Source: an uncultured Gammaproteobacteria bacterium
GTDB lineage: Bacteria > Patescibacteriota > Patescibacteriia > Magasanikbacterales > GWA2-37-8
Reading direction: 5' to 3'
NCBI GenBank assembly: GCA_964444635.1
Contig: CAYUIA010000002.1
Span: 1 to 36,176, forward strand
Length of the DNA stretch: 36,176 nucleotides
In this document: positions 1 through 36,176 of the stretch, piece after piece
How the letters are laid out: each line of letters starts with the position of its first letter
Numbering within the stretch: position 1 is the stretch's first letter
Notes under the pieces: generated by a model
Database searches by the model: none
Told to the model about the DNA's origin: nothing
The model's input: the letters and a program-made list of their open reading frames with translations, nothing else
Translations under genes and position numbers: made by a program

Positions 1-55
1 GAACTCCCATCCTCAGGTTCGAAGCCTGATATTTTATCCATTAAACTATAGGGGC
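1..55 (-). tRNA. tRNA-Arg (anticodon UCG), 5' portion only; 3' end lies beyond the window start
   Basis: Reverse complement of 1-55 reads GCCCCTA-TA-GTTT-AATGGATA-AAAT-A-TCAGG-CTTCGAA-CCTGA-GGAT-GGGAG-TTC. This gives an acceptor strand, a 4-bp D stem, a 5-bp anticodon stem with 7-nt loop C-U-UCG-A-A, and a T-stem strand followed by TTC. Truncated by the window edge. Confidence 0.8.
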
Positions 56-431
56 GTTATTGCCGAAATAATAGCATCTTTTTAAAAAAAAATCAACCCT
101 CACGATTTACTTTTTTAATTTTGTGAAATAGTGCTCGTATACCAATTTTTATTTAATAATAAAAATTATTTCATGTAAAATAGATTAACATAAATAATTT
201 CAATCTAAAATCTTAAATCAAAAATCTAAAATCGCTTCGCCTTCGGCGAAGCTTGCCTGTGTATAACTCTCTTGTATCTATTTCATTATTTTGCAAAAGC
301 ATTTATAATAAAGATAGGTCGAATTTTTTATGACATGCTTGTCTATAAAAAATTTATAAATTTTTTCTTGCGATCGCAAGATGAAAAAAATTATTTCATT
401 TATCCCAAAAAGAAAGGGGGTGCGCAAACTT

Positions 432-557
432 ATGAAAAAGAAAGCTAAAAAAGTTGTGAAAAAAGTAGCTAAAAAGAAAGTTGCTAAAAAACCGGTAAAA
501 AAAGCCGTAAAAAAAGTAGCTAAAAAGAAAGTTGCCAAAAAAGGCAAAAAGAAATAG
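432..557 (+). CDS. Lys-rich histone H1/Hc1-like small basic protein, 41 aa (MKKKAKKVVKKVAKKKVAKKPVKKAVKKVAKKKVAKKGKKK). An in-frame ATG at 381 would give 58 aa.
   Basis: ORF below the 60-aa track cutoff. SD-like AAAGGGGGTG ends about 11 nt before ATG 432, and a rho-independent terminator follows. The 89-aa track ORF 278..547(-) is its antisense shadow (Phe/Leu-rich mirror of AAR codons). Confidence 0.7.
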   Translation: MKKKAKKVVKKVAKKKVAKKPVKKAVKKVAKKKVAKKGKKK

Positions 558-575
558 TCTTTTCCTCACACTAAA

Positions 576-616
576 AACACCGTAAGTTATAAACTCACGG
601 TGTTTTTATTTTTTCT
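576..616 (+). terminator. Rho-independent terminator
   Basis: ACACCGTAAGTT-ATAA-ACTCACGGTGT stem (one mismatch) followed by TTTTTATTTTTT. Confidence 0.75.
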
Positions 617-679
617 TTACTAACTATCAGAACACTGCTACAATAAAACTATAGATATAACTATTAATTTATTTAATAT

Positions 680-1891
680 ATGTACAAAAAATTTTTAATT
701 TCATCGGTAATAGTATTTTTTGGACTGGTTTTACTCTCGGGCAAAACTATGGCCATGGAAGAAAAAAGTTTTGAAGATGGAACTTTGGTAAAAATCAAAG
801 GTCAAAAAGTAATTTATTTGTTGGAAGAAGGTGTCAAAAGACCTTTTGCAAATTCCGATACTTATAAAACTTACGGGTATTCTTGGTATGAAATAAAAAC
901 TGTCAAAGAAGAAGATGTGGCAAATTATCAAACCGGTCCGGAAATCAAAACACCGACCGTACAAATAACCGCTGATAAACTTTTTATTCGAAAATGGCCG
1001 TTGCGTTTTAGTAAAATTTTATTTACCGCACAAAAAAATGAAACTTACGAAATAGTAGACATGATGGGCTCTTGGTATAAAATCAAAAATAACGAAAAAA
1101 TTTTAGGTTGGGTTTCTTCACGTTATGCTGTTATTTTGGATGAAGAGATGGATGACTTCGTAATTATCAAGAAAGAAGAAGTGAAGTCCCTCACCGAACA
1201 AAGTTCTGGTGACGGGAAAAAAATTGAACCAATCAAAACCGAAGAAGTCAAAACCGAACCAATTGCAAAAGAGCCGGTAGTGAAAGAATCTGCTCCGAGC
1301 AAAGCGCTGACTTTGAACTATCTTGGTAATGGAAAATTTTCCTGGAAAAAAGTCGGAACATTTTCACAAGGCTACAAACTTGTCTGGTCAAAAAATTCCA
1401 ATCCGACATATCCTCTGCGCGATGGAGATAAATATGCTTTTTATTCCAATCCTGAAACATTAACCGGTTATGTAACGGCTTTTGCCGGTGAAGGAAAATA
1501 TTATGTGCGAGTTTGTGAATATTTGGGTGGTAAGTGCGGTATATATAGCAACCAAGTAACGATTACATTGCTTGGGGATACTGAAAAAACAGTAGAAAAA
1601 GAAACAACTCAAGCCGTAACTTCAATCACTTTAACTTCTCTGGGCGAAGGGAAAATCAGTTGGAAAGTAAACGGCTACTCCAAAAGCGGTTTCAAAGTTG
1701 TTTGGTCGCAAAACCCGTTCCCCACTTACCCGACTCGCGACGGTGATCAATATCATTACTATTCCGAAGCCAATAAAACTACGGATACTGTAAATAATTT
1801 TAACGGCGAAGGAAAATATTATGTTCGGGTATGCGAATACTTGGGAGGTAAATGCGGAATTTACAGCAATCAAATAGAAGTGAACCTATAA
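680..1891 (+). CDS. Secreted protein: signal peptide, SH3b-like domain, Lys/Glu/Pro linker, two tandem ~90-aa Cys-containing repeat domains
   Basis: N-terminal hydrophobic signal (MYKKFLISSVIVFFGLVLLSGKTMA). The GSWYKIKNNEKILGWVSSRY segment is typical of bacterial SH3. aa ~209-298 and ~314-403 are paralogous and both end in GEGKYYVRVCEYLGGKCGIYSNQ. Confidence 0.85.
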   Translation: MYKKFLISSVIVFFGLVLLSGKTMAMEEKSFEDGTLVKIKGQKVIYLLEEGVKRPFANSDTYKTYGYSWYEIKTVKEEDVANYQTGPEIKTPTVQITADKLFIRKWPLRFSKILFTAQKNETYEIVDMMGSWYKIKNNEKILGWVSSRYAVILDEEMDDFVIIKKEEVKSLTEQSSGDGKKIEPIKTEEVKTEPIAKEPVVKESAPSKALTLNYLGNGKFSWKKVGTFSQGYKLVWSKNSNPTYPLRDGDKYAFYSNPETLTGYVTAFAGEGKYYVRVCEYLGGKCGIYSNQVTITLLGDTEKTVEKETTQAVTSITLTSLGEGKISWKVNGYSKSGFKVVWSQNPFPTYPTRDGDQYHYYSEANKTTDTVNNFNGEGKYYVRVCEYLGGKCGIYSNQIEVNL

Positions 1892-1904
1892 AAAATTTAA
1901 AACA

Positions 1905-1941
1905 AAAAACCGCCGAATATCCTCGGCGGTTTTAGTTTTTT
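1905..1941 (+). terminator. Rho-independent terminator
   Basis: AAAACCGCCGA-atatcc-TCGGCGGTTTT followed by a T-rich run. Confidence 0.8.
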
Positions 1942-2011
1942 ATTCTTCACCAAACAATCGTTCAAACTCTTTATTACTTATTAATTTCTTCAAAATATCT
2001 TTTGCAATTTC

Positions 2012-2290
2012 TCAATTTAAATTTATTTTTTTACCGTTCACTTCTCCGGACTTTTCCAAAGTATCTTTATAATTACCGCTAGCAAGTTCCTCGTTTCCGG
2101 TTTTGACAAAATTTTTTAACCAATCTATGGCCAAAGTATATGCAATATGATAATGGTCTTTTGAATATTTTAAATGTTCTATTATCTGTTCTTTACTTCT
2201 GTTAATTCTCTCTTCCTCTTTTGCTTTTTCCTCCATTCGCACCTTAGCAAAATCAGGATTGTCTATACCGCAATTTTCTATAGGATTCAT
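2012..2290 (-). CDS. Hypothetical protein (92 aa)
   Basis: Intact ORF with plausible composition; no recognisable motif. Confidence 0.5.
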   Translation of the reverse strand: MNPIENCGIDNPDFAKVRMEEKAKEEERINRSKEQIIEHLKYSKDHYHIAYTLAIDWLKNFVKTGNEELASGNYKDTLEKSGEVNGKKINLN

Positions 2291-2383
2291 ATTACAAATT
2301 TAATTTTAAATTATATTATCAATCTAACATAAAATATTCTTTCTCGCAATAAGCTCATACTTTATAAACCTTTTAGACTTTAT

Positions 2384-2445
2384 TTACCCTGGTAAAATGG
2401 CGCTTTGCGCCAATTTTTTTAAAAAAAATTATTTCACAGGGTAAA
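2384..2445. repeat. Palindromic element of the ACCC(C/T)GTGAAAT...ATTTCACAGGGT family
   Basis: TTTACCCTG...CAGGGTAAA outer arms enclose the TGGCGC-TT-TGCGCCA hairpin. The right end ATTTCACAGGGT matches 30134-30146. Confidence 0.6.
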
Positions 2446-2447
2446 CT

Positions 2448-4616
2448 TCATAAATCATCCAAATCTCGTAAAAAACTTCCCGGCCTTATTTTCGTCGGTT
2501 TGTCTATATAAGCGCTTTCCTCGGCTTCATAAACTACCCCGCTTATTGGATCGTTAAATTTGGTGGCGCTGTCTGAAATCAACGACCTATCATCGAGCAA
2601 TTCACTGTCGATTTCGCTCAAAAACATGCTTGGTCCACTCAAACTATCTCCCCATCCCCCACCAATCATTGGATAAGTTAAAAATAAATTCTTCTTGGCG
2701 CGAGTTATAGCTACATAAAATAAACGTCTTTCTTCTTCCAGTCCTTGCGTTTCAGAGAGTGATCTATCACTTGGAAACGCACCACTACTTAGGTTGATGA
2801 TAAAAACATTCTCCCATTCCAATCCTTTGGCTTGATGCACAGTAGACAAAACGATTTTGTCTTTGACCCCTCTGGCACTTTGCGCCACCTCCCCTTCGTA
2901 AGGGGAGGATGTCCCCTCCTTAACAAGGAGGGGTGGGGGGAGGTCTTTAAAATTTTCTTGCAAAGTCGCTTCCGCCAAAAATTCTTCTAGCTTATCATAT
3001 TTTTCTGCAAATGTCGCCAATTGTTTGATGTCGGCTTTTCTGTCTTTATAATCCAGATATTCATTTTCCAGATAATCTTTATAAGCCGAATCTAAAATTT
3101 TATTTATCATATTGGCTGGCGTTCTGTCGCTAGTTAACATTTCATCCCAAATTTTCAAAAAGTTTTCAAAACCCAATTGCGCTTTACCGCCCAAAATATT
3201 TTTTATTTCCGGCAATTCTTCAATATTTTGCAAACTGCGGACAAATTCCATGATTTTTTCCACAGCTGCCGGACCTATTCCTTCTTCGTGTAACAAAACC
3301 CTTGTCCAAGCCACCAAGTCATTTAAATTACTTACTATTCGTAAATAACTTAATACATCTTTGATATGCGCGCGTTCAAAAAATTTCATTCCCCCGCGAT
3401 AATCATACTGGATTCCGGCTTTGGTCAATTCCATTTCAAGCATCTGGCTGTGTGCGCTGGCGCGAAAAAGCACAGCGATTTCACTTGGCGCTACACCTTT
3501 TTCCAAAGATTCCACAATTTTTTCCAACACAAAACTCGCTTCCATGCTTTGGTCCATCTGCGGGCGTAATTGCGGTTTATCTCCTCCGTCTTTTATCGGT
3601 TTTAAACTTTTTTTGTATTGTTTGGTGTTATAAGAAATAATATCATTGGCGATTTCCAAAATTTCTTTGGTACTGCGATAATTGGTTTCCAATTTAAAAA
3701 TTTTTGCCTCCGGATAATCTCGTTCAAAATTTAAAATATTTTCTATATTGGCGGCACGAAAAGAGTAGATGCTTTGCGCATCATCACCAACAACCAAAAT
3801 ATTTTTATGCACACTGGCCAACTTTTTTATAATTTCCGCTTGAATTTTGTTGGTATCTTGATATTCGTCCACCATGATATATTGAAATTGCGTGGCAAAT
3901 TTATTTTTTATTTCTTCATTTTGCAAAAGCAGTAACCAATTGGTCAAAAGGTCATCAAAATCCATGCAATTGGCTTGTTTTTTGCGTTTTTCATACTCAC
4001 TCCATAAATTTTTTATCTGATCAGCTACAGCAAACCATTGCGGATATTTCAAATCCAAAACTTCTTCAATTGTTGTATCGGCATTTTTGGCAAAAGAAAT
4101 TATTCCTTGCAACACATTAGCCGAAGGATTTTTTTTGTCCGTTCCGGAATTAAAAATATCTTTGGCGCAAAGTTTTATCAAACTGCGACTATCCTCGCTA
4201 TCAAGCACGGTAAATTTTTCCGTATATCCTATAAAACTCGCATGGCGTTTCAAAATTTTATAAGCAATACTATGAAAAGTCCCCGCCCAAGGGAGGATAT
4301 TGGCGGTCTTCGGTCTTCGGTCTTCGGTCTTCGATTGTCCGTAGTCTGTAGTCTGATTGTCCGTAGTCAACTGTGGTCTGTAGACCGTAGACCGTAGACC
4401 ACTTACTCGCTCTATCATCTCGCCCGCTGCTTTGTTGGTAAAAGTCACAAGTAAAATATTTTCCGGTTTTATCCCTTGTTCCAATAGATATGCAACACGA
4501 TAAGTAACCGTTCTTGTCTTGCCCGAACCAGCTCCGGCCAATACTAAACAAGGACCTATCCCCATATAGATAACGGCCAATTGTTCTTGATTGAGCTCTT
4601 TGGAATAATCAATCAT
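2448..4616 (-). CDS. pcrA: UvrD/PcrA-family SF1 ATP-dependent DNA helicase (722 aa) carrying two in-frame repeat-element insertions
   Basis: Walker A AGAGSGKT, motif Ia TFTNKAAGEM, GTFHS, DEYQDTN, VGDDAQSIYSFRAA, TNYRS, STVHQAKGLEW, YVAITRAK. Confidence 0.95.
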   Translation of the reverse strand: MIDYSKELNQEQLAVIYMGIGPCLVLAGAGSGKTRTVTYRVAYLLEQGIKPENILLVTFTNKAAGEMIERVSGLRSTVYRPQLTTDNQTTDYGQSKTEDRRPKTANILPWAGTFHSIAYKILKRHASFIGYTEKFTVLDSEDSRSLIKLCAKDIFNSGTDKKNPSANVLQGIISFAKNADTTIEEVLDLKYPQWFAVADQIKNLWSEYEKRKKQANCMDFDDLLTNWLLLLQNEEIKNKFATQFQYIMVDEYQDTNKIQAEIIKKLASVHKNILVVGDDAQSIYSFRAANIENILNFERDYPEAKIFKLETNYRSTKEILEIANDIISYNTKQYKKSLKPIKDGGDKPQLRPQMDQSMEASFVLEKIVESLEKGVAPSEIAVLFRASAHSQMLEMELTKAGIQYDYRGGMKFFERAHIKDVLSYLRIVSNLNDLVAWTRVLLHEEGIGPAAVEKIMEFVRSLQNIEELPEIKNILGGKAQLGFENFLKIWDEMLTSDRTPANMINKILDSAYKDYLENEYLDYKDRKADIKQLATFAEKYDKLEEFLAEATLQENFKDLPPPLLVKEGTSSPYEGEVAQSARGVKDKIVLSTVHQAKGLEWENVFIINLSSGAFPSDRSLSETQGLEEERRLFYVAITRAKKNLFLTYPMIGGGWGDSLSGPSMFLSEIDSELLDDRSLISDSATKFNDPISGVVYEAEESAYIDKPTKIRPGSFLRDLDDL
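2865..2945 (-). repeat. 81-bp triple-hairpin repeat element inside the helicase CDS (27 codons, in frame)
   Basis: Its reverse complement aligns end to end with intergenic 11557-11636, with about 9 differences over 81 positions by hand alignment. Confidence 0.85.
4304..4402 (-). repeat. 99-bp heptad word-repeat palindrome inside the helicase CDS (33 codons, in frame)
   Basis: CGGTCTT x4, then ATTGTCCGTAGTC / TGTAGTC / TGATTGTCCGTAGTC, then GTAGACC x3 ending in CAC. Left-arm heptads are complementary to right-arm heptads in 6 of 7 positions. Confidence 0.8.
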
Positions 4617-4619
4617 AGC

Positions 4620-5198
4620 TTAACTTTGTGCCGGTTCTTTTAGACCTACCGCATTTTCTTTGTTTATTTTATCTGCATTTAACAACAACACTTCTAAATC
4701 AGCCATTATTTTTTCCGGTGCGCCTTTACTCTTAAACCAGAGGTCATCAATCTCGCAAAAATATTCTCCTTTTATTTTCCCTGTTTTCAAATTAATACTA
4801 ACTTTCTGACCGGTTTTTTCTTTTACCAATTTTTCCAACACCTGTTTAAGAGTCGGTTCTTTGCTTTTTTCGGAATTATTTACTTCTTTTTTTAATTGTG
4901 CCGTGTAAACAGAGGTCCTGTTCAATAAATATTTTTTAATTTCCTCTCTTCTTTCTTGCCATTTTTGAGTAAAAGATATTGCTATGATTTTTTCTCCATT
5001 TTGAAAATCTATATTTTCTAAATGACCTTCTCTGCCCCGATTAGTTTTAACCAAAACATAGCCGTCTTTTATTCTATTTTGAAAATCCTCGTTGTGGGGA
5101 TCATAGAGGTCGCCCAAACCGTCTATTACACCGCTTTCAGGAACTTTTTCCCATTTTATCCCTTCATTTTCCGGATTAAATTTTTCTTTTTCTGACAT
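4620..5198 (-). CDS. Hypothetical protein (192 aa, starting MSEKEKF)
   Basis: The track ORF runs to 5231, but that ATG lies inside the predicted -10 hexamer (TATGAT), so I favour ATG 5198. The stop is 4 nt upstream of the helicase start, implying co-transcription. Confidence 0.6.
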   Translation of the reverse strand: MSEKEKFNPENEGIKWEKVPESGVIDGLGDLYDPHNEDFQNRIKDGYVLVKTNRGREGHLENIDFQNGEKIIAISFTQKWQERREEIKKYLLNRTSVYTAQLKKEVNNSEKSKEPTLKQVLEKLVKEKTGQKVSINLKTGKIKGEYFCEIDDLWFKSKGAPEKIMADLEVLLLNADKINKENAVGLKEPAQS

Positions 5199-5226
5199 AT
5201 TTTTTATTATTATTTTTAACTTGACT

Positions 5227-5256
5227 ATCATACCACATCATTGATTTTTTTCGCAA
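5227..5256 (-). promoter_or_regulatory. Sigma70-type promoter for the 4620..5198/helicase operon
   Basis: Minus strand TTGCGA-N18-(TGg)TATGAT. Confidence 0.45.
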
Positions 5257-5269
5257 GATATGGTATAAA
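5241..5269 (+). promoter_or_regulatory. Sigma70-type promoter for tgt, divergent and overlapping the previous one
   Basis: TTGATT-N17-(TGg)TATAAA, about 27 nt upstream of ATG 5296. Confidence 0.45.
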
Positions 5270-5295
5270 ATGATACCAATATACCAATTTATTTT

Positions 5296-6558
5296 ATGTT
5301 TTTCGAAACTCTCAAAAAAGACAACCAAACCAAAGCCCGCACTGGCATTATTCACACCGACCACGGGAATATTGAAACTCCCGCTTTTATGCCTGTCGGC
5401 ACCCAAGCTACCGTCAAAACCCTGGACCAACAGGACTTGCTTGATATTGACGCGCAAATAATTCTTGGTAATACCTATCATTTACATTTACGTCCAGGCG
5501 AAGATCTCATCGCGGGACAAGGCGGTTTGCATAAATTTATGAATTGGAATAAACCGATTTTGACCGACTCCGGCGGATTTCAAGTTTTTTCTTTGGGCTT
5601 ACAAAAAATAATGTCATCGCGAGCCACCAAAGGTGGCGTGGCGAACCCACTACAAGCAGATAACAATGGGATTGCTTCGACTTCGTCTCGCAATGACAAA
5701 ACCAAACAAGGTGGTTTGGTAAATATCGATGAAGAAGGTGTGACTTTCCAAAGTCACATTGATGGCAGTTCGCATCGTTTCACTCCCGAATCAGCAATTG
5801 AAATCCAGCATAAACTCGGAGCTGATATTATCATGGCGTTTGACGAATGTACACCGGACACCGCACCTCGCGAATACATAGAAGAAGCTATGCAGCGCAC
5901 CCATCGCTGGGCTGATCGTTGTATCAAAGAACATCAAAAAAATACCTCTTATCACGGCTACAACCAATTTTTATTTGGCATTATCCAAGGTGCCGGAGAC
6001 GAAGAGCTTCGCAAAAAATCCGCACAATATATTTCTTCCCTTCCTTTTGACGGCATTGCTATTGGCGGAGAAAGTATCGGCTATAATATGGACGCTACTA
6101 AAAATATTTTGGATTGGGTTACTCCGATTATTCCGGAAAACAAACCTCGCTACACCATGGGGCTTGGACTTTCACCTCTTGATCTACTGATTGCCGTGGA
6201 ACATGGCGCAGATATGTTTGATTGTGTCGCTCCAACTCGTCTCGCTCGTCACGGCATGCTTTTTTGTCATTGCGAGAGTAACGAAGCAATCCCACAAATT
6301 AACAAACATCGTTTGAATATAAAAAATTCAATTTTTATTAACGACCTCTCCCCGATTGATCCGAATTGTACTTGTCCGGTTTGTAAAAATTATACTCGCT
6401 CATATTTGCACCATCTTTTCTCCGCAGACGAAATGACGGGCATGCGCTTGGCAACTATTCACAATCTTTACTTCATGCTGAATTTAATGAAAGAAACGCG
6501 AAAAGCGATAAACGAAGACAGGTTTACAGAATTACTCAACAAGTGGAAAACGGCTTAA
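5296..6558 (+). CDS. tgt: Queuine tRNA-ribosyltransferase (420 aa) with in-frame repeat-element insertions
   Basis: TPAFMPVGT, LTDSGGFQVFSL, IMAFDEC, GIAIGG, Zn site CTCPVCKNYTRSYLHHL. Confidence 0.95.
   Translation: MFFETLKKDNQTKARTGIIHTDHGNIETPAFMPVGTQATVKTLDQQDLLDIDAQIILGNTYHLHLRPGEDLIAGQGGLHKFMNWNKPILTDSGGFQVFSLGLQKIMSSRATKGGVANPLQADNNGIASTSSRNDKTKQGGLVNIDEEGVTFQSHIDGSSHRFTPESAIEIQHKLGADIIMAFDECTPDTAPREYIEEAMQRTHRWADRCIKEHQKNTSYHGYNQFLFGIIQGAGDEELRKKSAQYISSLPFDGIAIGGESIGYNMDATKNILDWVTPIIPENKPRYTMGLGLSPLDLLIAVEHGADMFDCVAPTRLARHGMLFCHCESNEAIPQINKHRLNIKNSIFINDLSPIDPNCTCPVCKNYTRSYLHHLFSADEMTGMRLATIHNLYFMLNLMKETRKAINEDRFTELLNKWKTA
5613..5697. repeat. GTCATYGCGA...TCGCRATGAC palindromic (MITE-like) element inside the tgt CDS
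   Basis: GTCATCGCGAG...CTCGCAATGAC termini. Internal mini-hairpins CCACC-AAA-GGTGG and GAC-TTC-GTC. The reverse complement of the right arm (GTCATTGCGAGACGAAGTCGAAGCAATCCCA) matches the left arm of the 9639 copy and the half copy at 6266. Confidence 0.85.
6266..6295 (+). repeat. Half copy (one arm) of the same element inside the tgt CDS
   Basis: GTCATTGCGAGAGTAACGAAGCAATCCCAC compared with 9639-9675 GTCATTGCGATCCGCCATGGCGGAGAAGCAATCCCAC. Translated as CHCESNEAIP. Confidence 0.65.
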
Positions 6559-6573
6559 CCAAGCCGTTTTTTT
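6548..6573 (+). terminator. tgt terminator
   Basis: AACGGCTT-AACC-AAGCCGTT followed by TTTTT; the stop codon lies in the loop. Confidence 0.8.
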
Positions 6574-6608
6574 ACCCTGTACCGAACTTGTTCTGGTACA
6601 GGGTTTTT
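6574..6608 (+). repeat. Second hairpin, terminator-like (ACCCTGTACC family)
   Basis: ACCCTGTACC-gaacttgttct-GGTACAGGGT followed by TTTT. Confidence 0.6.
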
Positions 6609-6625
6609 AAATTAAAGTAACTCTT

Positions 6626-6710
6626 GTCCCGCTAAGCGGGACTATAACCTCGGCTTATCTTCGCGAGGCCCCGCTGAGCGGGGCTATATTGACGCTCAGC
6701 ACCGAGGTTG
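6626..6710. repeat. Cluster of REP-like hairpins
   Basis: GTCCCGCTAAGCGGGAC (6626-6642) and GCCCCGCTGAGCGGGGC (6668-6684). They are enclosed by AACCTCGG (6646-6653) / CCGAGGTT (6702-6709). Alternative pairing is GCTGAGCG (6673-6680) / CGCTCAGC (6693-6700). Confidence 0.6.
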
Positions 6711-6736
6711 ACAAAACCGTGAAAATGTGCTATATT
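6708..6736 (+). promoter_or_regulatory. Sigma70-type promoter
   Basis: TTGACA-N17-TATATT, about 43 nt upstream of ATG 6779. Confidence 0.65.
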
Positions 6737-6778
6737 TATTTGTTAGTTCATTACAAATAACAAACAACGGAGGATATC

Positions 6779-7603
6779 ATGAACATCGTTCTTGATTTAA
6801 TTGCTCAAATGTCACCGCTCGCGATCTTGGGAGTTCTGGTGGCAGCCGCTCTTCTTATCGGTTATCTTCTTTATCTTTTACTCAAAAAAGAAAAAGGGGG
6901 AGAAGAAAAAAAAGAGGGAAAAGAAAAGAAAAAGGAACAAAAAGAACAGGCTTTTGAGAAAGAAATTGTTGGAAAAAACATCTCACTTGATCCAAAGATT
7001 GTTCGTTTACAAACTCACTTTCTCAGTGTTCTGCGAAGCCTGACTATTGATGCCAAGGAGTTAGGATTTACTTATGATTCAGATACTATCCAAACTCTGC
7101 TTGCTGACGGCGAAAAGGTTTTTGATTACTATTTGAAAAATCCGGAATTTGAAAAATCGGACATTCCTTTTCTCCCTTGCATTCCGACCAATCAACACAA
7201 TCCTCGCCAGCTGATGGAAACTCTCTTTCACAACGGCAGTCTTTCCGGACTTTGTAGTGTTGATATCCAGAAATTGGAGAACACCATTACTATACCAAAA
7301 AAACCCTACTGGATATTCGGTGTAACTTTCAGCAAAACAGAGCCGGATAAACTTTTTCTTCAGGAACGAAGGTTTGGACTGGCGATAAACGAACTGATAT
7401 TCGCTTCTTGTTTTGCAGAGGATCTGTGGCGAAATCGCAGTACGCAAATTTTCTCCATCATTACCATGATGGACAGGGTTCCGCTCGTTTTCAAATTCAA
7501 TCTAGCCAAAGAAGTGCCGGAGATAAAAGCTTTTTCGGAAAAAGAATCTGTCCGAGATTACTATCTCGGCACTTGCAAAGACCGTGTGTGCTTTGCAGAA
7601 TAA
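6779..7603 (+). CDS. Membrane-anchored hypothetical protein (274 aa): N-terminal TM helix, KE-rich linker, globular C-terminal domain
   Basis: GGAGGA 4 nt before the ATG. TM segment LAILGVLVAAALLIGYLLYLLL followed by a KKEKGGEEKKEGKEKKKEQKEQ linker. Confidence 0.8.
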   Translation: MNIVLDLIAQMSPLAILGVLVAAALLIGYLLYLLLKKEKGGEEKKEGKEKKKEQKEQAFEKEIVGKNISLDPKIVRLQTHFLSVLRSLTIDAKELGFTYDSDTIQTLLADGEKVFDYYLKNPEFEKSDIPFLPCIPTNQHNPRQLMETLFHNGSLSGLCSVDIQKLENTITIPKKPYWIFGVTFSKTEPDKLFLQERRFGLAINELIFASCFAEDLWRNRSTQIFSIITMMDRVPLVFKFNLAKEVPEIKAFSEKESVRDYYLGTCKDRVCFAE

Positions 7604-7606
7604 CTT

Positions 7607-7637
7607 CCGCCCGTCTCTTTTAGAGGCGGGCTTTTTT
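7607..7637 (+). terminator. Rho-independent terminator
   Basis: GCCCGTCTC-tttt-aGAGGCGGGC followed by TTTTTT. Confidence 0.7.
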
Positions 7638-7648
7638 ATTATGTAACA

Positions 7649-7677
7649 TTGACAAAAACACTAATTTGAGCTATAAT
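7649..7677 (+). promoter_or_regulatory. Consensus sigma70 promoter
   Basis: TTGACA-N17-TATAAT. Confidence 0.7.
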
Positions 7678-7723
7678 GATATATTCGTTCTTTGCCAACA
7701 AAAACAAAGAGATGGAGGTCCTG

Positions 7724-8131
7724 ATGAACACAAAGCAGATCACGAAGAAAGAAATCAACTCCTTTACCATCACGATCGTTTTCTATCTGGTGGCAGGTTC
7801 GCTGGCGGTTTATTTCCGTGTCCCCGGTTATGTTTTCGGTGTCCTCTTGGGTCTTTGGACTCTGGCGGTTTTTTCCTTTGATTTCAGCCTGGAAAGCTTC
7901 AAGAGAACTTTTTATGACTCCACGGCTCTCATCTTGGGATTAACCCCTCCCTATCTGGCTTTTGCAGGTTTTCCTCATTTTGTTTCCATCTTCAAGTGGT
8001 ACCTGTTTACTCTGTTTTTTGGAATAGCCACTTGGATCGTGTACAAAATGGGCACAGTGGATAAAGAAGAATTACGGGAAATAATTTCAGAAACCATCAA
8101 CGAGGGAGAACGAGATGAAAAATCTCAGTAA
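7724..8131 (+). CDS. Multi-pass membrane protein (135 aa, starting MNTKQ)
   Basis: The track start 7676 lies inside the -10 hexamer. GGAGG at 7714-7718 sits 5 nt before ATG 7724. About four hydrophobic helices. Confidence 0.75.
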   Translation: MNTKQITKKEINSFTITIVFYLVAGSLAVYFRVPGYVFGVLLGLWTLAVFSFDFSLESFKRTFYDSTALILGLTPPYLAFAGFPHFVSIFKWYLFTLFFGIATWIVYKMGTVDKEELREIISETINEGERDEKSQ

Positions 8132-8552
8132 GCAAAGTTTTGATCCGGCCTATGAAATTATCTTCTGTCTTTTCTATGCGGCTATCCTGGGCTTTCTTTC
8201 CGGACTTTCTCTTTCTTTCATAGATATCTCGCAAGAACGTACTCTGATGCTGTACGGGGGACTACTCGGGTTGCTTTCTGTGGCTGTGGTTTATACTTCC
8301 GAATATAAACCGGCTACCCTGCTCTTTGCACTCCTTCTCCCTCTAATAACTGCAGGTACGAATCTACGCCTAGAAATTAATACTGGAACAGGAGAAACTC
8401 TCTTCGTGGCAAAGGATATATCTATTTTTTTCTTGAAGAGCTTTTTTCTTTTTGCCCTGCTCGGAATATTTATAGCTTTTATCCACTATGGAGAAAAGAT
8501 AATCAAAGAAGACAAAGGTTATGGCGGACCGCCGACCCCGCCATTCGAATAG
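8115..8552 (+). CDS. Multi-pass membrane protein (145 aa)
   Basis: GAGGGAG 6 nt before the ATG; 17-nt overlap with the upstream gene; hydrophobic helices. Confidence 0.75.
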   Translation: MKNLSKQSFDPAYEIIFCLFYAAILGFLSGLSLSFIDISQERTLMLYGGLLGLLSVAVVYTSEYKPATLLFALLLPLITAGTNLRLEINTGTGETLFVAKDISIFFLKSFFLFALLGIFIAFIHYGEKIIKEDKGYGGPPTPPFE

Positions 8553-8557
8553 TACTT

Positions 8558-8592
8558 TAAAAAACACCCGCCCTGTTCAAGGGGCGGGTTTT
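8558..8592. terminator. Bidirectional terminator between convergent genes
   Basis: AAAAAACACCCGCCC-tgttcaa-GGGGCGGGTTTTTC. Confidence 0.75.
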
Positions 8593-8594
8593 TC

Positions 8595-8912
8595 TTATTT
8601 AATTTCGACATCCAGTATTATCGGCCTATGTTTATGTTCTACACTTATTTTTTCTATCATCTTGGCAACATGTTCATCTTTACAAATTCTTTTCAAATAT
8701 TCTTCATCGTTTTCCTCAGGTGATAATTTTGATGGAACTTCTTCTTTTTTCAAATCAACCGACAAGCTTACATTTTCATCCAAAACATACTTCAAATAAA
8801 ACTTTTTTGAAGTCGTGCCAAAATCTTTGTGTTTTTCCAAACAAAGAGTTACCAAAATCGGTTTTCCTTTTTCAAAATCGTTTTTTATTTCTCCTCTTTT
8901 TCCTTCATGCAT
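8595..8912 (-). CDS. Hypothetical protein (105 aa)
   Basis: Intact ORF; no recognisable motif. Confidence 0.55.
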   Translation of the reverse strand: MHEGKRGEIKNDFEKGKPILVTLCLEKHKDFGTTSKKFYLKYVLDENVSLSVDLKKEEVPSKLSPEENDEEYLKRICKDEHVAKMIEKISVEHKHRPIILDVEIK

Positions 8913-9012
8913 ATATTAAAAATTTAATTAATCCTACCTTATATCTTATGCTTGTTTTTGAAAACTGTCAAAACTTGCCTTTCTTTATTTTTTAAACTAA
9001 ACTGGATAGCAT

Positions 9013-9135
9013 CTCCCCTCTCCTTACAAAGCCTGGTCCCATACCAACCCGCAAGGGTCTGGTGTCGGGAGAGAGGGTTAGGGTGAGGTTAGGTTTGGCT
9101 TCCCTCTCCTTACGAAGGAGAGGGTTAGGGTGAGG
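9013..9135. repeat. Two tandem copies of the CCTCTCCTTAC..GGAGAGGGTTAGGGTGAGG palindromic element
   Basis: Copy A is 9013-9088 (long loop) and copy B is 9101-9135 (TCCCTCTCCTTACGAAGGAGAGGGTTAGGGTGAGG). Confidence 0.8.
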
Positions 9136-9154
9136 TCTTACTATATTATAAACT

Positions 9155-9622
9155 ATGAAAATAAACATCATCGTTGTCGGAAAATTCAAAGAAACTTATT
9201 GGTCGCAAGCTGAAAACGAATATCTCAAACGTTTATCCGCTTGGTTTAAGATAAATATTATTGAACTCAAAGAAGAAAGTTTTACTGAAAAAGACGACCG
9301 CGAAAAAATCAAAGCCAAAGAAGCACAAAATATCCTGGCTAAAATTCCGGAAAATTCTTTTATTATTGCATTGGACGAAAACGGCATGGAATTTGAAAGT
9401 GAAAAATTCGCAGACAAACTGCAATCTTGGTTAGAACTGGGCGATGAACTCACATTTATTCTCGGCGGACCACTCGGACTACATTCAAGCGTTTTACAAA
9501 AAGCAAATTTTAAACTCGCTTTAAGCAAAATGACTTTCCCACACCAAATGGCGCGCGTCGTTCTGCTGGAACAACTCTATCGCGCACAAATGATAAATCA
9601 TAATCGCAAGTATCATTATTAA
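9155..9622 (+). CDS. rlmH: 23S rRNA (pseudouridine1915-N3)-methyltransferase RlmH (SPOUT)
   Basis: 155 aa with IIVVGK..., LGGPLGL, and a C-terminal LSKMTFPHQMARVVLLEQLYRA. Confidence 0.9.
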   Translation: MKINIIVVGKFKETYWSQAENEYLKRLSAWFKINIIELKEESFTEKDDREKIKAKEAQNILAKIPENSFIIALDENGMEFESEKFADKLQSWLELGDELTFILGGPLGLHSSVLQKANFKLALSKMTFPHQMARVVLLEQLYRAQMINHNRKYHY

Positions 9623-9638
9623 AACATCCATGTTATGT

Positions 9639-9726
9639 GTCATTGCGATCCGCCATGGCGGAGAAGCAATCCCACTGCTTTCTGAAATTTGTGGGATCGC
9701 CGCGTTCCTTCAGGACTCGCGATGAC
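9639..9726. repeat. Intergenic full copy of the GTCATTGCGA...TCGCGATGAC element (88 bp)
   Basis: Left arm GTCATTGCGATCCGCCATGGCGGAGAAGCAATCCCAC. Right arm GTGGGATCGCCGCGTTCCTTCAGGACTCGCGATGAC. Confidence 0.85.
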
Positions 9727-9730
9727 AAAC

Positions 9731-9759
9731 AAAAAAACGACCTTTCGGCCGTTTTTTTA
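9731..9759. terminator. Bidirectional terminator
   Basis: AAAAAAACGACC-tttc-GGCCGTTTTTTT. Confidence 0.6.
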
Positions 9760-9762
9760 ATT

Positions 9763-10359
9763 TTATTTTCCCAATATTTTTTTATCATCTGTTCTTATGT
9801 CTTTTTTAGGCTTTCTTCCAAAATTTCTTTTGCTGTTTTTATATATTTTATAATTTTCTCTTTTGCTATCACCTATTTTTGCCTTTGTTTCAACTCTAAT
9901 TTCCGTTGGTGTTTTAAATTTTTCTTCTTTATCGCCTGTTAAACTAAATTTATCTTTATTATCATTAATTTTTACACCCATATCCGCAATTTTATCAAAA
10001 TATTTTTCATCTTCTTCATAATCTCCAAAAGTCACTTCTCTTTGTGGCGGCCTGGTATCTCCTTGCGCATTATACATTGCATAAGGATCTTTGGCCTTTT
10101 CTTCCTCTTCCGCAATCATTATGTCTTCAGGATTGCCCGTACCGCTATAGTGGCTTTCAATATCTTCAACAGCTTTATATCCTTCCTTAACCATAACTGG
10201 CTTATCAGTATGTTTATAAGGCTGTTGTTCGGCTTTTTCATCCGCAAAAGGATGTTGCTCTAAATTAACCCCGTCGCCCCCACCGGGGATTCTTTTTGTT
10301 TTTTCCCCTTCATCGGTTTTATCTCTTTTAAACCAATTCCAACCACCTTCTTTAAACAT
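9763..10359 (-). CDS. Hypothetical acidic/Lys-rich, probably disordered protein (198 aa)
   Basis: Intact ORF, biased in D/E/K, no TM segment. Confidence 0.6.
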   Translation of the reverse strand: MFKEGGWNWFKRDKTDEGEKTKRIPGGGDGVNLEQHPFADEKAEQQPYKHTDKPVMVKEGYKAVEDIESHYSGTGNPEDIMIAEEEEKAKDPYAMYNAQGDTRPPQREVTFGDYEEDEKYFDKIADMGVKINDNKDKFSLTGDKEEKFKTPTEIRVETKAKIGDSKRENYKIYKNSKRNFGRKPKKDIRTDDKKILGK

Positions 10360-10427
10360 ATATTTAATATTATTAATAATTAATTATCTATAATATACCA
10401 CAAAACCGCCTTTATTTCAAGACAAAA

Positions 10428-10491
10428 CGTATGTCGTATTTCGTATATCGTATATCACATACTAAATACTAAATACGATATACTATATACG
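10428..10491. repeat. Word-repeat palindrome (CGTAT words / ATAC words)
   Basis: CGTATGTCGTATTTCGTATATCGTATATC ... ATACTAAATACTAAATACGATATACTATATACG. Confidence 0.6.
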
Positions 10492-10569
10492 GCTAAAATT
10501 CGGCAATTGTTTGGGCTTTACACAAGGCCTTTTTTCATCTAATATATAGTTATTATTAACTACAAAATT

Positions 10570-11553
10570 ATGTCCAAAAAACGCATTTTTTCCGGAGTTC
10601 AACCAACCAACAACATTCACATTGGTAACTATTTTGGCGCAATCAAAAACTGGGTGGATGTGCAAGATCAATTTGATTGTATTTTTTCCGTAGTGGATTT
10701 ACACGCCATCACAGTTTATCAAAAGCCCGAGGACTTACGACAAAATATCTTCAATATTGCCAAAACTTATCTGGCGCTGGGTATCAATCCCAAAAAATGT
10801 CTCATTTTCCAACAATCTGATGTCAAAGAACACGCGGAACTCTGTTGGCTACTAAACAGTATTGCCAAAATGGGAGAATTGGAACGTATGACTCAATACA
10901 AAGATAAATCCGCTTCTCATCCGGAAAATATCAATGTCGGACTTTTTGATTATCCTGTGCTTATGGCTGCAGATATTTTACTTTATAATACACAGGCTGT
11001 ACCGGTCGGGGAAGACCAAAAACAACATTTGGAATTGGCCCGTGATTTGGCTATTCGTTTTAACTCTCTTTACGGAGAAACTTTTGTCGTTCCCGAACCT
11101 ATGATCAAAAAAGAAGGTTGTCGTATCATGGGTCTGGACAATCCACTCAAAAAAATGAGTAAATCCGCTCCATCAACTTATAACTATATTTCCTTGCTTG
11201 ATACCCCAGAAGAAGCAAAGAAAAAAATCATGAAAGCCGTGACTGATTCAGGTAGTGAAATTAAATTTGATCCTGAAAAACCGGCACTCTGCAATTTACT
11301 CACTATTTATTCTCAACTTTCAGGCGATCTTATCAGTAATATTGTAGAAAAATATACTGGCAAAGGTTATGGTGATTTCAAAAAGGATTTAGCCGAGTTA
11401 GTCGCCAACTTCTTGGTTGATTTCCAAAAAAAGTTTAATAAAATATCTGATAAAGAAGTAAAAAAACTATTAGAAGACGGCGCAGAAAAAGCGCGAAAAA
11501 TCGCAGCCAAGAAAATGGAAGAAGTGAAACAAAAAATCGGGATAAAAATATAA
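10570..11553 (+). CDS. trpS: Tryptophan--tRNA ligase
   Basis: 327 aa; SGVQPTNNIHIGNY (HIGH-type motif), KMSKS. Confidence 0.95.
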   Translation: MSKKRIFSGVQPTNNIHIGNYFGAIKNWVDVQDQFDCIFSVVDLHAITVYQKPEDLRQNIFNIAKTYLALGINPKKCLIFQQSDVKEHAELCWLLNSIAKMGELERMTQYKDKSASHPENINVGLFDYPVLMAADILLYNTQAVPVGEDQKQHLELARDLAIRFNSLYGETFVVPEPMIKKEGCRIMGLDNPLKKMSKSAPSTYNYISLLDTPEEAKKKIMKAVTDSGSEIKFDPEKPALCNLLTIYSQLSGDLISNIVEKYTGKGYGDFKKDLAELVANFLVDFQKKFNKISDKEVKKLLEDGAEKARKIAAKKMEEVKQKIGIKI

Positions 11554-11556
11554 ATA

Positions 11557-11636
11557 GACCTCCCCTACCCCTCCTTGCTAAGGAGGGGACATCCTCCCCT
11601 TAGCAAGGGGAGGTGTCACGAAGTGACAGAGGGGTC
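11557..11636 (+). repeat. Intergenic copy of the 80-bp triple-hairpin element
   Basis: CCCCTCCTT-gct-AAGGAGGGG, CCTCCCCTT-agc-AAGGGGAGG, TGTCAC-gaa-GTGACA, closed by GACCTCCCC...GAGGGGTC. Confidence 0.85.
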
Positions 11637-11648
11637 TCTTACAAAAAA

Positions 11649-12215
11649 ATGCCAAAAAAACTTCTCACAATTCTTATTCTTTTTCTCCTAGCGGTATTCC
11701 TTTCCGTCTTTATTGTATTTACCGCTTCCAAAAAACCTTCCACCGCACCCAAACCATTAATCACCAACCTTCTCAATATGCAACTACTCTCTCCTGAATT
11801 CAAAAACAATGAAATCATTCCCGGTAAATTCACTTGTGACGGACTCAATATTAACCCGGAATTGAAAATCTACGGTATTCCGGATAATGCCATGTCTTTG
11901 GCTATCATCTTAGACGATCCGGATTCAGTCGGCGGTGATTGGTCACATTGGGTAATGTGGAATATTGATCCAAAAACAGAAACTATTTCAGAAAATTCCA
12001 TTCCTGAAGGCGCGATATTTGGTAAAACAGATTTTGGCGATAACAAATACGGCGGTCCTTGCCCGGCCGTCGGCACCCACAGATACTTTTTTCATCTTTA
12101 CGCCCTGGATACCAATTTAGATATTCCACAAAATTCTACAAAAGCTGATTTACTCAAAGCGATGGAAGGACATTTGATTGCGGAGACGGAATTGATGGGG
12201 GTTTATAGTAGATAA
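11649..12215 (+). CDS. PEBP (YbhB/YbcL) family protein with N-terminal signal anchor
   Basis: GGPCPAVGTHRYFFHLYALD signature. The track start GTG 11613 lies inside the repeat element, so ATG 11649 (MPKKLLTILILF) is preferred. Confidence 0.85.
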   Translation: MPKKLLTILILFLLAVFLSVFIVFTASKKPSTAPKPLITNLLNMQLLSPEFKNNEIIPGKFTCDGLNINPELKIYGIPDNAMSLAIILDDPDSVGGDWSHWVMWNIDPKTETISENSIPEGAIFGKTDFGDNKYGGPCPAVGTHRYFFHLYALDTNLDIPQNSTKADLLKAMEGHLIAETELMGVYSR

Positions 12216-12274
12216 GTGCGTAAAATATACAAATTTAAGTATACTTTACGAGATTTTATTCACATAATAACGAG

Positions 12275-12429
12275 TTGCGCAAAATTTCGCTTCGCTCATT
12301 TTGCGCAATGTGCGGCGCATAACTGCGCCAGCTGTGCTTCGCGAAGCTTCGCACAACTGTCGCATATCCAAAATGGCGATCTGATGACAAAGTCATCATC
12401 TCACCACTTCGGATTATGCGCCGCACATT
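12275..12429. repeat. Nested inverted-repeat structured element (MITE-like or ncRNA)
   Basis: Hairpin TTGCGCAAAAT-12 nt-ATTTTGCGCAA (12275-12308). A 16-bp inverted repeat AATGTGCGGCGCATAA (12307-12322) / TTATGCGCCGCACATT (12414-12429) encloses CAGCTGTGC...GCACAACTG and TGATGAC-AAA-GTCATCA hairpins. Confidence 0.65.
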
Positions 12430-12523
12430 ATCTAAAAAATAGCTCCAAGTATTCACTACATCCGATAACACGGAATAAGCGGCTAAACTAAAAATTAATT
12501 AGCATTTATAATTAACTAAATAT

Positions 12524-12811
12524 ATGGAAAAACAACCAAATGGCATGGAACAGCCAAAATTTGTTCCAGAACTGGCAGAATCTTTTGAAATCGATTTTTT
12601 AAATTCAAAAGGTATTAAAGCAAAAGACGCTATGTCTCAAATCGGCGGCTTTGTCTTTCACAGCAGTGGCTCCGAAGGAGAAGGTAAAGTTTATTTTGAG
12701 GGGGAACGTGGCGATGGTACCAAGATCAGAATTTCCATCAACAGAGGTGAAAACTATAAATCACCTGCTGAAATAGCAGCCGAAGAAAAAGAAGCGGAAA
12801 ATGCCAATTAG
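12524..12811 (+). CDS. Hypothetical protein (95 aa)
   Basis: Intact ORF; no recognisable motif. Confidence 0.55.
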   Translation: MEKQPNGMEQPKFVPELAESFEIDFLNSKGIKAKDAMSQIGGFVFHSSGSEGEGKVYFEGERGDGTKIRISINRGENYKSPAEIAAEEKEAENAN

Positions 12812-12908
12812 TTTTTTGGCTCCGCCCAAATTTTTGCTCCATTTCATTTCGCAAAAACTTCGCTTATTCCGAAACGTTGTGCGAAATTTTGTTTATTTAA
12901 AATAATAT

Positions 12909-13208
12909 ATGACAACAAACGAATTTCAGCAAATGTGTTCAAAGACAGTAAATGATATAGACGCAAAATATAATATTACTCGCGATCCGCATTTTTGCTT
13001 CACTCAACTCATGGAAGAAATTGGTGAATTGGCAAAAGAAATAAATAAACCAAAATTACGCAACAAAGAAATTGATCGCGAAAATTTAAACGGTGAATTT
13101 GCCGATGTTATGTTGCAACTTTTGACACTCGCCGAAATGTTAAACGTAAATATAGAAGAAGCGGTTGAATCCAAGATTAAAATATTGAAAGAACGACACA
13201 ATTTTTAA
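12909..13208 (+). CDS. MazG-like nucleotide pyrophosphohydrolase (small all-alpha NTP-PPase, 99 aa)
   Basis: LMEEIGELAKEI (EExxE) and EFADVMLQLLTLA motifs. Confidence 0.8.
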   Translation: MTTNEFQQMCSKTVNDIDAKYNITRDPHFCFTQLMEEIGELAKEINKPKLRNKEIDRENLNGEFADVMLQLLTLAEMLNVNIEEAVESKIKILKERHNF

Positions 13209-13224
13209 ATTAATCAATTTTTTT

Positions 13225-13506
13225 ATGTTCAAACCAACAAAAAATAAAATCTTGCTTTCTTTGCTCATCTCCATCGTCATCTTGATAATATATATAATAT
13301 ATTTTAAATTTTTTTATATTTCTAAATTACAGTGTCACTTAGTTGATTGTTTAATAACGGAAGAGTATATTAATTTTTGGATAAAACCAACTTGTTGCGG
13401 ATATACAATAAAAAAATTGATAATTGAAATAATTTCCGTTATTTTACCCTCCTTTTTGGTTAGCTATCTGGCTATGTCAATTATTAATAGGAAAAATAAA
13501 ATTTAA
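13225..13506 (+). CDS. Small membrane protein (93 aa)
   Basis: Two hydrophobic helices, in a very AT-rich segment. Confidence 0.5.
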   Translation: MFKPTKNKILLSLLISIVILIIYIIYFKFFYISKLQCHLVDCLITEEYINFWIKPTCCGYTIKKLIIEIISVILPSFLVSYLAMSIINRKNKI

Positions 13507-13515
13507 AATATAAAT

Positions 13516-13896
13516 ATGAAAAAAATTATTTTAATAGTTTTATCAATTATATTAATTTTAATATTATTAGTAGTATCTTTCTTAGTTAGATACAGATTTG
13601 CGTTAAATTCTGTTAATTGCACAAATGAAAATAGAAATAGCTCCGCATGCGAAAAATGCTTAGATAAAGGTGGAAAAATTTTTCAGCATTCATTTGGTAG
13701 TAATTGTGAAACTGAAGCCAAAGATATAAACAAATCATGTACCTATGACTTTCAATGCAGTAAATTTAACTGCGTCTATGAAAATAAAGATACAAAAAAA
13801 GGACGTTGTGATGGTTTTATTGGTGATAATGATGGAATAATGAATTGCCACCGAAAATTTAGAAGTCCGGTCAAATGCGACTTTATTTTGTCTTAA
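13516..13896 (+). CDS. Cys-rich secreted or anchored protein (126 aa, 12 Cys after the signal anchor)
   Basis: N-terminal TM segment IILIVLSIILILILLVVSFLV followed by a Cys-rich ectodomain. Confidence 0.6.
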   Translation: MKKIILIVLSIILILILLVVSFLVRYRFALNSVNCTNENRNSSACEKCLDKGGKIFQHSFGSNCETEAKDINKSCTYDFQCSKFNCVYENKDTKKGRCDGFIGDNDGIMNCHRKFRSPVKCDFILS

Positions 13897-13910
13897 CTTA
13901 AAAAGCTAAT

Positions 13911-13938
13911 TAAAAAAGCAGACTTTATTCGGTCTGCT
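13911..13938 (-). terminator. Terminator (T-run on the minus strand)
   Basis: Minus strand AGCAGACC-gaataaa-GTCTGCT followed by TTTTTT. Confidence 0.6.
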
Positions 13939-13963
13939 ATCGAAAAAACTAATCCGTTCAAAA

Positions 13964-14524
13964 TTAAATATGCGGTATAAAGGCCTCCTCTTCATAGAGC
14001 AATATTTCCTTTGAACCAATCCTGATTTCAACTTTACTCTGAAATTTTTCTTCCAGTTCTTTGCCTATCTCTTTGGCTTTTGGGAGAAATTTCTCCCCAA
14101 AAACCTCCATCTTCCAACTGCAGTCAATTTCTGTGCAAGGTATTTTTTTGCACAAATAAAGATTGGCAATACGAACTTCCACCGCTTTACCGGATTTTAT
14201 TATCCAGTAAAACACTAAGCAAATGGCAATAAAAAAAGCTAACCCGATAATAGCACCGTTTTTGATGCCTATCAGACAGGAGAATGAAAAAACGAATAAC
14301 AATCCTCCTATGATAGGCCAGATTATAAACGGCTTGCCGTCTTTTTTAAACGACATTTTACTGAGATCGGGATCATTCATCACAATCCCCATCTCTGTTT
14401 CTTCTCCGTCAAACTTTTCGTCTTTGTCCTTTTTACAGACAAAAAGTCCTTTGCGAGAAAGAAACTTTGCTACTTCTTTCGCTGTTTTGAGAGCATTTAA
14501 TTCTTCGTCTTTGCTTTTTTTCAT
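13964..14524 (-). CDS. Two-TM membrane protein (186 aa, starting MKKSKDEEL)
   Basis: GAGGAGGA precedes ATG 14524. The track's extension to 14740 would read through a promoter, a terminator and the GC-rich RNA candidate. Confidence 0.7.
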   Translation of the reverse strand: MKKSKDEELNALKTAKEVAKFLSRKGLFVCKKDKDEKFDGEETEMGIVMNDPDLSKMSFKKDGKPFIIWPIIGGLLFVFSFSCLIGIKNGAIIGLAFFIAICLVFYWIIKSGKAVEVRIANLYLCKKIPCTEIDCSWKMEVFGEKFLPKAKEIGKELEEKFQSKVEIRIGSKEILLYEEEAFIPHI

Positions 14525-14569
14525 ATTTTCCTCCTCTGGAAAAAATTGTAAAAGGTACGATAACAAAAT

Positions 14570-14598
14570 ATTGTGGCATCTTTTTTTCTTTTTGTCAA
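14570..14598 (-). promoter_or_regulatory. Sigma70-type promoter
   Basis: Minus strand TTGACA-N17-CACAAT. Paralogous to the promoter at 15185-15213. Confidence 0.6.
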
Positions 14599-14608
14599 TC
14601 TTTGTTAA

Positions 14609-14848
14609 TAAAAAAACAGCTTGTATCAAAACAAGCTGTTGACAAAAAAGAACTGAAAGATGTCGTCGGAGGTATGTACGGCGGAACCTCACAAGCATGA
14701 ACGCACTTCGTGCAGCATTGTGTGTGGGTGTGCAAAACACTGGTCCCTATTCGCCTGTTAAGACTTGCTTTCGCTTTAAGGATGACCACCACAACCGACG
14801 ACGCGTTTAGACGCACCTAACTGATGTCCTCCGCCACTGTCAGTAGGC
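14609..14848 (-). ncRNA. Unclassified structured RNA candidate (~240 nt) with its own promoter and terminator
   Basis: Locally GC-rich with no credible ORF. Promoter at 14855-14883. Terminator AACAGCTTGT-tttgat-ACAAGCTGTT followed by T7 (14609-14640). Hand-found helices: GGUGCGU-CUAA-ACGCGUC, GCAC-GAA-GUGC, GC-GAAA-GC inside CCUUAA/UUAAcaGG, and long-range GUCGUCGG/CCGACGAC. Confidence 0.55.
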
Positions 14849-14854
14849 TTTGTC

Positions 14855-14883
14855 ATACTATCAATAATGAATTGTGGTGTCAA
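14855..14883 (-). promoter_or_regulatory. Sigma70-type promoter of the RNA candidate
   Basis: Minus strand TTGACA-N17-TAGTAT. Confidence 0.6.
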
Positions 14884-14900
14884 TAAATTATTTTTGAAAA

Positions 14901-14930
14901 TAAAAAAACCACCCATATAGCGGGGTGGTG
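14901..14930 (-). terminator. Terminator of the 62-aa gene
   Basis: Minus strand ACCACCCC-gctatat-GGGTGGT followed by TTTTTT. Confidence 0.7.
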
Positions 14931-14952
14931 CGCCGAAACTTGAGGTTTTGTT

Positions 14953-15141
14953 TTACCCGTAACGAATATATCTAACCAACAATACTACAACAGAGCCAAA
15001 CAGCGAGAATAAGGCATCGTGGATAAAATATGCCGTAGAAGAAACACCTGCACATCTTTCATACCCGGAAACAACATCTACTACCGGGATTACGCCGAGG
15101 AAAAGAACAATGACACCAAGCACCATAAAAAACTTTTTCAT
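14953..15141 (-). CDS. Small two-TM membrane protein (62 aa, starting MKKFFMVL)
   Basis: GGAGGA 4-5 nt before ATG 15141; two hydrophobic helices. Confidence 0.6.
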   Translation of the reverse strand: MKKFFMVLGVIVLFLGVIPVVDVVSGYERCAGVSSTAYFIHDALFSLFGSVVVLLVRYIRYG

Positions 15142-15184
15142 GATTTCCTCCATCTATTTTTAATAAAAGGTACGATAACAGAAT

Positions 15185-15213
15185 ATTATAGCACATTTTA
15201 GCCTTTTTGTCAA
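15185..15213 (-). promoter_or_regulatory. Consensus sigma70 promoter
   Basis: Minus strand TTGACA-N17-TATAAT. Confidence 0.65.
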
Positions 15214-15289
15214 TGGTATTATTTGGCTAATATAAGCCAAAATTCTTTTTTTAAATATTCCAAAATCTTAATAGCCCAATATTAGCTCA

Positions 15290-15318
15290 TTGACAAATTG
15301 GCTAACTTTTGCTATTAT
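15290..15318 (+). promoter_or_regulatory. Sigma70-type promoter of rplA
   Basis: TTGACA-N17-TATTAT, giving a leader of about 65 nt. Confidence 0.65.
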
Positions 15319-15389
15319 TTCCTCACTAATAACTCGGTGGGATCCTGGGGACAATCCTTTGGGAGCTAATACCACTAAACATTTTATAT

Positions 15390-16064
15390 ATGGGAAAAAG
15401 AATGAATGCAGTCTCTGCTAAAGTAGACAAAAATAAAGTCTATACTGCGGACGAAGCTATCAAATTGGTGAAAGAAACTTCCGCCGTCAAATTTGACGCC
15501 AGTGTGGAAGTTCATGTCTTGCTCGGAATTGATCCGAAAAAAGGCGAACAACAAATCCGCTCCACCGTCGTTTTGCCTCACGGCACCGGTAAAAGCAAGA
15601 AAGTAGCTGCTTTCGTTTCTGCTGAAAAGGAAAAAGAAGCCAAAGAGGCAGGCGCCGATTTCATCTACAATGAGGAAGATATCAAAAAAATCAAAGACAC
15701 CGGTAAAATAGAATTTGATGTGGCTGTCACCACTCCGGATATGATGCCAAAAATGGCCGTAGCCGCGAAAGTATTGGGTCCAAAAGGCCTAATGCCAAAT
15801 CCGAAAACCGAAACTGTCGGTCCGAATATCAAAAAAATGGTTGAGGAATTGAAAAAAGGTAAAATCACTTTCAAAAACGACGATGGCGCCAATGTCCATC
15901 AAATCATCGGCAAAGTCAGTTTCGACGAAGCCAAATTAAAAGAAAATTTTGAAACATTTTTGGATGCTCTCAAAAAAGTGAAACCAAATTCCGCTAAAGG
16001 AACTTATATCAAAAACTTGACTGTCAATGCGACCATGGGTCCGGCGATAAAGGTACAAGCTTAA
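15390..16064 (+). CDS. rplA: 50S ribosomal protein L1
   Basis: 224 aa. YTADEAIKLVKE..KFDASVEVHVLLGIDPKK..QIRSTVVLPHGTGK, typical of L1. Confidence 0.95.
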   Translation: MGKRMNAVSAKVDKNKVYTADEAIKLVKETSAVKFDASVEVHVLLGIDPKKGEQQIRSTVVLPHGTGKSKKVAAFVSAEKEKEAKEAGADFIYNEEDIKKIKDTGKIEFDVAVTTPDMMPKMAVAAKVLGPKGLMPNPKTETVGPNIKKMVEELKKGKITFKNDDGANVHQIIGKVSFDEAKLKENFETFLDALKKVKPNSAKGTYIKNLTVNATMGPAIKVQA

Positions 16065-16077
16065 TAAAATTTTTAAA

Positions 16078-16106
16078 AAGTCCGTTCGAAAGAGCGGACT
16101 TTTTTG
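16078..16106 (+). terminator. rplA terminator
   Basis: AAGTCCG-ttcgaaaga-GCGGACTT followed by TTTT. Confidence 0.7.
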
Positions 16107-16109
16107 TCT

Positions 16110-16228
16110 GTCATTCCCGCCTCCGAGCGGGAATCCAGTGGTCAATTTAATATTAAACTTTCCTGGATCCCTCGCATTTCCCAAAGGGAGGCCTTTGGCC
16201 CGCGGGATGACACTTCGTGTCATTTTTT
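16110..16228. repeat. GTCATTCCCGC...GCGGGATGAC palindromic element plus terminal hairpin
   Basis: GTCATTCCCGCCTCCGAGCGGGAATCCAG ... CTGGATCCCTCGC...GCGGGATGAC, then ATGACAC-ttc-GTGTCAT followed by TTTTT. Confidence 0.75.
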
Positions 16229-16255
16229 AGGCTATTTTATTGGCCTTTTTACTGC

Positions 16256-16284
16256 TTGCCAATACCCCCAAAATTTGATAAATT
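16256..16284 (+). promoter_or_regulatory. Possible promoter of the thymidylate cluster
   Basis: TTGCCA-N17-TAAATT. Confidence 0.4.
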
Positions 16285-16322
16285 TGATATGCTAAAAAAC
16301 TCTAATTTTTAAACTATTTTTT

Positions 16323-16790
16323 ATGCAAAAACCTCGCGAAAACGCCATTTCCTGGGACGAATGTTTTATGCGAATGGCCAATATTATTGCACAGCGCAGT
16401 AAAGATCCTAGCACTCAAGCAGGAGCTGTAATCACTACTTCACAAAACGTTGTTGTTGGTGTTGGTTACAACGGTTTTCCCAGAGGTATTGAAAGCGCTG
16501 ATTTACCTTGGAACAGAGACGGAGAATTGGCAGATACAAAATATGCTTATGTTTGTCATGCTGAAGAAAACGCCGTTTACAATGCCAATAATTCAACTCG
16601 CGATTGTAAAATTTATTGCACTCTCTTCCCTTGTAACGAATGTGCCAAAACTATTATCCAAAACGGTATTCGTGAAGTGATTTACGAAAGCGATAAATAT
16701 CACGATACTCCGAGCTGTGTTGCTTCTCGCAAAATGTTTGATTTGGCCGGAGTGAAGTATAGAGAATATAAAAGCCAACAAACGATTTAA
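16323..16790 (+). CDS. Deoxycytidylate (dCMP) deaminase
   Basis: CHAEENA and PCNECAK zinc motifs; 155 aa. Confidence 0.9.
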   Translation: MQKPRENAISWDECFMRMANIIAQRSKDPSTQAGAVITTSQNVVVGVGYNGFPRGIESADLPWNRDGELADTKYAYVCHAEENAVYNANNSTRDCKIYCTLFPCNECAKTIIQNGIREVIYESDKYHDTPSCVASRKMFDLAGVKYREYKSQQTI

Positions 16791-16797
16791 ATAATTT

Positions 16798-16873
16798 AAA
16801 GATTCAAAGATTTAAAGATTATACGAACCGTATAAAATCTTGTAATCTTGTAATCTTTCAATCTTACAATCTC
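16798..16873. repeat. Word-repeat palindrome (AAAGATT x3 / AATCTT x4-5 around ATACG-AAC-CGTAT)
   Basis: Read directly from the sequence, between the dCMP deaminase and kinase genes. Confidence 0.75.
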
Positions 16874-16879
16874 AACCTT

Positions 16880-17437
16880 ATGTCTAAAATAATTATTGGT
16901 TTTACAGGTTTACTTTCAAGTGGTAAAGGTACAGCAACAAAATATTTAGAAGAAAAATACAAAGCAAAAAATTGTCGCTTCTCTTCTATTTTGCGAGATA
17001 TTTTAAGCCGTATTTATACAGAACATAGTAGAGATAATTTGATTCGATTATCAGAAATACTACGAACAACTTTTGGAGAAAATATTTTAGCCAAAGCAAT
17101 TTCCGAAGATGCAAAAAATTCAGAATCCGATATTACCGTAGTAGACGGAGTTCGTCGTCTGGCTGATATTGAACATCTGACAAAACTACCAAATTTTATT
17201 TTGGTAGAAATTTTTGCCGAGCCAACTGTCCGTTATGAACGCTTGGTACAAAGAAGTGAAAATGTGGATGATAAAAACAAAACTTACGAACAATTTCTAG
17301 CCGACCACCAACGTTCTACTGAACTTAGCATTCTGGAAGTAACCCCTCACGCAACAGAAAAAATTGATAACAATGGAACTATGGAACAATTACAACAACA
17401 ATTAGATTCTTTAGTAGAAAAATATGCAAATAAATAA
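16880..17437 (+). CDS. P-loop nucleotide kinase family protein (dNMP kinase / dephospho-CoA kinase-like)
   Basis: GFTGLLSSGKGT Walker A; 185 aa; substrate not assignable from sequence. Confidence 0.7.
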   Translation: MSKIIIGFTGLLSSGKGTATKYLEEKYKAKNCRFSSILRDILSRIYTEHSRDNLIRLSEILRTTFGENILAKAISEDAKNSESDITVVDGVRRLADIEHLTKLPNFILVEIFAEPTVRYERLVQRSENVDDKNKTYEQFLADHQRSTELSILEVTPHATEKIDNNGTMEQLQQQLDSLVEKYANK

Positions 17438-17963
17438 TATCGAAGTAGAAATTCGCAGTTTTCTTTCTAAAGAGCAATATGAACATTTTTTGGATTATTT
17501 CAAAAAAAATGGAAAGTTTGTAAAAGAAGATTATCAAGAAACTTATTATTTTGACGGAGAACAAGATTTGCGTATCCAAAAAAACAATTTTTACGCCAAA
17601 ATCTGGTTAAAAAGCGGAAAAATTCACGACGAGCAACGTGAAGAAACGGAAATAAAATTTGATAAAGAAGATTTTTTCAAAGCAGAAAAATTATTTTTAA
17701 ATTTAGGCTATAAAACTCAAATTAAATGGTTTCGCACTCGTAATGTTTTTGAATGGCAAGATATTACCGTAACCATAGATTATTCCAAAGGCTATGGCTA
17801 TATCATTGAACTCGAAAAAATGTCTGACGAAGAAAATAAAAATAAAGATTTGGAATATTTAAAAAACAAAATGACCGAATTGGAAATTATCCAAACTCCA
17901 AAAGAAGAATTTGATGCAAAATATAATTATTATAAAGAACATTGGGAGGAACTAACAAAATAA
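17424..17963 (+). CDS. CYTH-domain protein (CyaB/ThTPase-like triphosphate tunnel metalloenzyme)
   Basis: N-terminal IEVEIRSF (ExExK-like) and a late YIIELEKM strand; 179 aa; 14-nt overlap with the upstream gene. Confidence 0.6.
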   Translation: MQINNIEVEIRSFLSKEQYEHFLDYFKKNGKFVKEDYQETYYFDGEQDLRIQKNNFYAKIWLKSGKIHDEQREETEIKFDKEDFFKAEKLFLNLGYKTQIKWFRTRNVFEWQDITVTIDYSKGYGYIIELEKMSDEENKNKDLEYLKNKMTELEIIQTPKEEFDAKYNYYKEHWEELTK

Positions 17964-17965
17964 TT

Positions 17966-18397
17966 ATGCAAATTAAAATAAAACGCCTAGATAAAACATT
18001 ACCGCTTCCCATATATCATACTAAGGGCTCAGCCGGGTTTGATTTATATGCCAGAGAAGAAACTATTATAGAACCAAAAACTATCGCTCTTGTACCTAGT
18101 AATTTAATCATTGTTATTCCAGAAGGTTTAATGTTGATGGTGGCTTCGCGTTCTAGCACTCCCAAGAAAAAAGGACTAACACCCCCTCACGGAATAGGAG
18201 TTATAGACAATGGCTATTGCGGACCTGACGATGAAATAAAAATTATGGTTTATAATTTTACTGATAACAAAGTTACGGTGGAAAAAGGAGAACGTATCGC
18301 TCAAGGAATTTTTATAAAATTTGAACAAGGAGAATGGGAGGAAGTAGAAATAATAGAAGCTCCAAATCGTGGTGGTTTCGGTTCTACAGGAAAATAA
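17966..18397 (+). CDS. dut: dUTP diphosphatase
   Basis: GSAGFDL, RSS, GVIDNGYCG, RGGFGSTG. ATG 17966 is preferred over the TTG at 17942. Confidence 0.9.
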   Translation: MQIKIKRLDKTLPLPIYHTKGSAGFDLYAREETIIEPKTIALVPSNLIIVIPEGLMLMVASRSSTPKKKGLTPPHGIGVIDNGYCGPDDEIKIMVYNFTDNKVTVEKGERIAQGIFIKFEQGEWEEVEIIEAPNRGGFGSTGK

Positions 18398-18447
18398 GGT
18401 AAAAGTTGAAAGTTTATAAAGTTATAAAGTTCATAAAGTTTAAAAAT
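18398..18447 (+). repeat. Direct word repeat (AAAGTT-containing 8-9 nt units x5), one arm only
   Basis: AAAAGTTGAAAGTTTATAAAGTTATAAAGTTCATAAAGTTT. Confidence 0.55.
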
Positions 18448-19320
18448 ATGAAATCCTACCTCGAAATAGTCCAAAAAATAATAGACGTTGGAGAACGAAA
18501 AGAAAATCGTACCGGTGTTGATACTATTGCTATCGCTGGCGCAATGTTTGAACATGATATGAGCAAGGGTTTTCCTCTTTTGACTACCAAAAAAACTCCT
18601 TTCAAAGTTATGGCCACTGAATTGGAATTTTTTATTAAAGGTATTACAGATAAAAATTGGTTAAAAGAAAGAAATTGTCATATTTGGGATGAATGGGCTC
18701 ATCCACTAAAAGTTCCTTATGGTCACGATGAAGAAACAAAGAAAAAAATGATGGAAGAAAGAGATCTTGGGCCTATCTATGGTTTTCAATGGAGGCATTT
18801 CAACGGTGATTATGAACATCACGAATTTGACCATGAAGGCCGAGGTATTGATCAATTAAAAAAATTAGTTGATACTTTGAAAAAAAATCCCAACGACCGC
18901 AGAATGATTGTGTCCGCTTGGAACCCAAGCAAACTACATGAAATGGCCCTACCTCCTTGTCATTACAGTTTCCAAGTAACGGTTATTAATGGAAAACTAA
19001 ATTTACTTTGGAACCAAAGATCAGTTGATACTATGCTCGGACTTCCTTTCAATATTGCTTCTTATGCCCTACTTTTACATTTACTCGCCAAAGAAGCCGG
19101 ATTACAGGAAGGTAAACTGGTTGGCTTTTTGGCCGACACCCATATTTATGTCAATCATCTTGATGGTGTCAAAGAACAATTGTCACGCGATCCTAATATC
19201 TATCCTCTACCACAAATCGTGACTGAAAATTTTACTTCTATTTTTGATTGGAAAGCCGAAGATACCAAATTGCAAAATTATCAAAGTTTTCCAAAAATTG
19301 AATTCCCTATCGCAGTATAA
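18448..19320 (+). CDS. thyA: Thymidylate synthase (ThyA type)
   Basis: RTGVDT, DLGPIYGFQWRHF, DRRMIVSAWNP, catalytic LPPCH. ATG 18448 (MKSYLEIV) is preferred over the track start in the repeat. Confidence 0.95.
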   Translation: MKSYLEIVQKIIDVGERKENRTGVDTIAIAGAMFEHDMSKGFPLLTTKKTPFKVMATELEFFIKGITDKNWLKERNCHIWDEWAHPLKVPYGHDEETKKKMMEERDLGPIYGFQWRHFNGDYEHHEFDHEGRGIDQLKKLVDTLKKNPNDRRMIVSAWNPSKLHEMALPPCHYSFQVTVINGKLNLLWNQRSVDTMLGLPFNIASYALLLHLLAKEAGLQEGKLVGFLADTHIYVNHLDGVKEQLSRDPNIYPLPQIVTENFTSIFDWKAEDTKLQNYQSFPKIEFPIAV

Positions 19321-19321
19321 T

Positions 19322-19831
19322 ATGAAAACAACTCTTCTCATGGCTATAACAGCTGACGGAAAAATCGCCAAAAGCGCCTCCCATTTCGCCAATTGGACTT
19401 CGGGCGCTGATAAAAAAATGTTTGTGGAAAAAACAAAATCCGCAGGTGTAATTATTATGGGTCTGACGACTTATCAAACTATCGGACGACCGCTTCCGGG
19501 ACGCTTAAATATCGTCTTGACTCCGGAACCGGAAAAAGAAACTTCTATCCCAGGATCTTTGGAATACACTTCGCAAAATCCAAAAGAAATCTTGGAAGAT
19601 TTGGAAAAAAGAAATTTTTTTGAAGCCATTATCGGCGGTGGTGCGACTATAAACGGATTATTTTTAAAAGAAAATTTGGTTGATGAAATTTGGCTAACTG
19701 TGGAACCGAAAATTTTTGGTGAAGGCCTCAATCTTTTTCGTGGAGTAGAGACTGATTTAAATTTAGAATTACTGGAAACTGTGCAATTGGATAAGAATGT
19801 GGTGCAGTTAAAATACAGGGTAATAAAATAA
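19322..19831 (+). CDS. RibD C-terminal-domain-type reductase, probable dihydrofolate reductase
   Basis: ITADGKIA, IIMGLTTYQTIG, NIVLT, IIGGGATINGLF, DEIWLTVEPKIFGEG. It starts 1 nt after the thyA stop. The DHFR role is inferred from context. Confidence 0.75.
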   Translation: MKTTLLMAITADGKIAKSASHFANWTSGADKKMFVEKTKSAGVIIMGLTTYQTIGRPLPGRLNIVLTPEPEKETSIPGSLEYTSQNPKEILEDLEKRNFFEAIIGGGATINGLFLKENLVDEIWLTVEPKIFGEGLNLFRGVETDLNLELLETVQLDKNVVQLKYRVIK

Positions 19832-19941
19832 ATCCCAATATCCAATTCCCAATACCCAATGAATGACCAATGTCTAAATGACCAAATGGTTTTAGGGCTT
19901 AGGGTTTGATTGATCATTGGTCATTGGGGTTTGGTCATTTT
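19832..19941. repeat. Word-repeat palindrome (CCCAAT/GACCAAT words / ATTGGTCA, ATTGGGG words)
   Basis: AATGACCAATG pairs with CATTGGTCATT, and AAATGACCAAA pairs with TTTGGTCATTT. Confidence 0.75.
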
Positions 19942-19971
19942 AAAAAATTTTTAAATTTTTAATTTTTATTT

Positions 19972-20685
19972 ATGTTCATCATGTTAGACGCTATCGACGG
20001 AGGCGGTAAAGGAACCGTCATTGAGGCCTGGAAAGATTATATTACATCTTTGGGTAATCCTATTTTTGATCTGAAAGATTATTGGGAACAAAACAAACAA
20101 TACCCGGAAATAAACGAACTGCGATCTTATGATTTTGTTTTTACTGCCGAACCGACTTACGCCGGTATCGGTCAAGTAATCCGTGAGGAACTTATCAAGA
20201 CCGGCACAGACTATCCTCCGGAAGCTGTGGCTCAGGCTTATTCTTTGGATCGTTTGGTACTTTATAAAAAAATTATTTTACCACTTTTGGCTCAAGACAA
20301 ATTTATCATTCAAGACAGAGGTTTTTCCACCTCTTTGGCTTATCAAAACGCCCAAACTCCGGAATTAACCTTTGAAAAACTACTAGCCATGCCAGGAAAC
20401 ACTCTGGCGCTCAAACACCGCCCTGATTACCTCATCCTTTTGACCACCGAGCCGGAAGAAGCCATGCGCCGACTGGATGCTCGTGGCGATAAAAAAGACA
20501 ACGTTATCTTTGAAAACCTGGATTTTCAAAAGAAAACCGCCGCTACTTTCATGTCTCCCGGTTATCAAGAAATTTTTACTCAAGCCGGAACCAAAATATT
20601 TTACTTGTCTACAATGGGTGAAATTGATATAATAAGACAAAAGGCTAAAGAACTTTTAGCCAATATTATTAATCAAACAGTTTAA
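19972..20685 (+). CDS. tmk: Thymidylate (dTMP) kinase-like
   Basis: FIMLDAIDGGGKGT P-loop, DRGFSTSLAYQ, lid-like RLDARGDKKD. Confidence 0.75.
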   Translation: MFIMLDAIDGGGKGTVIEAWKDYITSLGNPIFDLKDYWEQNKQYPEINELRSYDFVFTAEPTYAGIGQVIREELIKTGTDYPPEAVAQAYSLDRLVLYKKIILPLLAQDKFIIQDRGFSTSLAYQNAQTPELTFEKLLAMPGNTLALKHRPDYLILLTTEPEEAMRRLDARGDKKDNVIFENLDFQKKTAATFMSPGYQEIFTQAGTKIFYLSTMGEIDIIRQKAKELLANIINQTV

Positions 20686-20687
20686 GC

Positions 20688-20776
20688 GGATAACGAAATA
20701 CAAACAAATACGAAATTACGAACCCAACATAATTGTTTTCGTTTCGTAATTACGTATATTTTCGTATTTCGTATCC
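20688..20776. repeat. Word-repeat palindrome (ACGAAAT words / TTCGT words)
   Basis: GGATAACGAAATACAAACAAATACGAAATTACGAA ... TTCGTTTCGTAATTACGTATATTTTCGTATTTCGTATCC. Confidence 0.75.
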
Positions 20777-20798
20777 AATTAATTTTTAACTAATATAT

Positions 20799-21566
20799 AT
20801 GCTTATCACCGCTTCAGAAATCATCAAAAAAAGCTGGGAAACATATTCCAAAAATTGGAAGGTTTTTTTGCCTTACATGATCTCACTTTTCACGACTTCA
20901 TTGACTTTAGGTTTAGTGGGTATTTTGGGTTTAACTATTGAAAAATTTTTACATCGTGGAAGTCTGGTTTTTATAAATAATCTCTTCATTGCCGCTTTAA
21001 CAGTAGCTTTATTATTATTAACTCTTTGGCTTACAATAGCTCTAACAAAAGCTTTAAAAAGTTTTGTGGAAAAAAAAGATATCGAAACATTGAAAGAAAA
21101 TCTTCATCAAACCGGCAAATACCTTTGGCCTGTTATATGGACTTCATTTTTAATGTTTCTGGCGATAATCGGCGGGTTTGTATTATTTATAATCCCAGCC
21201 ATTATTTTTGCCATTTGGTTTTCCTTTTATTTTTATATCGTACTTTTTGAAGACAAAACCGGCGTTGCCGCTTTAAAGAGTAGTCGTGATTTGGTAGTTG
21301 GTCGCTGGTGGAGAATACTCTGGCTCTTGATAGCGCCCGGGATTTTTTACGGGGTTATCGTTTTAGTTTTGCAAGGAACATTTACTTATCCTTTATCCTT
21401 TATTTTTGAAGAAGGAAACCTCGTCGCTTTATTTATTCGCTCGTTTTTTAATACCGCTTTTTCCGCTTTATTTGCACCTCTTTCAGCTTTGATAACTCTT
21501 TATCTTTATCTTAGCGCTAAGGAAAATCCGGTAGAAAAAATACCCGAAACTCCGGAAAAAATATAA
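20799..21566 (+). CDS. Multi-pass membrane protein (255 aa)
   Basis: About six hydrophobic helices; no enzymatic motif. Confidence 0.75.
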   Translation: MLITASEIIKKSWETYSKNWKVFLPYMISLFTTSLTLGLVGILGLTIEKFLHRGSLVFINNLFIAALTVALLLLTLWLTIALTKALKSFVEKKDIETLKENLHQTGKYLWPVIWTSFLMFLAIIGGFVLFIIPAIIFAIWFSFYFYIVLFEDKTGVAALKSSRDLVVGRWWRILWLLIAPGIFYGVIVLVLQGTFTYPLSFIFEEGNLVALFIRSFFNTAFSALFAPLSALITLYLYLSAKENPVEKIPETPEKI

Positions 21567-21579
21567 ATACTTATCAAAA

Positions 21580-21609
21580 AAAATACTCTGTCCCACAGAG
21601 TATTTTTTA
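21580..21609 (+). terminator. Rho-independent terminator
   Basis: AATACTCTGT-ccc-ACAGAGTATT followed by TTTT. Confidence 0.8.
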
Positions 21610-21610
21610 A

Positions 21611-21639
21611 TTGACTTAACTGTTTAAAAAAGGTAAAAT
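21611..21639 (+). promoter_or_regulatory. Sigma70-type promoter of gatB
   Basis: TTGACT-N17-TAAAAT. Confidence 0.6.
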
Positions 21640-21683
21640 CGTATATAGTATGTAATATATAGTATCAAAAATACGATATACGA
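21640..21683 (+). repeat. Word-type hairpin in the gatB 5'UTR
   Basis: (T)CGTATATAGTAT ... ATACGATATACGA. Confidence 0.5.
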
Positions 21684-21697
21684 AAATATTAAATTTT

Positions 21698-23239
21698 ATG
21701 TCCAAGTTAATCCCAGTCATCGGCCTAGAAATCCACGTTGAGCTCAACACCAAGAGTAAAATGTTTTGTTCTTGCGCCAATAATCCCGATAAAGACGCTC
21801 CCAATACCAATGTTTGCGAGGTTTGTTTGGCACACCCGGGAACTTTACCAGTACCCAATATTGAAGCTCTACACTCTACTATCAAAATCGCCAAAGCACT
21901 CAATTGTAAAATAGCTGAAAAATCAAAATTTGACCGTAAACATTATTTTTATCCCGATTTGCCCAAAGGCTATCAGATTTCTCAATTTGATCAACCAATA
22001 GGTGAAAACGGATTTATTGATTTACAATTTATAAATGTCAAAAATGATCGCCCGACTGCGAGAGTCGGTATTACACGTGTTCATCTGGAAGAAGACACTG
22101 CTAAACTGCTACACGACAAAAACGGTAATACTCTGGTTGATTTTAATCGTGCCGGCGTACCATTGGTAGAAATAGTTTCCAATCCAAATATACAAACATC
22201 TACCGAAGCCAAGGTTTACTGTCAAGAATTGCAAACTATTTTTCGCTATCTAGACGTTTCCGACGCTGATATGGAAAAAGGACACATGCGTTGCGAAGCC
22301 AATGTTTCCATGCAAGAAGAAGGAAAATTTATCATTGAAGGACCAAGTATTTCCGCACTTGACGGATATGCCCTCAATCACAAAGTTGAATTGAAAAATA
22401 TCAATTCTTTCCGCGCCATGGAAAAAGCTATTGAATATGAAATAAAAAGACAAACTGAAGCTCTGCAAAAAGGAGAAAAACAGTTGCCGGAAACTCGTGG
22501 TTGGAATGACGAAAAAGGAGAAAGCTATGTTCAGCGCGTCAAAGAAACTTCTGCGGATTATCGTTATTTCCCCGAACCGGATATCCCGGTTTTTGAACCT
22601 CTCAAACTCTGCCCCGATGTCGTTTTACCGGAATTACCAAACACCAGACGACAAAGATTTTTTAATGAATATGGTTTTTCTTATGCTGATGCAGATTTAT
22701 TAATCCAAAATAAACATTGGAGCGGTTATGCGGAAAATGTAATGACCGAACTGCAAGAGTGGATAGATTCTCTGCCGGAAACCAAAAGCGAAGATAGTAT
22801 TTACAAGAAAAAAGAGCTGGCAAAACTCGCCGGCGGTTGGTTAACCACCAAACTTGCAGGAGCAATGGCAGAAAGAAAAATAGATATTAGGATTTTGAAA
22901 CTAAGCGCGGAAAATTTCGCCGAACTTATAACTTTGATTTATGCCAAAAAAGTAAATTCAACCAATGCTCAGAAAATACTCAGTGAAATGCTTGATGCTA
23001 ATACCGATATTGATCCGACGCATATCATGGAAGAAAAAGGTTATGGCCAGGTCAGTGATGAAAATAAATTGGAAGAAGTAATTTTGGAAGTTATCAAAAA
23101 TTATCCCGCACAAGTGGAACAATTCAAATCCGGTAAAGATCCGATAATCAAATTTTTACTCGGGATGGTAATGAAGGCCACCGAAGGCAGTGCCGACCCG
23201 GTTGTGGCAGAGAAAATACTACGGGAAAAATTGAAATAA
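21698..23239 (+). CDS. gatB: Asp/Glu-tRNA(Asn/Gln) amidotransferase subunit B
   Basis: VIGLEIHVELNTKSKMFCSC, HLEEDTAK, RCEANVS, KNINSFRA, C-terminal YqeY-like tail. Confidence 0.95.
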   Translation: MSKLIPVIGLEIHVELNTKSKMFCSCANNPDKDAPNTNVCEVCLAHPGTLPVPNIEALHSTIKIAKALNCKIAEKSKFDRKHYFYPDLPKGYQISQFDQPIGENGFIDLQFINVKNDRPTARVGITRVHLEEDTAKLLHDKNGNTLVDFNRAGVPLVEIVSNPNIQTSTEAKVYCQELQTIFRYLDVSDADMEKGHMRCEANVSMQEEGKFIIEGPSISALDGYALNHKVELKNINSFRAMEKAIEYEIKRQTEALQKGEKQLPETRGWNDEKGESYVQRVKETSADYRYFPEPDIPVFEPLKLCPDVVLPELPNTRRQRFFNEYGFSYADADLLIQNKHWSGYAENVMTELQEWIDSLPETKSEDSIYKKKELAKLAGGWLTTKLAGAMAERKIDIRILKLSAENFAELITLIYAKKVNSTNAQKILSEMLDANTDIDPTHIMEEKGYGQVSDENKLEEVILEVIKNYPAQVEQFKSGKDPIIKFLLGMVMKATEGSADPVVAEKILREKLK

Positions 23240-23240
23240 T

Positions 23241-24713
23241 ATGTCTGAACACAGTCCGCTTTTTGAACAATTCAAAAAAGATCTTGAAATTGAAAAATCA
23301 GGCCATAAAACGCTTGATTTTTCCGAATTGGCTCAAGAAAAAAAATCAAAATCTTGGAAAGAACTTATCGATTACAAACTAAAAAAAGAACGGTCTGATA
23401 TACATTTGGGCTTTGGATTACACTTCATGTATCAAGATAATTTAGTTTCCGGAGCTGATCATTTTGACAAATATGACGGTCCCTTTATTCCTTTTCCGCC
23501 CTCTATTTTGGAAAATTTGGCTATTGCCAAAGAATGGGATGTTTCTCTTACTGATATTATTGATCGAGCTGCCAGTATGAGACGACTGACAGACATCAAA
23601 CAACTCGGTTACCTTACTTATCCTGAGAAAGATCAAACTGAAAGATATGGAAATGATTGGGGTATTGAAAAATTTAAACATGACCGTTTTGATCATTCTT
23701 TTCTCACATCGGTAATGAATCTTACGGTTTTACGCATTAGCCAAACGGAAGGCCTTATTAATTGCTCGGATAAAGATATTTTAAAAAGTTTTATCGCTTC
23801 TACCATACATGATAGTGCAACCGTAGCCGGAGGCGATGCCACCAAAAAAATATCTCCGGAAAAATTAGATGAGGAAACCTTGGTTTCTATGATATTACAA
23901 AATCCGGAAATGCAAGAAATCTTCAAAAAACACGATCTTACAAAAGAAGATGAAAAAGATATTCAAAATATAATTTTTAATCAAGGCCCTTTTGGAAAAC
24001 TGTTGGATTTGGTAGATAAATTTTCTTACACTGCTCGCGACACTCAACAAGTAACACCTGTTTTAGAAAGAGGTTTATATCTAACTCCTGAAGGCAAAGA
24101 GATACTTTCTCTTGTCCGTGAAGATCCAAATATCTACGATATTATGTTTGACCTTCGGTTAGATGAAACAAAAGGTTTGTACTGCACTAATCCTGACAAG
24201 TTAAACAATGTGTTAAAAATCCGGGCATTAATGCATGCTTTTATTTATTTAAACCCTTATTCTCAAATGGCTGAAGCCGCGGTTATCCATCCTGTTTTGA
24301 AAAAAATTATGGATTCCAGAGATTCTAAATTGTCGGTAGAAACTTTACTTAACCAATCTGACAATTATTTTGAAAAAGTTCTTTGCGAAACTCTCGGTAA
24401 CAAAGATATTTATCCAGACGCCATAAAATCCATTCGTGAAACTATAAAAGAAAAAGATATTCAAGTTGATATTTTCCCAGATTACAATTCTGCGGAAATA
24501 GCTATGGCCGAAATTGAAAATCAAGGACGTTTTATTTGTAATATTGTAAATAAAACAAAAGGATTCAAAACAGCTACCGATACACTTGTAGAATTAAATA
24601 ACAAACTGATTCCTTTCAAAGAGCTTTACCCTGATAAAAATAAAGAAATCCAAGAAATAGCCGACCGAGTAAAAACTGTCAGGGTATATCATTCAAAGAA
24701 ACCAATAATTTAA
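23241..24713 (+). CDS. HD-superfamily phosphohydrolase-like protein (490 aa)
   Basis: KHDRFDHSFLTS followed by TIHDSATVAGGD (H...HD...D pattern). Starts 1 nt after the gatB stop. Confidence 0.65.
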   Translation: MSEHSPLFEQFKKDLEIEKSGHKTLDFSELAQEKKSKSWKELIDYKLKKERSDIHLGFGLHFMYQDNLVSGADHFDKYDGPFIPFPPSILENLAIAKEWDVSLTDIIDRAASMRRLTDIKQLGYLTYPEKDQTERYGNDWGIEKFKHDRFDHSFLTSVMNLTVLRISQTEGLINCSDKDILKSFIASTIHDSATVAGGDATKKISPEKLDEETLVSMILQNPEMQEIFKKHDLTKEDEKDIQNIIFNQGPFGKLLDLVDKFSYTARDTQQVTPVLERGLYLTPEGKEILSLVREDPNIYDIMFDLRLDETKGLYCTNPDKLNNVLKIRALMHAFIYLNPYSQMAEAAVIHPVLKKIMDSRDSKLSVETLLNQSDNYFEKVLCETLGNKDIYPDAIKSIRETIKEKDIQVDIFPDYNSAEIAMAEIENQGRFICNIVNKTKGFKTATDTLVELNNKLIPFKELYPDKNKEIQEIADRVKTVRVYHSKKPII

Positions 24714-24742
24714 AAAATCTGCCTTTACTGGCAGATTTTTTA
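24712..24742. terminator. Bidirectional terminator
   Basis: AAAAAATCTGCC-tttact-GGCAGATTTTTT. Confidence 0.8.
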
Positions 24743-24755
24743 AATCAACTATATT

Positions 24756-25358
24756 TTAATCAAATTTACTGTTTTTAAAAACCATATCACACCATCTGCT
24801 ATTTTGTTCTATCTCCTCTCCAACGAGATAAAACCCCAAATCTTCCAAATAATTTATTATTTCCCCGGCCTTTCCTTCATTTTCATAAAGATCTTTGTCT
24901 TTGGTAGTCAAAAAAGCTTCGCACCTGATTTCTCTAATATTTTTAACAAATTCTTCAAAAGATTTTATAACTTCAAACTCGGCGCCTTGAGTATCTATTT
25001 TAACCAAATCTATAGTTTTACCGATAAGCTCATTTTTACGTATAAATTCCGCAGCCTTAATGCATTCAACTTTTATAATTTCTGTATTTTTTGAAATCTC
25101 CGGATATAAAATCAAATTCGTATCGTTGAACTTTTTGAGAGAAGAGGTCACATCCGGATCGTTTATGTAAAATTCTTTTGTTCCACTTTCCAAACCGATG
25201 GCAAAATTAAAAACTTTTAGATTCGGAAATTCTTTTTCTTTTGACTTCAAAAAATCGTACCTGTAAGGTAGTGGCTCAAAAGCGTAAACCTCGTGTCCGT
25301 CTTGAAGCCAGGGGAAAGTATACAGCCCGGCGTTTGCTCCGATATCAAAAATTAACAT
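24756..25358 (-). CDS. FkbM-family SAM-dependent methyltransferase
   Basis: IFDIGANAGLYT and IDLVKIDTQGAEFEVI motifs. Confidence 0.85.
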   Translation of the reverse strand: MLIFDIGANAGLYTFPWLQDGHEVYAFEPLPYRYDFLKSKEKEFPNLKVFNFAIGLESGTKEFYINDPDVTSSLKKFNDTNLILYPEISKNTEIIKVECIKAAEFIRKNELIGKTIDLVKIDTQGAEFEVIKSFEEFVKNIREIRCEAFLTTKDKDLYENEGKAGEIINYLEDLGFYLVGEEIEQNSRWCDMVFKNSKFD

Positions 25359-25363
25359 AAATT

Positions 25364-27673
25364 TTATTTGGCTATAATTATATTTACTCCGTTATCCAAA
25401 AGTATTTTTTCCAAACCGAAATTTTTACAATATTTTATGATCTCTGCTTTTTCTTGTTCGTCTTTATTGTATTCGATAACTACCAGCCTAGTCCCCAACT
25501 CCGCTAAATTTATTTGTTTTAAAATCGCCAAGTCCTTGCCTTCTATGTCTATAGAAACATAATCAATCTTATTAATACCAAATTCTTTTTTTATATCCTC
25601 AAATCTATAGGCACTGACCTCGATCATATCAAATTCATGTCCTTCTGATCGCCATTTATCATAATTTTTCAAAACAACAGTAGACAACAGATCTCTTCCT
25701 TCCGTTTCCAGATGTTTCGTATTGTGATAAAATTTAATAATTTCTTCTTTTTCGGATAAGCACTTATTGATACAAACGATATTATTATTTTCTTTATGCA
25801 ATTTTTTTAAATCCAAAAAAACAAAAGGCGATCCTTCTATCAAAAAACCCTTCCACCCTTTCTCTAAAAAATACAAGGAATTACTGAAAGTCCTCCCATC
25901 GTTTGCGCCTATGTCCAACAAAACACCTTTGTACTCTCCAAAATACTCGGCAATAATTTTATCCTCTTCAAATTGAGAATAGAACTTTTCAAAGTTCATC
26001 TTATCAAATTCTTCGTTGCTTATCGGCGTGATTTTAACAATATTTTCACTAACATATGCTTTTTGATCTCTTGTTTTTTCCGGCCTCCAATCTACATGTA
26101 TTGCATTTATAATATTGCTTAAATTAATCACTTCTACTCCGGATTTAACAGCGTTATTCCTAAAAGCACTTTCACAATTCCATACCCCCAACAAATAATC
26201 GGCTTTAAATTTTTTTAATTTTTTTCTGTAAACCCAGGCATCTTGAGAAAAAGAAGGGTCAATTAATTCACTTTCTCCTTGATATGTTTCTCTAGACAGA
26301 ACAATTTGGCCGTTTTTCGATAAATCTTTTCTTGAAATTATAAAAAGTTTATTGTCCCAATCTTTAATTTCTTTTAATTTTTTAACGGTATGGTCAAAAT
26401 AAATATCTGAATTTGCTAAAACTTTTATTTCATCCGGGTATTGTTCTGCCGAAAAATTAAGCCAAGACTCATAGTCCAATCTTTTGTCAATTTCTTTAAA
26501 AACAACCTTTTCTTGCAAAGAAACTGGGGGAATCACGTCTTTTTCCGTCAAAACGACCACTTTGTCTATATTTTTATTATTAATATTTTTAATTAAGCAA
26601 AATATATTTTGAGATTCTATTTCAGGGGTGCTTTTAAAAAACTGTTGGTATAAAATAATTTTCTTATCATCCGCAAAACCCGGAGCTTTGTCTTTTGAAA
26701 TTGTTTTTGTATAATAAGAATAATTTACTTTATTTTTATATTTATCAAAAAACTCTCGCATATCCTTATAGGAGTCTACGGAGTCATAGCCAGTACTAAC
26801 CGGATGTTTGATATTGACATTATAGTCAACTACTACCGACAAACCGTTATTTGTGGCTAAATCATTTACAAACAAATCTATTCCACAACCTTTTTTATTT
26901 TCAGACCATTTTATGCCAAAATTTTTAATTATTTCTAATAATTTTTTATTTATAAACCACACGGTCTCATCGGAACAATTCACATGAAAAAGACCGTTTT
27001 CTTTATAGGGATAAAGTCTGGTTTGATGAGGAACCGGGGCTGAAATTATAACCCCGTCTCTTGTCCAAAGCTGTTGCGGAGCATATACTCCGAGATCTTG
27101 ATCTTTATTTAAATAGAAATGCGCTCGATTTAAAATTTTTAACCAATCGCCTGAATATGCATCGCCAACTACAATACCAACTATGTCGCTTTTGGCATTA
27201 TCAACAACATATTGAAATTGTTCGCCAAAAAATAAATTATCTAAATTGATTATATTTTCACCAAATAATTTATTACCAGGGTCACAATTGAGAAAGTAGG
27301 TGTTCTTATTTATTTTTTTAATAATTTCAAATTGTTTTTTGGCATTTTCCGTAACTCTAGCCCAAGAAAAAACAAAAATATCCATATTTTCCAGTTCATA
27401 GGAAGTCCAAAAACGACCCTCTGCTTTACCGTATTTATTATAATGTTCCCAAGGATCCACCCCCGCAGCCAGCACGTCCGGATTTTCTTTTAAATATTGT
27501 TCACATGCCTCTAAATAATTTTTTACGCTTTCTAATTTATTCAATACGTTTTTTTCTTCCTCGGTAAAATCACCGTCCTTGGAATATATTTTTTGATTTT
27601 TTTTAATTTTAAAATCAAGAGAGTCAACCAACTCTCTTAAATCATAAAAATTTTTATTCCAAGGCAACAACAT
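25364..27673 (-). CDS. 769-aa multidomain protein: N-terminal and central glycosyltransferase-like regions of unknown family plus a C-terminal FkbM methyltransferase domain
   Basis: C-terminal LLDIGANDGRTFSN ... IDYVSIDIEGKDLAIL is paralogous to the downstream gene. N-terminal DPWEHYNKYGKAEGR motif. Confidence 0.8.
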   Translation of the reverse strand: MLLPWNKNFYDLRELVDSLDFKIKKNQKIYSKDGDFTEEEKNVLNKLESVKNYLEACEQYLKENPDVLAAGVDPWEHYNKYGKAEGRFWTSYELENMDIFVFSWARVTENAKKQFEIIKKINKNTYFLNCDPGNKLFGENIINLDNLFFGEQFQYVVDNAKSDIVGIVVGDAYSGDWLKILNRAHFYLNKDQDLGVYAPQQLWTRDGVIISAPVPHQTRLYPYKENGLFHVNCSDETVWFINKKLLEIIKNFGIKWSENKKGCGIDLFVNDLATNNGLSVVVDYNVNIKHPVSTGYDSVDSYKDMREFFDKYKNKVNYSYYTKTISKDKAPGFADDKKIILYQQFFKSTPEIESQNIFCLIKNINNKNIDKVVVLTEKDVIPPVSLQEKVVFKEIDKRLDYESWLNFSAEQYPDEIKVLANSDIYFDHTVKKLKEIKDWDNKLFIISRKDLSKNGQIVLSRETYQGESELIDPSFSQDAWVYRKKLKKFKADYLLGVWNCESAFRNNAVKSGVEVINLSNIINAIHVDWRPEKTRDQKAYVSENIVKITPISNEEFDKMNFEKFYSQFEEDKIIAEYFGEYKGVLLDIGANDGRTFSNSLYFLEKGWKGFLIEGSPFVFLDLKKLHKENNNIVCINKCLSEKEEIIKFYHNTKHLETEGRDLLSTVVLKNYDKWRSEGHEFDMIEVSAYRFEDIKKEFGINKIDYVSIDIEGKDLAILKQINLAELGTRLVVIEYNKDEQEKAEIIKYCKNFGLEKILLDNGVNIIIAK

Positions 27674-27677
27674 AAAA

Positions 27678-28259
27678 TTATTTTCGCCCCAACATCTTCA
27701 ATGCCTCCTTCATTAGCTGTTCACTTGTTTTACCATTAGCTTGAAGTTTTTGCATTGTGTCTCTAGCTTGTATTCCGCTGTATCCCAAAGCCATCAAGCC
27801 TTCTACCACATCCCCTATTTCATTACTAAATCCTTGCCCCAAATTTGCACTTGTACTTGGTCCGACCTTGTTTTTGAGTTCTACCACCAGTCTTTCTGCG
27901 GTTTTTTTACCCATTCCGGAAACTTTGGTCAGATATGCGACGTCACTGCGAGCGATAGCTGAACTGATTTCTCCAACACTGCCCAAAGAAAGAATACGCA
28001 AAGCAGTTTTCGGACCAACCCCAGAAACTAATAAAAATTTTTCAAATAAGTTTTTTTCTTCTTTGTTTTTGAAACCGTACAATTCCATCGCATTTTCTCT
28101 GACCGCCAAATATGTCAAAATTTCGGTTTCCATACCTACTTTAAAAAACTCAGCACCATTAGTATTGACCAAAATTTCATAACCAACACCGCCGGTAGTC
28201 AAAACTATTATCTGCTCGCCATTGTTTTCTATAATTTTTCCTTTTATGAGAGAAATCAT
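27678..28259 (-). CDS. ruvA: Holliday junction branch migration protein RuvA
   Basis: MISLIKGKI...GGVGYEILV, helix-hairpin-helix LLVSGVGPKTALRIL and KVSGMGKKTAERLVVELK. Confidence 0.9.
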   Translation of the reverse strand: MISLIKGKIIENNGEQIIVLTTGGVGYEILVNTNGAEFFKVGMETEILTYLAVRENAMELYGFKNKEEKNLFEKFLLVSGVGPKTALRILSLGSVGEISSAIARSDVAYLTKVSGMGKKTAERLVVELKNKVGPSTSANLGQGFSNEIGDVVEGLMALGYSGIQARDTMQKLQANGKTSEQLMKEALKMLGRK

Positions 28260-28261
28260 AC

Positions 28262-28334
28262 TATTTAGTATAAAGTATATAGTATTTAGTATTAAGTATC
28301 CATACTTTATACTTAATACTCAATACTAAATACT
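28262..28334. repeat. Word-repeat palindrome (AGTAT/TTAGTAT words / ATACT words)
   Basis: Fills the whole ruvA / NIF3 intergenic gap. Confidence 0.75.
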
Positions 28335-29302
28335 TATTTATTTTTCTTATTACGGTTTACACGAATAAGTCCTCCACAAGTCAGCACTTCCACGCCTTTC
28401 TTTTCAAGCTCGTCAAGAAATAAATTCATTCCCAAAGAATCCGAAGAAATATGTCCGGCTACTACCACATTCATAAATTGCTCTTTGGCTTTGTTCATAG
28501 CATCGTCTTTCATATGCATAGTCACAATAGTACTAATCCCGGCTTTACTCAAAATTTCGTAAACTTTTTGTGACGGGTTGGTGCCACCGGTCATTTCCAT
28601 CAAAAATTTACCGACTCGATGTCGCGGATTGCCGGCAAACAGTTTCGGTCCGGCTCCGACTTTTTTTGCTTCAGAATATTCAGGGATTTCCAGTAAAACT
28701 TTTAACAGCTCATTTATAGTTTCCGGTTTCTTATTTTTCAAAAACTTTTCCACATATTGACTTACCAAATTATCGGTTACTGTGTGCGTATTCATCAAAT
28801 CAATTTGCAAAAGTTTGGCCATATCAATGACCTGAAAATGATTGGCCGGGTGAACACTGCGCCCTACTTCTTTCATTCTTTCTTCAGTTATTTGTTCGGC
28901 CAGATGAACCGGAATACCGAGATTTTCATAAACTTCAACCACCATATCCATCACTCCGTGCAAATCCGCCAATCCCCTGCCTATCGGATGGTGTGCCAAA
29001 ATCAAATCTATTTTTTTACCTCTTTCATTAAGTTGAGAAGCCAAGAGGATTTCCGCTGGTCCTATATCAATCCCGGCCAAAATTCTTTTTACCGGTTTCT
29101 TGGGGTCGCCCAGATGCAAACGACTATCCGCATAAGGGTTAAAAAGTCGTTCAGTATCAAAATATTTTTTATCTGCCGGTTTGAGATCTTCATATTCTTT
29201 TTTGACTCTACTGAGATATTTTTTGACTCCTTTTTCACCTCGCGGATCAGCTGAAATAGCCATTTTCAGAGCTGTTTCAAAGACTTGTTGAATAGTCATC
29301 AT
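28334..29302 (-). CDS. NIF3-family (DUF34) dinuclear metal centre protein
   Basis: LILAHHP and VVAGHISSD motifs. ATG 29302 or 29299 is preferred over the TTG at 29317. Confidence 0.8.
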   Translation of the reverse strand: MMTIQQVFETALKMAISADPRGEKGVKKYLSRVKKEYEDLKPADKKYFDTERLFNPYADSRLHLGDPKKPVKRILAGIDIGPAEILLASQLNERGKKIDLILAHHPIGRGLADLHGVMDMVVEVYENLGIPVHLAEQITEERMKEVGRSVHPANHFQVIDMAKLLQIDLMNTHTVTDNLVSQYVEKFLKNKKPETINELLKVLLEIPEYSEAKKVGAGPKLFAGNPRHRVGKFLMEMTGGTNPSQKVYEILSKAGISTIVTMHMKDDAMNKAKEQFMNVVVAGHISSDSLGMNLFLDELEKKGVEVLTCGGLIRVNRNKKNK

Positions 29303-29322
29303 ATGTGTATGTATCAAGCTTG

Positions 29323-29355
29323 CCCCGTGATCCGTTTTAAACGGATTTTACGGGG
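29323..29355. repeat. Nested palindrome of the CCCCGTGA...TACGGGG family
   Basis: CCCCGTGATCCGTTTTAAACGGATTTTACGGGG. Confidence 0.65.
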
Positions 29356-29428
29356 TATTAAGTATTAAGTATATGAATTTTAGCTTTTTAGGGCTAAAAA
29401 GTCAACTTTAATAGAGCCTGTAAACATC

Positions 29429-29457
29429 TTGACAAAAAAAGAAAAATGAACTACATT
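29429..29457 (+). promoter_or_regulatory. Sigma70-type promoter
   Basis: TTGACA-N17-TACATT. Confidence 0.6.
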
Positions 29458-29499
29458 ATACGGCACGTTCATTAAAAATTTTTAACAGCGGAGAAAGAA

Positions 29500-29769
29500 A
29501 TGGCAAAAGAACAACGTCCAAAAAACTTGGCTGGGTATAGAAGCCTCAAAAAATTGGCGAAAGATATAGCCAATTTGAGTTATAACTCCGTTTACATTTT
29601 TTTGCTTTGTCTTGGGGCGGAAATGCTCCGGGCTTCAGCAAAAGATAAGGAAAAAGGCAGGCTTAAGCTTGCCAAAAAACTTTCCTTGGTAGCTAAAAAT
29701 CTAAATTCGGCTGGCAAAGAAATGGGTGAAGCTTGGGATATTTGTGAAGACCACACTGAAGAAGTCTAA
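29500..29769 (+). CDS. Hypothetical protein (89 aa)
   Basis: GGAG-type SD; intact ORF. Confidence 0.6.
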   Translation: MAKEQRPKNLAGYRSLKKLAKDIANLSYNSVYIFLLCLGAEMLRASAKDKEKGRLKLAKKLSLVAKNLNSAGKEMGEAWDICEDHTEEV

Positions 29770-29822
29770 AACGGCGCAAAAACGCCTGGAAAAAACTCTT
29801 AAACACTGAGGGAGGGCTACAC

Positions 29823-30032
29823 ATGGCAAAAAAAGGTATGGAAAAGAAAAAGAAACAGAGTAGAAGAGAAGGGCAAAAACAGGTGGAAAGCGGGATAATG
29901 GAACACGCCGGCATCGTACGCCGTGCAGTTCATACGCCTGTTTCTAAAAAAATTATTCACGGACACACCAGCTCCGTGCTGTCGGCCGGTCAACAGAATC
30001 GCTTTATCGATTGGGTTCCGTCCGGTTGTTAA
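29823..30032 (+). CDS. Hypothetical small basic protein (69 aa)
   Basis: Strong SD GAGGGAGGG 5-6 nt upstream; a terminator follows. Confidence 0.55.
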   Translation: MAKKGMEKKKKQSRREGQKQVESGIMEHAGIVRRAVHTPVSKKIIHGHTSSVLSAGQQNRFIDWVPSGC

Positions 30033-30048
30033 AAAGATCTTTATACGC

Positions 30049-30078
30049 AAAAGCGTCCCAACGGGACGCTTTTTTTAT
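30049..30078 (+). terminator. Rho-independent terminator
   Basis: AAAGCGTCCC-aac-GGGACGCTTT followed by TTTTT. Confidence 0.8.
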
Positions 30079-30080
30079 TT

Positions 30081-30147
30081 ACCCCGTGAAATTTCATCCC
30101 GATGAAAAATCGGGATGAACCTGCCAAAGGCAGGATTTCACAGGGGT
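30081..30147. repeat. Three-way palindromic element of the ACCCCGTGAAAT...ATTTCACAGGGGT family
   Basis: The outer stem encloses TTCATCCCGAT-gaaaa-ATCGGGATGAA and CCTGCC-aaa-GGCAGG. Confidence 0.7.
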
Positions 30148-30155
30148 GAACACGA

Positions 30156-30983
30156 TTAAACTCTAAACTTTTTCCCTAAAAAATCTTTGAACTTATTTTG
30201 CTCAAAATTCCAAAATTCAGTCGGTACTGGAATTTTGCCCAAACTATTTTCCGCTTCTATGGTAAAAATAGGAAATGCTAGCCCAGATAATTTTTTTCGT
30301 AATTCACTATAAATTTTTATTTCTTTTTTAAAATCAACTTCAAACGGTTTGGCATTGGCGACCGGGTCACAATGAAAAAGATAATATGGTTTAACTCCAA
30401 TTTCAACCAATTTTTCAAACAATTCTTGCAAAATTTTCACATCATCATTTATACCTTTCAAAAATACGGTTTGACTCAAAACCATTGTTACTCCTGTTTG
30501 TAATTTTTTTATCGCTTTTACTGTATCTTTGTTCAACTCTCCAGAATGATTAACATGCAACATCAAATAAAACGGTTTATTTTTAACAGTTTTTAAAATT
30601 TTTATTATTTTATCATTTATGACTTTTGGATAAGTTATGGGCAGTCTGGTACCAAGTCGAATAATTTTAATTTGTGATAAATTTCCCAATTCTTTCAAAC
30701 ATTTTTCTAAAACTTCCGACGTGATCAAAGGATCTCCGCCGGAGAAAATCAATTCTTTTATTTCTTTGTTTTTCATCAAATATCTCTTTATCTCTTTTAT
30801 CTCTTTATTTCCTATCACGTATTTCGTTTTTATCAATTCCCTTTTTCGCATGCAAAAAGCGCATTCACGAGCGCAAATATTATTTACCAAAATCAAAGCC
30901 CTGTTTTCATAACGGCGAATCAATTTAGGTGCCGGCATATTTTGATTTTCCAAAAACGGATCATTGTTGTTTATTTTTTTCAT
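30156..30983 (-). CDS. epmB: KamA-family radical SAM aminomutase, EpmB-like (EF-P beta-lysylation)
   Basis: CARECAFCMRKR (CxxxCxxC) and FSGGDPL. ATGA overlap with the epmA-like gene. Short at 275 aa. Confidence 0.7.
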   Translation of the reverse strand: MKKINNNDPFLENQNMPAPKLIRRYENRALILVNNICARECAFCMRKRELIKTKYVIGNKEIKEIKRYLMKNKEIKELIFSGGDPLITSEVLEKCLKELGNLSQIKIIRLGTRLPITYPKVINDKIIKILKTVKNKPFYLMLHVNHSGELNKDTVKAIKKLQTGVTMVLSQTVFLKGINDDVKILQELFEKLVEIGVKPYYLFHCDPVANAKPFEVDFKKEIKIYSELRKKLSGLAFPIFTIEAENSLGKIPVPTEFWNFEQNKFKDFLGKKFRV

Positions 30984-32011
30984 ATATTTTCCACTTGATC
31001 TTTAGCAGACATAAAAATCACATCATTAATATCTTTGGCGCTTGTAAAAAGCATTATCATTCTATCCAAACCCAAAGCAATACCGCCGGTTGGTTTCATC
31101 CCGCTTTGCAACGCCTCAATAAATTCAGAATCTACAGGAAAAACTTCTTTCCCGAGTCCCTGTCTCAAATCTCTATCTTTTTCCAAATTTTCTCGTTGCT
31201 TTTGCGCATCAGTCAGTTCACCAAAAGCATTACAAAGTTCCAACCCCGCAATATAGCATTCGAAACGTTCTGCATATCTACTATCTTCACAAAGTTGCGA
31301 TAACGAGGTCATTTGTGCCGGATAATCATAGATAATGATCGGTTTTTTCCAACCCAATTTTGGTTCTATTTCATTCAAAAATATTTTATAAAAAAGATCT
31401 TCGTATTTTTCATTTTCTTTTACTTGACATCCTTTTTCTTTTGCCAAAATAGACATTTTTTCTATAGTCAAATAATCATCTAGATTAACTCCCAAATATT
31501 TTTGCCAGACTTCTTTCATTTGCGCTCTGTCCCAAGTAGTATTTATCAAAATTTTTTTATCATTTCTACTAACAAAATCCTGATTTAGAGTCTGGCCAAT
31601 ACTTTTGAATAAACTCTCCAGATCATCCATGATATCCGTCAATTTTCCGGGCGAACGATACCATTCTATCATAATAAATTCCGGATTATGTGTTCCGCCA
31701 AAATCTTCTCTATTACGAAAACAAGGACAAATTTCAAATATTTTTTCATACCCGGCACAAAGCAACTTTTTCAGCGCATATTCCGGAGAAGTGTGTAAAT
31801 AAAATGGATATTCTTGGCCGATAGGATGAATATACCTAATACCTATAGGATCTAGATATGGCTCTTGCGAAGCGGTTTTTACAGCTAACGGGGTTTGTGC
31901 TTCAACAAAACCAAGCGACCAAAAAAACTCTCTTGTTTTTTTCAAAATTAAGAGTTTTTTATCATAAATTTCCTTAGTCTTTGGGTTGTCTTTTAGTTCT
32001 TTCCAGTTCAT
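30980..32011 (-). CDS. epmA: EF-P--(R)-beta-lysine ligase (GenX/PoxA; class II LysRS catalytic-core paralog)
   Basis: 343 aa with no anticodon-binding domain. FVEAQTP, CFRNRE, GIALGLDRMIML class II motifs. Confidence 0.8.
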   Translation of the reverse strand: MNWKELKDNPKTKEIYDKKLLILKKTREFFWSLGFVEAQTPLAVKTASQEPYLDPIGIRYIHPIGQEYPFYLHTSPEYALKKLLCAGYEKIFEICPCFRNREDFGGTHNPEFIMIEWYRSPGKLTDIMDDLESLFKSIGQTLNQDFVSRNDKKILINTTWDRAQMKEVWQKYLGVNLDDYLTIEKMSILAKEKGCQVKENEKYEDLFYKIFLNEIEPKLGWKKPIIIYDYPAQMTSLSQLCEDSRYAERFECYIAGLELCNAFGELTDAQKQRENLEKDRDLRQGLGKEVFPVDSEFIEALQSGMKPTGGIALGLDRMIMLFTSAKDINDVIFMSAKDQVENI

Positions 32012-32026
32012 ACAAAATATTTGCTT

Positions 32027-32055
32027 ATTTTAAACAAATATTGGGCTTTTGTCAA
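32027..32055 (-). promoter_or_regulatory. Sigma70-type promoter of epmA-epmB
   Basis: Minus strand TTGACA-N17-TAAAAT. Confidence 0.6.
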
Positions 32056-32061
32056 TATTTA

Positions 32062-32096
32062 AAACCGCCCCTTTATCCATGGAGGCGGTTTTAAAA
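32062..32096 (-). terminator. Terminator-like hairpin
   Basis: AACCGCC...GGCGGTT with flanking T/A runs. Confidence 0.5.
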
Positions 32097-32105
32097 ATTT
32101 TTTAT

Positions 32106-33056
32106 TTAAGGGCTTATTTTAATCGGAACTAGACTTGGGGTGACTTTTACCGGTGTAACTTTTAACTGTTCTTTAAGACGAATTTTACTTACTTCTCCGA
32201 CTACCTCCATACCTTTCTCGTAAGCTTCTATTTCCAAAGGCATATCATCATCATATTGAGCTAATTTCTCCGGGGCTAGCATGGCAATAACCGGATCAAA
32301 GTCTAAGGTCCAAATCGCTTTTTTAAGAGCTTTCCAAAAATCTTTTATAAATCCGGCAGCCGCATGATCAAAAAGTTCATTAAACCAACGAACCGCATAT
32401 TTATCTCTATTACCAGCGTATTGTTCACAGTGGGTTAGTTCATGAGCCATCCAATAAATGCTGTCGTTACTAAGATCTGTTAATTTTTTAGCGCTAGCAA
32501 AAGTTTTAACATACTTTTCATCACCAAACATTATTTTATAACCATCCGTAATCCCCAAATAAGGAGAATTTAATTTCTCTTTTAGTCTTGGTGCATAACC
32601 AAAAGTCACTTTTTTTAAATCGCATTTTTTCGCATCATAATAAGGAGACAGGCCTGTAACCATCTGAGTAGAAAATTTTTGCATTTTTGCGTCTTTGCCC
32701 AACCAATCCATATATAAACTAAAAACTTTTACCAATAATCCGTTCCATCCAGACCAACTCATCAAAGTTTTGGGGGCGGTGGCAGTTTCGGCTAAATAGA
32801 TTTTTTCCAATAACAACGAAGGGGCAATAAGTTTGTCATTTATCAAATTTACAATATCATTATCTGACAAAAGAGCGTAGTTTACAGCCGGTAATTTAAC
32901 AGTTGTGCTTTTGCTCAAAACATTGTCGCTAATACTAAAAACAATATTACTCTGGACGATGTCTTGCTCGTTCATAAAAATCTGATAGGTCATAAAACCT
33001 ACAAAACCGACAGTTAAAAAAAGCAGAAACATCAAAATTTGTGTTGAATATTTCAT
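32106..33056 (-). CDS. Membrane-anchored putative Zn metallopeptidase (HExxH, DUF4157-like)
   Basis: N-terminal TM helix and a WMAHELTHCEQY motif. Confidence 0.6.
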   Translation of the reverse strand: MKYSTQILMFLLFLTVGFVGFMTYQIFMNEQDIVQSNIVFSISDNVLSKSTTVKLPAVNYALLSDNDIVNLINDKLIAPSLLLEKIYLAETATAPKTLMSWSGWNGLLVKVFSLYMDWLGKDAKMQKFSTQMVTGLSPYYDAKKCDLKKVTFGYAPRLKEKLNSPYLGITDGYKIMFGDEKYVKTFASAKKLTDLSNDSIYWMAHELTHCEQYAGNRDKYAVRWFNELFDHAAAGFIKDFWKALKKAIWTLDFDPVIAMLAPEKLAQYDDDMPLEIEAYEKGMEVVGEVSKIRLKEQLKVTPVKVTPSLVPIKISP

Positions 33057-33078
33057 AAATTAAAATTAGTAAATAATT

Positions 33079-33118
33079 TAAAACCCGCTTTAATCATAGC
33101 ATTAAAGCGGGTTTTTTT
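33079..33118 (-). terminator. ileS terminator hairpin
   Basis: AAACCCGCTTTAAT-catagc-ATTAAAGCGGGTTT. Confidence 0.6.
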
Positions 33119-33136
33119 CAAATACTTCCGGGTTTT

Positions 33137-36034
33137 TTAAATTTTTTCCACTGCAATTTGAATTTTTTCTCCATCAATCTCCATCTCTTTGCTTAGCGTT
33201 TCTCGTTGTTCTATTTTTTCCGCCAAAACGCTTTGTTTTATTTTCTCGGAATTTTCTTCAACAATCTCTTTCAAATTTACGCTTGCAGTATTAAAAATCA
33301 AAACAATTTTATCGTTAACCGTCAATTTCTGATCTTTACGCATCTGGTTGACAGTTCGTACAATTTCTCGAACCACACCTTCCTTTTTAAGTTCAGGTGT
33401 GATTTCCGTATCTAACCAAACTTTTAAACCGTTGTTTTCTTTAACATTTTCGGCAAAAGAGAATTTTTTATCAAAAACAGCTTCTTTAACATTTAATTCT
33501 TCGGCTAGAATTTTTAATAACCCTTCTTCTATCTTTTGATTTATCACAACTTTGGATAACGGCTGACGAACCTTGAGACTTTTTTCCGCTCGCAAAGACA
33601 AGCCTAATTCCACCGCTTTGCGCACTTTTTCCATTTCTTCCAAAACGTCTCTTTCTATTTTTTCCGCTTCCGGCCAATCTTCCAAATGCACACTTTCCTT
33701 TTCTCCACCCAGAGACAAATATATTTTTTCCGCAATAAACGGAGTAACCGGAGCCATTACTTTTGAAAGAGTAAATAATACTTCATAAGTCGTGGAAAGC
33801 GCGGATTTCTTATCTTCTTCATCACTACCTTTGAAACGATCGCGAGAGCGACGTACATACCACTGTGACAATTCGGTCACAAATTCCAAAATTGGACGAT
33901 TGGCCCGCACTAAACGATAATTTTCCATGTTTTCGGTAATTTCTTTTACCAAAACATTTAATTTGGCCAAAATCCATTTATCCAAAATATTTTTTGATTT
34001 TATTTTTTCCGGTTTTTTACCTTCGCTAAACATTTCATAAAATTCATAAACATTCCAAAGGGTATTTACCAATTTGCCATAAATTTCTCGGACGGTTTCT
34101 TCGTTGAAATTCAAATCCTCGGCTTCCATGACCGGGGAAGTTGCCAAATAGTATCTCACCGCATCCGCACCATATTTTTGTAATAACATTTCCGGATCCG
34201 GATAATTGCGTAAACTTTTGCTCATTTTTTTGCCATCAGCGGCCAAAACCATACCATTTACAATCACATTTTTGAAGGCTGGAACATTTTTGATTTTGGG
34301 AATGGCTGATTTTCCTTCTTGTGACAAAGCGGTAGCCAAAATATGCAAAGTATAAAACCAACCTCGAGTTTGATCTTGTCCTTCGGCGATAAATTCAGCC
34401 GGAAAAGATTTTTCGAATTTTTCTTTATTTTCAAAAGGATAGTGCATTTGCGCATAAGGCATACTACCACTCTCAAACCAACAATCCAAAACTTCCGGAA
34501 TTTTATAATATTCTTTACCGTCTTTTTTGATAACTATTTGATTCACAAAGTGTTTGTGCAAATCCGTTATTTTTTGCCCGCTCAACTCTTCCAATTCTTT
34601 AACCGAACCGATACAAATACGATCGCCATCTTTGCTTTCCCAAATAGGCAGAGGTGTTCCCCAAAAACGATTGCGCGAAATTGCCCAATCACGAGCCGAA
34701 TCTAACCAATCACCAAAACGACCTTCTTTAATATGACTGGGGATCCAATTTATTTTCTGATTATTTTTTAGCATCTGATCTTTGATATCTGTCACTTTTA
34801 CAAACCAACTGTCGGTTGCATAATTAAGCAACGGTGTGTCACAACGCCAACAATGCGGATAACTATGTTCTATTTTTTCTTTGCTAAATAATTTATTTTG
34901 CCCGGCCAACCATTTGATAATTTCCACATCGGTTTTTTGCGGATCTTCTTTTGGTTTTACTTCTTGACCTGCAAAATCGGTTACTTCTTCTATAAAACGA
35001 CCGGTCATATCCACATGTTGCACCAAAGGAATTTTTTCCTTTTGTCCGACATTAAAATCATCTTCGCCGAAAGCCGGCGCAATATGTACTACTCCAGTAC
35101 CATCAACCGTAGTGACAAAAACAGCATTAACCACACGAAAAGCATTTTCCGTGTTGGCAAAATAAGGAAATAAAGGCTCGTATTTCAAGCCTATTAAACG
35201 ATCTCCTTCTATTTGTTTGATTATTTCAAACGGAATATCTTTAAAAACCGTTTCCGCCCTATCTTTTGCTACCAGATATTGTGTACCTTCGGCTTTTACT
35301 ACAACATATTGGATATCTCCGCCCAATGCCAACAAAACATTTCCGGGCAATGTCCATGGTGTCGTGGTCCAAGCCAAAATATATAATTCTTTTAAATCTA
35401 AAATTTCAGGATTTGTAACTTTAAATTTTACCGTTACAGAAATGTCTTTTATATCTTTATATCCTTGAGACGCTTCAAAATTGGAAAGCGGAGTGCTGCA
35501 TCGCGGACAAATATGCATGGGTTTATGTCCTTTATAAATTAAATTTTGATCCCAGAGCTGTCGAAACACCCACCACACACTTTCCATAAATTCCACGTTC
35601 ATAGTTTTATAATCATTTTCCATATCAACCCAACGACCAATACGACGAACGGTTTTTTTCCATTCATGAGCATAGGTCATGACACTACTACGACAAGCTT
35701 CATTAAATTTTGCAATACCATAATCTTCGATATCTTTACGTCCGCCTAAACTTAAATCTTTTTCCACGATGTTTTCCACCGGTAAGCCATGACAATCCCA
35801 ACCCCAGCGGCGTTCAACTTTAAATCCGCGCATCGTAAAATAGCGCGGCACCACATCTTTCATCAAAGAAGCTACGATGTGACCATAATGCGGCAAACCA
35901 GTAGCGAACGGCGGACCATCATAAAAAGCATAAGGTTTGGAATCCGGATTTTTTTGTAAAGATTTCTCAAAACATTGGTGTTCATCCCAATATTCAAGTA
36001 TTTTATTTTCTTCTTCGTTGGCGTTATATAACAT
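33137..36034 (-). CDS. ileS: Isoleucine--tRNA ligase
   Basis: 965 aa. GPPFATGLPHYGHI (HIGH), KMSKSLRN, CP1 editing region TTTPWTLPGN. Confidence 0.95.
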   Translation of the reverse strand: MLYNANEEENKILEYWDEHQCFEKSLQKNPDSKPYAFYDGPPFATGLPHYGHIVASLMKDVVPRYFTMRGFKVERRWGWDCHGLPVENIVEKDLSLGGRKDIEDYGIAKFNEACRSSVMTYAHEWKKTVRRIGRWVDMENDYKTMNVEFMESVWWVFRQLWDQNLIYKGHKPMHICPRCSTPLSNFEASQGYKDIKDISVTVKFKVTNPEILDLKELYILAWTTTPWTLPGNVLLALGGDIQYVVVKAEGTQYLVAKDRAETVFKDIPFEIIKQIEGDRLIGLKYEPLFPYFANTENAFRVVNAVFVTTVDGTGVVHIAPAFGEDDFNVGQKEKIPLVQHVDMTGRFIEEVTDFAGQEVKPKEDPQKTDVEIIKWLAGQNKLFSKEKIEHSYPHCWRCDTPLLNYATDSWFVKVTDIKDQMLKNNQKINWIPSHIKEGRFGDWLDSARDWAISRNRFWGTPLPIWESKDGDRICIGSVKELEELSGQKITDLHKHFVNQIVIKKDGKEYYKIPEVLDCWFESGSMPYAQMHYPFENKEKFEKSFPAEFIAEGQDQTRGWFYTLHILATALSQEGKSAIPKIKNVPAFKNVIVNGMVLAADGKKMSKSLRNYPDPEMLLQKYGADAVRYYLATSPVMEAEDLNFNEETVREIYGKLVNTLWNVYEFYEMFSEGKKPEKIKSKNILDKWILAKLNVLVKEITENMENYRLVRANRPILEFVTELSQWYVRRSRDRFKGSDEEDKKSALSTTYEVLFTLSKVMAPVTPFIAEKIYLSLGGEKESVHLEDWPEAEKIERDVLEEMEKVRKAVELGLSLRAEKSLKVRQPLSKVVINQKIEEGLLKILAEELNVKEAVFDKKFSFAENVKENNGLKVWLDTEITPELKKEGVVREIVRTVNQMRKDQKLTVNDKIVLIFNTASVNLKEIVEENSEKIKQSVLAEKIEQRETLSKEMEIDGEKIQIAVEKI

Positions 36035-36083
36035 ATGACAAAATTTTTAATTTTTAATTTTACAATTTTTAATTAATTTTTAA

Positions 36084-36176
36084 ATAAAAAAACACACTTT
36101 TGGTGTGTTAAGAGCCCTATAACAGGCGGTACCATCTTAACTTTATACTTAATTTAGTGGTTTTTACGGGCCCGAC
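36084..36176 (-). promoter_or_regulatory. T-box riboswitch leader of ileS: 3' part with antiterminator and terminator; the specifier region lies outside the window
   Basis: Minus strand GUUAAGA-[UGGUACC]-GCCU-GUUAUA-GGGC-UCUUAAC is a T-box-type antiterminator with a 7-nt bulge. UGGU is complementary to a tRNA 3' ACCA end. It overlaps the terminator AACACAC-CAAAA-GUGUGUU followed by U7. Confidence 0.65.

Follow-up and report, generated by a model that had tools for sequence, protein, structure and literature searches.

REPs are single palindromes of 20-40 nt that begin with a conserved tetranucleotide at the 5' end; their definition confines them to extragenic DNA, and they occur in high copy and are mobilised by RAYT (HUH) transposases. 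Among bacterial MITEs, several can sit intragenically, including ERIC/RU of the enterobacteria, Correia and others (PMC10969869, PMC2759123). The palindromic elements of Rickettsia (RPEs), on which PMC10969869 summarises Ogata et al. 2000, are described in that summary as palindromic repeats that occur both between genes and in frame in unrelated housekeeping genes. Here we describe a short palindromic element, one copy of which lies in frame in a PcrA/UvrD-type helicase gene of an uncultured bacterium that, to judge from how its helicase homologs are named, would belong to Candidatus Magasanikbacteria (Patescibacteria/CPR). On the reading that we favour, with a probability of roughly 0.75, this is a MITE- or REP-like element behaving like an RPE, translated in the helicase as a tolerated floppy loop and with its hairpins kept at the nucleic-acid level.

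The stretch of DNA analysed (the window, 36,176 nt) holds two copies of the element, A and B (Table 1), which together form its longest inverted repeat. A sequence-only reading had proposed that the two align end to end, and their similarity holds on a computed global alignment, with 9 differences including one 1-nt gap (~89% identity). Within the window a 46-nt degenerate core pattern matches copies A and B only, and it is found in 0 of 100 dinucleotide-preserving shuffles; the covariance-model scores of the copies are 108.6 bits (A) and 100.5 bits (B). The earlier view that they represent one element therefore stands, but the 81 bp that it assigned to this element are too short: the full element is ~88 nt long (consensus GTAAGACCTCCCCTCGCCCCTCCTTGTTAAGGAGGGGATATCCTCCCCTTAATAAGGGGAGGTGTCACGAAGTGACGAAGGGGTCTTAC), and its termini are 8-bp inverted repeats, GTAAGACC...GGTCTTAC, which are present in 10 of the 12 unique copies and degenerate in both window copies.

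Table 1. Features of the window, with positions, strand and supporting observations
Feature	Position	Strand	Observation
PcrA/UvrD-type superfamily-1 helicase ORF, 722 aa, host of copy A	2448..4616	-	Pfam UvrD-helicase, UvrD_C; PDB matches PcrA, UvrD, E = 1e-109
Copy A of the element	2865..2945	-	81 nt, in frame, helicase residues D558-V584; closing stem and three hairpins
AATTTTAAA, codons N555-F556-K557	2946..2954	-	DNA comparison with L005, L007, L008, L036
Second in-frame helicase insert, ~residues 75-107	4296..4403	-	Palindrome, tandem-heptamer arms (GGTCTAC)x3 ... (GAAGACC)x4
29-aa in-frame palindromic insert, tRNA-guanine transglycosylase gene (ORF 5296-6558)	5609..5706	+	L005 without insert
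Two intergenic units, related pyrimidine/purine-arm hairpin family	9010..9145	+	CCCTCTCCTT-ACG-AAGGAGAGGG-TTAGGGTGAGGTCTTAC; weak covariance-model match, 20 bits
Intergenic inverted paralog of the transglycosylase insert	9625..9728	.	Termini TGTCATTGCGA...TCGCGATGACA
Class-I aminoacyl-tRNA synthetase gene	10570..11553	+	Pfam tRNA-synt_1b, 327 aa; synteny with Pfam-annotated L005, L058, L059
Copy B of the element	11557..11642	+	Intergenic; core 11557-11636 (80 nt), then degenerate 3' terminus TCTTAC

The three consecutive hairpins proposed for both copies can indeed form in each, with stems of 9, 9 and 6 bp enclosed by a closing stem (GACCUC/GAGGGGUC). For copy A this arrangement is the minimum-free-energy fold (-47.3 kcal/mol, z = -4.5, with 0 of 200 shuffles as stable). 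The predicted fold of copy B (-46.4 kcal/mol, z = -4.6, 0 of 200) instead joins the first two hairpins as a single long one, an arrangement that its loop sequences permit; the three-hairpin form is the consensus fold over 12 copies. Compensation in hairpin 3 had also been claimed, and we recover it: copy A departs from 11 of 11 other copies by a double change, U-A becoming G-C, and by an A-U pair that became G-U. The covariation between the two window copies comes from a single pair, and in this close family formal covariation amounts to double changes in 1 of 29 pairs; in its place, the structural case was built on stem-versus-loop variability, codon-position tests and superfamily comparisons. 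The arms of the element also hold a Shine-Dalgarno-like AAGGAGG and an anti-Shine-Dalgarno-like CCTCCTT.

A metagenome scan returned 21 element loci, including 10 distinct intergenic sites at which copies more than 90% alike are embedded in unrelated flanking DNA. At least 10 loci lie on metagenome contigs that have similar G+C and come from the same samples. The suggestion that the element is mobile or dispersed is thus sustained by near-identical copies at at least 10 unrelated intergenic loci, together with the closest helicase orthologs, which are without it. Stop codons interrupt 5 of 6 frames of the intergenic copies (a frame reading that includes the consensus), and at ~88 nt the non-coding element falls within the size range of MITEs (< ~500 bp). 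The intergenic copies lie 7-76 nt from adjacent ORFs, five in sense and four in antisense orientation and one between convergent genes; this spread of orientation and distance argues for an element that acts at the DNA level. Copy B itself sits between the aminoacyl-tRNA synthetase gene, whose stop codon lies 3 nt before it, and the next start codon, ~8 nt beyond its end; in relatives, hairpin elements of other kinds are found at that position 3' of the synthetase gene.

The family is low-copy and patchy, as the window's own genome has only two full copies in ~47 kb and a scan of ~185,000 species-representative genomes gave only four matches. The matches place a modular family in other Patescibacteria MAGs, with two further matches in MAGs labelled Gammaproteobacteria and Ignavibacteriales; the scan turned up no closed genome rich in copies. 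A protein-database search for other in-frame hosts with concatenated six-frame element peptides gave no match, missing even the helicase itself, and we found no relevant literature on palindromic, MITE or in-frame elements in CPR/Patescibacteria/Magasanikbacteria. Neither a cognate transposase nor a parent insertion sequence was noticed; an rve-family gene present in L053 is unrelated to the element. The motif TATAATCCGAA, found 5' of several copies, was considered as a promoter and rejected, as there is no -35 box at the proper spacing; it also recurs inverted downstream and so belongs to a larger palindrome.

In its small size, lack of coding capacity, terminal inverted repeats, mostly intergenic location and occasional in-frame ORF fusion, the element resembles MITEs such as ERIC/RU and Correia; it differs from them in its apparently low copy number and in the lack of a visible target-site duplication, no consistent direct repeat being found in the flanks of the 10 intergenic copies. 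With REPs and BIMEs it shares the placement of hairpin repeats just 3' of genes in either orientation, conserved stems with variable loops, and clusters of different units at the same intergenic site in different strains. However, it is an 88-nt composite of four helices with genic copies and a low copy number, and hence falls outside the REP/BIME definition.

Copy A had been described as exactly 27 codons in frame, and this is confirmed: D558-V584 reads DLPPPLLVKEGTSSPYEGEVAQSARGV and is followed by KDKIVLSTVHQAKGLEW. The codons preceding it, AATTTTAAA, form a derived tract common to the other element-bearing helicase allele, and are probably the degenerate 5' end of the element, to judge from intergenic copies that read GAAAATT-GTAAGACC. 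Orthologs 89-94% identical to the window helicase have a 12-aa linker, TAKNIEDKQEE(Q/R), at the place of the element, and the 30 codons of the copy A allele (the element plus 9 nt) stand where these orthologs have a linker of 14 codons. The earlier notion that the helicase was invaded is therefore right in that an element-derived segment is present which the closest orthologs lack, but the event was a replacement of the linker (14 codons to 30) and not a clean insertion. The element also lies in frame, at identical junctions, in a more distant ortholog (83% identical), seen in two samples as L032 and L036, and its presence in two non-sister helicase lineages requires an extra event, either recombination or ancestral polymorphism. 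The events in distant PcrA orthologs are likewise replacements, and linker replacement in both settings is not what classical cut-and-paste transposition predicts.

Since these contigs were assembled from metagenomes, in which repeats can be misjoined, the sequence shared by copies A and B might in principle be an assembly or chimera artefact. We regard the probability of this as negligible: the identical helicase allele recurs in four assemblies other than the window's own, drawn from different projects (L033, Ga0116177; L058, ENA; L059, Ga0116248; and the P0001 cluster, JGI, Logan and ENA), the diverged allele has the same junctions in its two further samples, and the helicase ORF is intact.

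Read in the helicase frame, intergenic copies contain stop codons at the 5' terminus (G TAA GAC) and in loop 2 (CCT TAA or CCT TAG). At the same spots the genic copies read TTT AAA GAC, and TTACGAA or TTTAGAA, so that both stop codons are gone. We propose that the element spreads as DNA, much as MITEs and REPs do, and that one copy, together with 9 nt of 5' flank, would have replaced the central 14 codons of the flexible 2B/2A linker of the helicase; this copy may have survived because the replacement is a multiple of three and because the two in-frame stops of intergenic copies were lost. The same loss bears on whether the segment could be missing from the mature protein, either excised as a mini-intron or intein-like unit or bypassed in translation. 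Its compact, highly structured nature, its length in multiples of three and the importance of the host gene would all suit such a process, but the genic copies have specifically lost their in-frame stops, which would be needless were the segment excised at the RNA level. Inteins need ~130 aa or more and group I/II introns ~200 nt or more with a conserved core, far above the 81-90 nt (27-30 codons) seen here, and no Rfam intron model matches. An intein or a group I/II intron was rejected on these grounds, and removal or bypass of any kind is very unlikely.

In the AlphaFold model of the helicase, pLDDT falls below 50 exactly at residues 555-583, compared with a mean of 84.8 for the whole model. 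Mapped onto PcrA, the site aligns to the 2B/2A linker, which is cut in PcrA crystal entries that list separate chains: it falls in the gap between 2pjr_A and 2pjr_B, and this linker also divides the 1qhh chains. The model and the alignment support the idea of a tolerated surface loop and give the helicase insert a surface position compatible with the fold, as is described for RPEs. We infer that the insert is translated and tolerated; it would form a disordered surface loop, and the tryptic peptide spanning its junctions is predicted to be EGTSSPYEGEVAQSAR.

The nucleotide differences among copies are distributed according to structure. Among unpaired columns 15 of 25 are variable, compared with 5 of 33 paired free columns (P = 6e-4). 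The in-frame copies show no codon periodicity in their substitutions, stems and third positions being spared: third-position differences number 3 of 27 in the insert and reach 39.5% in the rest of the helicase gene (P = 0.0013), while second positions of the insert change as often as, or more than, those of the rest of the gene. A second, older in-frame helicase clade repeats this codon-position trend; in L054, which represents an older genic lineage, the stems decay without compensation. The sparing of stems and third positions suggests that constraint or homogenisation acts on the nucleic acid. The earlier proposal that selection acts on the nucleic acid and not on the peptide is thus supported by stem-versus-loop variation and by codon positions, but it is not proven, as intragenomic gene conversion would give the same signal. 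Hairpin persistence would reflect structural constraint or else gene conversion templated by sister copies. The copies do not differ at adenines in particular, and a diversity-generating retroelement target was rejected for this reason.

These data also bear on whether the helicase gained the peptide as an adaptation, such as a new interaction loop, kept by protein-level selection. Two lineages with 21% nucleotide divergence have both kept the frame open, and Pro/Gly/Glu-rich inserts occur at the same linker in many Magasanikbacteria orthologs. Against this, the absence of codon periodicity and the freely changing second positions are not expected of a selected peptide, disorder is predicted for the segment, the closest orthologs lack it, the peptides at this linker vary widely between lineages, and the same DNA is non-coding at at least 10 intergenic sites. 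We therefore consider an adaptive peptide quite unlikely.

A functional RNA is somewhat easier to entertain, though still improbable: the element could act as a 3'-end stabiliser or as a processing or protein-binding site between genes, and within the helicase mRNA as, for example, a translational pause or decay barrier. The strong predicted fold (z = -4.5), stems kept while loops vary, consistent G-U pairs confined to the forward strand, and constrained third codon positions in the genic copies all accord with such a role, as do the location of most intergenic copies within ~20 nt of a stop codon and the Shine-Dalgarno-like and anti-Shine-Dalgarno-like motifs of the arms. With five sense and four antisense copies, however, a strand-specific RNA role cannot apply to every copy, and the stem decay in the L054 genic lineage is uncompensated. 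No Rfam family matches the element: in the search of the window against Rfam 15 the only match was a tRNA fragment, and the best sub-threshold score for copy B was 21 bits, where the gathering threshold is 71. On this basis, and because ARAGORN finds no tRNA, a known RNA family or tRNA-like gene was rejected. An intrinsic terminator was rejected as well, since the hairpins of copies A and B are not followed by a terminator-like U-tract, and canonical terminators sit separately beside several copies.

Other palindromic inserts occur in the same strain group. The second helicase insert (Table 1) is polymorphic among relatives, and its AlphaFold pLDDT is below 50 at residues 87-97. Strain L033, 98% identical, has a partial copy of the copy A/B element family, in reverse orientation, in place of the insert in the transglycosylase gene; the intergenic paralog of this insert is missing at its site both in L005 and in L042, a strain 96% identical. 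At both the second helicase site and the transglycosylase gene, in-frame palindromic inserts differ between strains that are 98% identical. Across a wider range, ~16 of 105 Magasanikbacteria PcrA orthologs, in ~10 scattered clusters, have hairpin elements with pyrimidine/purine arms, related to those here, in this same linker of the helicase.

A broader interpretation of these observations, which we hold only tentatively and think unlikely on balance, is that pyrimidine/purine-arm multi-hairpin elements form a phylum-wide superfamily, in which hairpin-directed replacement, and not classical transposition, repeatedly overwrites sites and structures are kept by selection at the nucleic-acid level. 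The sites overwritten would be three permissive PcrA loops, tRNA-guanine transglycosylase loops and certain fixed positions between genes, and one element would be swapped for another between near-identical strains. If true, this would amount to a cassette-exchange system working inside core genes.

Returning to a MITE/REP-like element that behaves like an RPE, the closest parallel is with the RPEs as portrayed in PMC10969869. Both are short palindromic repeats found between genes and in frame in unrelated housekeeping genes of a small-genome bacterium, and both have inserts translated as extra segments at fold-compatible positions, which for the present element is an inferred property. The differences are several. 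The host here is of the CPR/Patescibacteria, whereas RPEs belong to Alphaproteobacteria; the element is ~88 nt long, compared with ~100-150 bp for RPEs; and it is rich in G+C, adopts a three-hairpin cloverleaf and has arms made strictly of pyrimidines on the 5' side and of purines on the 3' side. In the events described here existing linkers were replaced, and one and the same site is found to hold different elements, whether near-identical strains or lineages across the phylum are compared. The element would thus be an analogue of RPEs and not a member, likened to them by description and not by RPE sequence.

In Rickettsia, "selfish" palindromic DNA lying in frame within housekeeping genes is a textbook curiosity, and a comparable process now appears in CPR bacteria, which also have very small genomes. 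In the CPR case the elements are different, the same protein loops are repeatedly occupied, and 98%-identical strains differ in the element that they carry; such repeated occupation and turnover may be a general route by which reduced genomes gain and turn over protein loops. In practical terms, palindromic inserts inflate and scramble CPR core-gene protein alignments and yield false "hypothetical" peptides, and they are sensitive strain markers. The strand asymmetry of the hairpins, with a pyrimidine 5' arm and a purine 3' arm, combined with their replacement behaviour, raises a mechanistic question.

Copies A and B of the element (Table) match the sequences quoted in the sequence-only reading exactly, and its estimate of about nine differences agrees with the global alignment of 81 and 80 nt, which has nine, including one 1-nt gap. 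The two form the longest inverted repeat of the window, and a 46-nt degenerate core matches the 36-kb window at these two places only, with none of 100 shuffles matching. Both copies are able to form the three consecutive hairpins claimed, together with a closing stem: hairpin 1 is CCCCUCCUU-loop-AAGGAGGGG, hairpin 2 is CCUCCCCUU-loop-AAGGGGAGG, and hairpin 3 has a 6-bp stem. For copy A this arrangement is the minimum-free-energy prediction (-47.3 kcal/mol, z = -4.5), and it is also the consensus fold of 12 copies; in the fold predicted for copy B (-46.4 kcal/mol, z = -4.6), hairpins 1 and 2 merge into one long hairpin through a chance complementarity of their loops. No shuffled sequence matches the stability of either copy. 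Copy B starts 3 nt past the stop codon of the upstream gene, which encodes a class-I aminoacyl-tRNA synthetase, and stops just short of the following one; the G+C content of the window is 36%. A known RNA family, tRNA or terminator was rejected as an identity for the element, as comparisons with Rfam families, tRNA models and terminator patterns gave no fit.

Table. Positions of the repeat elements and other features in the window
Feature	Position	Strand	Details
tRNA gene fragment	1-55	-	cut by window edge (Rfam tRNA model, 39 bits)
Copy A	2865-2945	-	residues D558-V584 of helicase ORF 2448-4616 (-)
Second in-frame helicase insert	4296-4403	-	palindrome, residues ~75-107
Transglycosylase insert	5609-5706		palindromic, 29 aa, in tRNA-guanine transglycosylase ORF 5296-6558
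Different hairpin family	9010-9145		also fills the copy B site in relatives
Inverted paralog of transglycosylase insert	9625-9728		intergenic
A+T-rich palindromes	10427-10491, 21638-21685, 28262-28335		intergenic; tandem-heptamer arms (TCGTATA/ACGATAT, AGTATNT types)
Copy B	11557-11636	+	intergenic
MITE-like repeat	16103-16218		termini GTCATTCCCGC...GCGGGATGAC

A single scan of public metagenome contigs, using as pattern the 3' arm of hairpin 1 and the whole of hairpin 2, yielded 21 loci before removal of duplicates. The same two copies occur in a closely related strain (contigs L033, with 98% identity to the window across most of its aligned length, and L042, with 91-96%), and a second element-bearing helicase allele occurs in two samples (L032 and L036). 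Ten distinct intergenic copies lie on A+T-rich contigs (31-37% G+C) with mutually unrelated flanks, 7-76 nt from adjoining ORFs and often directly past a stop codon; five are sense and four antisense to local transcription, one is between convergent genes, and no target-site duplication is visible in their flanks. Several are nested within TATAATCCGAA...TTCGGATTATA inverted repeats. Alignment of the 12 unique copies puts the full element at about 88 nt, bounded by 8-bp terminal inverted repeats (GTAAGACC...GGTCTTAC), which are degenerate in copies A and B alike. With a covariance model built from this alignment, true copies reach 100-119 bits on the forward strand and 45-55 on the reverse, and no further full copy is detected in the window or in an extra 9.3 kb and 1.9 kb of flanks from the same genome. 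Among approximately 185,000 species-representative genomes only four related elements were found, two of them in Patescibacteria MAGs; all share the modular plan of the main element and have a different third hairpin. With two window copies and ten intergenic sites in unrelated surroundings, the repeat noticed in the sequence belongs to a real, dispersed family, but one that is low-copy and patchy.

The gene that carries copy A encodes a 722-aa PcrA/UvrD superfamily-1 helicase (Pfam UvrD-helicase, E = 1e-78; UvrD_C, E = 1e-62; PcrA structure 1pjr, E = 4e-109), homologs of which are named Candidatus Magasanikbacteria or Patescibacteria by their sources. The element occupies 27 in-frame codons, as claimed, and is absent from the five closest ortholog clusters (P0004, P0003, P0002, P0006 and P0005, identical to the window protein at 94%, 91%, 89%, 85% and 82% of aligned columns). 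The linker in these clusters reads LQEGF-TAKNIEDKQEE(Q/R)-KDKI, against LQENFK-[27 aa]-KDKI in the window; in the DNA, 90 nt (AATTTTAAA plus the 81-nt element) take the place of 42 nt (GGATTT...GAACAA), an exchange of 30 codons for 14. The proposed invasion of the helicase is thus upheld insofar as the element is present here and missing from the closest orthologs, but the event was a replacement and not a clean insertion. The evidence named beforehand as contrary, namely unrelated phyla carrying a homologous segment of equal length here, did not appear: the linker of G. stearothermophilus PcrA is unrelated (and only about 8 residues shorter) and the anchor-to-anchor distance, 35 in the window, has a median of 19 among 103 Magasanikbacteria orthologs.

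An AlphaFold2 model of the helicase, run with a 79-sequence alignment, is confident overall (mean pLDDT 84.8, pTM 0.81). The insert, residues 555-583, is its only long segment with pLDDT below 50, and residues 87-97, within the other helicase insert, form a second low-confidence patch. The insert lies between the last 2B helix (residues 543-552) and the strand leading into the conserved VLSTVHQAKGLE segment. PcrA entries 2pjr and 1qhh comprise separate chains ending before and starting after this linker (2pjr_A comprises 548 residues, and the alignment of 2pjr_B starts at query residue 586), which reflects proteolytic nicking of an exposed loop.

The intergenic consensus, read in the frame of the helicase, contains two stops, one in the 5' terminus (G TAA GAC) and one in loop 2 (CCT TAA, which copy B has as CCT TAG). 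In both genic alleles the terminus is TTT AAA GAC and loop 2 reads TTACGAA or TTTAGAA, and their frame is therefore open. Such an open frame would be superfluous under removal of the segment at the RNA level, as the sequence-only reading had allowed, and none of the results supports removal. An assembly artefact is excluded, as the window allele recurs in other projects that were assembled independently (L033, L058 and L059), and the P0001 cluster draws on JGI, Logan and ENA sources. The L036 helicase, 83% identical to the window protein and more distant from it than are four element-free orthologs, carries the element in frame (KDLPPPLLRKEGISSPLEGEVSQSDRGVKDK) with identical junctions. The derived tract common to the two alleles comprises about 20 nt on the left side (CTTTGCAAGAAAAYTTTAAA) and the element, while the right flank in each follows its own lineage; the presence of the element in both lineages needs either short-patch recombination between them or an old polymorphism. 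Judging from identity profiles, recombination is evidently common in this strain group, as L033 is 98% identical over most of the helicase and 86% over its 5' part. The fall to 86% (L033 631-1513 against window 4405-5288) extends across the upstream gene and indicates a recent recombination tract, on whose inner boundary the N-terminal helicase insert sits.

Several comparisons favour the proposal that selection acts on the nucleic acid over the peptide. Among the 12 copies, with columns fixed by the search pattern excluded, 15 of 25 unpaired columns are variable versus 5 of 33 paired ones (P = 6e-4, Fisher's exact test). Between the window and L036-type alleles, differences affect 14.8%, 8.3% and 39.5% of codon positions 1, 2 and 3 in the gene, whereas the element has 2, 4 and 3 differences per 27 of each, with no codon periodicity and conserved third positions (binomial P = 0.0013). 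A same-superfamily element in the same helicase site of clusters P0024, P0097, P0071 and P0075 represents a second, older in-frame lineage, in which third positions again change less in the element (0.13-0.40) than they do in the gene (0.32-0.53), and second positions mostly more; in L054, a contig of this lineage, stems decay without compensation. Nineteen superfamily hairpins have 11 distinct stems, all perfectly complementary, and in every one the 5' arm is pyrimidine-only and the 3' arm purine-only. As for the compensatory stem changes reported, one double change, in hairpin 3 of copy A, is confirmed; no other pair shows one, so classical covariation is thin. Taken at the sequence level, these patterns support constraint or homogenisation of the nucleic acid, with the peptide probably under little selection; the same signal could equally have arisen through gene conversion from sister copies.

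Nineteen stretches from IMG/VR viral contigs (L010-L028), which vary in G+C, contain the exact hairpin CCTCCCCTT-NNN-AAGGGGAGG. In most cases tracts of the CCCCACCC/GGGTGGGG type flank it, and a start codon often follows directly downstream. Hairpins with pyrimidine/purine arms of this kind therefore also exist outside CPR bacteria.

Copy A is one of several inserts at re-used sites. The second helicase insert has arms of tandem heptamers, (GGTCTAC)3...(GAAGACC)4; it is absent from contig L005, identical in L008 and variant in L007 and L036, and L033 has half of a hairpin-1-type element (KSSHHPSPLLGQEGIK) at this site instead. The heptamers resemble the main-element termini (GGTCTTAC and GTAAGACC). 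The tRNA-guanine transglycosylase has 420 aa in the window versus 391 aa in L005, the extra length being its insert (MSSRATKGG...STSSRNDK; DNA termini TGTCATCGCGAG...CTCGCAATGACA); in other lineages the enzyme has 391 to 457 aa. At the transglycosylase site L033 has a partial, reverse-oriented main-family copy (32 bits, covariance model), and neither L005 nor L042, a strain of 96% identity, has the intergenic paralog of the insert. In close relatives the two sites are either empty or filled differently, and in L008 (~2710-2823) the paralog's site is occupied by a copy of the MITE-like repeat. In relatives, one or two units of another hairpin family occupy the copy B site between conserved flanks. 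Contig L039, with (ACGAATNN)x4 ... (ATTCGTNN)x4 around a pyrimidine/purine-arm hairpin core, is similar in architecture to the A+T-rich palindromes of the window.

Three insertion hot spots are apparent among 105 Magasanikbacteria PcrA sequences. About 16 of these, in some 10 scattered neighbour-joining clusters, have such hairpin elements in the 2B/2A linker, again displacing the middle of the old linker; the hairpins were confirmed in the DNA of six, with covariance-model matches on the coding strand of up to 51.5 bits. In the ortholog alignment (A5), the third hot spot falls within domain 2B, bounded by window residues 448 and 475, with inserts of up to ~35 aa in P0019, P0024, P0033, P0059, P0064, P0070, P0075, P0083, P0094 and others. 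Many are of the form SSRAK...GRNDK or CHPE...SLS, which are translated GTCAT...ATGAC-type palindromic repeats, and both peptide types also occur at the N-terminal site.

The literature searched, of which coverage was incomplete, yielded no description of such elements in CPR bacteria. The best-supported reading is that the main element is a small, structured, non-autonomous repeat moved or copied at the DNA level. Between genes it would behave like a MITE or REP element, although it lacks the target-site duplication of a classical MITE. Where it lands in frame and stop-free in a permissive protein loop, it would behave like the Rickettsia palindromic element (PMC10969869), of which it is not a family member because host, size and composition all differ. 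The replacement of resident sequence, the re-use of the same sites and the strict pyrimidine/purine asymmetry of the arms leave room for an unfamiliar, hairpin-directed mechanism.

Follow-up and report, generated by a model that had tools for sequence, protein, structure and literature searches.

Rickettsia palindromic elements (RPEs) lie in frame in conserved genes, are translated as extra peptide segments at places that the protein fold tolerates and vary among relatives (PMC10969869). Heptanucleotides are the most abundant class of long SSR in many genomes (Mrazek et al. 2007, as summarised in PMC4679880); according to that summary the long heptad SSRs are mostly intergenic, often just upstream of start codons, and polymerase slippage is proposed as their origin. 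In NeuO of E. coli K1 a heptad repeat, (5′-AAGACTC-3′)n, lies in coding sequence, and the protein is translated in full only if the number of repeats is a multiple of 3 (PMC13001214).

We have analysed a stretch of 36,176 nt, hereafter the window, from a Candidatus Magasanikbacteria bacterium, an ultra-small organism of the CPR/Patescibacteria. At 4304-4402 the window carries a hairpin-forming block of 99 bp, made of two opposed 7-base arrays, in a gene for a helicase of the DNA-repair type. The features discussed are the following.

2448..4616, minus strand: host gene (722 aa), coding for an intact SF1A helicase of the UvrD/PcrA type, with motif Ia (TFTNKAA) at 4425-4445 and motif Ib (GTFHS) at 4269-4283
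4304..4402, minus (coding) strand: heptad word palindrome, (GGTCTAC)3 + degenerate heptad centre + (AAGACCG)4, covering codons G73-T104 plus 3 nt
4380..4400, minus strand: 5′ arm in the mRNA sense, (GGTCTAC)x3, encoding GLRSTVY
4304..4331, minus strand: 3′ arm in the mRNA sense, (AAGACCG)x4, encoding KTEDRRPKT
4332..4379, minus strand: centre or loop, with degenerate heptads TACGGAC and TACAGAC and the 14-nt direct repeat GACTACGGACAATC twice; it contains CAGTTGACTA
2870..2945, minus strand: second in-frame palindromic insertion in the same helicase (site 2), about +16 aa (DLPPPLLVKEGTSSPYEGEVAQSARGV), absent from the homologues P0129, P0004, P0003 and P0002

In size, palindromy and hairpin formation the block is of the RPE type (~100-150 bp), and like the RPEs it is short, lies in frame in a housekeeping gene of a reduced genome and varies among relatives. 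This genome has two further in-frame palindromic blocks, at helicase site 2 and in Tgt. The RPEs differ in forming dispersed families of ~150 bp in which both the consensus and the encoded peptide are conserved, whereas the block consists of tandem 7-nt words, comes from another phylum, lacks a target-site duplication and has no second copy in the DNA searched. With a tandem 7-nt unit in at least three copies it also resembles the heptanucleotide long SSRs, the cyanobacterial STRRs and the TAACTGA repeat of Beggiatoaceae. The heptad SSRs, however, are described as direct arrays; here two near-complementary arrays face each other to form a hairpin, and they lie within a coding sequence, despite a unit that is not a whole number of codons. 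As in NeuO, successive coding heptads are translated in each of the three phases, with seven residues to every three units, and the frame is kept only at particular lengths. NeuO has 3-53 copies at the 5′ end that act as an ON/OFF switch driven by slippage, whereas the arms of the block have 3-4 copies each, face an inverted partner and showed no variants that are out of frame.

The block and its host helicase

On the plus strand the left array is CGGTCTT x4 at 4304-4331 (TRF: 4304-4333, period 7, 4.3 copies, 100% matches) and the right array GTAGACC x3 at 4380-4400 (TRF: 3.0 copies, 100%). The block also contains GTCCGTAGTC twice, within the two copies (4333-4346 and 4355-4368) of the 14-nt direct repeat GATTGTCCGTAGTC, and TGTAGTC once. 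The two arrays, the doubled word and TGTAGTC had been listed in the initial annotation and are confirmed. Period 7 is also detected in 4337-4397 (TRF) and the entire 99 nt form one degenerate period-7 array. The near-complementary arms and the local hairpin described at the outset are equally well supported. Arms of 19 nt, at 4305-4323 and 4382-4400, are complementary at 89%, pairing in 6-bp helices that a single A.A mismatch per heptad interrupts, and GTGGTCT (4373-4379) makes a perfect 7-bp local stem with AGACCAC (4396-4402). The 12-mer GGTCTWCGGTCT (≤1 mismatch) has five occurrences, all within the block, compared to 0.07 expected by chance. Folding of the mRNA and of the single-stranded DNA, proposed as a check, yields a strong hairpin, with the RNA at -37 kcal/mol (z = -4.4) and the ssDNA at z = -3.1. 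The GC content is 52.5%, compared to 35.9% for the window and 38.4% for the remainder of the helicase gene.

Only two of the six frames are open across the block, and an exact reverse complement of the GGTCTAC array (GTAGACC) would put a TAG stop in every frame. Stop avoidance was considered as the sole cause of the A.A mismatch; the same mismatch is seen in intergenic copies from soil metagenomes, but the pattern used to find those copies demanded it. Selection of stop-free words was discarded as a cause of the GC-richness. Weighted by the composition of the window, about 31% of heptads lack stops in either orientation, and since three of the AT-rich intergenic words, CGTATAT, CCCAATA and ACGAAAT, belong to this group, freedom from stops is not the explanation.

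The helicase matches PF00580 (2.4e-78) and PF13361 (1e-61) and has all UvrD domains. The block lies in frame within ORF 2448..4616, between motifs Ia and Ib as first reported, and the protein reads ...ERVS GLRSTVYRPQLTTDNQTTDYGQSKTEDRRPKT ANILPWAGTFHS, with the peptide segments TEDRRPK and STVYRPQLTTDNQ within the insert. Alignment with PcrA (1pjr, E = 3.8e-109) gives two collinear blocks broken exactly at the insert, where query residues 75-109 (35 aa) are set against PcrA residues 80-87 (8 aa). From TFTNKAA.EM..R to GTFHS there are 41 residues compared to 14 in PcrA, a net +27 aa. The initial annotation had given this spacing as about 38 against 10-15; the enlargement is borne out, but the figure of 38 counts only up to the Trp. 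In the AlphaFold model residues 78-105 are coil with pLDDT <50, placed between helix 61-78 and the strand of motif Ib, with a confident core on both sides. The insert is therefore predicted to occupy a permissive, disordered surface loop that the protein fold tolerates. Judged only by the open frame, it is most likely translated, as a hydrophilic loop of 27-33 aa, and we infer that it most likely does nothing useful for the enzyme. The insertion at site 2 is a double hairpin, CCCCTCC-TTGTTAA-GGAGGGG followed by CCTCCCC-TTACGAA-GGGGAGG.

Alleles at the insertion site

The size of the insertion was derived from an alignment with SF1A helicases and 19 close homologues, and at ~27 aa it falls in the range of about 25-33 aa that had been anticipated. 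A short loop, (x)QLTxxKxxLPW, is present at the site in all distant homologues and in three close ones. The empty site expected in sister genomes is found in P0004, P0006 and P0129, the last having 94.6% DNA identity to the window gene. In P0121, P0126 and P0127 a single CCCCTCC-TCGGGCA-GGAGGGG hairpin is present instead (P0121 DNA identity 95.9%), whilst P0001 and P0122-P0125 carry the heptad block. One site is thus found in three states, empty, with a heptad hairpin or with a CCCCTCC hairpin, among strains 94-96% identical in DNA. An in-frame location, an intact ORF and an empty site in relatives are also the marks of an RPE-type element.

Three allelic forms add +81, +66 and +54 nt, each a multiple of 3 and free of stops. 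The GGTCTAC-side (left) arm has three copies in the A form and four in the B form, and for the right arm the word is AAGACCG in A but AAGTCCG in B and C; variation of copy number and word among close relatives is characteristic of heptanucleotide SSRs and STRR-type repeats. The hairpin z-score is -4.4 for the A form but only -1.7 for B and -2.4 for C, a weakening of the kind that decay without selection on structure would produce. Homologous variants of the block occur in three other lineages, and unrelated inserts occupy the same loop in more distant Magasanikbacteria helicases. Presence of the block is discordant with the gene tree, in which the empty P0004 lies among filled alleles. Superposition of the window block on that of P0002 reveals 97/99 identical nt, while the helicase genes are 82% identical (binomial p ~4e-8). 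The longest difference-free run between these two genes falls inside the block, and the conserved tract almost coincides with it.

A 99-bp insertion had been proposed. The block does have that length, but the net gain is 81 nt, with ~18 nt of the ancestral loop replaced or embedded in the centre. In the centre, CAGTTGACTA agrees at 9/10 nt with CAATTGACTA, the ancestral Gln-Leu-Thr codons of P0121, which is the closest strain (shuffle p ~0.03, a borderline value that we take as a lead), and GGACAAT, which occurs twice there, matches the ancestral Gly-Gln codons of P0129. In local alignments against shuffles neither the P0004 loop nor the P0006 loop has a significant match inside the block, and the B and C forms give none either (p 0.2-0.9). 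BLASTP and MAFFT divide the insert into a left part of +27 nt and a right part of +54 nt, both multiples of 3.

Hallmarks of a mobile element were sought. Neither a target-site duplication, as expected of a MITE, nor defined termini are visible in the alignments of filled against empty alleles; the arms are inverted like terminal repeats, but made of tandem heptads. No second copy of the arm words or the centre turned up in the window (36 kb) or across ~100 kb of related loci, which is only a few % of a genome of ~1 Mb, and the 29 larger window ORFs scanned contain no transposase-like domain.

Short-period repeats and hairpins are prone to misassembly and the source data are all metagenome assemblies. 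A look-up for P0001, which by construction returns contigs encoding that exact product, gave the identical 722-aa protein on contigs from JGI 3300010351, JGI 3300025762, ENA ERZ27257409 (k141_...) and ENA ERZ795063 (NODE_..._cov_...), the names pointing to different assemblers, megahit-style for k141 and SPAdes-style for NODE. The assembly support that was looked for is thereby provided by several separate metagenome assemblies. An identical product in at least four of these, together with homologous variants in three other lineages, makes an artefact extremely improbable, and the intact ORF with all UvrD domains says the same of a pseudogene. On these comparisons the block is a genuine insertion.

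Word palindromes at other loci

A detector of inverted heptad arrays identified five in the window, at 4305, 10429, 16799, 19842 and 28273, compared to none in 20 Markov-1 simulations, and a repeat search of the window added another at 20693-20772. The intergenic word palindromes originally placed at 16798, 19832, 20688 and 28262 are among these and are real. The palindromes of the window all differ in word, and the intergenic ones are AT-rich, unlike the block with its 52.5% GC. In loci from other phyla there are 100 word palindromes per Mb, mostly intercistronic, and loci picked for one word contain dozens of palindromes of other words, up to six in 8 kb. Heptad word counts from a scan of contigs across taxa are lower bounds, to be read as at least so many, and are not comparable between taxa. 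Inverted heptad arrays, or word palindromes, are a real class, and those of the window and of other phyla share the traits of long SSRs. The palindrome upstream of TrpS is conserved in position whilst its words drift. Word palindromes with the same architecture and related words occur at site 2 of a 59%-identical helicase and in frame in a membrane protein (locus L166).

Palindromes with the same words as the block occur at 36 unique soil-metagenome loci on unrelated contigs. The imperfectly matched arrays (GGTCTAC)n...(GAAGACC)n, with an A.A mismatch every 7 bp, are found in a CPR helicase at 36% GC and in soil bacteria at 63-70% GC, although the soil search pattern itself required the one-mismatch pair. 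The soil copies fit tightly into the gap from a stop codon to the ribosome-binding site that follows, 11 in sense and four in antisense orientation. A terminator and promoter scan of the intergenic palindromes in the window gave nothing above shuffles, and an Rfam search at the gathering threshold matched only a tRNA fragment (truncated tRNA) at 1-55. A protein search with an idealised heptad peptide returned 17 proteins of 55-104 aa without a Pfam domain and no domain proteins; most likely the 17 are ORF predictions that cover intergenic repeats.

The REPs form families by sequence and owe their mobility to RAYT transposases. As imperfect palindromes in intercistronic spacers, the intergenic palindromes of the window and the soil copies resemble REPs and BIMEs. 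They differ in that each window locus has its own word with no common consensus, and no RAYT-like gene or domain is present among the window ORFs scanned. Literature searches on CPR repeat elements and inverted heptad arrays returned nothing directly relevant and no description of the arrays as a class. The initial annotation had regarded the block as an intergenic word palindrome that landed in a coding sequence. The architecture does match that of the intergenic palindromes; the landing, and with it the mobility of the class, is something that we infer, set against the lack of a target-site duplication and of a second copy and against the different words and GC content.

Origin and significance

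We consider it somewhat probable (roughly 55%) that the block is a recently acquired GC-rich hairpin cassette, RPE-like and selfish or neutral, which is tolerated in a permissive loop of the helicase. To judge by the alignments it is a derived insertion, with a net +27 aa, rather than part of the enzyme, and since near-identical strains are without it or have a different hairpin, the insertion would be recent and probably selfish. Such palindromic DNA would persist only where the protein tolerates an insertion, and in stop-free versions with a length divisible by 3. The heptad arrays might be made and resized at the hairpin, by slippage during replication or by template switching, whilst the cassette may travel as a unit between related genomes, by short-tract recombination or a hairpin-directed process.

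A purely local origin is possible, if doubtful. A local seed (ancestral ...GGACAATTGACTA...) would be amplified by slippage and the second arm created by fold-back template switching, with no mobile element involved; the filled allele would later spread between lineages by ordinary homologous recombination. With a fold-back second arm the two arms should flank retained ancestral Gln-Leu-Thr codons, and the matches to P0121 and P0129 in the centre are in keeping with this, as is the division of the insert into two parts that each preserve the frame. The net 81 nt and the possibly retained codons may fit local two-sided growth better than insertion at a single point. That all 99 nt are a single degenerate array, that the words drift in place upstream of TrpS and that target-site duplication is lacking also favour this explanation, and local genesis predicts the different word of each intergenic palindrome in the window. 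Against it are the lack of significance for the P0004, P0006, B and C comparisons, the GC content of the block in a 36% GC genome, the three states in such similar strains, the near-identity of the A form across 18% gene divergence in a tract little different from the block, and the recurrence of the same imperfect word pair in unrelated genomes.

The near-identity of window and P0002 could also reflect selection on DNA or RNA, and it is one of several observations that would suit a functional element, which we regard as improbable. The element might be a contingency locus like NeuO (PMC13001214), where coding heptanucleotide arrays cause phase variation, such that one heptad more or less would shift the reading frame of the helicase and turn a repair or mutator function on and off. 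With just 3-4 copies per arm, alleles that differ by complex changes rather than in copy number, and the frame maintained in 8/8 proteins of the window cluster (≥90% identity) and eight other aligned relatives, the data argue otherwise; no out-of-frame copy-number variant was detected in these assembled sequences, a weak test. The strong hairpin might instead regulate translation or stability of the mRNA, and the position of the soil copies, with their bias to the sense orientation, hints at a role at the RNA level, yet the B and C forms have weaker hairpins. An adaptive helicase loop is difficult to reconcile with near-identical strains that dispense with the insert and with its predicted disorder. 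Very improbable, in our view, is a native loop ancestral to this helicase clade and precisely lost in relatives. The NJ tree nests the empty P0004 among filled alleles, so that one gain and one loss is the most parsimonious count. The empty P0004, P0129 and P0006 nevertheless keep the (x)QLTxxKxxLPW loop common to ~60%-identical homologues, two precise deletions restoring it are improbable, and the block is an outlier in composition and repeat content.

The recently acquired cassette, if that is what the block is, extends Rickettsia-type selfish palindromic DNA, translated in essential genes, to the Candidate Phyla Radiation, and the natural series of alleles at one permissive site suits study of how such DNA enters and leaves genes. 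Repeats of 7 nt are usually thought to be excluded from coding DNA. They can persist there provided that neither arm contains a stop and that the length of the whole is divisible by 3, and so give rise to new disordered loops. Annotation is affected too, as blocks of this kind inflate the lengths of proteins and lead to spurious small ORFs, such as the 17 proteins mentioned above. Inverted heptad arrays are an under-described structural class, abundant in the intercistronic spacers of several phyla. The same imperfect pair in a CPR helicase and in soil bacteria, the dozens of palindromes with other words and the swapping of cassettes in one loop raise the idea, which we hold to be speculative and unlikely, of an unrecognised cross-phylum class of hairpin cassettes with its own way of arising or spreading. 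If that were true, the cassettes would have their main effect on RNA, between cistrons, would spread horizontally and would from time to time turn into new disordered loops of proteins.

The heptad block and its helicase

The heptad palindrome described in the initial annotation at 4304-4402 is borne out by the sequence and the repeat content of the window. Its components, in forward-strand coordinates, are:

4304-4331, left array, CGGTCTT x4
4305-4323 and 4382-4400, complementary arms, 89% complementarity
4333-4346 and 4355-4368, centre, 14-nt direct repeat GATTGTCCGTAGTC x2
4373-4379 with 4396-4402, the annotated local hairpin GTGGTCT...AGACCAC, a perfect 7-bp stem
4380-4400, right array, GTAGACC x3

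The heptad words do not occur elsewhere in the window, and the 12-mer GGTCTWCGGTCT has five matches, all within the block, where 0.07 would be expected. On the coding (minus) strand the block is (GGTCTAC)3 followed by a degenerate heptad centre and (AAGACCG)4. The predicted RNA fold (-37 kcal/mol, z = -4.4) is a hairpin of three 6-bp helices with one A.A mismatch between each; the single-stranded DNA fold has z = -3.1. GC content is 52.5%; that of the window is 35.9% and that of the helicase gene outside the block 38.4%.

The block is placed in frame, as had been proposed, within an ORF (2448..4616, 722 aa) that encodes a complete UvrD/PcrA-type SF1A helicase (PF00580 2.4e-78, PF13361 1e-61; E = 3.8e-109 against PcrA, 1pjr). 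The alignment with PcrA is interrupted exactly at the block, with helicase residues 75-109 (35 aa) opposite PcrA residues 80-87 (8 aa), in agreement with the insertion anticipated from the spacing of SF1A motifs. An AlphaFold model based on a 20-sequence alignment has a core of moderate confidence (mean pLDDT 66). Residues 78-105 display pLDDT values below 50 and no secondary structure, and likewise residues 554-585, a second insert. Sequence and model point to a host loop that is probably permissive and disordered, in a helicase that appears functional. Close homologues with names are all from Candidatus Magasanikbacteria (Patescibacteria/CPR).

The concern that such arrays are prone to assembly error is answered by the identical 722-aa protein being encoded on contigs of at least four separate metagenome assemblies (JGI 3300010351 and 3300025762; ENA ERZ27257409, contig k141_..., and ERZ795063, contig NODE_..._cov_...). 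Homologous block variants occur in three more lineages. The block is real and not an artefact.

A heptad array of at least three copies is read in all three phases and therefore GTAGACC, the exact reverse complement of GGTCTAC, would as an array put a TAG into all frames. GAAGACC, the 3' arm actually present, departs from it at precisely the TAG-forming base, and the block is open in only two of its six frames. Stop avoidance as the sole cause of the GC-richness was considered and rejected: with weighting by window composition, about 31% of heptads carry no stop codon whichever way they are oriented.

Alleles at the insertion site and the origin of the block

Homologues of approximately 60% identity carry a short loop, ...R(R/M)xxLTxxxxxLPW, at site 1, the position of the block between helicase motifs Ia and Ib. 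The empty site sought in sister genomes was found in the close relatives P0004 and P0006, which have this short loop (ERVGQLTSEKTRLPW). Three states are found among the proteins that cluster, at 90% or above, with either the window protein or P0003, a relative carrying a variant block.

States of helicase site 1 in the 90% survey
Heptad block: P0001 (identical to the window protein), P0122-P0125
Single hairpin CCCCTCC-TCGGGCA-GGAGGGG, GC-rich, encoding NQLTKSSHHPSPLLGQEGIKLPW: P0121, P0126, P0127
Empty: P0129

The window gene shares 95.9% DNA identity with that of P0121 and 94.6% with that of P0129. The heptad block itself has three forms, distinguished by the centre, by the word used in the arms and by how many copies of it they contain.

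Forms of the heptad block, with gain relative to the empty site
A: window and P0002, +81 nt
B: P0003, (GGTCTAC)4 with AAGTCCG/AAGACCG right arm, +66 nt
C: P0005, (CGAAGTC)4 right arm, +54 nt

All gains are multiples of three and none brings in a stop codon. Judged from these alleles the block is a derived, strain-variable insertion. Form B (z = -1.7) and form C (z = -2.4) have weaker hairpins, a pattern that decay without selection on in-gene structure would produce.

In more distant Magasanikbacteria helicases the Ia/Ib loop and several other loops contain many unrelated inserts (P0014, P0019, P0021, P0024, P0033, P0059 and P0075 in the alignment of homologues, 668 to 822 aa in length). The insert peptides (CHSRESGNPE, SFGRNDK, AGIQ...GNDK) resemble translated REP-type palindromes.

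A neighbour-joining tree of the helicases, calculated with gapped columns dropped, has the topology (P0006,((P0005,P0002),(P0001,(P0003,P0004)))), which puts the empty P0004 inside a group of filled alleles. P0001 and P0002, which are not sisters, have the A form in common. The genes of the window and P0002 are 82% identical, yet their blocks differ at just 2 of 99 nt (binomial P ~4e-8), and nowhere in the gene is there a longer run without differences than one within the block. Against P0003 the gene is 89% identical and the block only about 70%. Such discordance between tree and block requires either that the cassette or allele moved laterally from lineage to lineage or that it was gained and lost repeatedly, if not both.

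A purely local origin, by slippage with template switching, is possible. Comparison of filled and empty alleles reveals no target-site duplication or defined termini, and the net gain is 81 nt although the block is 99 nt. The centre contains CAGTTGACTA, matching at 9 of 10 positions (shuffle p ~0.03) the ancestral Gln-Leu-Thr codons CAATTGACTA of the closest strain, and GGACAAT, present twice, matches the ancestral Gly-Gln codons. This suggests that ancestral sequence may have been kept between the arms, 27 nt having been gained to its left and 54 nt to its right, an arrangement that slippage plus fold-back template switching would fit. The match is not significant for other relatives, nor for other block forms. 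A purely local origin is also made less likely by the GC content of the block relative to its gene and window, by the different GC-rich hairpin at the same site in sister strains, and by a tract conserved with P0002 that is nearly coextensive with the block. Spread by cassette transfer is possible; no transposase-like domain was detected among the 29 larger window ORFs scanned.

Palindromes elsewhere in the window and in other genomes

Further word palindromes, hairpins whose arms are opposed arrays of short words, had been noted between genes. A detector of hairpins with period 6-9 arms supports this, identifying five in the window overall (4305, the block itself, 10429, 16799, 19842 and 28273) and none in 20 Markov-1 simulations; the one annotated at 20688 was located by a separate repeat search. 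The intergenic set is AT-rich, each member with its own 5-nt core and two to three variable bases:

10429-10483
16784-16872
19834-19939
20693-20772
28258-28336

Four occupy spacers of co-directional genes in a nucleotide-metabolism cluster and a NIF3-like/RuvA pair (dCMP-deaminase/kinase-like, DHFR/Tmk, Tmk/membrane protein and NIF3-like/RuvA). The exception, 10429-10483, separates a divergent pair, upstream of a Trp/Tyr-type (TrpS) tRNA synthetase gene. Fold z values are -4.1 to -6.7 in four of the five and just -1.75 for region 19830-19945. No Rfam family and no simple terminator pattern fits any of them. The position upstream of TrpS is kept in sister genomes (L001 4468-4533, L008 4134-4188) and the words drift. 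At this site the related locus L007 has a one-sided array only.

Other repeats accompany these. In L003 (1613-1924) roughly 100 nt are additionally inserted upstream of TrpS, and these belong to a different palindromic family again (...GTCATCCCGAG...CTCAGAATGAC). The palindrome separating Tgt from the adjacent gene in L007 (9319-9383) is built of 9-mers of AAAGTTCAT type. Related words make up a direct array, AAAGTTTAT x4.3, at the dUTPase/ThyA junction of the window (18402-18446). Immediately after a heptad array, AATCTAA x4.6 (202-233), comes a GC-rich hairpin (GCTTCGCCTTCGGCGAAGC, 235-260), and a tRNA gene at 1-55 (-) is truncated by the window edge.

A second family consists of a GC-rich double hairpin, CCCCTCC-N7-GGAGGGG then CCTCCCC-N7-GGGGAGG, its single-hairpin version being that at site 1 of sister strains:

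2870-2945 (-), in frame in the helicase (site 2), about +16 aa
11568-11613, intergenic, between the TrpS-type synthetase and PBP genes
L174 889-909, a further location of this family

In L173 the synthetase and PBP genes abut without the hairpin. The window Tgt (ORF 5296-6558) carries 29 aa in frame (RATKGGVANPLQADNNGIASTSSRNDKTK; 5620-5706 (+)) encoded by GC-rich palindromic DNA (z = -2.5). The Tgt proteins of L001 (391 aa) and L007 (389 aa) lack this insert, and the length of the L173 protein, 384 aa, by itself also points to absence. Window and L007 Tgt show an additional 7-aa difference (AIPQINK, within CHCESNEAIPQ).

Scanning species-representative genomes for GGTCTWC x2.7 gave at least 120 loci, with Bacteroidota, Acidobacteriota, Gemmatimonadota, Chloroflexota, Paenibacillus and archaea among the matches listed. 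A metagenome scan with a specific left arm-gap-right arm pattern gave 40 loci, 36 of them unique, on soil contigs of 63-70% GC. The listed GGTCTWC loci together with these 40 (1.04 Mb) contain 100 word palindromes built from dozens of words, and simulations none. An Acidobacteriota MAG (L060) has six in 8 kb, using at least four different words. L012, L015, L029 and L023 are also dense in heptad arrays, and in some such loci different blocks abut, e.g. (GATTTGC)5(GGTCTTC)5. Many soil-contig loci lie a few nt from the upstream stop codon, or just before a ribosome-binding site and start codon, one immediately ahead of the gene for ribosomal protein L2; orientation is sense in 11 and antisense in 4.

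In-frame word palindromes or arrays are rare but present: in a membrane protein (L166), in a Magasanikbacteria helicase of 59% identity, at its site 2 (GGACTTC/GAAGTCC), and in an E2 dihydrolipoamide acyltransferase of a Vicingus MAG (L038, ORF 2554-3838 of the reverse-complemented locus). The interdomain (lipoyl) linker of this E2 derives partly from direct arrays, (GAAGACC)3 and (AAACTCG)3, giving GRPKTEDRSEKTE...KLETRNS. A protein search with an idealized heptad peptide returned only proteins of 55-104 aa, none of which has a Pfam domain; most likely they stem from ORF calls across intergenic repeats.

Relation to known repeats

Rickettsia palindromic elements are stretches of palindromic DNA that have entered housekeeping genes in frame, at fold-compatible positions (PMC10969869). 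The block is functionally like them in being palindromic, in frame, in a housekeeping gene and at a position the fold tolerates, but the traits that define that family are a shared consensus and multiple copies, and membership of the block rests on neither. Its building blocks are heptanucleotide long SSRs, which in many genomes outnumber every other class of long SSR and have been attributed to polymerase slippage (Mrazek et al. 2007, as cited in PMC4679880). In NeuO a coding heptad repeat acts as a phase switch (PMC13001214); unlike that case, no out-of-frame variants were seen at the block among the helicase cluster proteins and recovered contigs. No account of inverted heptad arrays as a class of their own, or of in-frame palindromic insertions in CPR proteins, turned up in the literature searched; such absence is no proof of novelty.

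The insertion of heptad repeats into the helicase gene is genuine and recent; it keeps the reading frame, forms a hairpin and is most likely selfish or neutral DNA carried as a passenger. The description that suits it best joins two known kinds, an in-frame palindrome like those of Rickettsia with heptanucleotide SSR arrays as its material. The word palindromes found across phyla are a class that merits a systematic census.

Follow-up and report, generated by a model that had tools for sequence, protein, structure and literature searches.

An in-frame palindromic element in a bacterial tRNA-guanine transglycosylase gene is very probably a REP-type dimer of a cross-phylum repeat family

How does a palindromic repeat come to be read as part of a tRNA-modifying enzyme, and what kind of repeat is it? 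The 36,176-nucleotide stretch analyzed here (the window) carries a tgt gene with such a segment, which the initial annotation had described as a MITE/REP-like element with an intergenic copy, tolerated in frame next to the active site. In-frame insertion of repeats is a known type of event, best known from Rickettsia, and palindromic repeats read in frame have mostly passed for a curiosity of that genus; here one is met in a bacterium of the candidate phyla radiation. We conclude that the segment, element A, is very probably an in-frame REP-type dimer of a repeat family that spans phyla.

Palindromic arms in the window

The inverted termini of element A, i.e., TGTCATCGCGAG (5612–5623) and CTCGCAATGACA (5687–5698), comprise 12 nt each, are 92% complementary and lie 63 nt apart. 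The minimum-free-energy fold of the element has −30 kcal/mol (z = −3.1), a value equalled by none of 200 shuffles. The two mini-hairpins noted earlier, CCACC-AAA-GGTGG and GAC-TTC-GTC, are present in the sequence and in this fold. We searched the window for the 11-mer GTCATYGCGAG with at most one mismatch and obtained seven occurrences, compared with 0.49 expected. Two of them, at 27942 and 33589, were rejected as chance matches where the rest of the arm is missing. The composite arm pattern GTCATYGCGA-N(4-30)-GCRAWCCC matched five times versus 0.00 expected, with starts at 5613(+), 5697(-), 6266(+), 9639(+) and 9726(-). These are exactly the copies that had been matched by eye, i.e., the tgt element, a half copy at 6266–6295 and the intergenic copy at 9639–9726; that the half copy also lies within tgt had gone unmentioned. 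A covariance model run over the whole window with filters off recovered the same five arms at 37–51 bits, with the next best hit at 13 bits. Two of the arms form element A, two form element B and one, C, stands alone (Table 1).

Table 1. Positions of tgt, the repeat elements and their parts in the window
Feature	Positions	Strand	Description	Evidence
tgt (queuine/preQ1 tRNA-guanine transglycosylase)	5296..6558	+	420 aa, hosts two inserts	Z. mobilis Tgt PDB chains, E = 4e-101
Element A	5612..5698	.	87-bp head-to-head dimer (tags outside), in frame; encodes residues 106-134 (MSSRATKGGVANPLQADNNGIASTSSRND)	Inverted repeat, fold, empty-site alignment, orthologous copies
Left arm of A	5612..5650	+	TGTC tag, ATCGC...GCGAA basal stem, mini-hairpin GCCACC-AAA-GGTGGC, CCCAC tail	Covariance model 42.6 bits, E = 2.5e-7; end-to-end family alignment
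Spacer of A	5651..5665	.	15 nt; sole fast-changing part of element A	
Right arm of A	5666..5698	-	Minus-strand reading TGTCATTGCGAG-ACGAAGTC-GAAGCAATCCCAT, C-GAA-G triloop	Covariance model 40.7 bits
Lone arm C	6265..6295	+	In frame in tgt (CHCESNEAIPQ), loop after ARHGMLF	Covariance model 37 bits
Element B	9638..9727	.	Intergenic head-to-head dimer; arms 9638-9675 (+), 9691-9727 (-)	Covariance model 50.7 and 38.7 bits
Terminator-like hairpin (context only)	9730..9759	.	Just past element B; 13-pair stem and T run placed on the minus strand by the scan	

Element B is located between the rlmH stop codon (9620–9622) and the rlmH terminator. In the relatives L004 and L005 the terminator hairpin directly follows the rlmH stop codon, hence about 105 bp including element B are extra here. 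Promoter and terminator consensus scans left the elements themselves unflagged. At Rfam gathering thresholds, the whole window gave nothing but a truncated tRNA at 1–55. In E-value mode, elements A and B had no credible Rfam match at E up to 10, and weak matches at 9725–9770 belong to the terminator.

An ordinary lineage-specific loop extension that is palindromic by chance would agree with the observation that the segment at Tgt loop 1 spans 18–67 residues even where it holds no recognizable repeats. It is refuted by the composite-arm counts, by covariance scores far above the noise of at most 13 bits and by the end-to-end alignment of the arms across phyla described below, and we assign it practically no probability.

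The host enzyme and its two loops

The tgt ORF reads stop-free through element A as ...MSSRATKGGVANPLQADNNGIASTSSRNDK..., in line with the earlier translation. In the alignment with Z. mobilis Tgt, query residues 11–101 correspond to residues 22–112 and query residues 142–415 to residues 115–375. Between these blocks lie 40 query residues compared with two in the Z. mobilis enzyme. In the closest relatives whose site is empty, the same segment counts 22 residues versus 51 here. This difference of 29 residues confirms the excess length that had been suspected from the usual size of bacterial Tgt. The peptide of lone arm C is a second in-frame excess, opposite an 11-residue gap in Z. mobilis Tgt.

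Pfam PF01702 was found on all homologues, and the window Tgt carries no Pfam domain besides TGT. Residues D91, D309, C358, C360, C363 and H389 are retained; they make up the invariant catalytic and zinc-binding set in 120 homologues. An AlphaFold model of the window Tgt reached a mean pLDDT of 86.3 and a pTM of 0.87, with pLDDT below 50 at residues 97–104 and 113–139 and the remainder confident. Foldseek placed the model on solved Tgt structures with target-normalized TM-scores of 0.93–0.94 and an rmsd of about 2 Å. Despite the insert, Tgt hence keeps its predicted fold, and its catalytic residues are intact. In the primary structure the insert begins 15 residues past D91, the equivalent of Z. 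mobilis Asp102, and to this extent the proposed position next to the active site holds. The identical Tgt protein is recorded on eight contigs, and the insert is therefore not an assembly artefact. From the intact frame we infer that element A is read through and kept as translated sequence. The predicted tryptic peptide for read-through of the insert is GGVANPLQADNNGIASTSSR.

Element A is present, absent or replaced among orthologues of 81–96% identity. It was found in the window, L007, L005 and L159. L001 and L008 have an empty site 1 that reads ...AAGATGAAGGGGCAAGG; L004 shares 96% identity with the window outside the inserts and has another palindrome at site 1. Element A is also lacking in the relatives P0005, P0008, P0009 and P0010. 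Lone arm C is missing in P0008, P0009 and P0010 as well as in L008 and L002, and in more distant Tgt a full dimer sits at the codon of arm C. Because close relatives are without the insert, we regard it as an insertion polymorphism and exclude an ancestral loop. When we read through the loop segments in 120 homologues of Tgt, loop 1 held tag-type inserts in about 13 of them and loop 2 likewise in about 13; other homologues carry CCCCTCCTT-type inserts in these two loops. The inserts thereby provide a natural map of the Tgt sites that tolerate about 30 extra residues.

Element A is scattered over the tgt tree, and the flanks of the L007 copy resemble those of the L005 copy. Homologous recombination or loss by excision fits this scatter equally well as transposition. 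No direct repeat indicative of a target-site duplication and no clean junction was found at the borders of A, B and C, where empty and filled alleles differ in the adjoining bases. Alternatively, one master copy might have inserted repeatedly and site-specifically into the same codon, i.e., by homing rather than by inheritance with loss or recombination. Such homing would account for element A on three separated branches of the tgt tree, with an identical, ancestral-looking empty site on the branches between them, and for an element that is less diverged than its gene. Moreover, in distant Tgt, tag-type inserts of different subfamilies start at exactly the same loop-2 codon, after RHGxLF/Y. 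The orthologous copies, however, differ by compensatory changes and by a fast spacer, which we take as time elapsed since a common origin. Unrelated repeat families in the same loops point to a filter of tolerance rather than to a shared target, and the similar flanks of L007 and L005 suggest recombination. We hence consider homing improbable.

A tagged hairpin family across phyla

On its tag strand, each arm opens with an unpaired Y-GTC tag, continues with 5 bp of basal stem (ATYGC/GCRAT), the purine internal loop GA/GAA and a distal stem-loop, and ends in a CC(C)A tail. The distal stem-loop is free in sequence, yet always self-complementary, and usually has a C-G pair that closes a GNA or AAA loop. 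All five window arms begin with TGTC and have CCCA(C/T) tails, and they can be aligned over their full length with 68 arms found in other phyla. In the genome contigs, GTC is preceded by C in 62%, by T in 34%, by A in 2% and by G in 1% of 201 distinct flanked arms. The commonest tails in the family are CCA (97), CTC (79) and CCC (67).

Of 175 arms, 160 form the basal stem in their best fold, and an uninterrupted stem of 8–9 bp was not found. The internal loop is GA/GAA in 107 arms, followed by a distal stem of variable length. Of 182 hairpins, 118 have a loop of 3 nt, 44 one of 4 nt and 11 one of 5 nt, and 120 are closed by a C-G pair. Tag-strand triloops conform to GNA in 72 of 118 cases and to TNC in none. 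The first two stem pairs are almost fixed, with A-U at 5-35 in 72 of 73 sequences and U-A at 6-34 in 73 of 73; basal pair 7-33 is U-A 70 times, C-G three times and never broken. Two-sided changes occur at each of the six distal pairs. They amount to 57 cells compared with 19.9 in shuffles, and none of 500 shuffles reached 57; the alignment had been pre-filtered for folding arms, which inflates the percentage paired. G-T pairs in the distal stems showed no bias toward either strand, with 18 on the tag strand and 15 on the other. The strand asymmetry sits in the loops and is absent from these G-T counts.

Arms within 120 bp of each other are arranged with tags outside in 50 pairs, with tags inside in four and in tandem in two, so that the common dimer has one tag-orientation arm per DNA strand. 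Distinct dimers (n = 71) measure 69–175 bp with a median of about 84 bp. Their lengths spread evenly modulo 3 (27/25/19), and up to four of six frames are stop-free, whereas the Tgt-borne copies are all stop-free and all keep the frame. This fits selection for read-through and speaks against an intervening sequence, i.e., a small intron or an excised peptide that mature Tgt would lack. Such a reading draws on the discrete, strongly folded unit bounded by inverted repeats, and candidate-phyla-radiation genomes are known for intervening sequences in their rRNA genes. With 87 nt or 29 residues the segment is, however, far smaller than group I/II introns and inteins, matches nothing in Rfam at E up to 10 and adds no Pfam domain to TGT; moreover, the lone arm at 6265–6295 has no partner to set excision borders. 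We deem an intervening sequence highly improbable and treat element A as a translated dimer.

The arm pattern matched 30 viral contigs and at least 120 genome contigs. Among the matches listed are Alpha- and Gammaproteobacteria (many of them Bradyrhizobium), Bacteroidota, Chloroflexota, Cyanobacteria, Desulfobacterota, Planctomycetota, Zixibacteria, Patescibacteria and Firmicutes. The module core is nearly identical across very distant phyla and viral contigs; the proposal of a dispersed palindromic repeat is borne out and uniqueness to this locus is ruled out. At Rfam gathering thresholds, 16 loci with canonical copies gave no match. A full-text literature search with the motif and its reverse complement returned unrelated primer sequences alone, and no literature was found on Patescibacteria with in-frame palindromic repeats. 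The module occurs with five arms in the 36 kb of the window, and about 78 kb of sequence from relatives contained no arm beyond those in tgt. The family is sparse here, and recent activity in this lineage is therefore conjectural.

Which known repeats does the module resemble? The closest are the CGTC-tagged REPs (Di Nocera, De Gregorio & Rocco 2013, BMC Genomics 14:522; PMC3733652). That paper describes a superfamily in which the tag reads CGTC or TGTC (CCTC is allowed), the stem is AT-first and the tail is CCA. Its dimers are mostly head-to-head, with tail-to-tail arrangements rare and head-to-tail ones negligible. In-frame genic copies and no dedicated transposase are also reported, and the superfamily includes Rickettsia RPE-4 and RPE-6 (PMC3733652). 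Measured against this account, the module agrees in its unpaired tag, A-T/T-A stem start, short CCA-like tail, dimers mostly with tags outside and lone units. Copies likewise lie 3' of genes and in frame within genes, where the dimers encode 20–30 residues. The published families in the same text, however, have unbroken 8–9 bp stems and 4–5 nt loops, unlike the 5-bp basal stem, GA/GAA loop and variable distal stem seen here. The loop is usually a 3-nt GNA here, and variation in loop length is allowed for some Bradyrhizobium units in the published account (PMC3733652). The genic peptides given there, i.e., VIPAKAGI, VIAGLDPAI and ...RGND, differ from VIAS, SLR, CHCE and ...RND here, as do the peptides given for the R. 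conorii CGTC-1 and CGTC-4 copies. Patescibacteria are outside the five phyla named for the superfamily (PMC3733652). The module may nevertheless equal a listed CGTC subfamily.

The RPEs are in-frame palindromic repeats in Rickettsia genes (Ogata et al. 2000, Science 290:347, as cited in PMC10969869 and PMC3733652). As in these accounts, a palindromic repeat lies in frame in an intact housekeeping gene and adds a peptide thought to be compatible with the fold. The host phylum is a different one, and classic RPEs are given there as about 150 bp in ten families. Unlike with the RPEs, a single enzyme here has two loops that several repeat families have occupied again and again in different lineages.

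With GTAG REPs and REPINs, which are mobilized by RAYT tyrosine transposases, the module shares the tagged hairpin, inverted doublets able to fold into a single long hairpin, and lone units that are possibly left over from doublets. The single-stranded DNA mechanism proposed for these elements is the best available analogy. The tag, however, is YGTC instead of GTAG, and among about 150 loci no RAYT or other transposase was flanked by arms. Bacterial MITEs such as Correia/NEMIS, RUP, ERIC and Coxiella QMITE are also short, non-coding and dispersed, with inverted ends and an occasional in-frame ORF fusion. MITEs are defective insertion sequences with terminal inverted repeats of 15–30 bp and target-site duplications. 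Here, by contrast, each end is a complete hairpin module that also stands alone, and no IS among the fetched loci shares its ends. Of the annotated label MITE/REP-like, the REP part is the better match: the unit is a head-to-head dimer of a tagged hairpin, and neither a target-site duplication nor a related transposase was seen.

Constraint on the arms and possible routes of movement

At the DNA level, element A diverges less than the silent sites of tgt. Of its 29 codons, 22 have an invariant third position, compared with 35% in the rest of tgt (binomial P = 8e-6), which ranks element A first of 393 sliding windows; in its flanks only 6 of 20 and 6 of 19 third positions are invariant. An independent loop-2 dimer in L160, L161 and L162 gave 30 of 31 versus 50% (P = 1e-8). 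In element A, 81% of first and second and 76% of third positions are invariant, compared with 85% and 35% elsewhere in tgt. Among four orthologues, 5 of 59 arm columns vary, 2 of 32 in the right arm and 7 of 16 in the spacer. The mini-hairpin stem of A varies in 6 of 12 columns, with three of six pairs changed on both sides and a single unpaired cell. The arms are hence constrained at the nucleotide level, far beyond synonymous sites. Frame, predicted fold and key residues are all kept, which supports the wording "tolerated in frame", and with arms conserved to this degree that wording possibly understates the case. The repeats are not simply decaying junk: conserved arms, a free spacer and compensatory stem changes supply a measurable signal.

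This pattern raises the question whether element A has a function of its own in tgt at the DNA or RNA level, be it as a site for nucleoid, topoisomerase or recombination proteins or as an mRNA structure that affects stability or ribosome pausing, with the peptide as a by-product. Arms that beat synonymous sites in two independent orthologue sets, conservation that stops sharply at the element borders, a spacer that is free where the arms are not, and compensatory pairs in the mini-hairpin all favor it. So does the finding that first and second codon positions of element A are no better conserved than the third, unlike in the rest of tgt. On the other hand, P0005, P0008, P0009 and P0010 fare well without element A, and one relative has an unrelated palindrome in its place. 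The element also matches no Rfam family and was not flagged as a terminator, and hairpin-templated repair or conversion between copies could slow divergence without benefit to the host. We judge such a function unlikely, albeit worth considering, next to our preferred reading of a repeat dimer carried in frame.

It is a rather doubtful proposition, too, that the ATTGC-GA/GAA module represents a distinct, so far undescribed family of single-stranded DNA hairpins, with arms under purifying selection at the nucleotide level even inside coding sequence. If it were true, a conserved protein partner or a host-level DNA or RNA role would still have to be found, and housekeeping genes of the candidate phyla radiation, such as tgt and a UvrD-type helicase, would be long-term carriers rather than accidental victims.

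How the module moves is much less certain than what element A is. The module may act as a single-stranded DNA hairpin, as the strand-asymmetric loops of the C-GNA-G type suggest; C-GNA-G is a very stable DNA mini-hairpin. An enzyme acting in trans could read tag, basal stem and internal loop and move or copy the module, as for GTAG REPs and IS200/IS605 ends, although we know of no mobilizing enzyme for CGTC-type REPs. The module would have landed, or been recombined, into a permissive surface loop of Tgt. Genic copies would survive only if the added length keeps the frame, if the reverse-read arm falls in the ..RND or ..LAMT frame and not in the ..SQ-stop frame, and if the site is a loop able to carry about 30 disordered residues. 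These conditions would explain why different repeat families gather in the same two Tgt loops from one lineage to another. The tgt case offers a tractable system for asking how CGTC-type REPs move.

The ORFs of about 150 loci, 3,473 in all, were clustered all against all. No mobility-linked protein family recurs near the arms; the clusters comprised only common housekeeping families and one phage gene block. An IS256/Mutator-family IS in L085, where arms lie 1.2 kb apart, was considered and rejected as a source of the module. Its ends are unrelated to the arms, and REP dimers flank it on either side; the REP was therefore the target and not the IS end.

Inserts of this kind inflate protein lengths, and intergenic copies could yield spurious small ORFs. 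The ORF at 9637–9942, which overlaps element B, is a candidate for the latter.

An in-frame insertion in tgt

The Tgt protein encoded in the window matched structures of Z. mobilis Tgt with E = 4e-101. The alignment consists of two blocks, query 11-101 with Z. mobilis 22-112 and query 142-415 with Z. mobilis 115-375. Hence, 40 residues of the window Tgt are opposite 2 residues in Z. mobilis Tgt. The initial annotation had proposed that a palindromic element interrupts tgt in frame and lengthens the protein at this position. The structures bear out this length excess, and so do relatives with an empty allele, over which the window gene has a net gain of 29 codons. The inverted termini of the segment were also found as described and are 92% complementary. 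The 85-nt core of this insert, element A, folds with -30 kcal/mol (z = -3.1). Records of exactly this protein exist for 8 contigs, and we therefore exclude an assembly artefact. The closest protein matches carry the name Candidatus Magasanikbacteria, a candidate-phyla-radiation lineage from which the window most probably derives.

We scanned the window for the composite pattern GTCATYGCGA-N(4-30)-GCRAWCCC of a single hairpin module, or arm, and obtained five matches compared with none in shuffles. A covariance model run with filters off found exactly the same five arms at 37-51 bits, with the next best hit at 13 bits. Both approaches therefore confirmed the intergenic copy and the half copy of the tgt element that had previously been matched by eye. 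Two further 11-mer matches with one mismatch in the window were due to chance.

Coordinates of the repeats and associated features (window positions unless another contig is named)
Feature	Position	Details
Tgt ORF	5296..6558 (+)	420 aa
Element A, dimer	5612-5698	tgt, loop 1; composite match 5613-5697 (two arms)
Termini of element A	5612-5623; 5687-5698	TGTCATCGCGAG; CTCGCAATGACA
Lone arm C	6265-6295	tgt, loop 2; composite match 6266-6293 (one arm)
Element B, dimer	9638-9727	intergenic; composite match 9639-9726 (two arms)
GTG-start ORF	9637-9942	101 aa; MSLRSAMAEKQSH...
UvrD/PcrA-type helicase ORF	2448..4616	
Helicase insert 1	2865-2948 (minus)	DLPPPLLVKEGTSSPYEGEVAQSARGV
Helicase insert 2	4299-4403 (minus)	~aa 72-106
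CCCCTCCTT...AAGGAGGGG hairpin family, intergenic	11567-11614	arms 23 nt, 83% complementary, 2 nt between
CCCCTCCTT...AAGGAGGGG hairpin family, intergenic	9010-9135	stretch also holds CCCTCTCCTTACGAAGGAGAGGG and repeated GGTTAGGGTGAGGT
Perfect 16-nt inverted repeat	12307-12322; 12414-12429	AATGTGCGGCGCATAA; TTATGCGCCGCACATT; 91 nt between; unrelated to element A
Same-family REP dimer, Patescibacteria contig JAQVNC010000011.1 (L079)	3691-3800	C-terminal tail of a 524-aa membrane protein (...SLRGSLATKQSPVSRNKSEIASLPSVARNDRQF-stop)
Three arms in direct orientation, Chloroflexus contig (L045)	1372-1956	period ~51 bp
IS between two REP dimers, Patescibacteria contig JBBTVC010000013.1 (L085)	556-1840	Mutator/IS256-family transposase, Pfam PF00872, E = 1e-7

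Every residue invariant in 120 homologues is kept in the window Tgt, including D91, which aligns to Z. mobilis Asp102, D309, C358, C360, C363 and H389. AlphaFold, supplied with the 120-homologue alignment, gave a model of mean pLDDT 86.3 and pTM 0.87 that agreed with solved Tgt structures at target-normalised TM-scores of 0.93-0.94 and an rmsd of ~2 Å. The pLDDT was below 50 at residues 97-104 and 113-139, and loop 2 had block means of ~67-77. The tgt insert is in frame and polymorphic, occupies a permissive loop and leaves the predicted fold intact. The most plausible reading of the model is that the insert forms a floppy protrusion of an intact enzyme, and it is presumably translated.

Reading the loop segments of the 120 homologues by eye, we found tag-type inserts in ~13 cases in loop 1 and ~13 in loop 2, for example LSSRGxKRRGDP...EIASS..PRND, VILSETKDP...PQND or CHPERSEGS. 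Other homologues contain CCCCTCCTT-type inserts in loops 1 and 2. Because unrelated repeat families use both loops, a tolerance filter is a simpler explanation than a common target site. Read in reverse, an arm encodes ..RND, ..LAMT or ..SQ-stop, with ..RND in the Tgt copies. Family dimer lengths are evenly distributed over the modulo 3 classes (27/25/19) and up to 4/6 frames are stop-free, a frame logic consistent with the Tgt copies. A third Tgt insert hot spot was seen in loci L160 and L162 at codons ~218-250, past the HQK/HKE motif, where the L162 sequence SIILNEVKNPLHSNREGSFAVAQDDK resembles two joined copies, a dimer, of a related GTCATTCTGA-type hairpin.

Architecture and distribution of the hairpin module

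The five window arms were aligned with 68 arms of other organisms, and parsing of fetched loci gave 175-209 distinct arms. On the tag strand, the arm has a Y-GTC tag (base before GTC: C in 62%, T in 34%), a basal stem ATYGC/GCRAT, which the best fold contains in 160/175 arms, and an internal loop GA/GAA (107 arms). The distal stem is unrestricted in sequence yet self-complementary, its loop has 3 nt in 118/182 hairpins, the closing pair is C-G in 120/182, and the tail is CCA, CTC or CCC. The arm is a discrete unit, since conservation ends 2 bases 5' of GTC and ~4 bases past GCRAT. In the family alignment, which contains arms pre-selected for folding, all distal pairs show two-sided changes (57 cells compared with 19.9 in shuffles, with 0/500 shuffles reaching 57), and only one basal pair varies, with U-A in 70 cases, C-G in 3 and no loss of pairing.

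Neighbouring arms are arranged convergently with tags outside in 50 pairs, and in 4 and 2 pairs otherwise. Lengths of the 71 distinct dimers range from 69 to 175 bp (median ~84 bp), so the window dimers of 85 and 88 bp are typical. On the Chloroflexus contig, an extra convergent arm pair lies ~330 bp downstream of the direct-orientation trio; such clusters are rare in the family.

Arm pattern matches were present in 30 viral contigs, and canonical pattern matches in at least 120 genome contigs. Among the matches listed were Alpha- and Gammaproteobacteria (many Bradyrhizobium), Bacteroidota, Chloroflexota, Cyanobacteria, Desulfobacterota, Planctomycetota, Zixibacteria, Latescibacterota, Firmicutes, Helicobacter and Patescibacteria. 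The tgt insert is a copy of this dispersed, cross-phylum hairpin repeat. In the window lineage the module is sparse with five arms in 36 kb, and ~78 kb of relatives' DNA contained no arms outside tgt. Intergenic copies could give rise to spurious small ORFs, as exemplified by the 101-aa ORF that starts within element B.

Polymorphism and nucleotide conservation

At loop 1, we compared orthologues 81-96% identical in DNA and found three states. Element A is also present in the Tgt homologues P0002, P0006 and P0007, the site is empty (LQKKMKGQGGL) in P0005, P0008, P0009, P0010 and P0011, and P0003 and P0004 have the unrelated palindrome CCCCTCCTT-ACGA-AGGAGGGG. Outside the inserts, the window tgt and the P0003 gene (L004) share 96% identity. 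In comparisons of filled and empty loop-1 alleles, in which a few adjoining bases differ too, no target-site duplication was visible. The lone arm is a second in-frame tgt insert (CHCESNEAIPQ) that is missing from loci L008 and L002; more distant Tgt proteins (P0038, P0086, P0103) have a complete dimer, CHCEEGTDEAIP...GIAALPSGARND, at the same codon. Element B sits between the stop codon of rlmH and the terminator, which in L004 and L005 directly follows the stop codon without intervening repeat. Element A is patchy across the tgt tree and its flanks in L007 are similar to those of L005; inter-lineage recombination probably also contributes to its distribution.

The UvrD/PcrA-type helicase has 722 aa in the window versus 679 aa in L002 and L008, and both its inserts are polymorphic and in frame. 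Insert 1 consists of two hairpins, CCCCTCCTT-GTTA-AGGAGGGG and CCTCCCCTT-ACGA-AGGGGAGG, and represents a second repeat family found in frame also at loop 1 of the L004 tgt. Insert 2, with tandem heptamers (GGTCTAC x3, GAAGACC x4) of inverted symmetry, is missing in L002 and L008 and partial in L005. Repeat load is linked between genes, i.e., the window and L005 have the tgt element and both helicase inserts, and L002 and L008 have none of them. Gene order differs as well, with MBOAT and AlgX genes after rlmH in L002 and L008 that are missing there in the window.

Nucleotide conservation was analyzed in set 1 (window, L007, L005 and L159, with element A and lone arm) and set 2 (L160, L161 and L162, with a loop-2 dimer). 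In set 1, third codon positions are invariant at 22/29 sites of the element (binomial P = 8e-6) and 10/11 of the lone arm (P = 2e-4), compared with 35% elsewhere in tgt and with 6/20 and 6/19 in the flanking codons. Element A ranks top of 393 sliding windows in this respect. At its first and second positions, conservation is 81%, if anything slightly below the 85% of the rest of tgt. Set 2 replicates this with 30/31 invariant third positions versus 50% and flanks of 9/20 and 10/20 (P = 1e-8). Variable columns within the set 1 element amount to 5/59 in the arms, 7/16 in the spacer and 6/12 in the stem of mini-hairpin-1, where 3/6 pairs have changed on both sides (CCACC/GGTGG, CCGCC/GGCGG, TCACT/AGTGA); in set 2 they are 1/74 in the arms and 5/20 in the spacer. 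Because a fast spacer adjoins slow arms, simple recency or a recombination tract is disfavoured. The slow arms are compatible either with constraint that acts directly on the arms or with repair or conversion specific to palindromes.

Relation to known repeats and possible mobility

Rfam has no family for the module, and a full-text literature search for the motif returned unrelated primers only. The nearest published description is that of the CGTC-tagged REP superfamily, whose members include Neisseria dRS3 as well as Rickettsia RPE-4 and RPE-6 (PMC3733652). Its repeats carry CGTC or TGTC as tag, have A-T pairs at the start of the stem, end in a CCA tail and form head-to-head dimers. Genic copies are in frame, encode 20-30 residues and often lie in genes for repair or tRNA modification; no dedicated transposase is known (PMC3733652). 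The module shares the tag, first pair, tail and dimer but lacks the 8-9 bp uninterrupted stem and the 4-5 nt loop described there (PMC3733652). Moreover, its characteristic peptides are missing from the intragenic copies, and Patescibacteria from the phyla, listed for the superfamily (PMC3733652). From these shared and differing features, the tgt insert is an in-frame REP/RPE-type insertion, a kind already known, and its module may represent a family of the CGTC superfamily that has not been listed so far.

Triloops on the tag strand are GNA in 72/118 cases and the complement TNC in 0/118, i.e., there is a strong strand asymmetry. C-GNA-G, for example in d(GCGAAGC), is a classic DNA mini-hairpin of very high stability. 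Mainly this strand asymmetry and loop stability suggest that the module would act as a hairpin of single-stranded DNA. It would be moved or copied by an enzyme acting in trans, and selection would filter the insertions by frame and by loop. No mobilising gene recurred near arms in ~150 loci. The IS of L085 was rejected as mobiliser, its ends GGTAATTAGTACCCTAATGGTTGAT being unrelated to the arms. Its junctions, with the IS border marked by a slash, read ...CTCGCAATG/G at one end and C/CATTGCGAG at the opposite end, and the REP tag region therefore appears to be the target of this IS.

Follow-up and report, generated by a model that had tools for sequence, protein, structure and literature searches.

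A stand-alone gene for a structured noncoding RNA of a probable new family upstream of rplA in Candidatus Magasanikbacteria

Gene content of the rplA region

The window analysed here is the whole stretch of 36,176 nucleotides, and within it the gene at 15390-16064 encodes ribosomal protein L1 (rplA), whose nearest relatives come from MAGs that carry the label Candidatus Magasanikbacteria or Patescibacteria. The remainder of the window consists of chromosomal housekeeping genes, including those for UvrD, TGT, aminoacyl-tRNA synthetases and GatB. The rplA transcription unit (15290-16105, plus strand) seems to be monocistronic rather than part of the usual rplKA operon, with a promoter (TTGACA-17-TATTAT, 15290-15318), a 5' UTR of ~70 nt and a terminator of its own (16076-16105), and it is followed by a cluster for dTMP synthesis (dCMP deaminase, P-loop kinase, dUTPase, ThyA, DHFR and Tmk).

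Upstream of rplA and on the opposite strand lie a 66-aa gene, the RNA gene described below, and a 186-aa membrane-protein gene (13964-14524, minus strand). The true start of this last gene is at 14524, with GAGGAGG just upstream. The 66-aa gene ends in its own intrinsic terminator (14908-14929, minus strand), which forms the left boundary of the RNA cassette and means that the RNA does not represent the 3' UTR of the 66-aa gene. All coordinates given below for the RNA gene refer to the minus strand.

Promoter, terminator and predicted transcript

The original prediction was of a stand-alone GC-rich unit running from a promoter to a terminator, and the RNA gene indeed opens with a promoter, after which come ~190 nt of folded body, ~21 nt of U-rich linker and finally an intrinsic terminator. 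A consensus scan of the minus strand recovers the predicted promoter, TTGACA-N17-TAGTAT, at 14855-14883, with the -35 hexamer at 14883-14878, a 17-nt spacer, an extended -10 TG at 14863-14862 and the -10 hexamer at 14860-14855. It scores 10 of 12, in a region with 16 promoter-like sites as against 6.8±2.6 in shuffled sequences. The body (14650-14849) has a GC content of 50-52%, compared with 26-39% in the flanks, in keeping with the ~200-nt GC-richer segment that had been noticed.

The clean terminator with a T-run that had been proposed is located at 14609-14640 (AACAGCTTGT-TTTGAT-ACAAGCTGTT followed by the T-run), and consists of a 10-bp stem closed by a UUUGAU loop; it forms the right boundary of the cassette. 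A further promoter (TTGACA-17-CACAAT with TG, 14570-14598), which had also been foreseen, follows immediately; it lies outside the RNA and serves the 186-aa gene. Taking the 5' end from the position of the -10 box and the 3' end from the terminator U-run, we infer a transcript of ~245 nt (14609-14853).

Copies of the RNA in related genomes

Using rplA and MazG as anchors together with nhmmer and a covariance model (R1), we identified six distinct copies of the RNA in closely related Ca. Magasanikbacteria, and these fall into three sequence types. Type A comprises the window and the related loci L020 and L112, type B comprises L004 and L122, and type C is represented by L114. The R1 match to the window copy extends over 14637-14853, and the window sequence is present in identical form on eight further contigs from several samples; JGI samples 3300010351, 3300009780, 3300009674 and 3300025762 contain it. 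All of the copies are upstream of rplA and divergent from it, in a hypervariable spot. The -35 hexamer and the sequence TGATAG are kept in all six, the A/T-rich stretch upstream of the promoter is likewise conserved, and the terminator is conserved across all copies even though the flanking genes differ. The unit thus keeps its own promoter and terminator in all homologues, in line with the stand-alone unit first proposed.

Searches with nhmmer and R1 over ~950 kb of rplA neighbourhoods from Magasanikbacteria and other Patescibacteria returned nothing beyond these six copies, and the RNA is single-copy both in the 36-kb window and in the ~950 kb of related loci. MazG failed as a synteny anchor, there being no linkage between it and the RNA outside the clade. 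A scan of metagenome contigs with the pattern GCACACCCACACAC-N(10-40)-TTGTGAGG gave eight chance hits and no homologue; this negative is weak because the scan missed JGI contigs that carry exact matches to the pattern (e.g. Ga0116248_10000765 and Ga0116156_10008495), and the true distribution may be wider. A six-frame pseudo-protein query for spurious ORFs called over homologous RNAs had no match in a set of 5.8 billion proteins.

Predicted fold of the RNA

The predicted architecture is a 5' hairpin, P2, followed by a near-perfect four-way junction of helices P3, P4, P5 and P6 with 0-1 nt between helices. The loops of P2 (L2) and P6 (L6) are predicted, with support from covariation, to form an 8-bp G+C-rich kissing pseudoknot, which would lock the P2 hairpin against the four-way junction. 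P2 (14816-14847; CCUA-CUGA/UCAG-(U)-UAGG) is returned by RNAalifold and has 8 bp, a 1-nt bulge and a 15-nt loop L2 at 14839-14825. Five of its eight pairs are changed on both sides between types, with 95.8% of cells paired; the outer pairs are CCUA/UAGG in type A and GUCU/AGAU in type B, and an inner pair is found as A-U, G-C, G-U or U-G. The 5' strand of the kissing helix is GUGGCGGA within L2 (14830-14837), and its partner is UCCGCCGU within L6 (14678-14685). These two strands had been put forward as a non-nested helix, and covariation now backs it, as the pair at alignment columns 28/182 is G-C in type A, C-G in type B and A-U in type C.

The junction is closed by P3, formed by GUCGUCGG (14795-14802) and CCGACGAC (14662-14669), which corresponds to the long-range helix found by hand. 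It is kept in all copies: every cell of its 8 bp is paired, with a single U-A to U-G change. Between P2 and P3, type A alone has, as a lineage-specific insertion, the small hairpin P2a (14803-14814, GCGU-CUAA-ACGC), which shows one G-C to G-U change in L112 and is missing from L004, L122 and L114. This is the inner part of the earlier helix GGUGCGU-CUAA-ACGCGUC; the longer version competes with P3.

The P4 domain (14723-14793) is built on P4 itself (UGUGG 14793-14789/CCACA 14727-14723), in which a U-A pair is replaced by C-G in L114, and on P4a (GGUC 14787-14784/GACC 14745-14742), in which two pairs are changed on both sides (G-C/A-U and C-G/U-A). The segment between the P4a strands is rebuilt differently in each type, and the sub-junction holds a GAAA-tetraloop hairpin (14774-14767). 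This GC-GAAA-GC hairpin is conserved in all types, but the CCUUAA/UUAAcaGG pairing in which it had been placed is unsupported. The domain is completed by the P4b hairpin (14740-14730, GUGU-UUU-GCAC).

P5 (14690-14722; CACAA(U)GC 14722-14715/GCUUGUG 14696-14690) has 7 bp, with one C-G to U-G change, and a variable loop, 18 nt long in type A versus 7 nt in types B and C. The difference is the GCAC-GAA-GUGC helix, which had been predicted and is present in type A, but which is a lineage-specific insertion not found in the other types. P6 (14670-14689) pairs AGGU (14689-14686) with ACCU (14673-14670) around the 12-nt loop L6 (UCCGCCGUACAU); its 4-bp stem is invariant and thus uninformative on structure.

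Between the folded core and the terminator is the U-rich linker (14641-14661, AUCUUUCAGUUCUUUUUUGUC), which is predicted to be single-stranded. It is 21 nt long in the window and 24-27 nt in the other copies, with UUUCAG-YUCUUU conserved. A helix P1 that would close the 5' end against the linker was rejected as inconsistent between types. In types A and B, CUGN could alternatively pair with the UUUCAG of the linker, with weaker support than the P2 hairpin. A CCUCC near the 3' end had been suggested to mimic an anti-SD sequence; this idea falls because the motif is not conserved and reads CCUACC in types B and C.

Compensatory changes between the sequence types

Pair counts were obtained from a hand-curated alignment (A9) that was fitted by hand to the structure. 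RNAalifold, run on A9 and not given the model, returns P2, P3, P4, P4a, P4b, P5 and P6, with 8 of the 40 consensus pairs compensatory. The full model with the kissing helix has 56 pairs, in which 96.3% of cells form standard pairs, compared with 26-47% for slid partners. Nine pairs are changed on both sides, a count reached in 1 of 500 shuffles, and the covariation score is 0.210 against 0.105±0.015 in shuffles, none of 500 of which reach 0.210; these statistics are weak because they come from only three independent sequence types within one narrow clade. P3, P5 and P6 hardly vary and are therefore neither supported nor contradicted by covariation. Folding energies are unremarkable, with an MFE z-score of -2.2 when the full unit is folded and scores between -0.2 and -1.6 when only the cores are.

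Within type A, the L112 and window copies differ at 8 of 216 RNA positions, relatively more than the 3 of 561 in the adjacent 186-aa gene, and all of the changes within helices keep a standard pair, including an A-U to G-C swap in P2, the G-C to G-U change in P2a and a U-G to C-G change in P4b; the remaining changes are in unpaired positions. Between types, the indels (11, 9, 4, 7, 1 and 3 nt) are placed at hairpin tips between shared conserved blocks. Covariation among relatives, which had been named as a check on the prediction, is thus observed, and the three sequence types in the hand-fitted alignment show a predicted fold that has been maintained by compensatory change.

Coding potential

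Three ORFs overlap the unit, of 258 aa (13964-14740), 73 aa (14595-14816) and 46 aa (14776-14916). The first two had been recognized as the only ones, and the 46-aa ORF is an addition to them. Public gene callers report the 46-aa ORF and a 221/258-aa ORF, neither of which belongs to a Pfam family. In the L004 copy every one of the six frames is interrupted by stops, and the ORFs of L114 differ in frame and lie on the opposite strand. As the indels are not multiples of three and break every frame, the RNA is not coding, and the absence of a conserved reading frame among the copies agrees with the noncoding unit that had been proposed. The 46-aa call (14776-14916, minus strand) and the N-terminal extension in the 221/258-aa call (13964-14740, minus strand) are probably mis-annotations.

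These data bear on the possibility that the locus is either a short coding gene or a non-functional GC-rich intergenic remnant that looks conserved only through close kinship. The copies do belong to a single narrow clade, type A copies are nearly identical as a result of recent exchange (see below), the MFE z-scores are weak, and of the 46-, 73- and 258-aa ORFs two are called publicly. We nonetheless consider such a remnant or gene quite improbable, given the nine compensatory pairs, the one pair with three Watson-Crick states, the confinement of indels to hairpin tips in lengths other than multiples of three, the stops in six frames of L004 and the shifting frames and strands of the ORFs between types, the lack of a Pfam family for the publicly called products, and a promoter and terminator that are kept in every context.

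Relation to the downstream gene

A same-strand downstream gene is present only in type A (window, L020 and L112), where it starts ~85 nt past the terminator. Past the terminator, L004 and L114 have a convergent gene, and L122 has no called gene for ~500 nt. We considered whether the RNA could be a cis-regulatory leader or riboswitch, in which a ligand would be sensed by the body and the terminator would control whether transcription continues into the 186-aa membrane-protein gene (13964-14524). The type A arrangement is of the kind required, and a junction-plus-kissing fold placed directly before a terminator resembles an aptamer with its expression platform. Direct reading of the sequence also shows that the 3' strand of P5 (GCUUGU) repeats the 5' strand of the terminator, so that an alternative pairing is conceivable. 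Against this, the convergent downstream gene in two lineages argues that the RNA is not a 5' leader, the 186-aa gene has its own promoter, a homologue of that gene is found in L003 without the RNA, and there is no match to a riboswitch family. A leader is therefore very improbable.

A dispensable and exchanged cassette

Both flanking-gene homologues are present in L003, in which L1 is 92% identical, and a cassette of ~300 bp is missing, such that the upstream terminator runs straight into the promoter of the 186-aa gene homologue with no RNA between. In the RNA-positive loci the cassette starts at the T-run of the preceding terminator (TTTTTTTATTTTCAAAAA) and ends at its own T-run (TTTTTTTATT). 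As L003 keeps both flanking genes without the RNA, the RNA constitutes a discrete, dispensable cassette. The RNA is also missing from the rplA locus in L002, L111, L115, L117, L118 and L119, and its absence at the locus in sister genomes shows that it would not be essential, unless these genomes carry a copy elsewhere.

The genes immediately upstream of the RNA copies are mutually unrelated, although L112 and L004 have the same terminator hairpin plus TTTTTTTATTTTCAAAAA ahead of the RNA promoter as the window. Synteny with the two flanking genes had been suggested as a test; the flanking genes differ between copies, with unrelated genes upstream and convergent genes downstream in L004 and L114. 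No protein family was found to co-occur with the RNA in the loci compared.

The history of the cassette differs from that of rplA. Third codon positions of rplA are 80% identical between the window and L020 or L112, whereas for the same comparisons those of the 186-aa gene are 98-99% identical and the RNA is 96-99% identical. In L122, rplA is closest to that of the window (95%), yet the RNA is of type B, so that RNA type is incongruent with the rplA tree. We interpret these patterns as the outcome of recombination, by which the block containing the RNA and the 186-aa gene has evidently been exchanged horizontally in recent time; the near-identity within type A is therefore no evidence of selection. 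The window segment 13964-14853 has a mosaic ancestry, the 186-aa gene and the RNA together reaching ~99% identity among the window, L020 and L112, and the PBP/MazG-rplA interval is a hot spot of recombination, with a different set of genes in almost every relative.

Such behaviour raises the question of whether the RNA could be part, or a leftover, of a mobile or defence element, such as an orphan IscB/TnpB omega-RNA scaffold, a retron ncRNA or an intron fragment within a variable island. The patchy presence among close relatives, the clean presence or absence of a cassette with TTTTTTTATT at both ends, the incongruence and recent exchange described above, and the shifting set of small unrelated neighbours are all compatible with this. 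However, no transposase, reverse transcriptase, nuclease, integrase, IscB/TnpB or intron-encoded protein is beside any copy, the Rfam models for HEARO/omega-RNA, group II introns and other mobile-element RNAs do not match, blastn against phage and plasmid collections gave no match, and three scans of viral contigs gave nothing real. The RNA also has its own sigma-70 promoter and terminator and is single-copy wherever it was sought in the window and the related loci. We regard an origin as a part of a mobile element as improbable.

Comparison with known RNA families

The RNA was compared with the 4227 covariance models of Rfam 15, a family being called at or above its gathering threshold. There was no match at gathering score in the window copy or in about eight related loci, and at E<=10 the window copy and the shorter L004 copy produced nothing but noise, scoring 12-19 bits where the thresholds are 36-195, most of it falling on the terminator. 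The cmscan search that had been recommended thus places the RNA in no family at either cutoff. This includes the families that the original prediction had failed to match: at E<=10 there is no match to 6S RNA (RF00013 or related), to SRP RNA (RF00169 and RF01854; 4.5S and Bacillus-type) or to RNase P RNA (RF00010, RF00011 and type-T), there is no Rfam match to tmRNA or to the known riboswitch aptamer classes, and ARAGORN reports neither tRNA nor tmRNA in the window. The 5' part of a tRNA gene is nevertheless present at 1-55 (minus strand), cut by the window edge; it scores 39 bits with the Rfam tRNA model and is absent from the ARAGORN output.

The housekeeping RNAs have distinctive structures. 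6S RNA is a long rod with a large central bubble; SRP RNA has a domain IV with a GNRA loop and symmetric and asymmetric loops; RNase P RNA has a P4 helix with conserved CR-I and CR-V; and tmRNA combines a tRNA-like domain with a tag reading frame. The RNA described here has a four-way junction and a kissing hairpin within 190-245 nt, and the GAAAGUCC-type motif of RNase P RNA is absent. The size (~200-245 nt) and the stand-alone promoter and terminator would be typical of a diverged 6S, SRP/4.5S, RNase P or tmRNA gene, and CPR sequences are often divergent, so that a housekeeping RNA could be overlooked by the Rfam models. But none of these models matches even at E<=10, ARAGORN detects no tmRNA, neither the 6S central bubble, nor an SRP domain IV motif, nor the RNase P P4 with CR-I and CR-V is recognizable, and sister species whose L1 is 92-94% identical cleanly lack the RNA at this locus. 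There is only a very slim chance that this is a housekeeping RNA.

Several known RNAs do share general properties with the one at rplA. The raiA motif RNA, OLE, ROOL and GOLLD, orphan 'ornate' bacterial ncRNAs whose functions are at most beginning to emerge, are likewise stand-alone, multi-helix RNAs with a pseudoknot and covariation, noncoding, with no obvious cis target, and forming GC-rich islands in AT-rich genomes. There is no Rfam 15 match between them and the RNA here, which differs in being phylogenetically very narrow and dispensable between sister species; OLE, ROOL and GOLLD are also much larger. Cobalamin (L5-L13 kissing loop) and lysine (L2-L3) riboswitches resemble it in having a junction core nearly without linkers, distal kissing loops, a GNRA-capped peripheral helix and a terminator directly downstream. 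Unlike them, the RNA here lacks a B12 box or L-box consensus and an Rfam match, has its kissing partner 5' of the junction, and is not consistently upstream of any gene.

In the Varkud satellite ribozyme the loop of a 5' hairpin kisses a loop of a downstream multi-junction domain through a 3-bp helix. The topology predicted here may be analogous, although its kissing helix has 8 bp, there is no sequence similarity, and no cleavage-site internal loop can be identified. Finally, terminator-anchored trans-acting sRNAs have the same combination of own promoter, single-stranded U-rich segment, and terminator hairpin with a U-tail. Compared with typical base-pairing sRNAs, the body of the RNA here is far more structured and target complementarity in the window is not above background: with the linker as an antisense seed against the 65 translation-initiation regions of the window, the best interaction is -15.8 kcal/mol, within the range for shuffled sequences (-15.1±2.0).

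A stand-alone structured RNA and its possible role

It is very likely that the cassette encodes a real, stand-alone structured RNA of a new family. The description first offered, of a stand-alone, noncoding, structured RNA of no known class, survived testing in each of its parts, and leader, mobile-element RNA, housekeeping RNA and relic all rank lower. Among stand-alone structured bacterial ncRNAs the RNA is a new family, with a known range, as far as searched, of one narrow clade. Our overall best explanation, with a probability of roughly 0.6, is of a self-contained gene for a structured ncRNA of an undescribed family that would, by inference, act as a scaffold in trans.

Patescibacteria have genomes of ~1 Mb that are under strong reduction, and folds this complex are usually those of ribozymes, riboswitches or RNP scaffolds. 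In genomes so reduced, a maintained 200-nt RNA with a junction, a GNRA domain and a kissing pseudoknot is unlikely to be idle. Because a compact junction-plus-kissing fold with a GNRA-capped helix is of the kind found in aptamers, ribozymes and RNP scaffolds, we favour a partner-binding scaffold over an antisense regulator. One plausible model is that the RNA would be pre-folded and would bind a partner in trans, either a protein or a small ligand, while the U-rich linker and terminator would form a tail that stabilizes it or takes part in interactions. Under this model the RNA would be neither a cis-leader nor a simple antisense RNA. Taken on its own, the proposal that the RNA acts in trans as a partner-binding scaffold is tentative, and the odds are against it. 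A more ambitious reading, which we think unlikely, is that the RNA could be the first of a new class of tertiary-structured functional RNAs in CPR/Patescibacteria, acting as a ribozyme or as a sensor of a ligand or protein. Its active or binding site would then be formed by the kissing architecture of hairpin and junction, and it would pass from one species to another in a minimal cassette with its promoter and terminator.

The noncoding RNA biology of Patescibacteria is essentially uncharted, and stand-alone structured ncRNAs are not known to have been reported from this phylum. A literature search on ncRNAs of Patescibacteria and Magasanikbacteria found nothing relevant, and a 2024 review of Patescibacteria (PMC11665869) brings up riboswitches solely as potential tools; the terms 'small RNA', 'sRNA', 'ncRNA' and 'noncoding' are absent from it. 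The scope of the present finding is one narrow clade and three sequence types. The cassette is tiny, self-contained and horizontally exchanged, which makes it easy to synthesise and to probe in vitro, and the sister species provide a rare natural contrast between presence and absence of the RNA.

A repeated GC-rich element downstream of rplA

A separate GC-rich palindromic element is located just past the rplA terminator at 16106-16228 (plus strand), and consists of GTCATTCCCGC-N6-GCGGGAAT and, further along, GCGGGATGAC, after which come a small hairpin and a T-run. It is absent from the corresponding site in L002. Many Magasanikbacteria loci share the ATTCCCGC/GCGGGAAT hairpin (among them L001, L003, L013, L027, L028, L031 with three copies, L075 and L122), and the element looks like a member of a REP- or MITE-like repeat family. 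It also gives rise to spurious ORFs on both strands, at 16104-16295 (plus) and 15936-16223 (minus).

Follow-up and report, generated by a model that had tools for sequence, protein, structure and literature searches.

The thymidylate operon and its word-repeat elements

The window, which is the whole stretch of DNA that was analysed (36,176 nt), contains an operon with the gene order dcd-kinase-dut-thyA-folA-tmk. It belongs to a small CPR genome. Four repeat elements (E1 to E4) are located in the gene gaps of this operon. Three of them (E1, 16798-16873; E3, 19832-19941; E4, 20688-20776) are word hairpins with two arms. The operon boundaries and the parts of the elements are the following (unstranded unless a strand is given):

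16079-16105, + strand: intrinsic terminator after rplA (GC stem and T-run), the upstream boundary of the operon
16798-16820: E1 left arm, three copies of AAAGATT(N), in the dcd/kinase gap
16821-16833: E1 inner stem-loop, ATACG-AAC-CGTAT, with a 5-bp stem (ATACG/CGTAT)
16834-16873: E1 right arm, five copies of AATCTT(NN), complementing the left arm
18402-18446: E2, a single-armed AAAGTT(T/C)ATA array in the dut/thyA gap
19832-19888: E3 left arm, four copies of CCCAAT, then GACCAAT words
19909-19941: E3 right arm, ATTGGTC and ATTGGGG words
19945-19968: AATTTTT array between E3 and the tmk start
20688-20732: E4 left arm, ACGAAAT and ACGAAC words, in the gap between tmk and a membrane-protein gene
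20733-20776: E4 right arm, TTTCGTA words
21576-21608, + strand: bidirectional terminator (A8, stem, T6) after the membrane-protein gene, the downstream boundary of the operon

The left arm of E3 begins 1 nt past the folA stop codon. The loops of E1, E3 and E4 have a length of 0-20 nt and contain no ORF. When fold energies were scored against dinucleotide shuffles, E1 (-19.4 kcal/mol, z = -6.4) and E4 (-30.3 kcal/mol, z = -6.2) stood out; E3 reaches -33 kcal/mol with a z-score of just -2.0, and E2 does not fold beyond its shuffles (z = -1.25). With z-scores of about -6 and complementary word-array arms, E1 and E4 have the inverted arms and the long stem of cassettes of the PF05635/IVS type (see below). 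A terminator scan picked up none of the four elements; their stems are AT-rich and are not followed by a T-run. A search of region 16000-22000 with Rfam covariance models (E-values up to 1) gave no relevant match, and a known RNA family was rejected on this basis.

The initial annotation had reported word-repeat palindromes, a one-armed version at 18398-18447 and the lack of a clear T-run. The palindromes are borne out by their anatomy, by the folding of E1 and E4 and by the excess of arrays and array pairs over a Markov control (see below). The one-armed version is the array at 18402-18446, and the terminator scan agrees with the lack of a T-run.

Contigs from RNA-labelled runs (low-coverage metatranscriptomes in which DNA carry-over is possible) cover E2 and E4 and are a weak indication that operon transcription runs through these two elements.

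Genome-wide census and polarity of the word arrays

Further members of the class are found elsewhere in the window, one of them inside an ORF (all unstranded):

202-233: AATCTAA array, single arm
4304-4400: hairpin inside the helicase ORF, with CGGTCTT, GTAGACC and TAGTCTG words
10428-10490: word hairpin CGTATAT / ATACTAA
21641-21690: hairpin with the words CGTATAT / ATACGAT, located in the leader of gatB, with the promoter (21611-21639) upstream of it
28258-28336: word hairpin AGTATAA / ATACTTA
29355-29372: GTATTAA array

The arrays at 28302-28336 and 29355-29372 together bracket the NIF3-like gene (28334-29317).

Genome-wide, 247 period-7 arrays were detected by TRF, compared to 27 in an order-2 Markov control. 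At least 24 strict pairs of word and complement word occur in the genome and none in the control. Non-coding DNA makes up 10.6% of the genome, yet it holds 150 of the 204 merged period-7 arrays. Thus, the whole-genome scan that had been suggested as a check came out in favor of the palindromes, and their placement at gene junctions is a strong bias, although elements of the class also occur within ORFs. The arrays share tandem units of about 7 nt, an abundance over chance and a mainly intergenic location with heptameric SSRs of the LSSR/STRR type. About half of them are one-armed, judged by a search for the reverse-complement word around each array that was limited to words with G or C, as AT-only words gave high control counts. 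An array is present in 106 of the 341 gaps with a length of at least 25 nt (about 31%, divergent gaps included), so that a punctuation specific to the thymidylate operon, as had been assumed initially, is not supported.

The vocabulary comprises 73 canonical heptamers, many of which are in use at 5-15 loci each, and every word of the window's elements recurs elsewhere in the genome. E3 even has a full-length copy on another contig (C14:6929-7039, 86.5% identical). The earlier statement that words differ between loci and are not copies of one mobile element therefore holds insofar as there is not one single repeat family, but not for the individual words, which do recur. E1 to E4 are probably members of a class of foldback repeats that extends over the genome and its lineage, with one arm built from tandem words of 6-9 nt (mostly 7) and the other arm being its complement.

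The arrays have no polarity relative to transcription. They are found in 14 of 60 divergent and 16 of 61 convergent gaps, and two-armed elements in 6 of 60 divergent and 3 of 61 convergent gaps. The bias towards gene 3' ends that is expected of terminators was seen for array-free hairpins but not for the arrays. The elements fold equally stably in sense and antisense (17 versus 16), while gaps with array-free hairpins favor sense (33 versus 20, p = 0.01). A strand-specific RNA or translation signal was rejected on account of the non-polarity of the arrays and these equal folds.

As stable hairpins located past stop codons, the elements might be taken for unusual Rho-independent terminators or attenuators devoid of a T-run. 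This is extremely improbable. The terminator scan misses them and the T-run is absent, two-armed elements are at least as common in divergent as in convergent gaps, RNA-labelled contigs cross E2 and E4, and canonical terminators are used at operon ends and elsewhere. The lack of a T-run, the lack of polarity with respect to the transcript strand and the occurrence in divergent gaps together led us to conclude that the elements are not terminators. The canonical A-run/stem/T-run terminators, at operon ends and elsewhere, are sometimes nested inside word arms.

A second function that might be attributed to the arrays, especially to one-armed ones before starts (TACGAAA, AAAGTT), is that of multivalent sites bound by a regulator of the single-strand-binding kind, such as Csp or S1, which would tune translation. 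The setting for such a function is a genome that lacks Shine-Dalgarno sites. At least eight TACGAAA arrays are located in sense orientation about 5-35 nt from an ATG, and mismatches within arrays are modestly concentrated at one or two word positions (z about 3). The same function was proposed for TAACTGA repeats by MacGregor 2015; each CspB protein binds a single heptamer (PMC4679880). We nevertheless consider it very improbable. There is no strand bias over co-oriented gaps (A>T in 44 arrays, T>A in 36), arrays adjoin stops as often as starts, dozens of distinct words are involved, and orthologous starts do not have the arrays in common.

Orthologous junctions and PF05635 cassettes

In congeners with a ThyA that is 93-98% identical, the matching junctions have no element, another word or another repeat. 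The dcd/kinase gap is 89 nt long in the window and in congener G004, compared to 3 nt in congener G002. The gap between tmk and the membrane-protein gene has 113 nt in the window versus 9 nt in G004, which lacks E4 completely although the adjoining tmk is 95-100% identical. At the dut/thyA junction, G002 has another word. In more distant relatives, these junctions have gaps of 0-12 nt or the genes overlap. Assembled contigs break at the hairpins.

The units themselves turn over. In the right arm of E1, the unit order in G004 differs from that in the window, and the hairpin in the gatB leader varies by about three units among three congeners. Unit numbers thus vary between close relatives, as is expected for slippage, in the E1 right arm and the gatB leader. 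The inner stem of E1 shows one compensatory change (the outer pair A-T is replaced by G-C in G004). When filled and empty junctions were compared (window versus G004 and G002), there were no target-site duplications but rather replacement, and an assignment as MITE was rejected on this basis. The comparison of orthologous junctions, another of the suggested checks, revealed that the architecture recurs but the word does not. The initially considered locally acting repeat-generating mechanism survives in part, in view of the unit turnover between the window and G004.

Such data bear on the possibility, the leading idea of the initial annotation, that the elements are selected operon-internal RNA elements, either RNase III sites or stabilizers, which uncouple stability or translation of neighboring cistrons. 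The imperfect dsRNA stems of 20-30 bp, which lack a T-run and reside in a co-transcribed unit bounded by canonical terminators, are compatible with this, as are the RNase III encoded in the genome, the RNA-labelled contigs that enter and cross E2 and E4, and the one compensatory change in the E1 inner stem. However, elements are missing or replaced in congeners with near-identical flanking genes, and genes overlap in distant relatives. Divergent gaps and the interior of ORFs hold such elements as well, and the elements have no sense-strand folding preference, unlike array-free hairpins. We consider such a selected function unlikely. The regulatory role that had been considered for the elements within the operon is not upheld: their absence or replacement in congeners with flanking genes that are 95-100% identical, together with the lack of strand polarity, makes a conserved regulatory role unlikely.

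PF05635 is the family of "23S rRNA intervening-sequence proteins" (S23p), which have an Avd-like four-helix bundle. The genome has four PF05635 genes, and all four are located between inverted word arrays (full cassettes on contigs C11, C33, C39 and C62). The 23S rRNA gene is missing from this assembly. The arm words at the PF05635 genes include AAGATT (E1-like), AGTATAA (as at 28260 in the window) and CGGTCTT/TAGTCTG (as at 4304). More specifically, the words of E1 match the cassette arms on C39, those of the hairpin at 28258-28336 are the arm words on C11, and those of the hairpin inside the helicase ORF (4304-4400) are the arm words on C62. The words of E2 flank a PF05635 gene in G002 (locus L050). 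This sharing of cassette arms is seen at the level of words; a long alignment could establish descent, but short repeated words cannot. For many word families, this genome has no PF05635 gene that would be their cognate. A PF05635 ORF is also lacking in the loops of E1, E3 and E4; these elements are therefore gene-less relatives of the cassettes at most.

Only 9 of the 512 genes of this genome are bracketed by word arrays, and PF05635 genes account for three of the top four. Across relatives, inverted word arrays bracket PF05635 beyond the null at 24 of 32 loci. The PF05635 protein tree tracks the word type across genera, and of 53 word families, 22 are found again beside PF05635 genes in other genomes (1-8 in random controls). 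In 60 relatives, array density rises with the number of PF05635 copies (rho = 0.57, p = 2e-6, with kinship ignored and about 20 kb sampled per genome), also when the window's own genus is excluded (rho = 0.49, p = 3e-4), and it is about six-fold lower in genomes without PF05635. In one relative (G060), the gene order is thyA-DHFR-[PF05635 cassette]-tmk, with a full cassette at the junction that carries E3 in the window (folA/tmk). Depending on the relative, this junction is thus empty, carries a gene-less hairpin or carries a full PF05635 cassette. Such an association could also come about if a small mobile gene prefers landing in existing hairpins.

We propose that the elements of the window are foldback repeats related to the IVS/PF05635 type but without its gene, and that they colonized originally tight junctions. 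This explanation as a whole, including the assignment of E1 to E4 to the foldback-repeat class, has a probability of roughly 0.6. E1 to E4 look like selfish repeat DNA rather than conserved operon signals, because their architecture, and partly their words, are common to the inverted arms that bracket PF05635. Arrays would lengthen and shorten through replication slippage, and intra-strand template switching, or else selection acting on the hairpin, may keep the arms complementary. Words or copies would move between loci, possibly by a PF05635-dependent route. When co-transcribed with the operon, the elements would yield long imperfect dsRNA stems. By analogy to IVS stems, for which cleavage is experimental, it is plausible that these are cut by RNase III, which is encoded in the genome (C1:7008-7397). 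The mRNA would thereby be cut between cistrons as a by-product, with no designed function.

Polymerase slippage alone might also account for the arrays. They would be ordinary long SSRs with a preference for heptamers, tolerated only between genes; pairs would arise via template switching in quasi-palindromes, and PF05635 genes would be small mobile ORFs that land or are retained there. According to the summaries in PMC4679880 and PMC4692102, the long SSRs of many bacteria most commonly have heptamer units, and an origin by slippage has been proposed. The unit turnover between congeners, the single-armed state of about half the arrays and the failure to find a transposase or a reverse transcriptase in the genome are in line with this. 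Left unexplained are identical words at many unlinked loci and even in other genera, near-full-length copies such as E3 and its counterpart on C14, the match between PF05635 lineage and word type, and the about six-fold drop in array density without PF05635. Slippage as the sole cause is thus doubtful. Searches of this genome, whose assembly is 86% complete, revealed neither PF01797 (RAYT, Y1 transposase) nor a reverse transcriptase, and a REP/RAYT or retroelement origin was rejected for this reason.

Returning to the gene-less foldback repeats, it is tempting to speculate that PF05635 proteins are dedicated partners of word-array foldbacks, each lineage reading its own word of 6-9 nt and promoting the spread or maintenance of cassettes and, in trans, of gene-less MITE-like copies. 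This is a tentative possibility. If true, it would define an unrecognized class of mobile elements and would explain rRNA intervening sequences as well as the intergenic heptamer excess across bacteria.

Comparison with known systems

The elements bear on the intergenic heptamer repeats that have been recorded for decades in cyanobacteria, Xanthomonas, Beggiatoaceae and many other bacteria, and on the origin of ORF-bearing rRNA intervening sequences. One small CPR genome has heptamer repeats and PF05635 cassettes side by side, and repeat density tracks PF05635 copy number across about 60 genera (in samples of about 20 kb, with kinship ignored). On the practical side, the hairpins break metagenome assemblies, and mark recombination mosaics in core operons; annotating them as terminators or regulatory RNAs should be avoided.

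REP/BIME/REPIN elements and MITEs are short dispersed intergenic palindromes. They can accompany a protein-coding element as its non-autonomous partners, and in some cases they are in-frame within genes. REPINs depend on RAYT (a Y1 transposase), and MITEs have terminal inverted repeats and target-site duplications. The window elements resemble them as short intergenic palindromic repeats that form dispersed families. They differ from REPINs, as no RAYT was found here, and from MITEs, as target-site duplications are lacking. Arms of tandem words are present in the window class but neither in REP/REPIN elements nor in MITEs.

The initial view that no named feature class fits was too strong, as three published features come close (PMC4692102, PMC4679880, PMC4990558). 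Long SSRs with units of 5-11 nt consist most often of heptamers (Mrazek and co-workers 2007, as summarized in PMC4679880). The TAACTGA repeats of Beggiatoaceae (MacGregor 2015, PMC4679880) comprise 169 direct sets and a single indirect one. Like the window elements, these repeats are intergenic and often located just upstream of starts, and slippage is proposed as their origin (PMC4679880). They are direct repeats of a single word for which complement arms are not described, in contrast to the complementary arms in the window.

Rehm et al. 2015 (PMC4692102) analyzed heptameric SSR arrays in Xanthomonas (GGGAATC) and Nostoc (GGGGAYT). The Xanthomonas arrays are 89-93% intergenic, 70-75 convergent pairs on opposite strands are potential stem-loops, and the arrays vary in length and sequence between close species. 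As in these arrays, and in the cyanobacterial STRR heptamers, tandem heptamers are intergenic in our genome and convergent pairs can form stem-loops. The published arrays have one dominant G-rich word per genome and were studied as G-quadruplex formers, whereas the words described here are AT-rich and of more than 50 types. A link to a cargo gene is not drawn in PMC4692102, unlike the association with PF05635 reported here.

23S rRNA intervening sequences with an S23p/PF05635 ORF occur in Coxiella, Leptospira, Brucella and Xanthomonas (Warrier et al. 2016, PMC4990558). In Coxiella, the stem contains tandem heptamers (GACAGAT) that adjoin the ORF start, with a copy number that varies between strains, and it is cleaved by RNase III (PMC4990558). 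The window elements are ORF-less, reside between or inside protein-coding genes rather than in rRNA, and use dozens of words; published descriptions of intervening sequences do not make word arrays the defining architecture. Like the intervening sequences, which have terminal inverted repeats, a long stem and the PF05635 ORF in the loop, the PF05635 genes of this genome have inverted word-array arms, and the hairpins of the window use the words of these arms.

Word hairpins at the junctions of the thymidylate operon

The reads behind the draft genome (621 kb in 78 contigs, 36.8% G+C, the window being contig C2) come from activated-sludge metagenomes. The thymidylate operon encodes, in this order, dCMP deaminase, a P-loop kinase, a 179-aa protein, dUTPase, ThyA, a DHFR/RibD_C-type reductase, Tmk and a membrane protein. 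This gene order is kept across the order. Three two-armed hairpins (E1, E3 and E4) and a one-armed array (E2) lie in its gaps. One arm is a tandem array of a short word (6-9 nt, mostly 7 nt), and the other consists of complement words.

16079-16105: ordinary terminator 3' of rplA, bounding the operon upstream
16323-21566, + strand throughout: thymidylate operon, eight genes
16798-16873: E1, 3 x AAAGATT(N), a small inner stem and 5 x AATCTT(NN)
18402-18446: E2, one-armed AAAGTT(T/C)ATA array
19832-19941: E3, words CCCAAT and GACCAAT opposite ATTGGTC and ATTGGGG
20688-20776: E4, words ACGAAAT opposite TTTCGTA
21576-21608: A8-stem-T6 terminator, bounding the operon downstream and followed by a TTGACT-17-TAAAAT promoter for gatB

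The initial annotation had described word hairpins at these junctions, which is borne out by the anatomy of E1-E4 and by folding: compared with dinucleotide shuffles, E1 (z = -6.4) and E4 (z = -6.2) fold far better. E3 folds at -33 kcal/mol, yet its z is only -2.0, and E2 gave no fold in this test. Each helix consists of 5-6-bp runs with one interruption per word, where the 1-2 linker bases are left unpaired. None of E1-E4 was terminator-like in a terminator scan, and none matched a family in an Rfam search.

The 179-aa ORF (17424-17963, in the kinase/dut interval) had no match in a Pfam search. Among the compared genomes, only those of the window's genus have it (89% identical in the congeners G002 and G004); in more distant relatives the same operon lacks it.

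A genome-wide class of word arrays

The word hairpins are a property of the genome and are not specific to the operon. Genome-wide, TRF found 247 period-7 arrays (27 in an order-2 Markov simulation), and there are 24 strict pairs of word and complement word (none in the simulation). The arrays are biased towards gene junctions: intergenic space holds 150 of the 204 merged period-7 arrays when our own ORF calls (612 genes, 89.4% coding) serve as the gene set. Arrays of period 6 and 9 lie mostly within ORFs, as expected. A period-7 or period-8 array is present in 106/341 gaps of at least 25 nt (tandem 76/220, convergent 16/61, divergent 14/60), and two-armed elements occur in 6 of the 60 divergent gaps. 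For about 45% of the arrays (words with at least two G or C), complementary words are found at most 130 nt away; two control words of the same composition gave 9% and 20%. Further copies in the window start at 202, 4304 (within a helicase ORF), 10428, 21641, 28258 and 29355.

The 204 arrays draw on 73 canonical heptamers, about 20 of which recur at 3-15 loci. All words of the window are found again elsewhere in the genome: TACGAAA arrays at at least eight other loci, AAGATT arrays at several, AAAGTTyATA arrays on contigs C21 and C4, and E3 as a full-length copy at C14:6929-7039 (86.5% identical) besides partial copies. The earlier statement that words differ between loci holds among the four operon elements, but each of these is a member of a word family scattered over the genome. 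Canonical A-run/stem/T-run terminators (C4:10639, C14:8496, C15:10240) lie inside some word arms, and GC-rich hairpin repeats inside others.

The rplA-dcd gap (16105-16225) is filled by GC-rich hairpin repeats (GTCATTCCCGC...GCGGGAATCCAG and CTGGATCCC...GGGATGACAC) that are common to G002; G004 instead has AATTTT and AATCTT word arrays. Similar GTCATTGCGAG...GGGATTGC hairpins lie between word arrays on C48 and C4. One-armed TACGAAA arrays in sense orientation stop a few bases 5' of start codons at C4:11603-11652, C6:8777-8829, C28:6840-6890 and C65:1065-1102. There, the ATG directly follows GT (AATGT-ATG on C6, C28 and C65, AAAGT-ATG on C4), and array plus GT-ATG may form a shared leader module. 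The genome is reported to be devoid of Shine-Dalgarno sites. At the AAAGTTyATA array (18291-18471), metagenome contigs are 5-10 times deeper, and many of them diverge on both sides; the sludge communities therefore contain multiple copies of this array, whether at other loci or in other organisms. The organism's own Logan contigs tend to break off at E3 and E4.

The word hairpins are not strand-specific RNA signals. Arrays between co-oriented genes are A-rich on the sense strand (44) about as often as T-rich (36), 5' arms have no purine excess over 3' arms, and arrays adjoin stops as often as starts. RNA fold stability favours neither strand in word-hairpin gaps (sense 17, antisense 16, p = 0.79), whereas in array-free hairpin gaps, mostly terminators, the sense strand is more often the stabler one (33 vs 20, p = 0.01). 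Within arrays, mismatches cluster only modestly at 1-2 positions of the word (z about 3). Transcription appears to run through E2 and E4, as contigs from metatranscriptome-labelled runs span 18375-18563 and 20588-20775/20746-21166, at low coverage and with possible DNA carry-over.

Turnover at orthologous junctions

By ThyA identity, the informative congeners are G002 (98%) and G004 (93%).

dcd-kin: 89 nt with E1 in the window; 3 nt in G002; the same E1 in G004, with right-arm units reordered and one inner-stem pair changed from A-T to G-C; genes overlapping in more distant relatives
dut-thyA: AAAGTTyATA array in the window; another word (ATAAGCw) in G002; no array in G004; 6-8 nt in distant relatives
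folA-tmk: E3 in the window; a GC-rich hairpin and a AACTTTAT array in G002; a short AAAATT array in G004; 4-43 nt in distant relatives (875 nt in one, G054)
tmk-memb: 113-nt gap with E4 in the window; an unrelated 88 nt in G002; 9 nt in G004; overlap to 10 nt in distant relatives

The tmk DNA beside the last junction is 95-100% identical between the window and G004, and in run X6 one strain parts from the window sequence right at the folA stop. None of the junctions compared between the window and its congeners shows a target-site duplication. It follows from this comparison that the architecture recurs without its word, which answers what a check of orthologous junctions was to decide, and that the ancestral state is a tight junction. 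The proposal that the hairpins punctuate the operon is not supported, since orthologous junctions exhibit turnover rather than conservation.

Downstream, the gatB leader (21611-21697), 3' of the near-consensus promoter, holds a word hairpin whose unit number varies among three congeners; both the promoter and the terminator before it are conserved. The operon itself is a mosaic. At the DNA level, the kinase gene of the window (16880-17437) reaches only about 50% identity to its counterparts in G002 and G004, against about 85% between those two, and the breakpoints are E1 and the start of the next gene. Likewise, G002 has a divergent allele of dut (17942-18397) that ends at the E2 junction. Gene-sized recombination may thus be marked, or promoted, by the junction repeats.

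Association with PF05635 genes and known systems

The genome has four genes of the PF05635 family (23S rRNA intervening-sequence protein, S23p), and all four are enclosed by inverted word arrays reaching right up to the start and stop codons.

C39: arms AAGATT / AATCTT, the words of E1
C11: arms AGTATAA / ATACTAA, the words at 28260 of the window
C62: arms CTTCAGT-CGGTCTT / TAGTCTG, the words of the helicase insert at 4304
C33: arms of 8-mers, GATATTRC

Comparably complementary flanks are found for only 9 of 512 genes tested in the genome, and PF05635 genes take three of the first four places. The family occurs in 27/61 relatives, including all six genomes of the genus, and inverted arrays of 6-9-nt words flank it at 24 of 32 fetched loci, beyond a shuffle null. 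In a maximum-likelihood tree, PF05635 proteins from different genera cluster according to the type and length of their words (support 96/93 for the AGTAT clade, 98/96 for the GACTAC/AGTC pair, 94/86 for the 9-mer GGCTTGGGA clade and 100/100 for the AT-only clade). Of 53 intergenic word families, 22, covering 80 of 150 arrays, are also tandem in PF05635 flanks of other genomes (1-8 families in ten random control sets). Relatives with more PF05635 copies tend to have denser arrays (Spearman 0.57, p = 2e-6; 60 relatives, each sampled over about 20 kb), also when the window's own genus is left out (0.49, p = 3e-4), with a mean of 1.9 arrays per 10 kb in genomes with a PF05635 gene vs 0.3 in those without. 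In one relative (G060), a PF05635 gene sits exactly between DHFR and tmk, with arms GTTCATAG..AGCCAAT / ATTGGCT..CTATGAAC; this is the junction that holds E3 (GACCAAT / ATTGGTC) in the window.

The heptad hairpin in the helicase ORF (4304-4400) has the words CGGTCTT, TAGTCTG and GTAGACC, which are also those of the PF05635 cassette arms at C62:63-89 and C62:515-535. A NIF3-like gene (28334-29317, - strand) lies, like the PF05635 genes, between complementary AGTATTA / ATACTTA arrays (28258-28336, 29355-29372), and five other non-PF05635 genes are likewise bracketed (e.g. C10:9701-10507, C26:4600-5712, C1:9627-12116).

We consider it somewhat probable (about 0.6) that the operon hairpins are gene-less foldback repeats of the intervening sequence (IVS)/PF05635 type that colonise gene junctions. 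Apart from occasional in-frame insertions, junctions would be the only sites where such repeats are tolerated. Slippage would make arrays grow and shrink, arm complementarity would be kept by template switching or by selection for the hairpin, and dispersal may depend on PF05635. The RNase III of the genome (gene at C1:7008-7397) would cut transcribed stems, and operon mRNA would be severed between cistrons as a by-product. The repeat-generating process that the initial annotation had listed as an alternative comes closer to the truth than operon punctuation.

Avd, an accessory protein of DGRs, is a structural homologue of PF05635 proteins (PMC10053308). A DGR-like route is disfavoured because searches of the draft genome found no reverse transcriptase, and a REPIN-like one because they found no Y1 transposase.

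Our literature search found no paper describing multi-word foldback arrays as a class, and no tie of such arrays to PF05635 beyond a single observation in Coxiella. There, RNase III cuts the 28-bp terminal stem of the 23S IVS, the loop contains an S23p ORF, and tandem GACAGAT heptamers, their number varying by strain, precede the ORF (PMC4990558). In Xanthomonas, GGGAATC arrays form 70-75 convergent pairs, are 89-93% intergenic and vary between species (PMC4692102). Heptamers are the commonest long SSR units in bacteria, and polymerase slippage has been put forward as their origin (both as summarised in PMC4679880). This kind of repeat is already on record; the present locus adds one junction at which empty, gene-less and full-cassette states form a clean series, the co-phylogeny of word and protein, and the cross-genome correlation of array density with PF05635 copy number.
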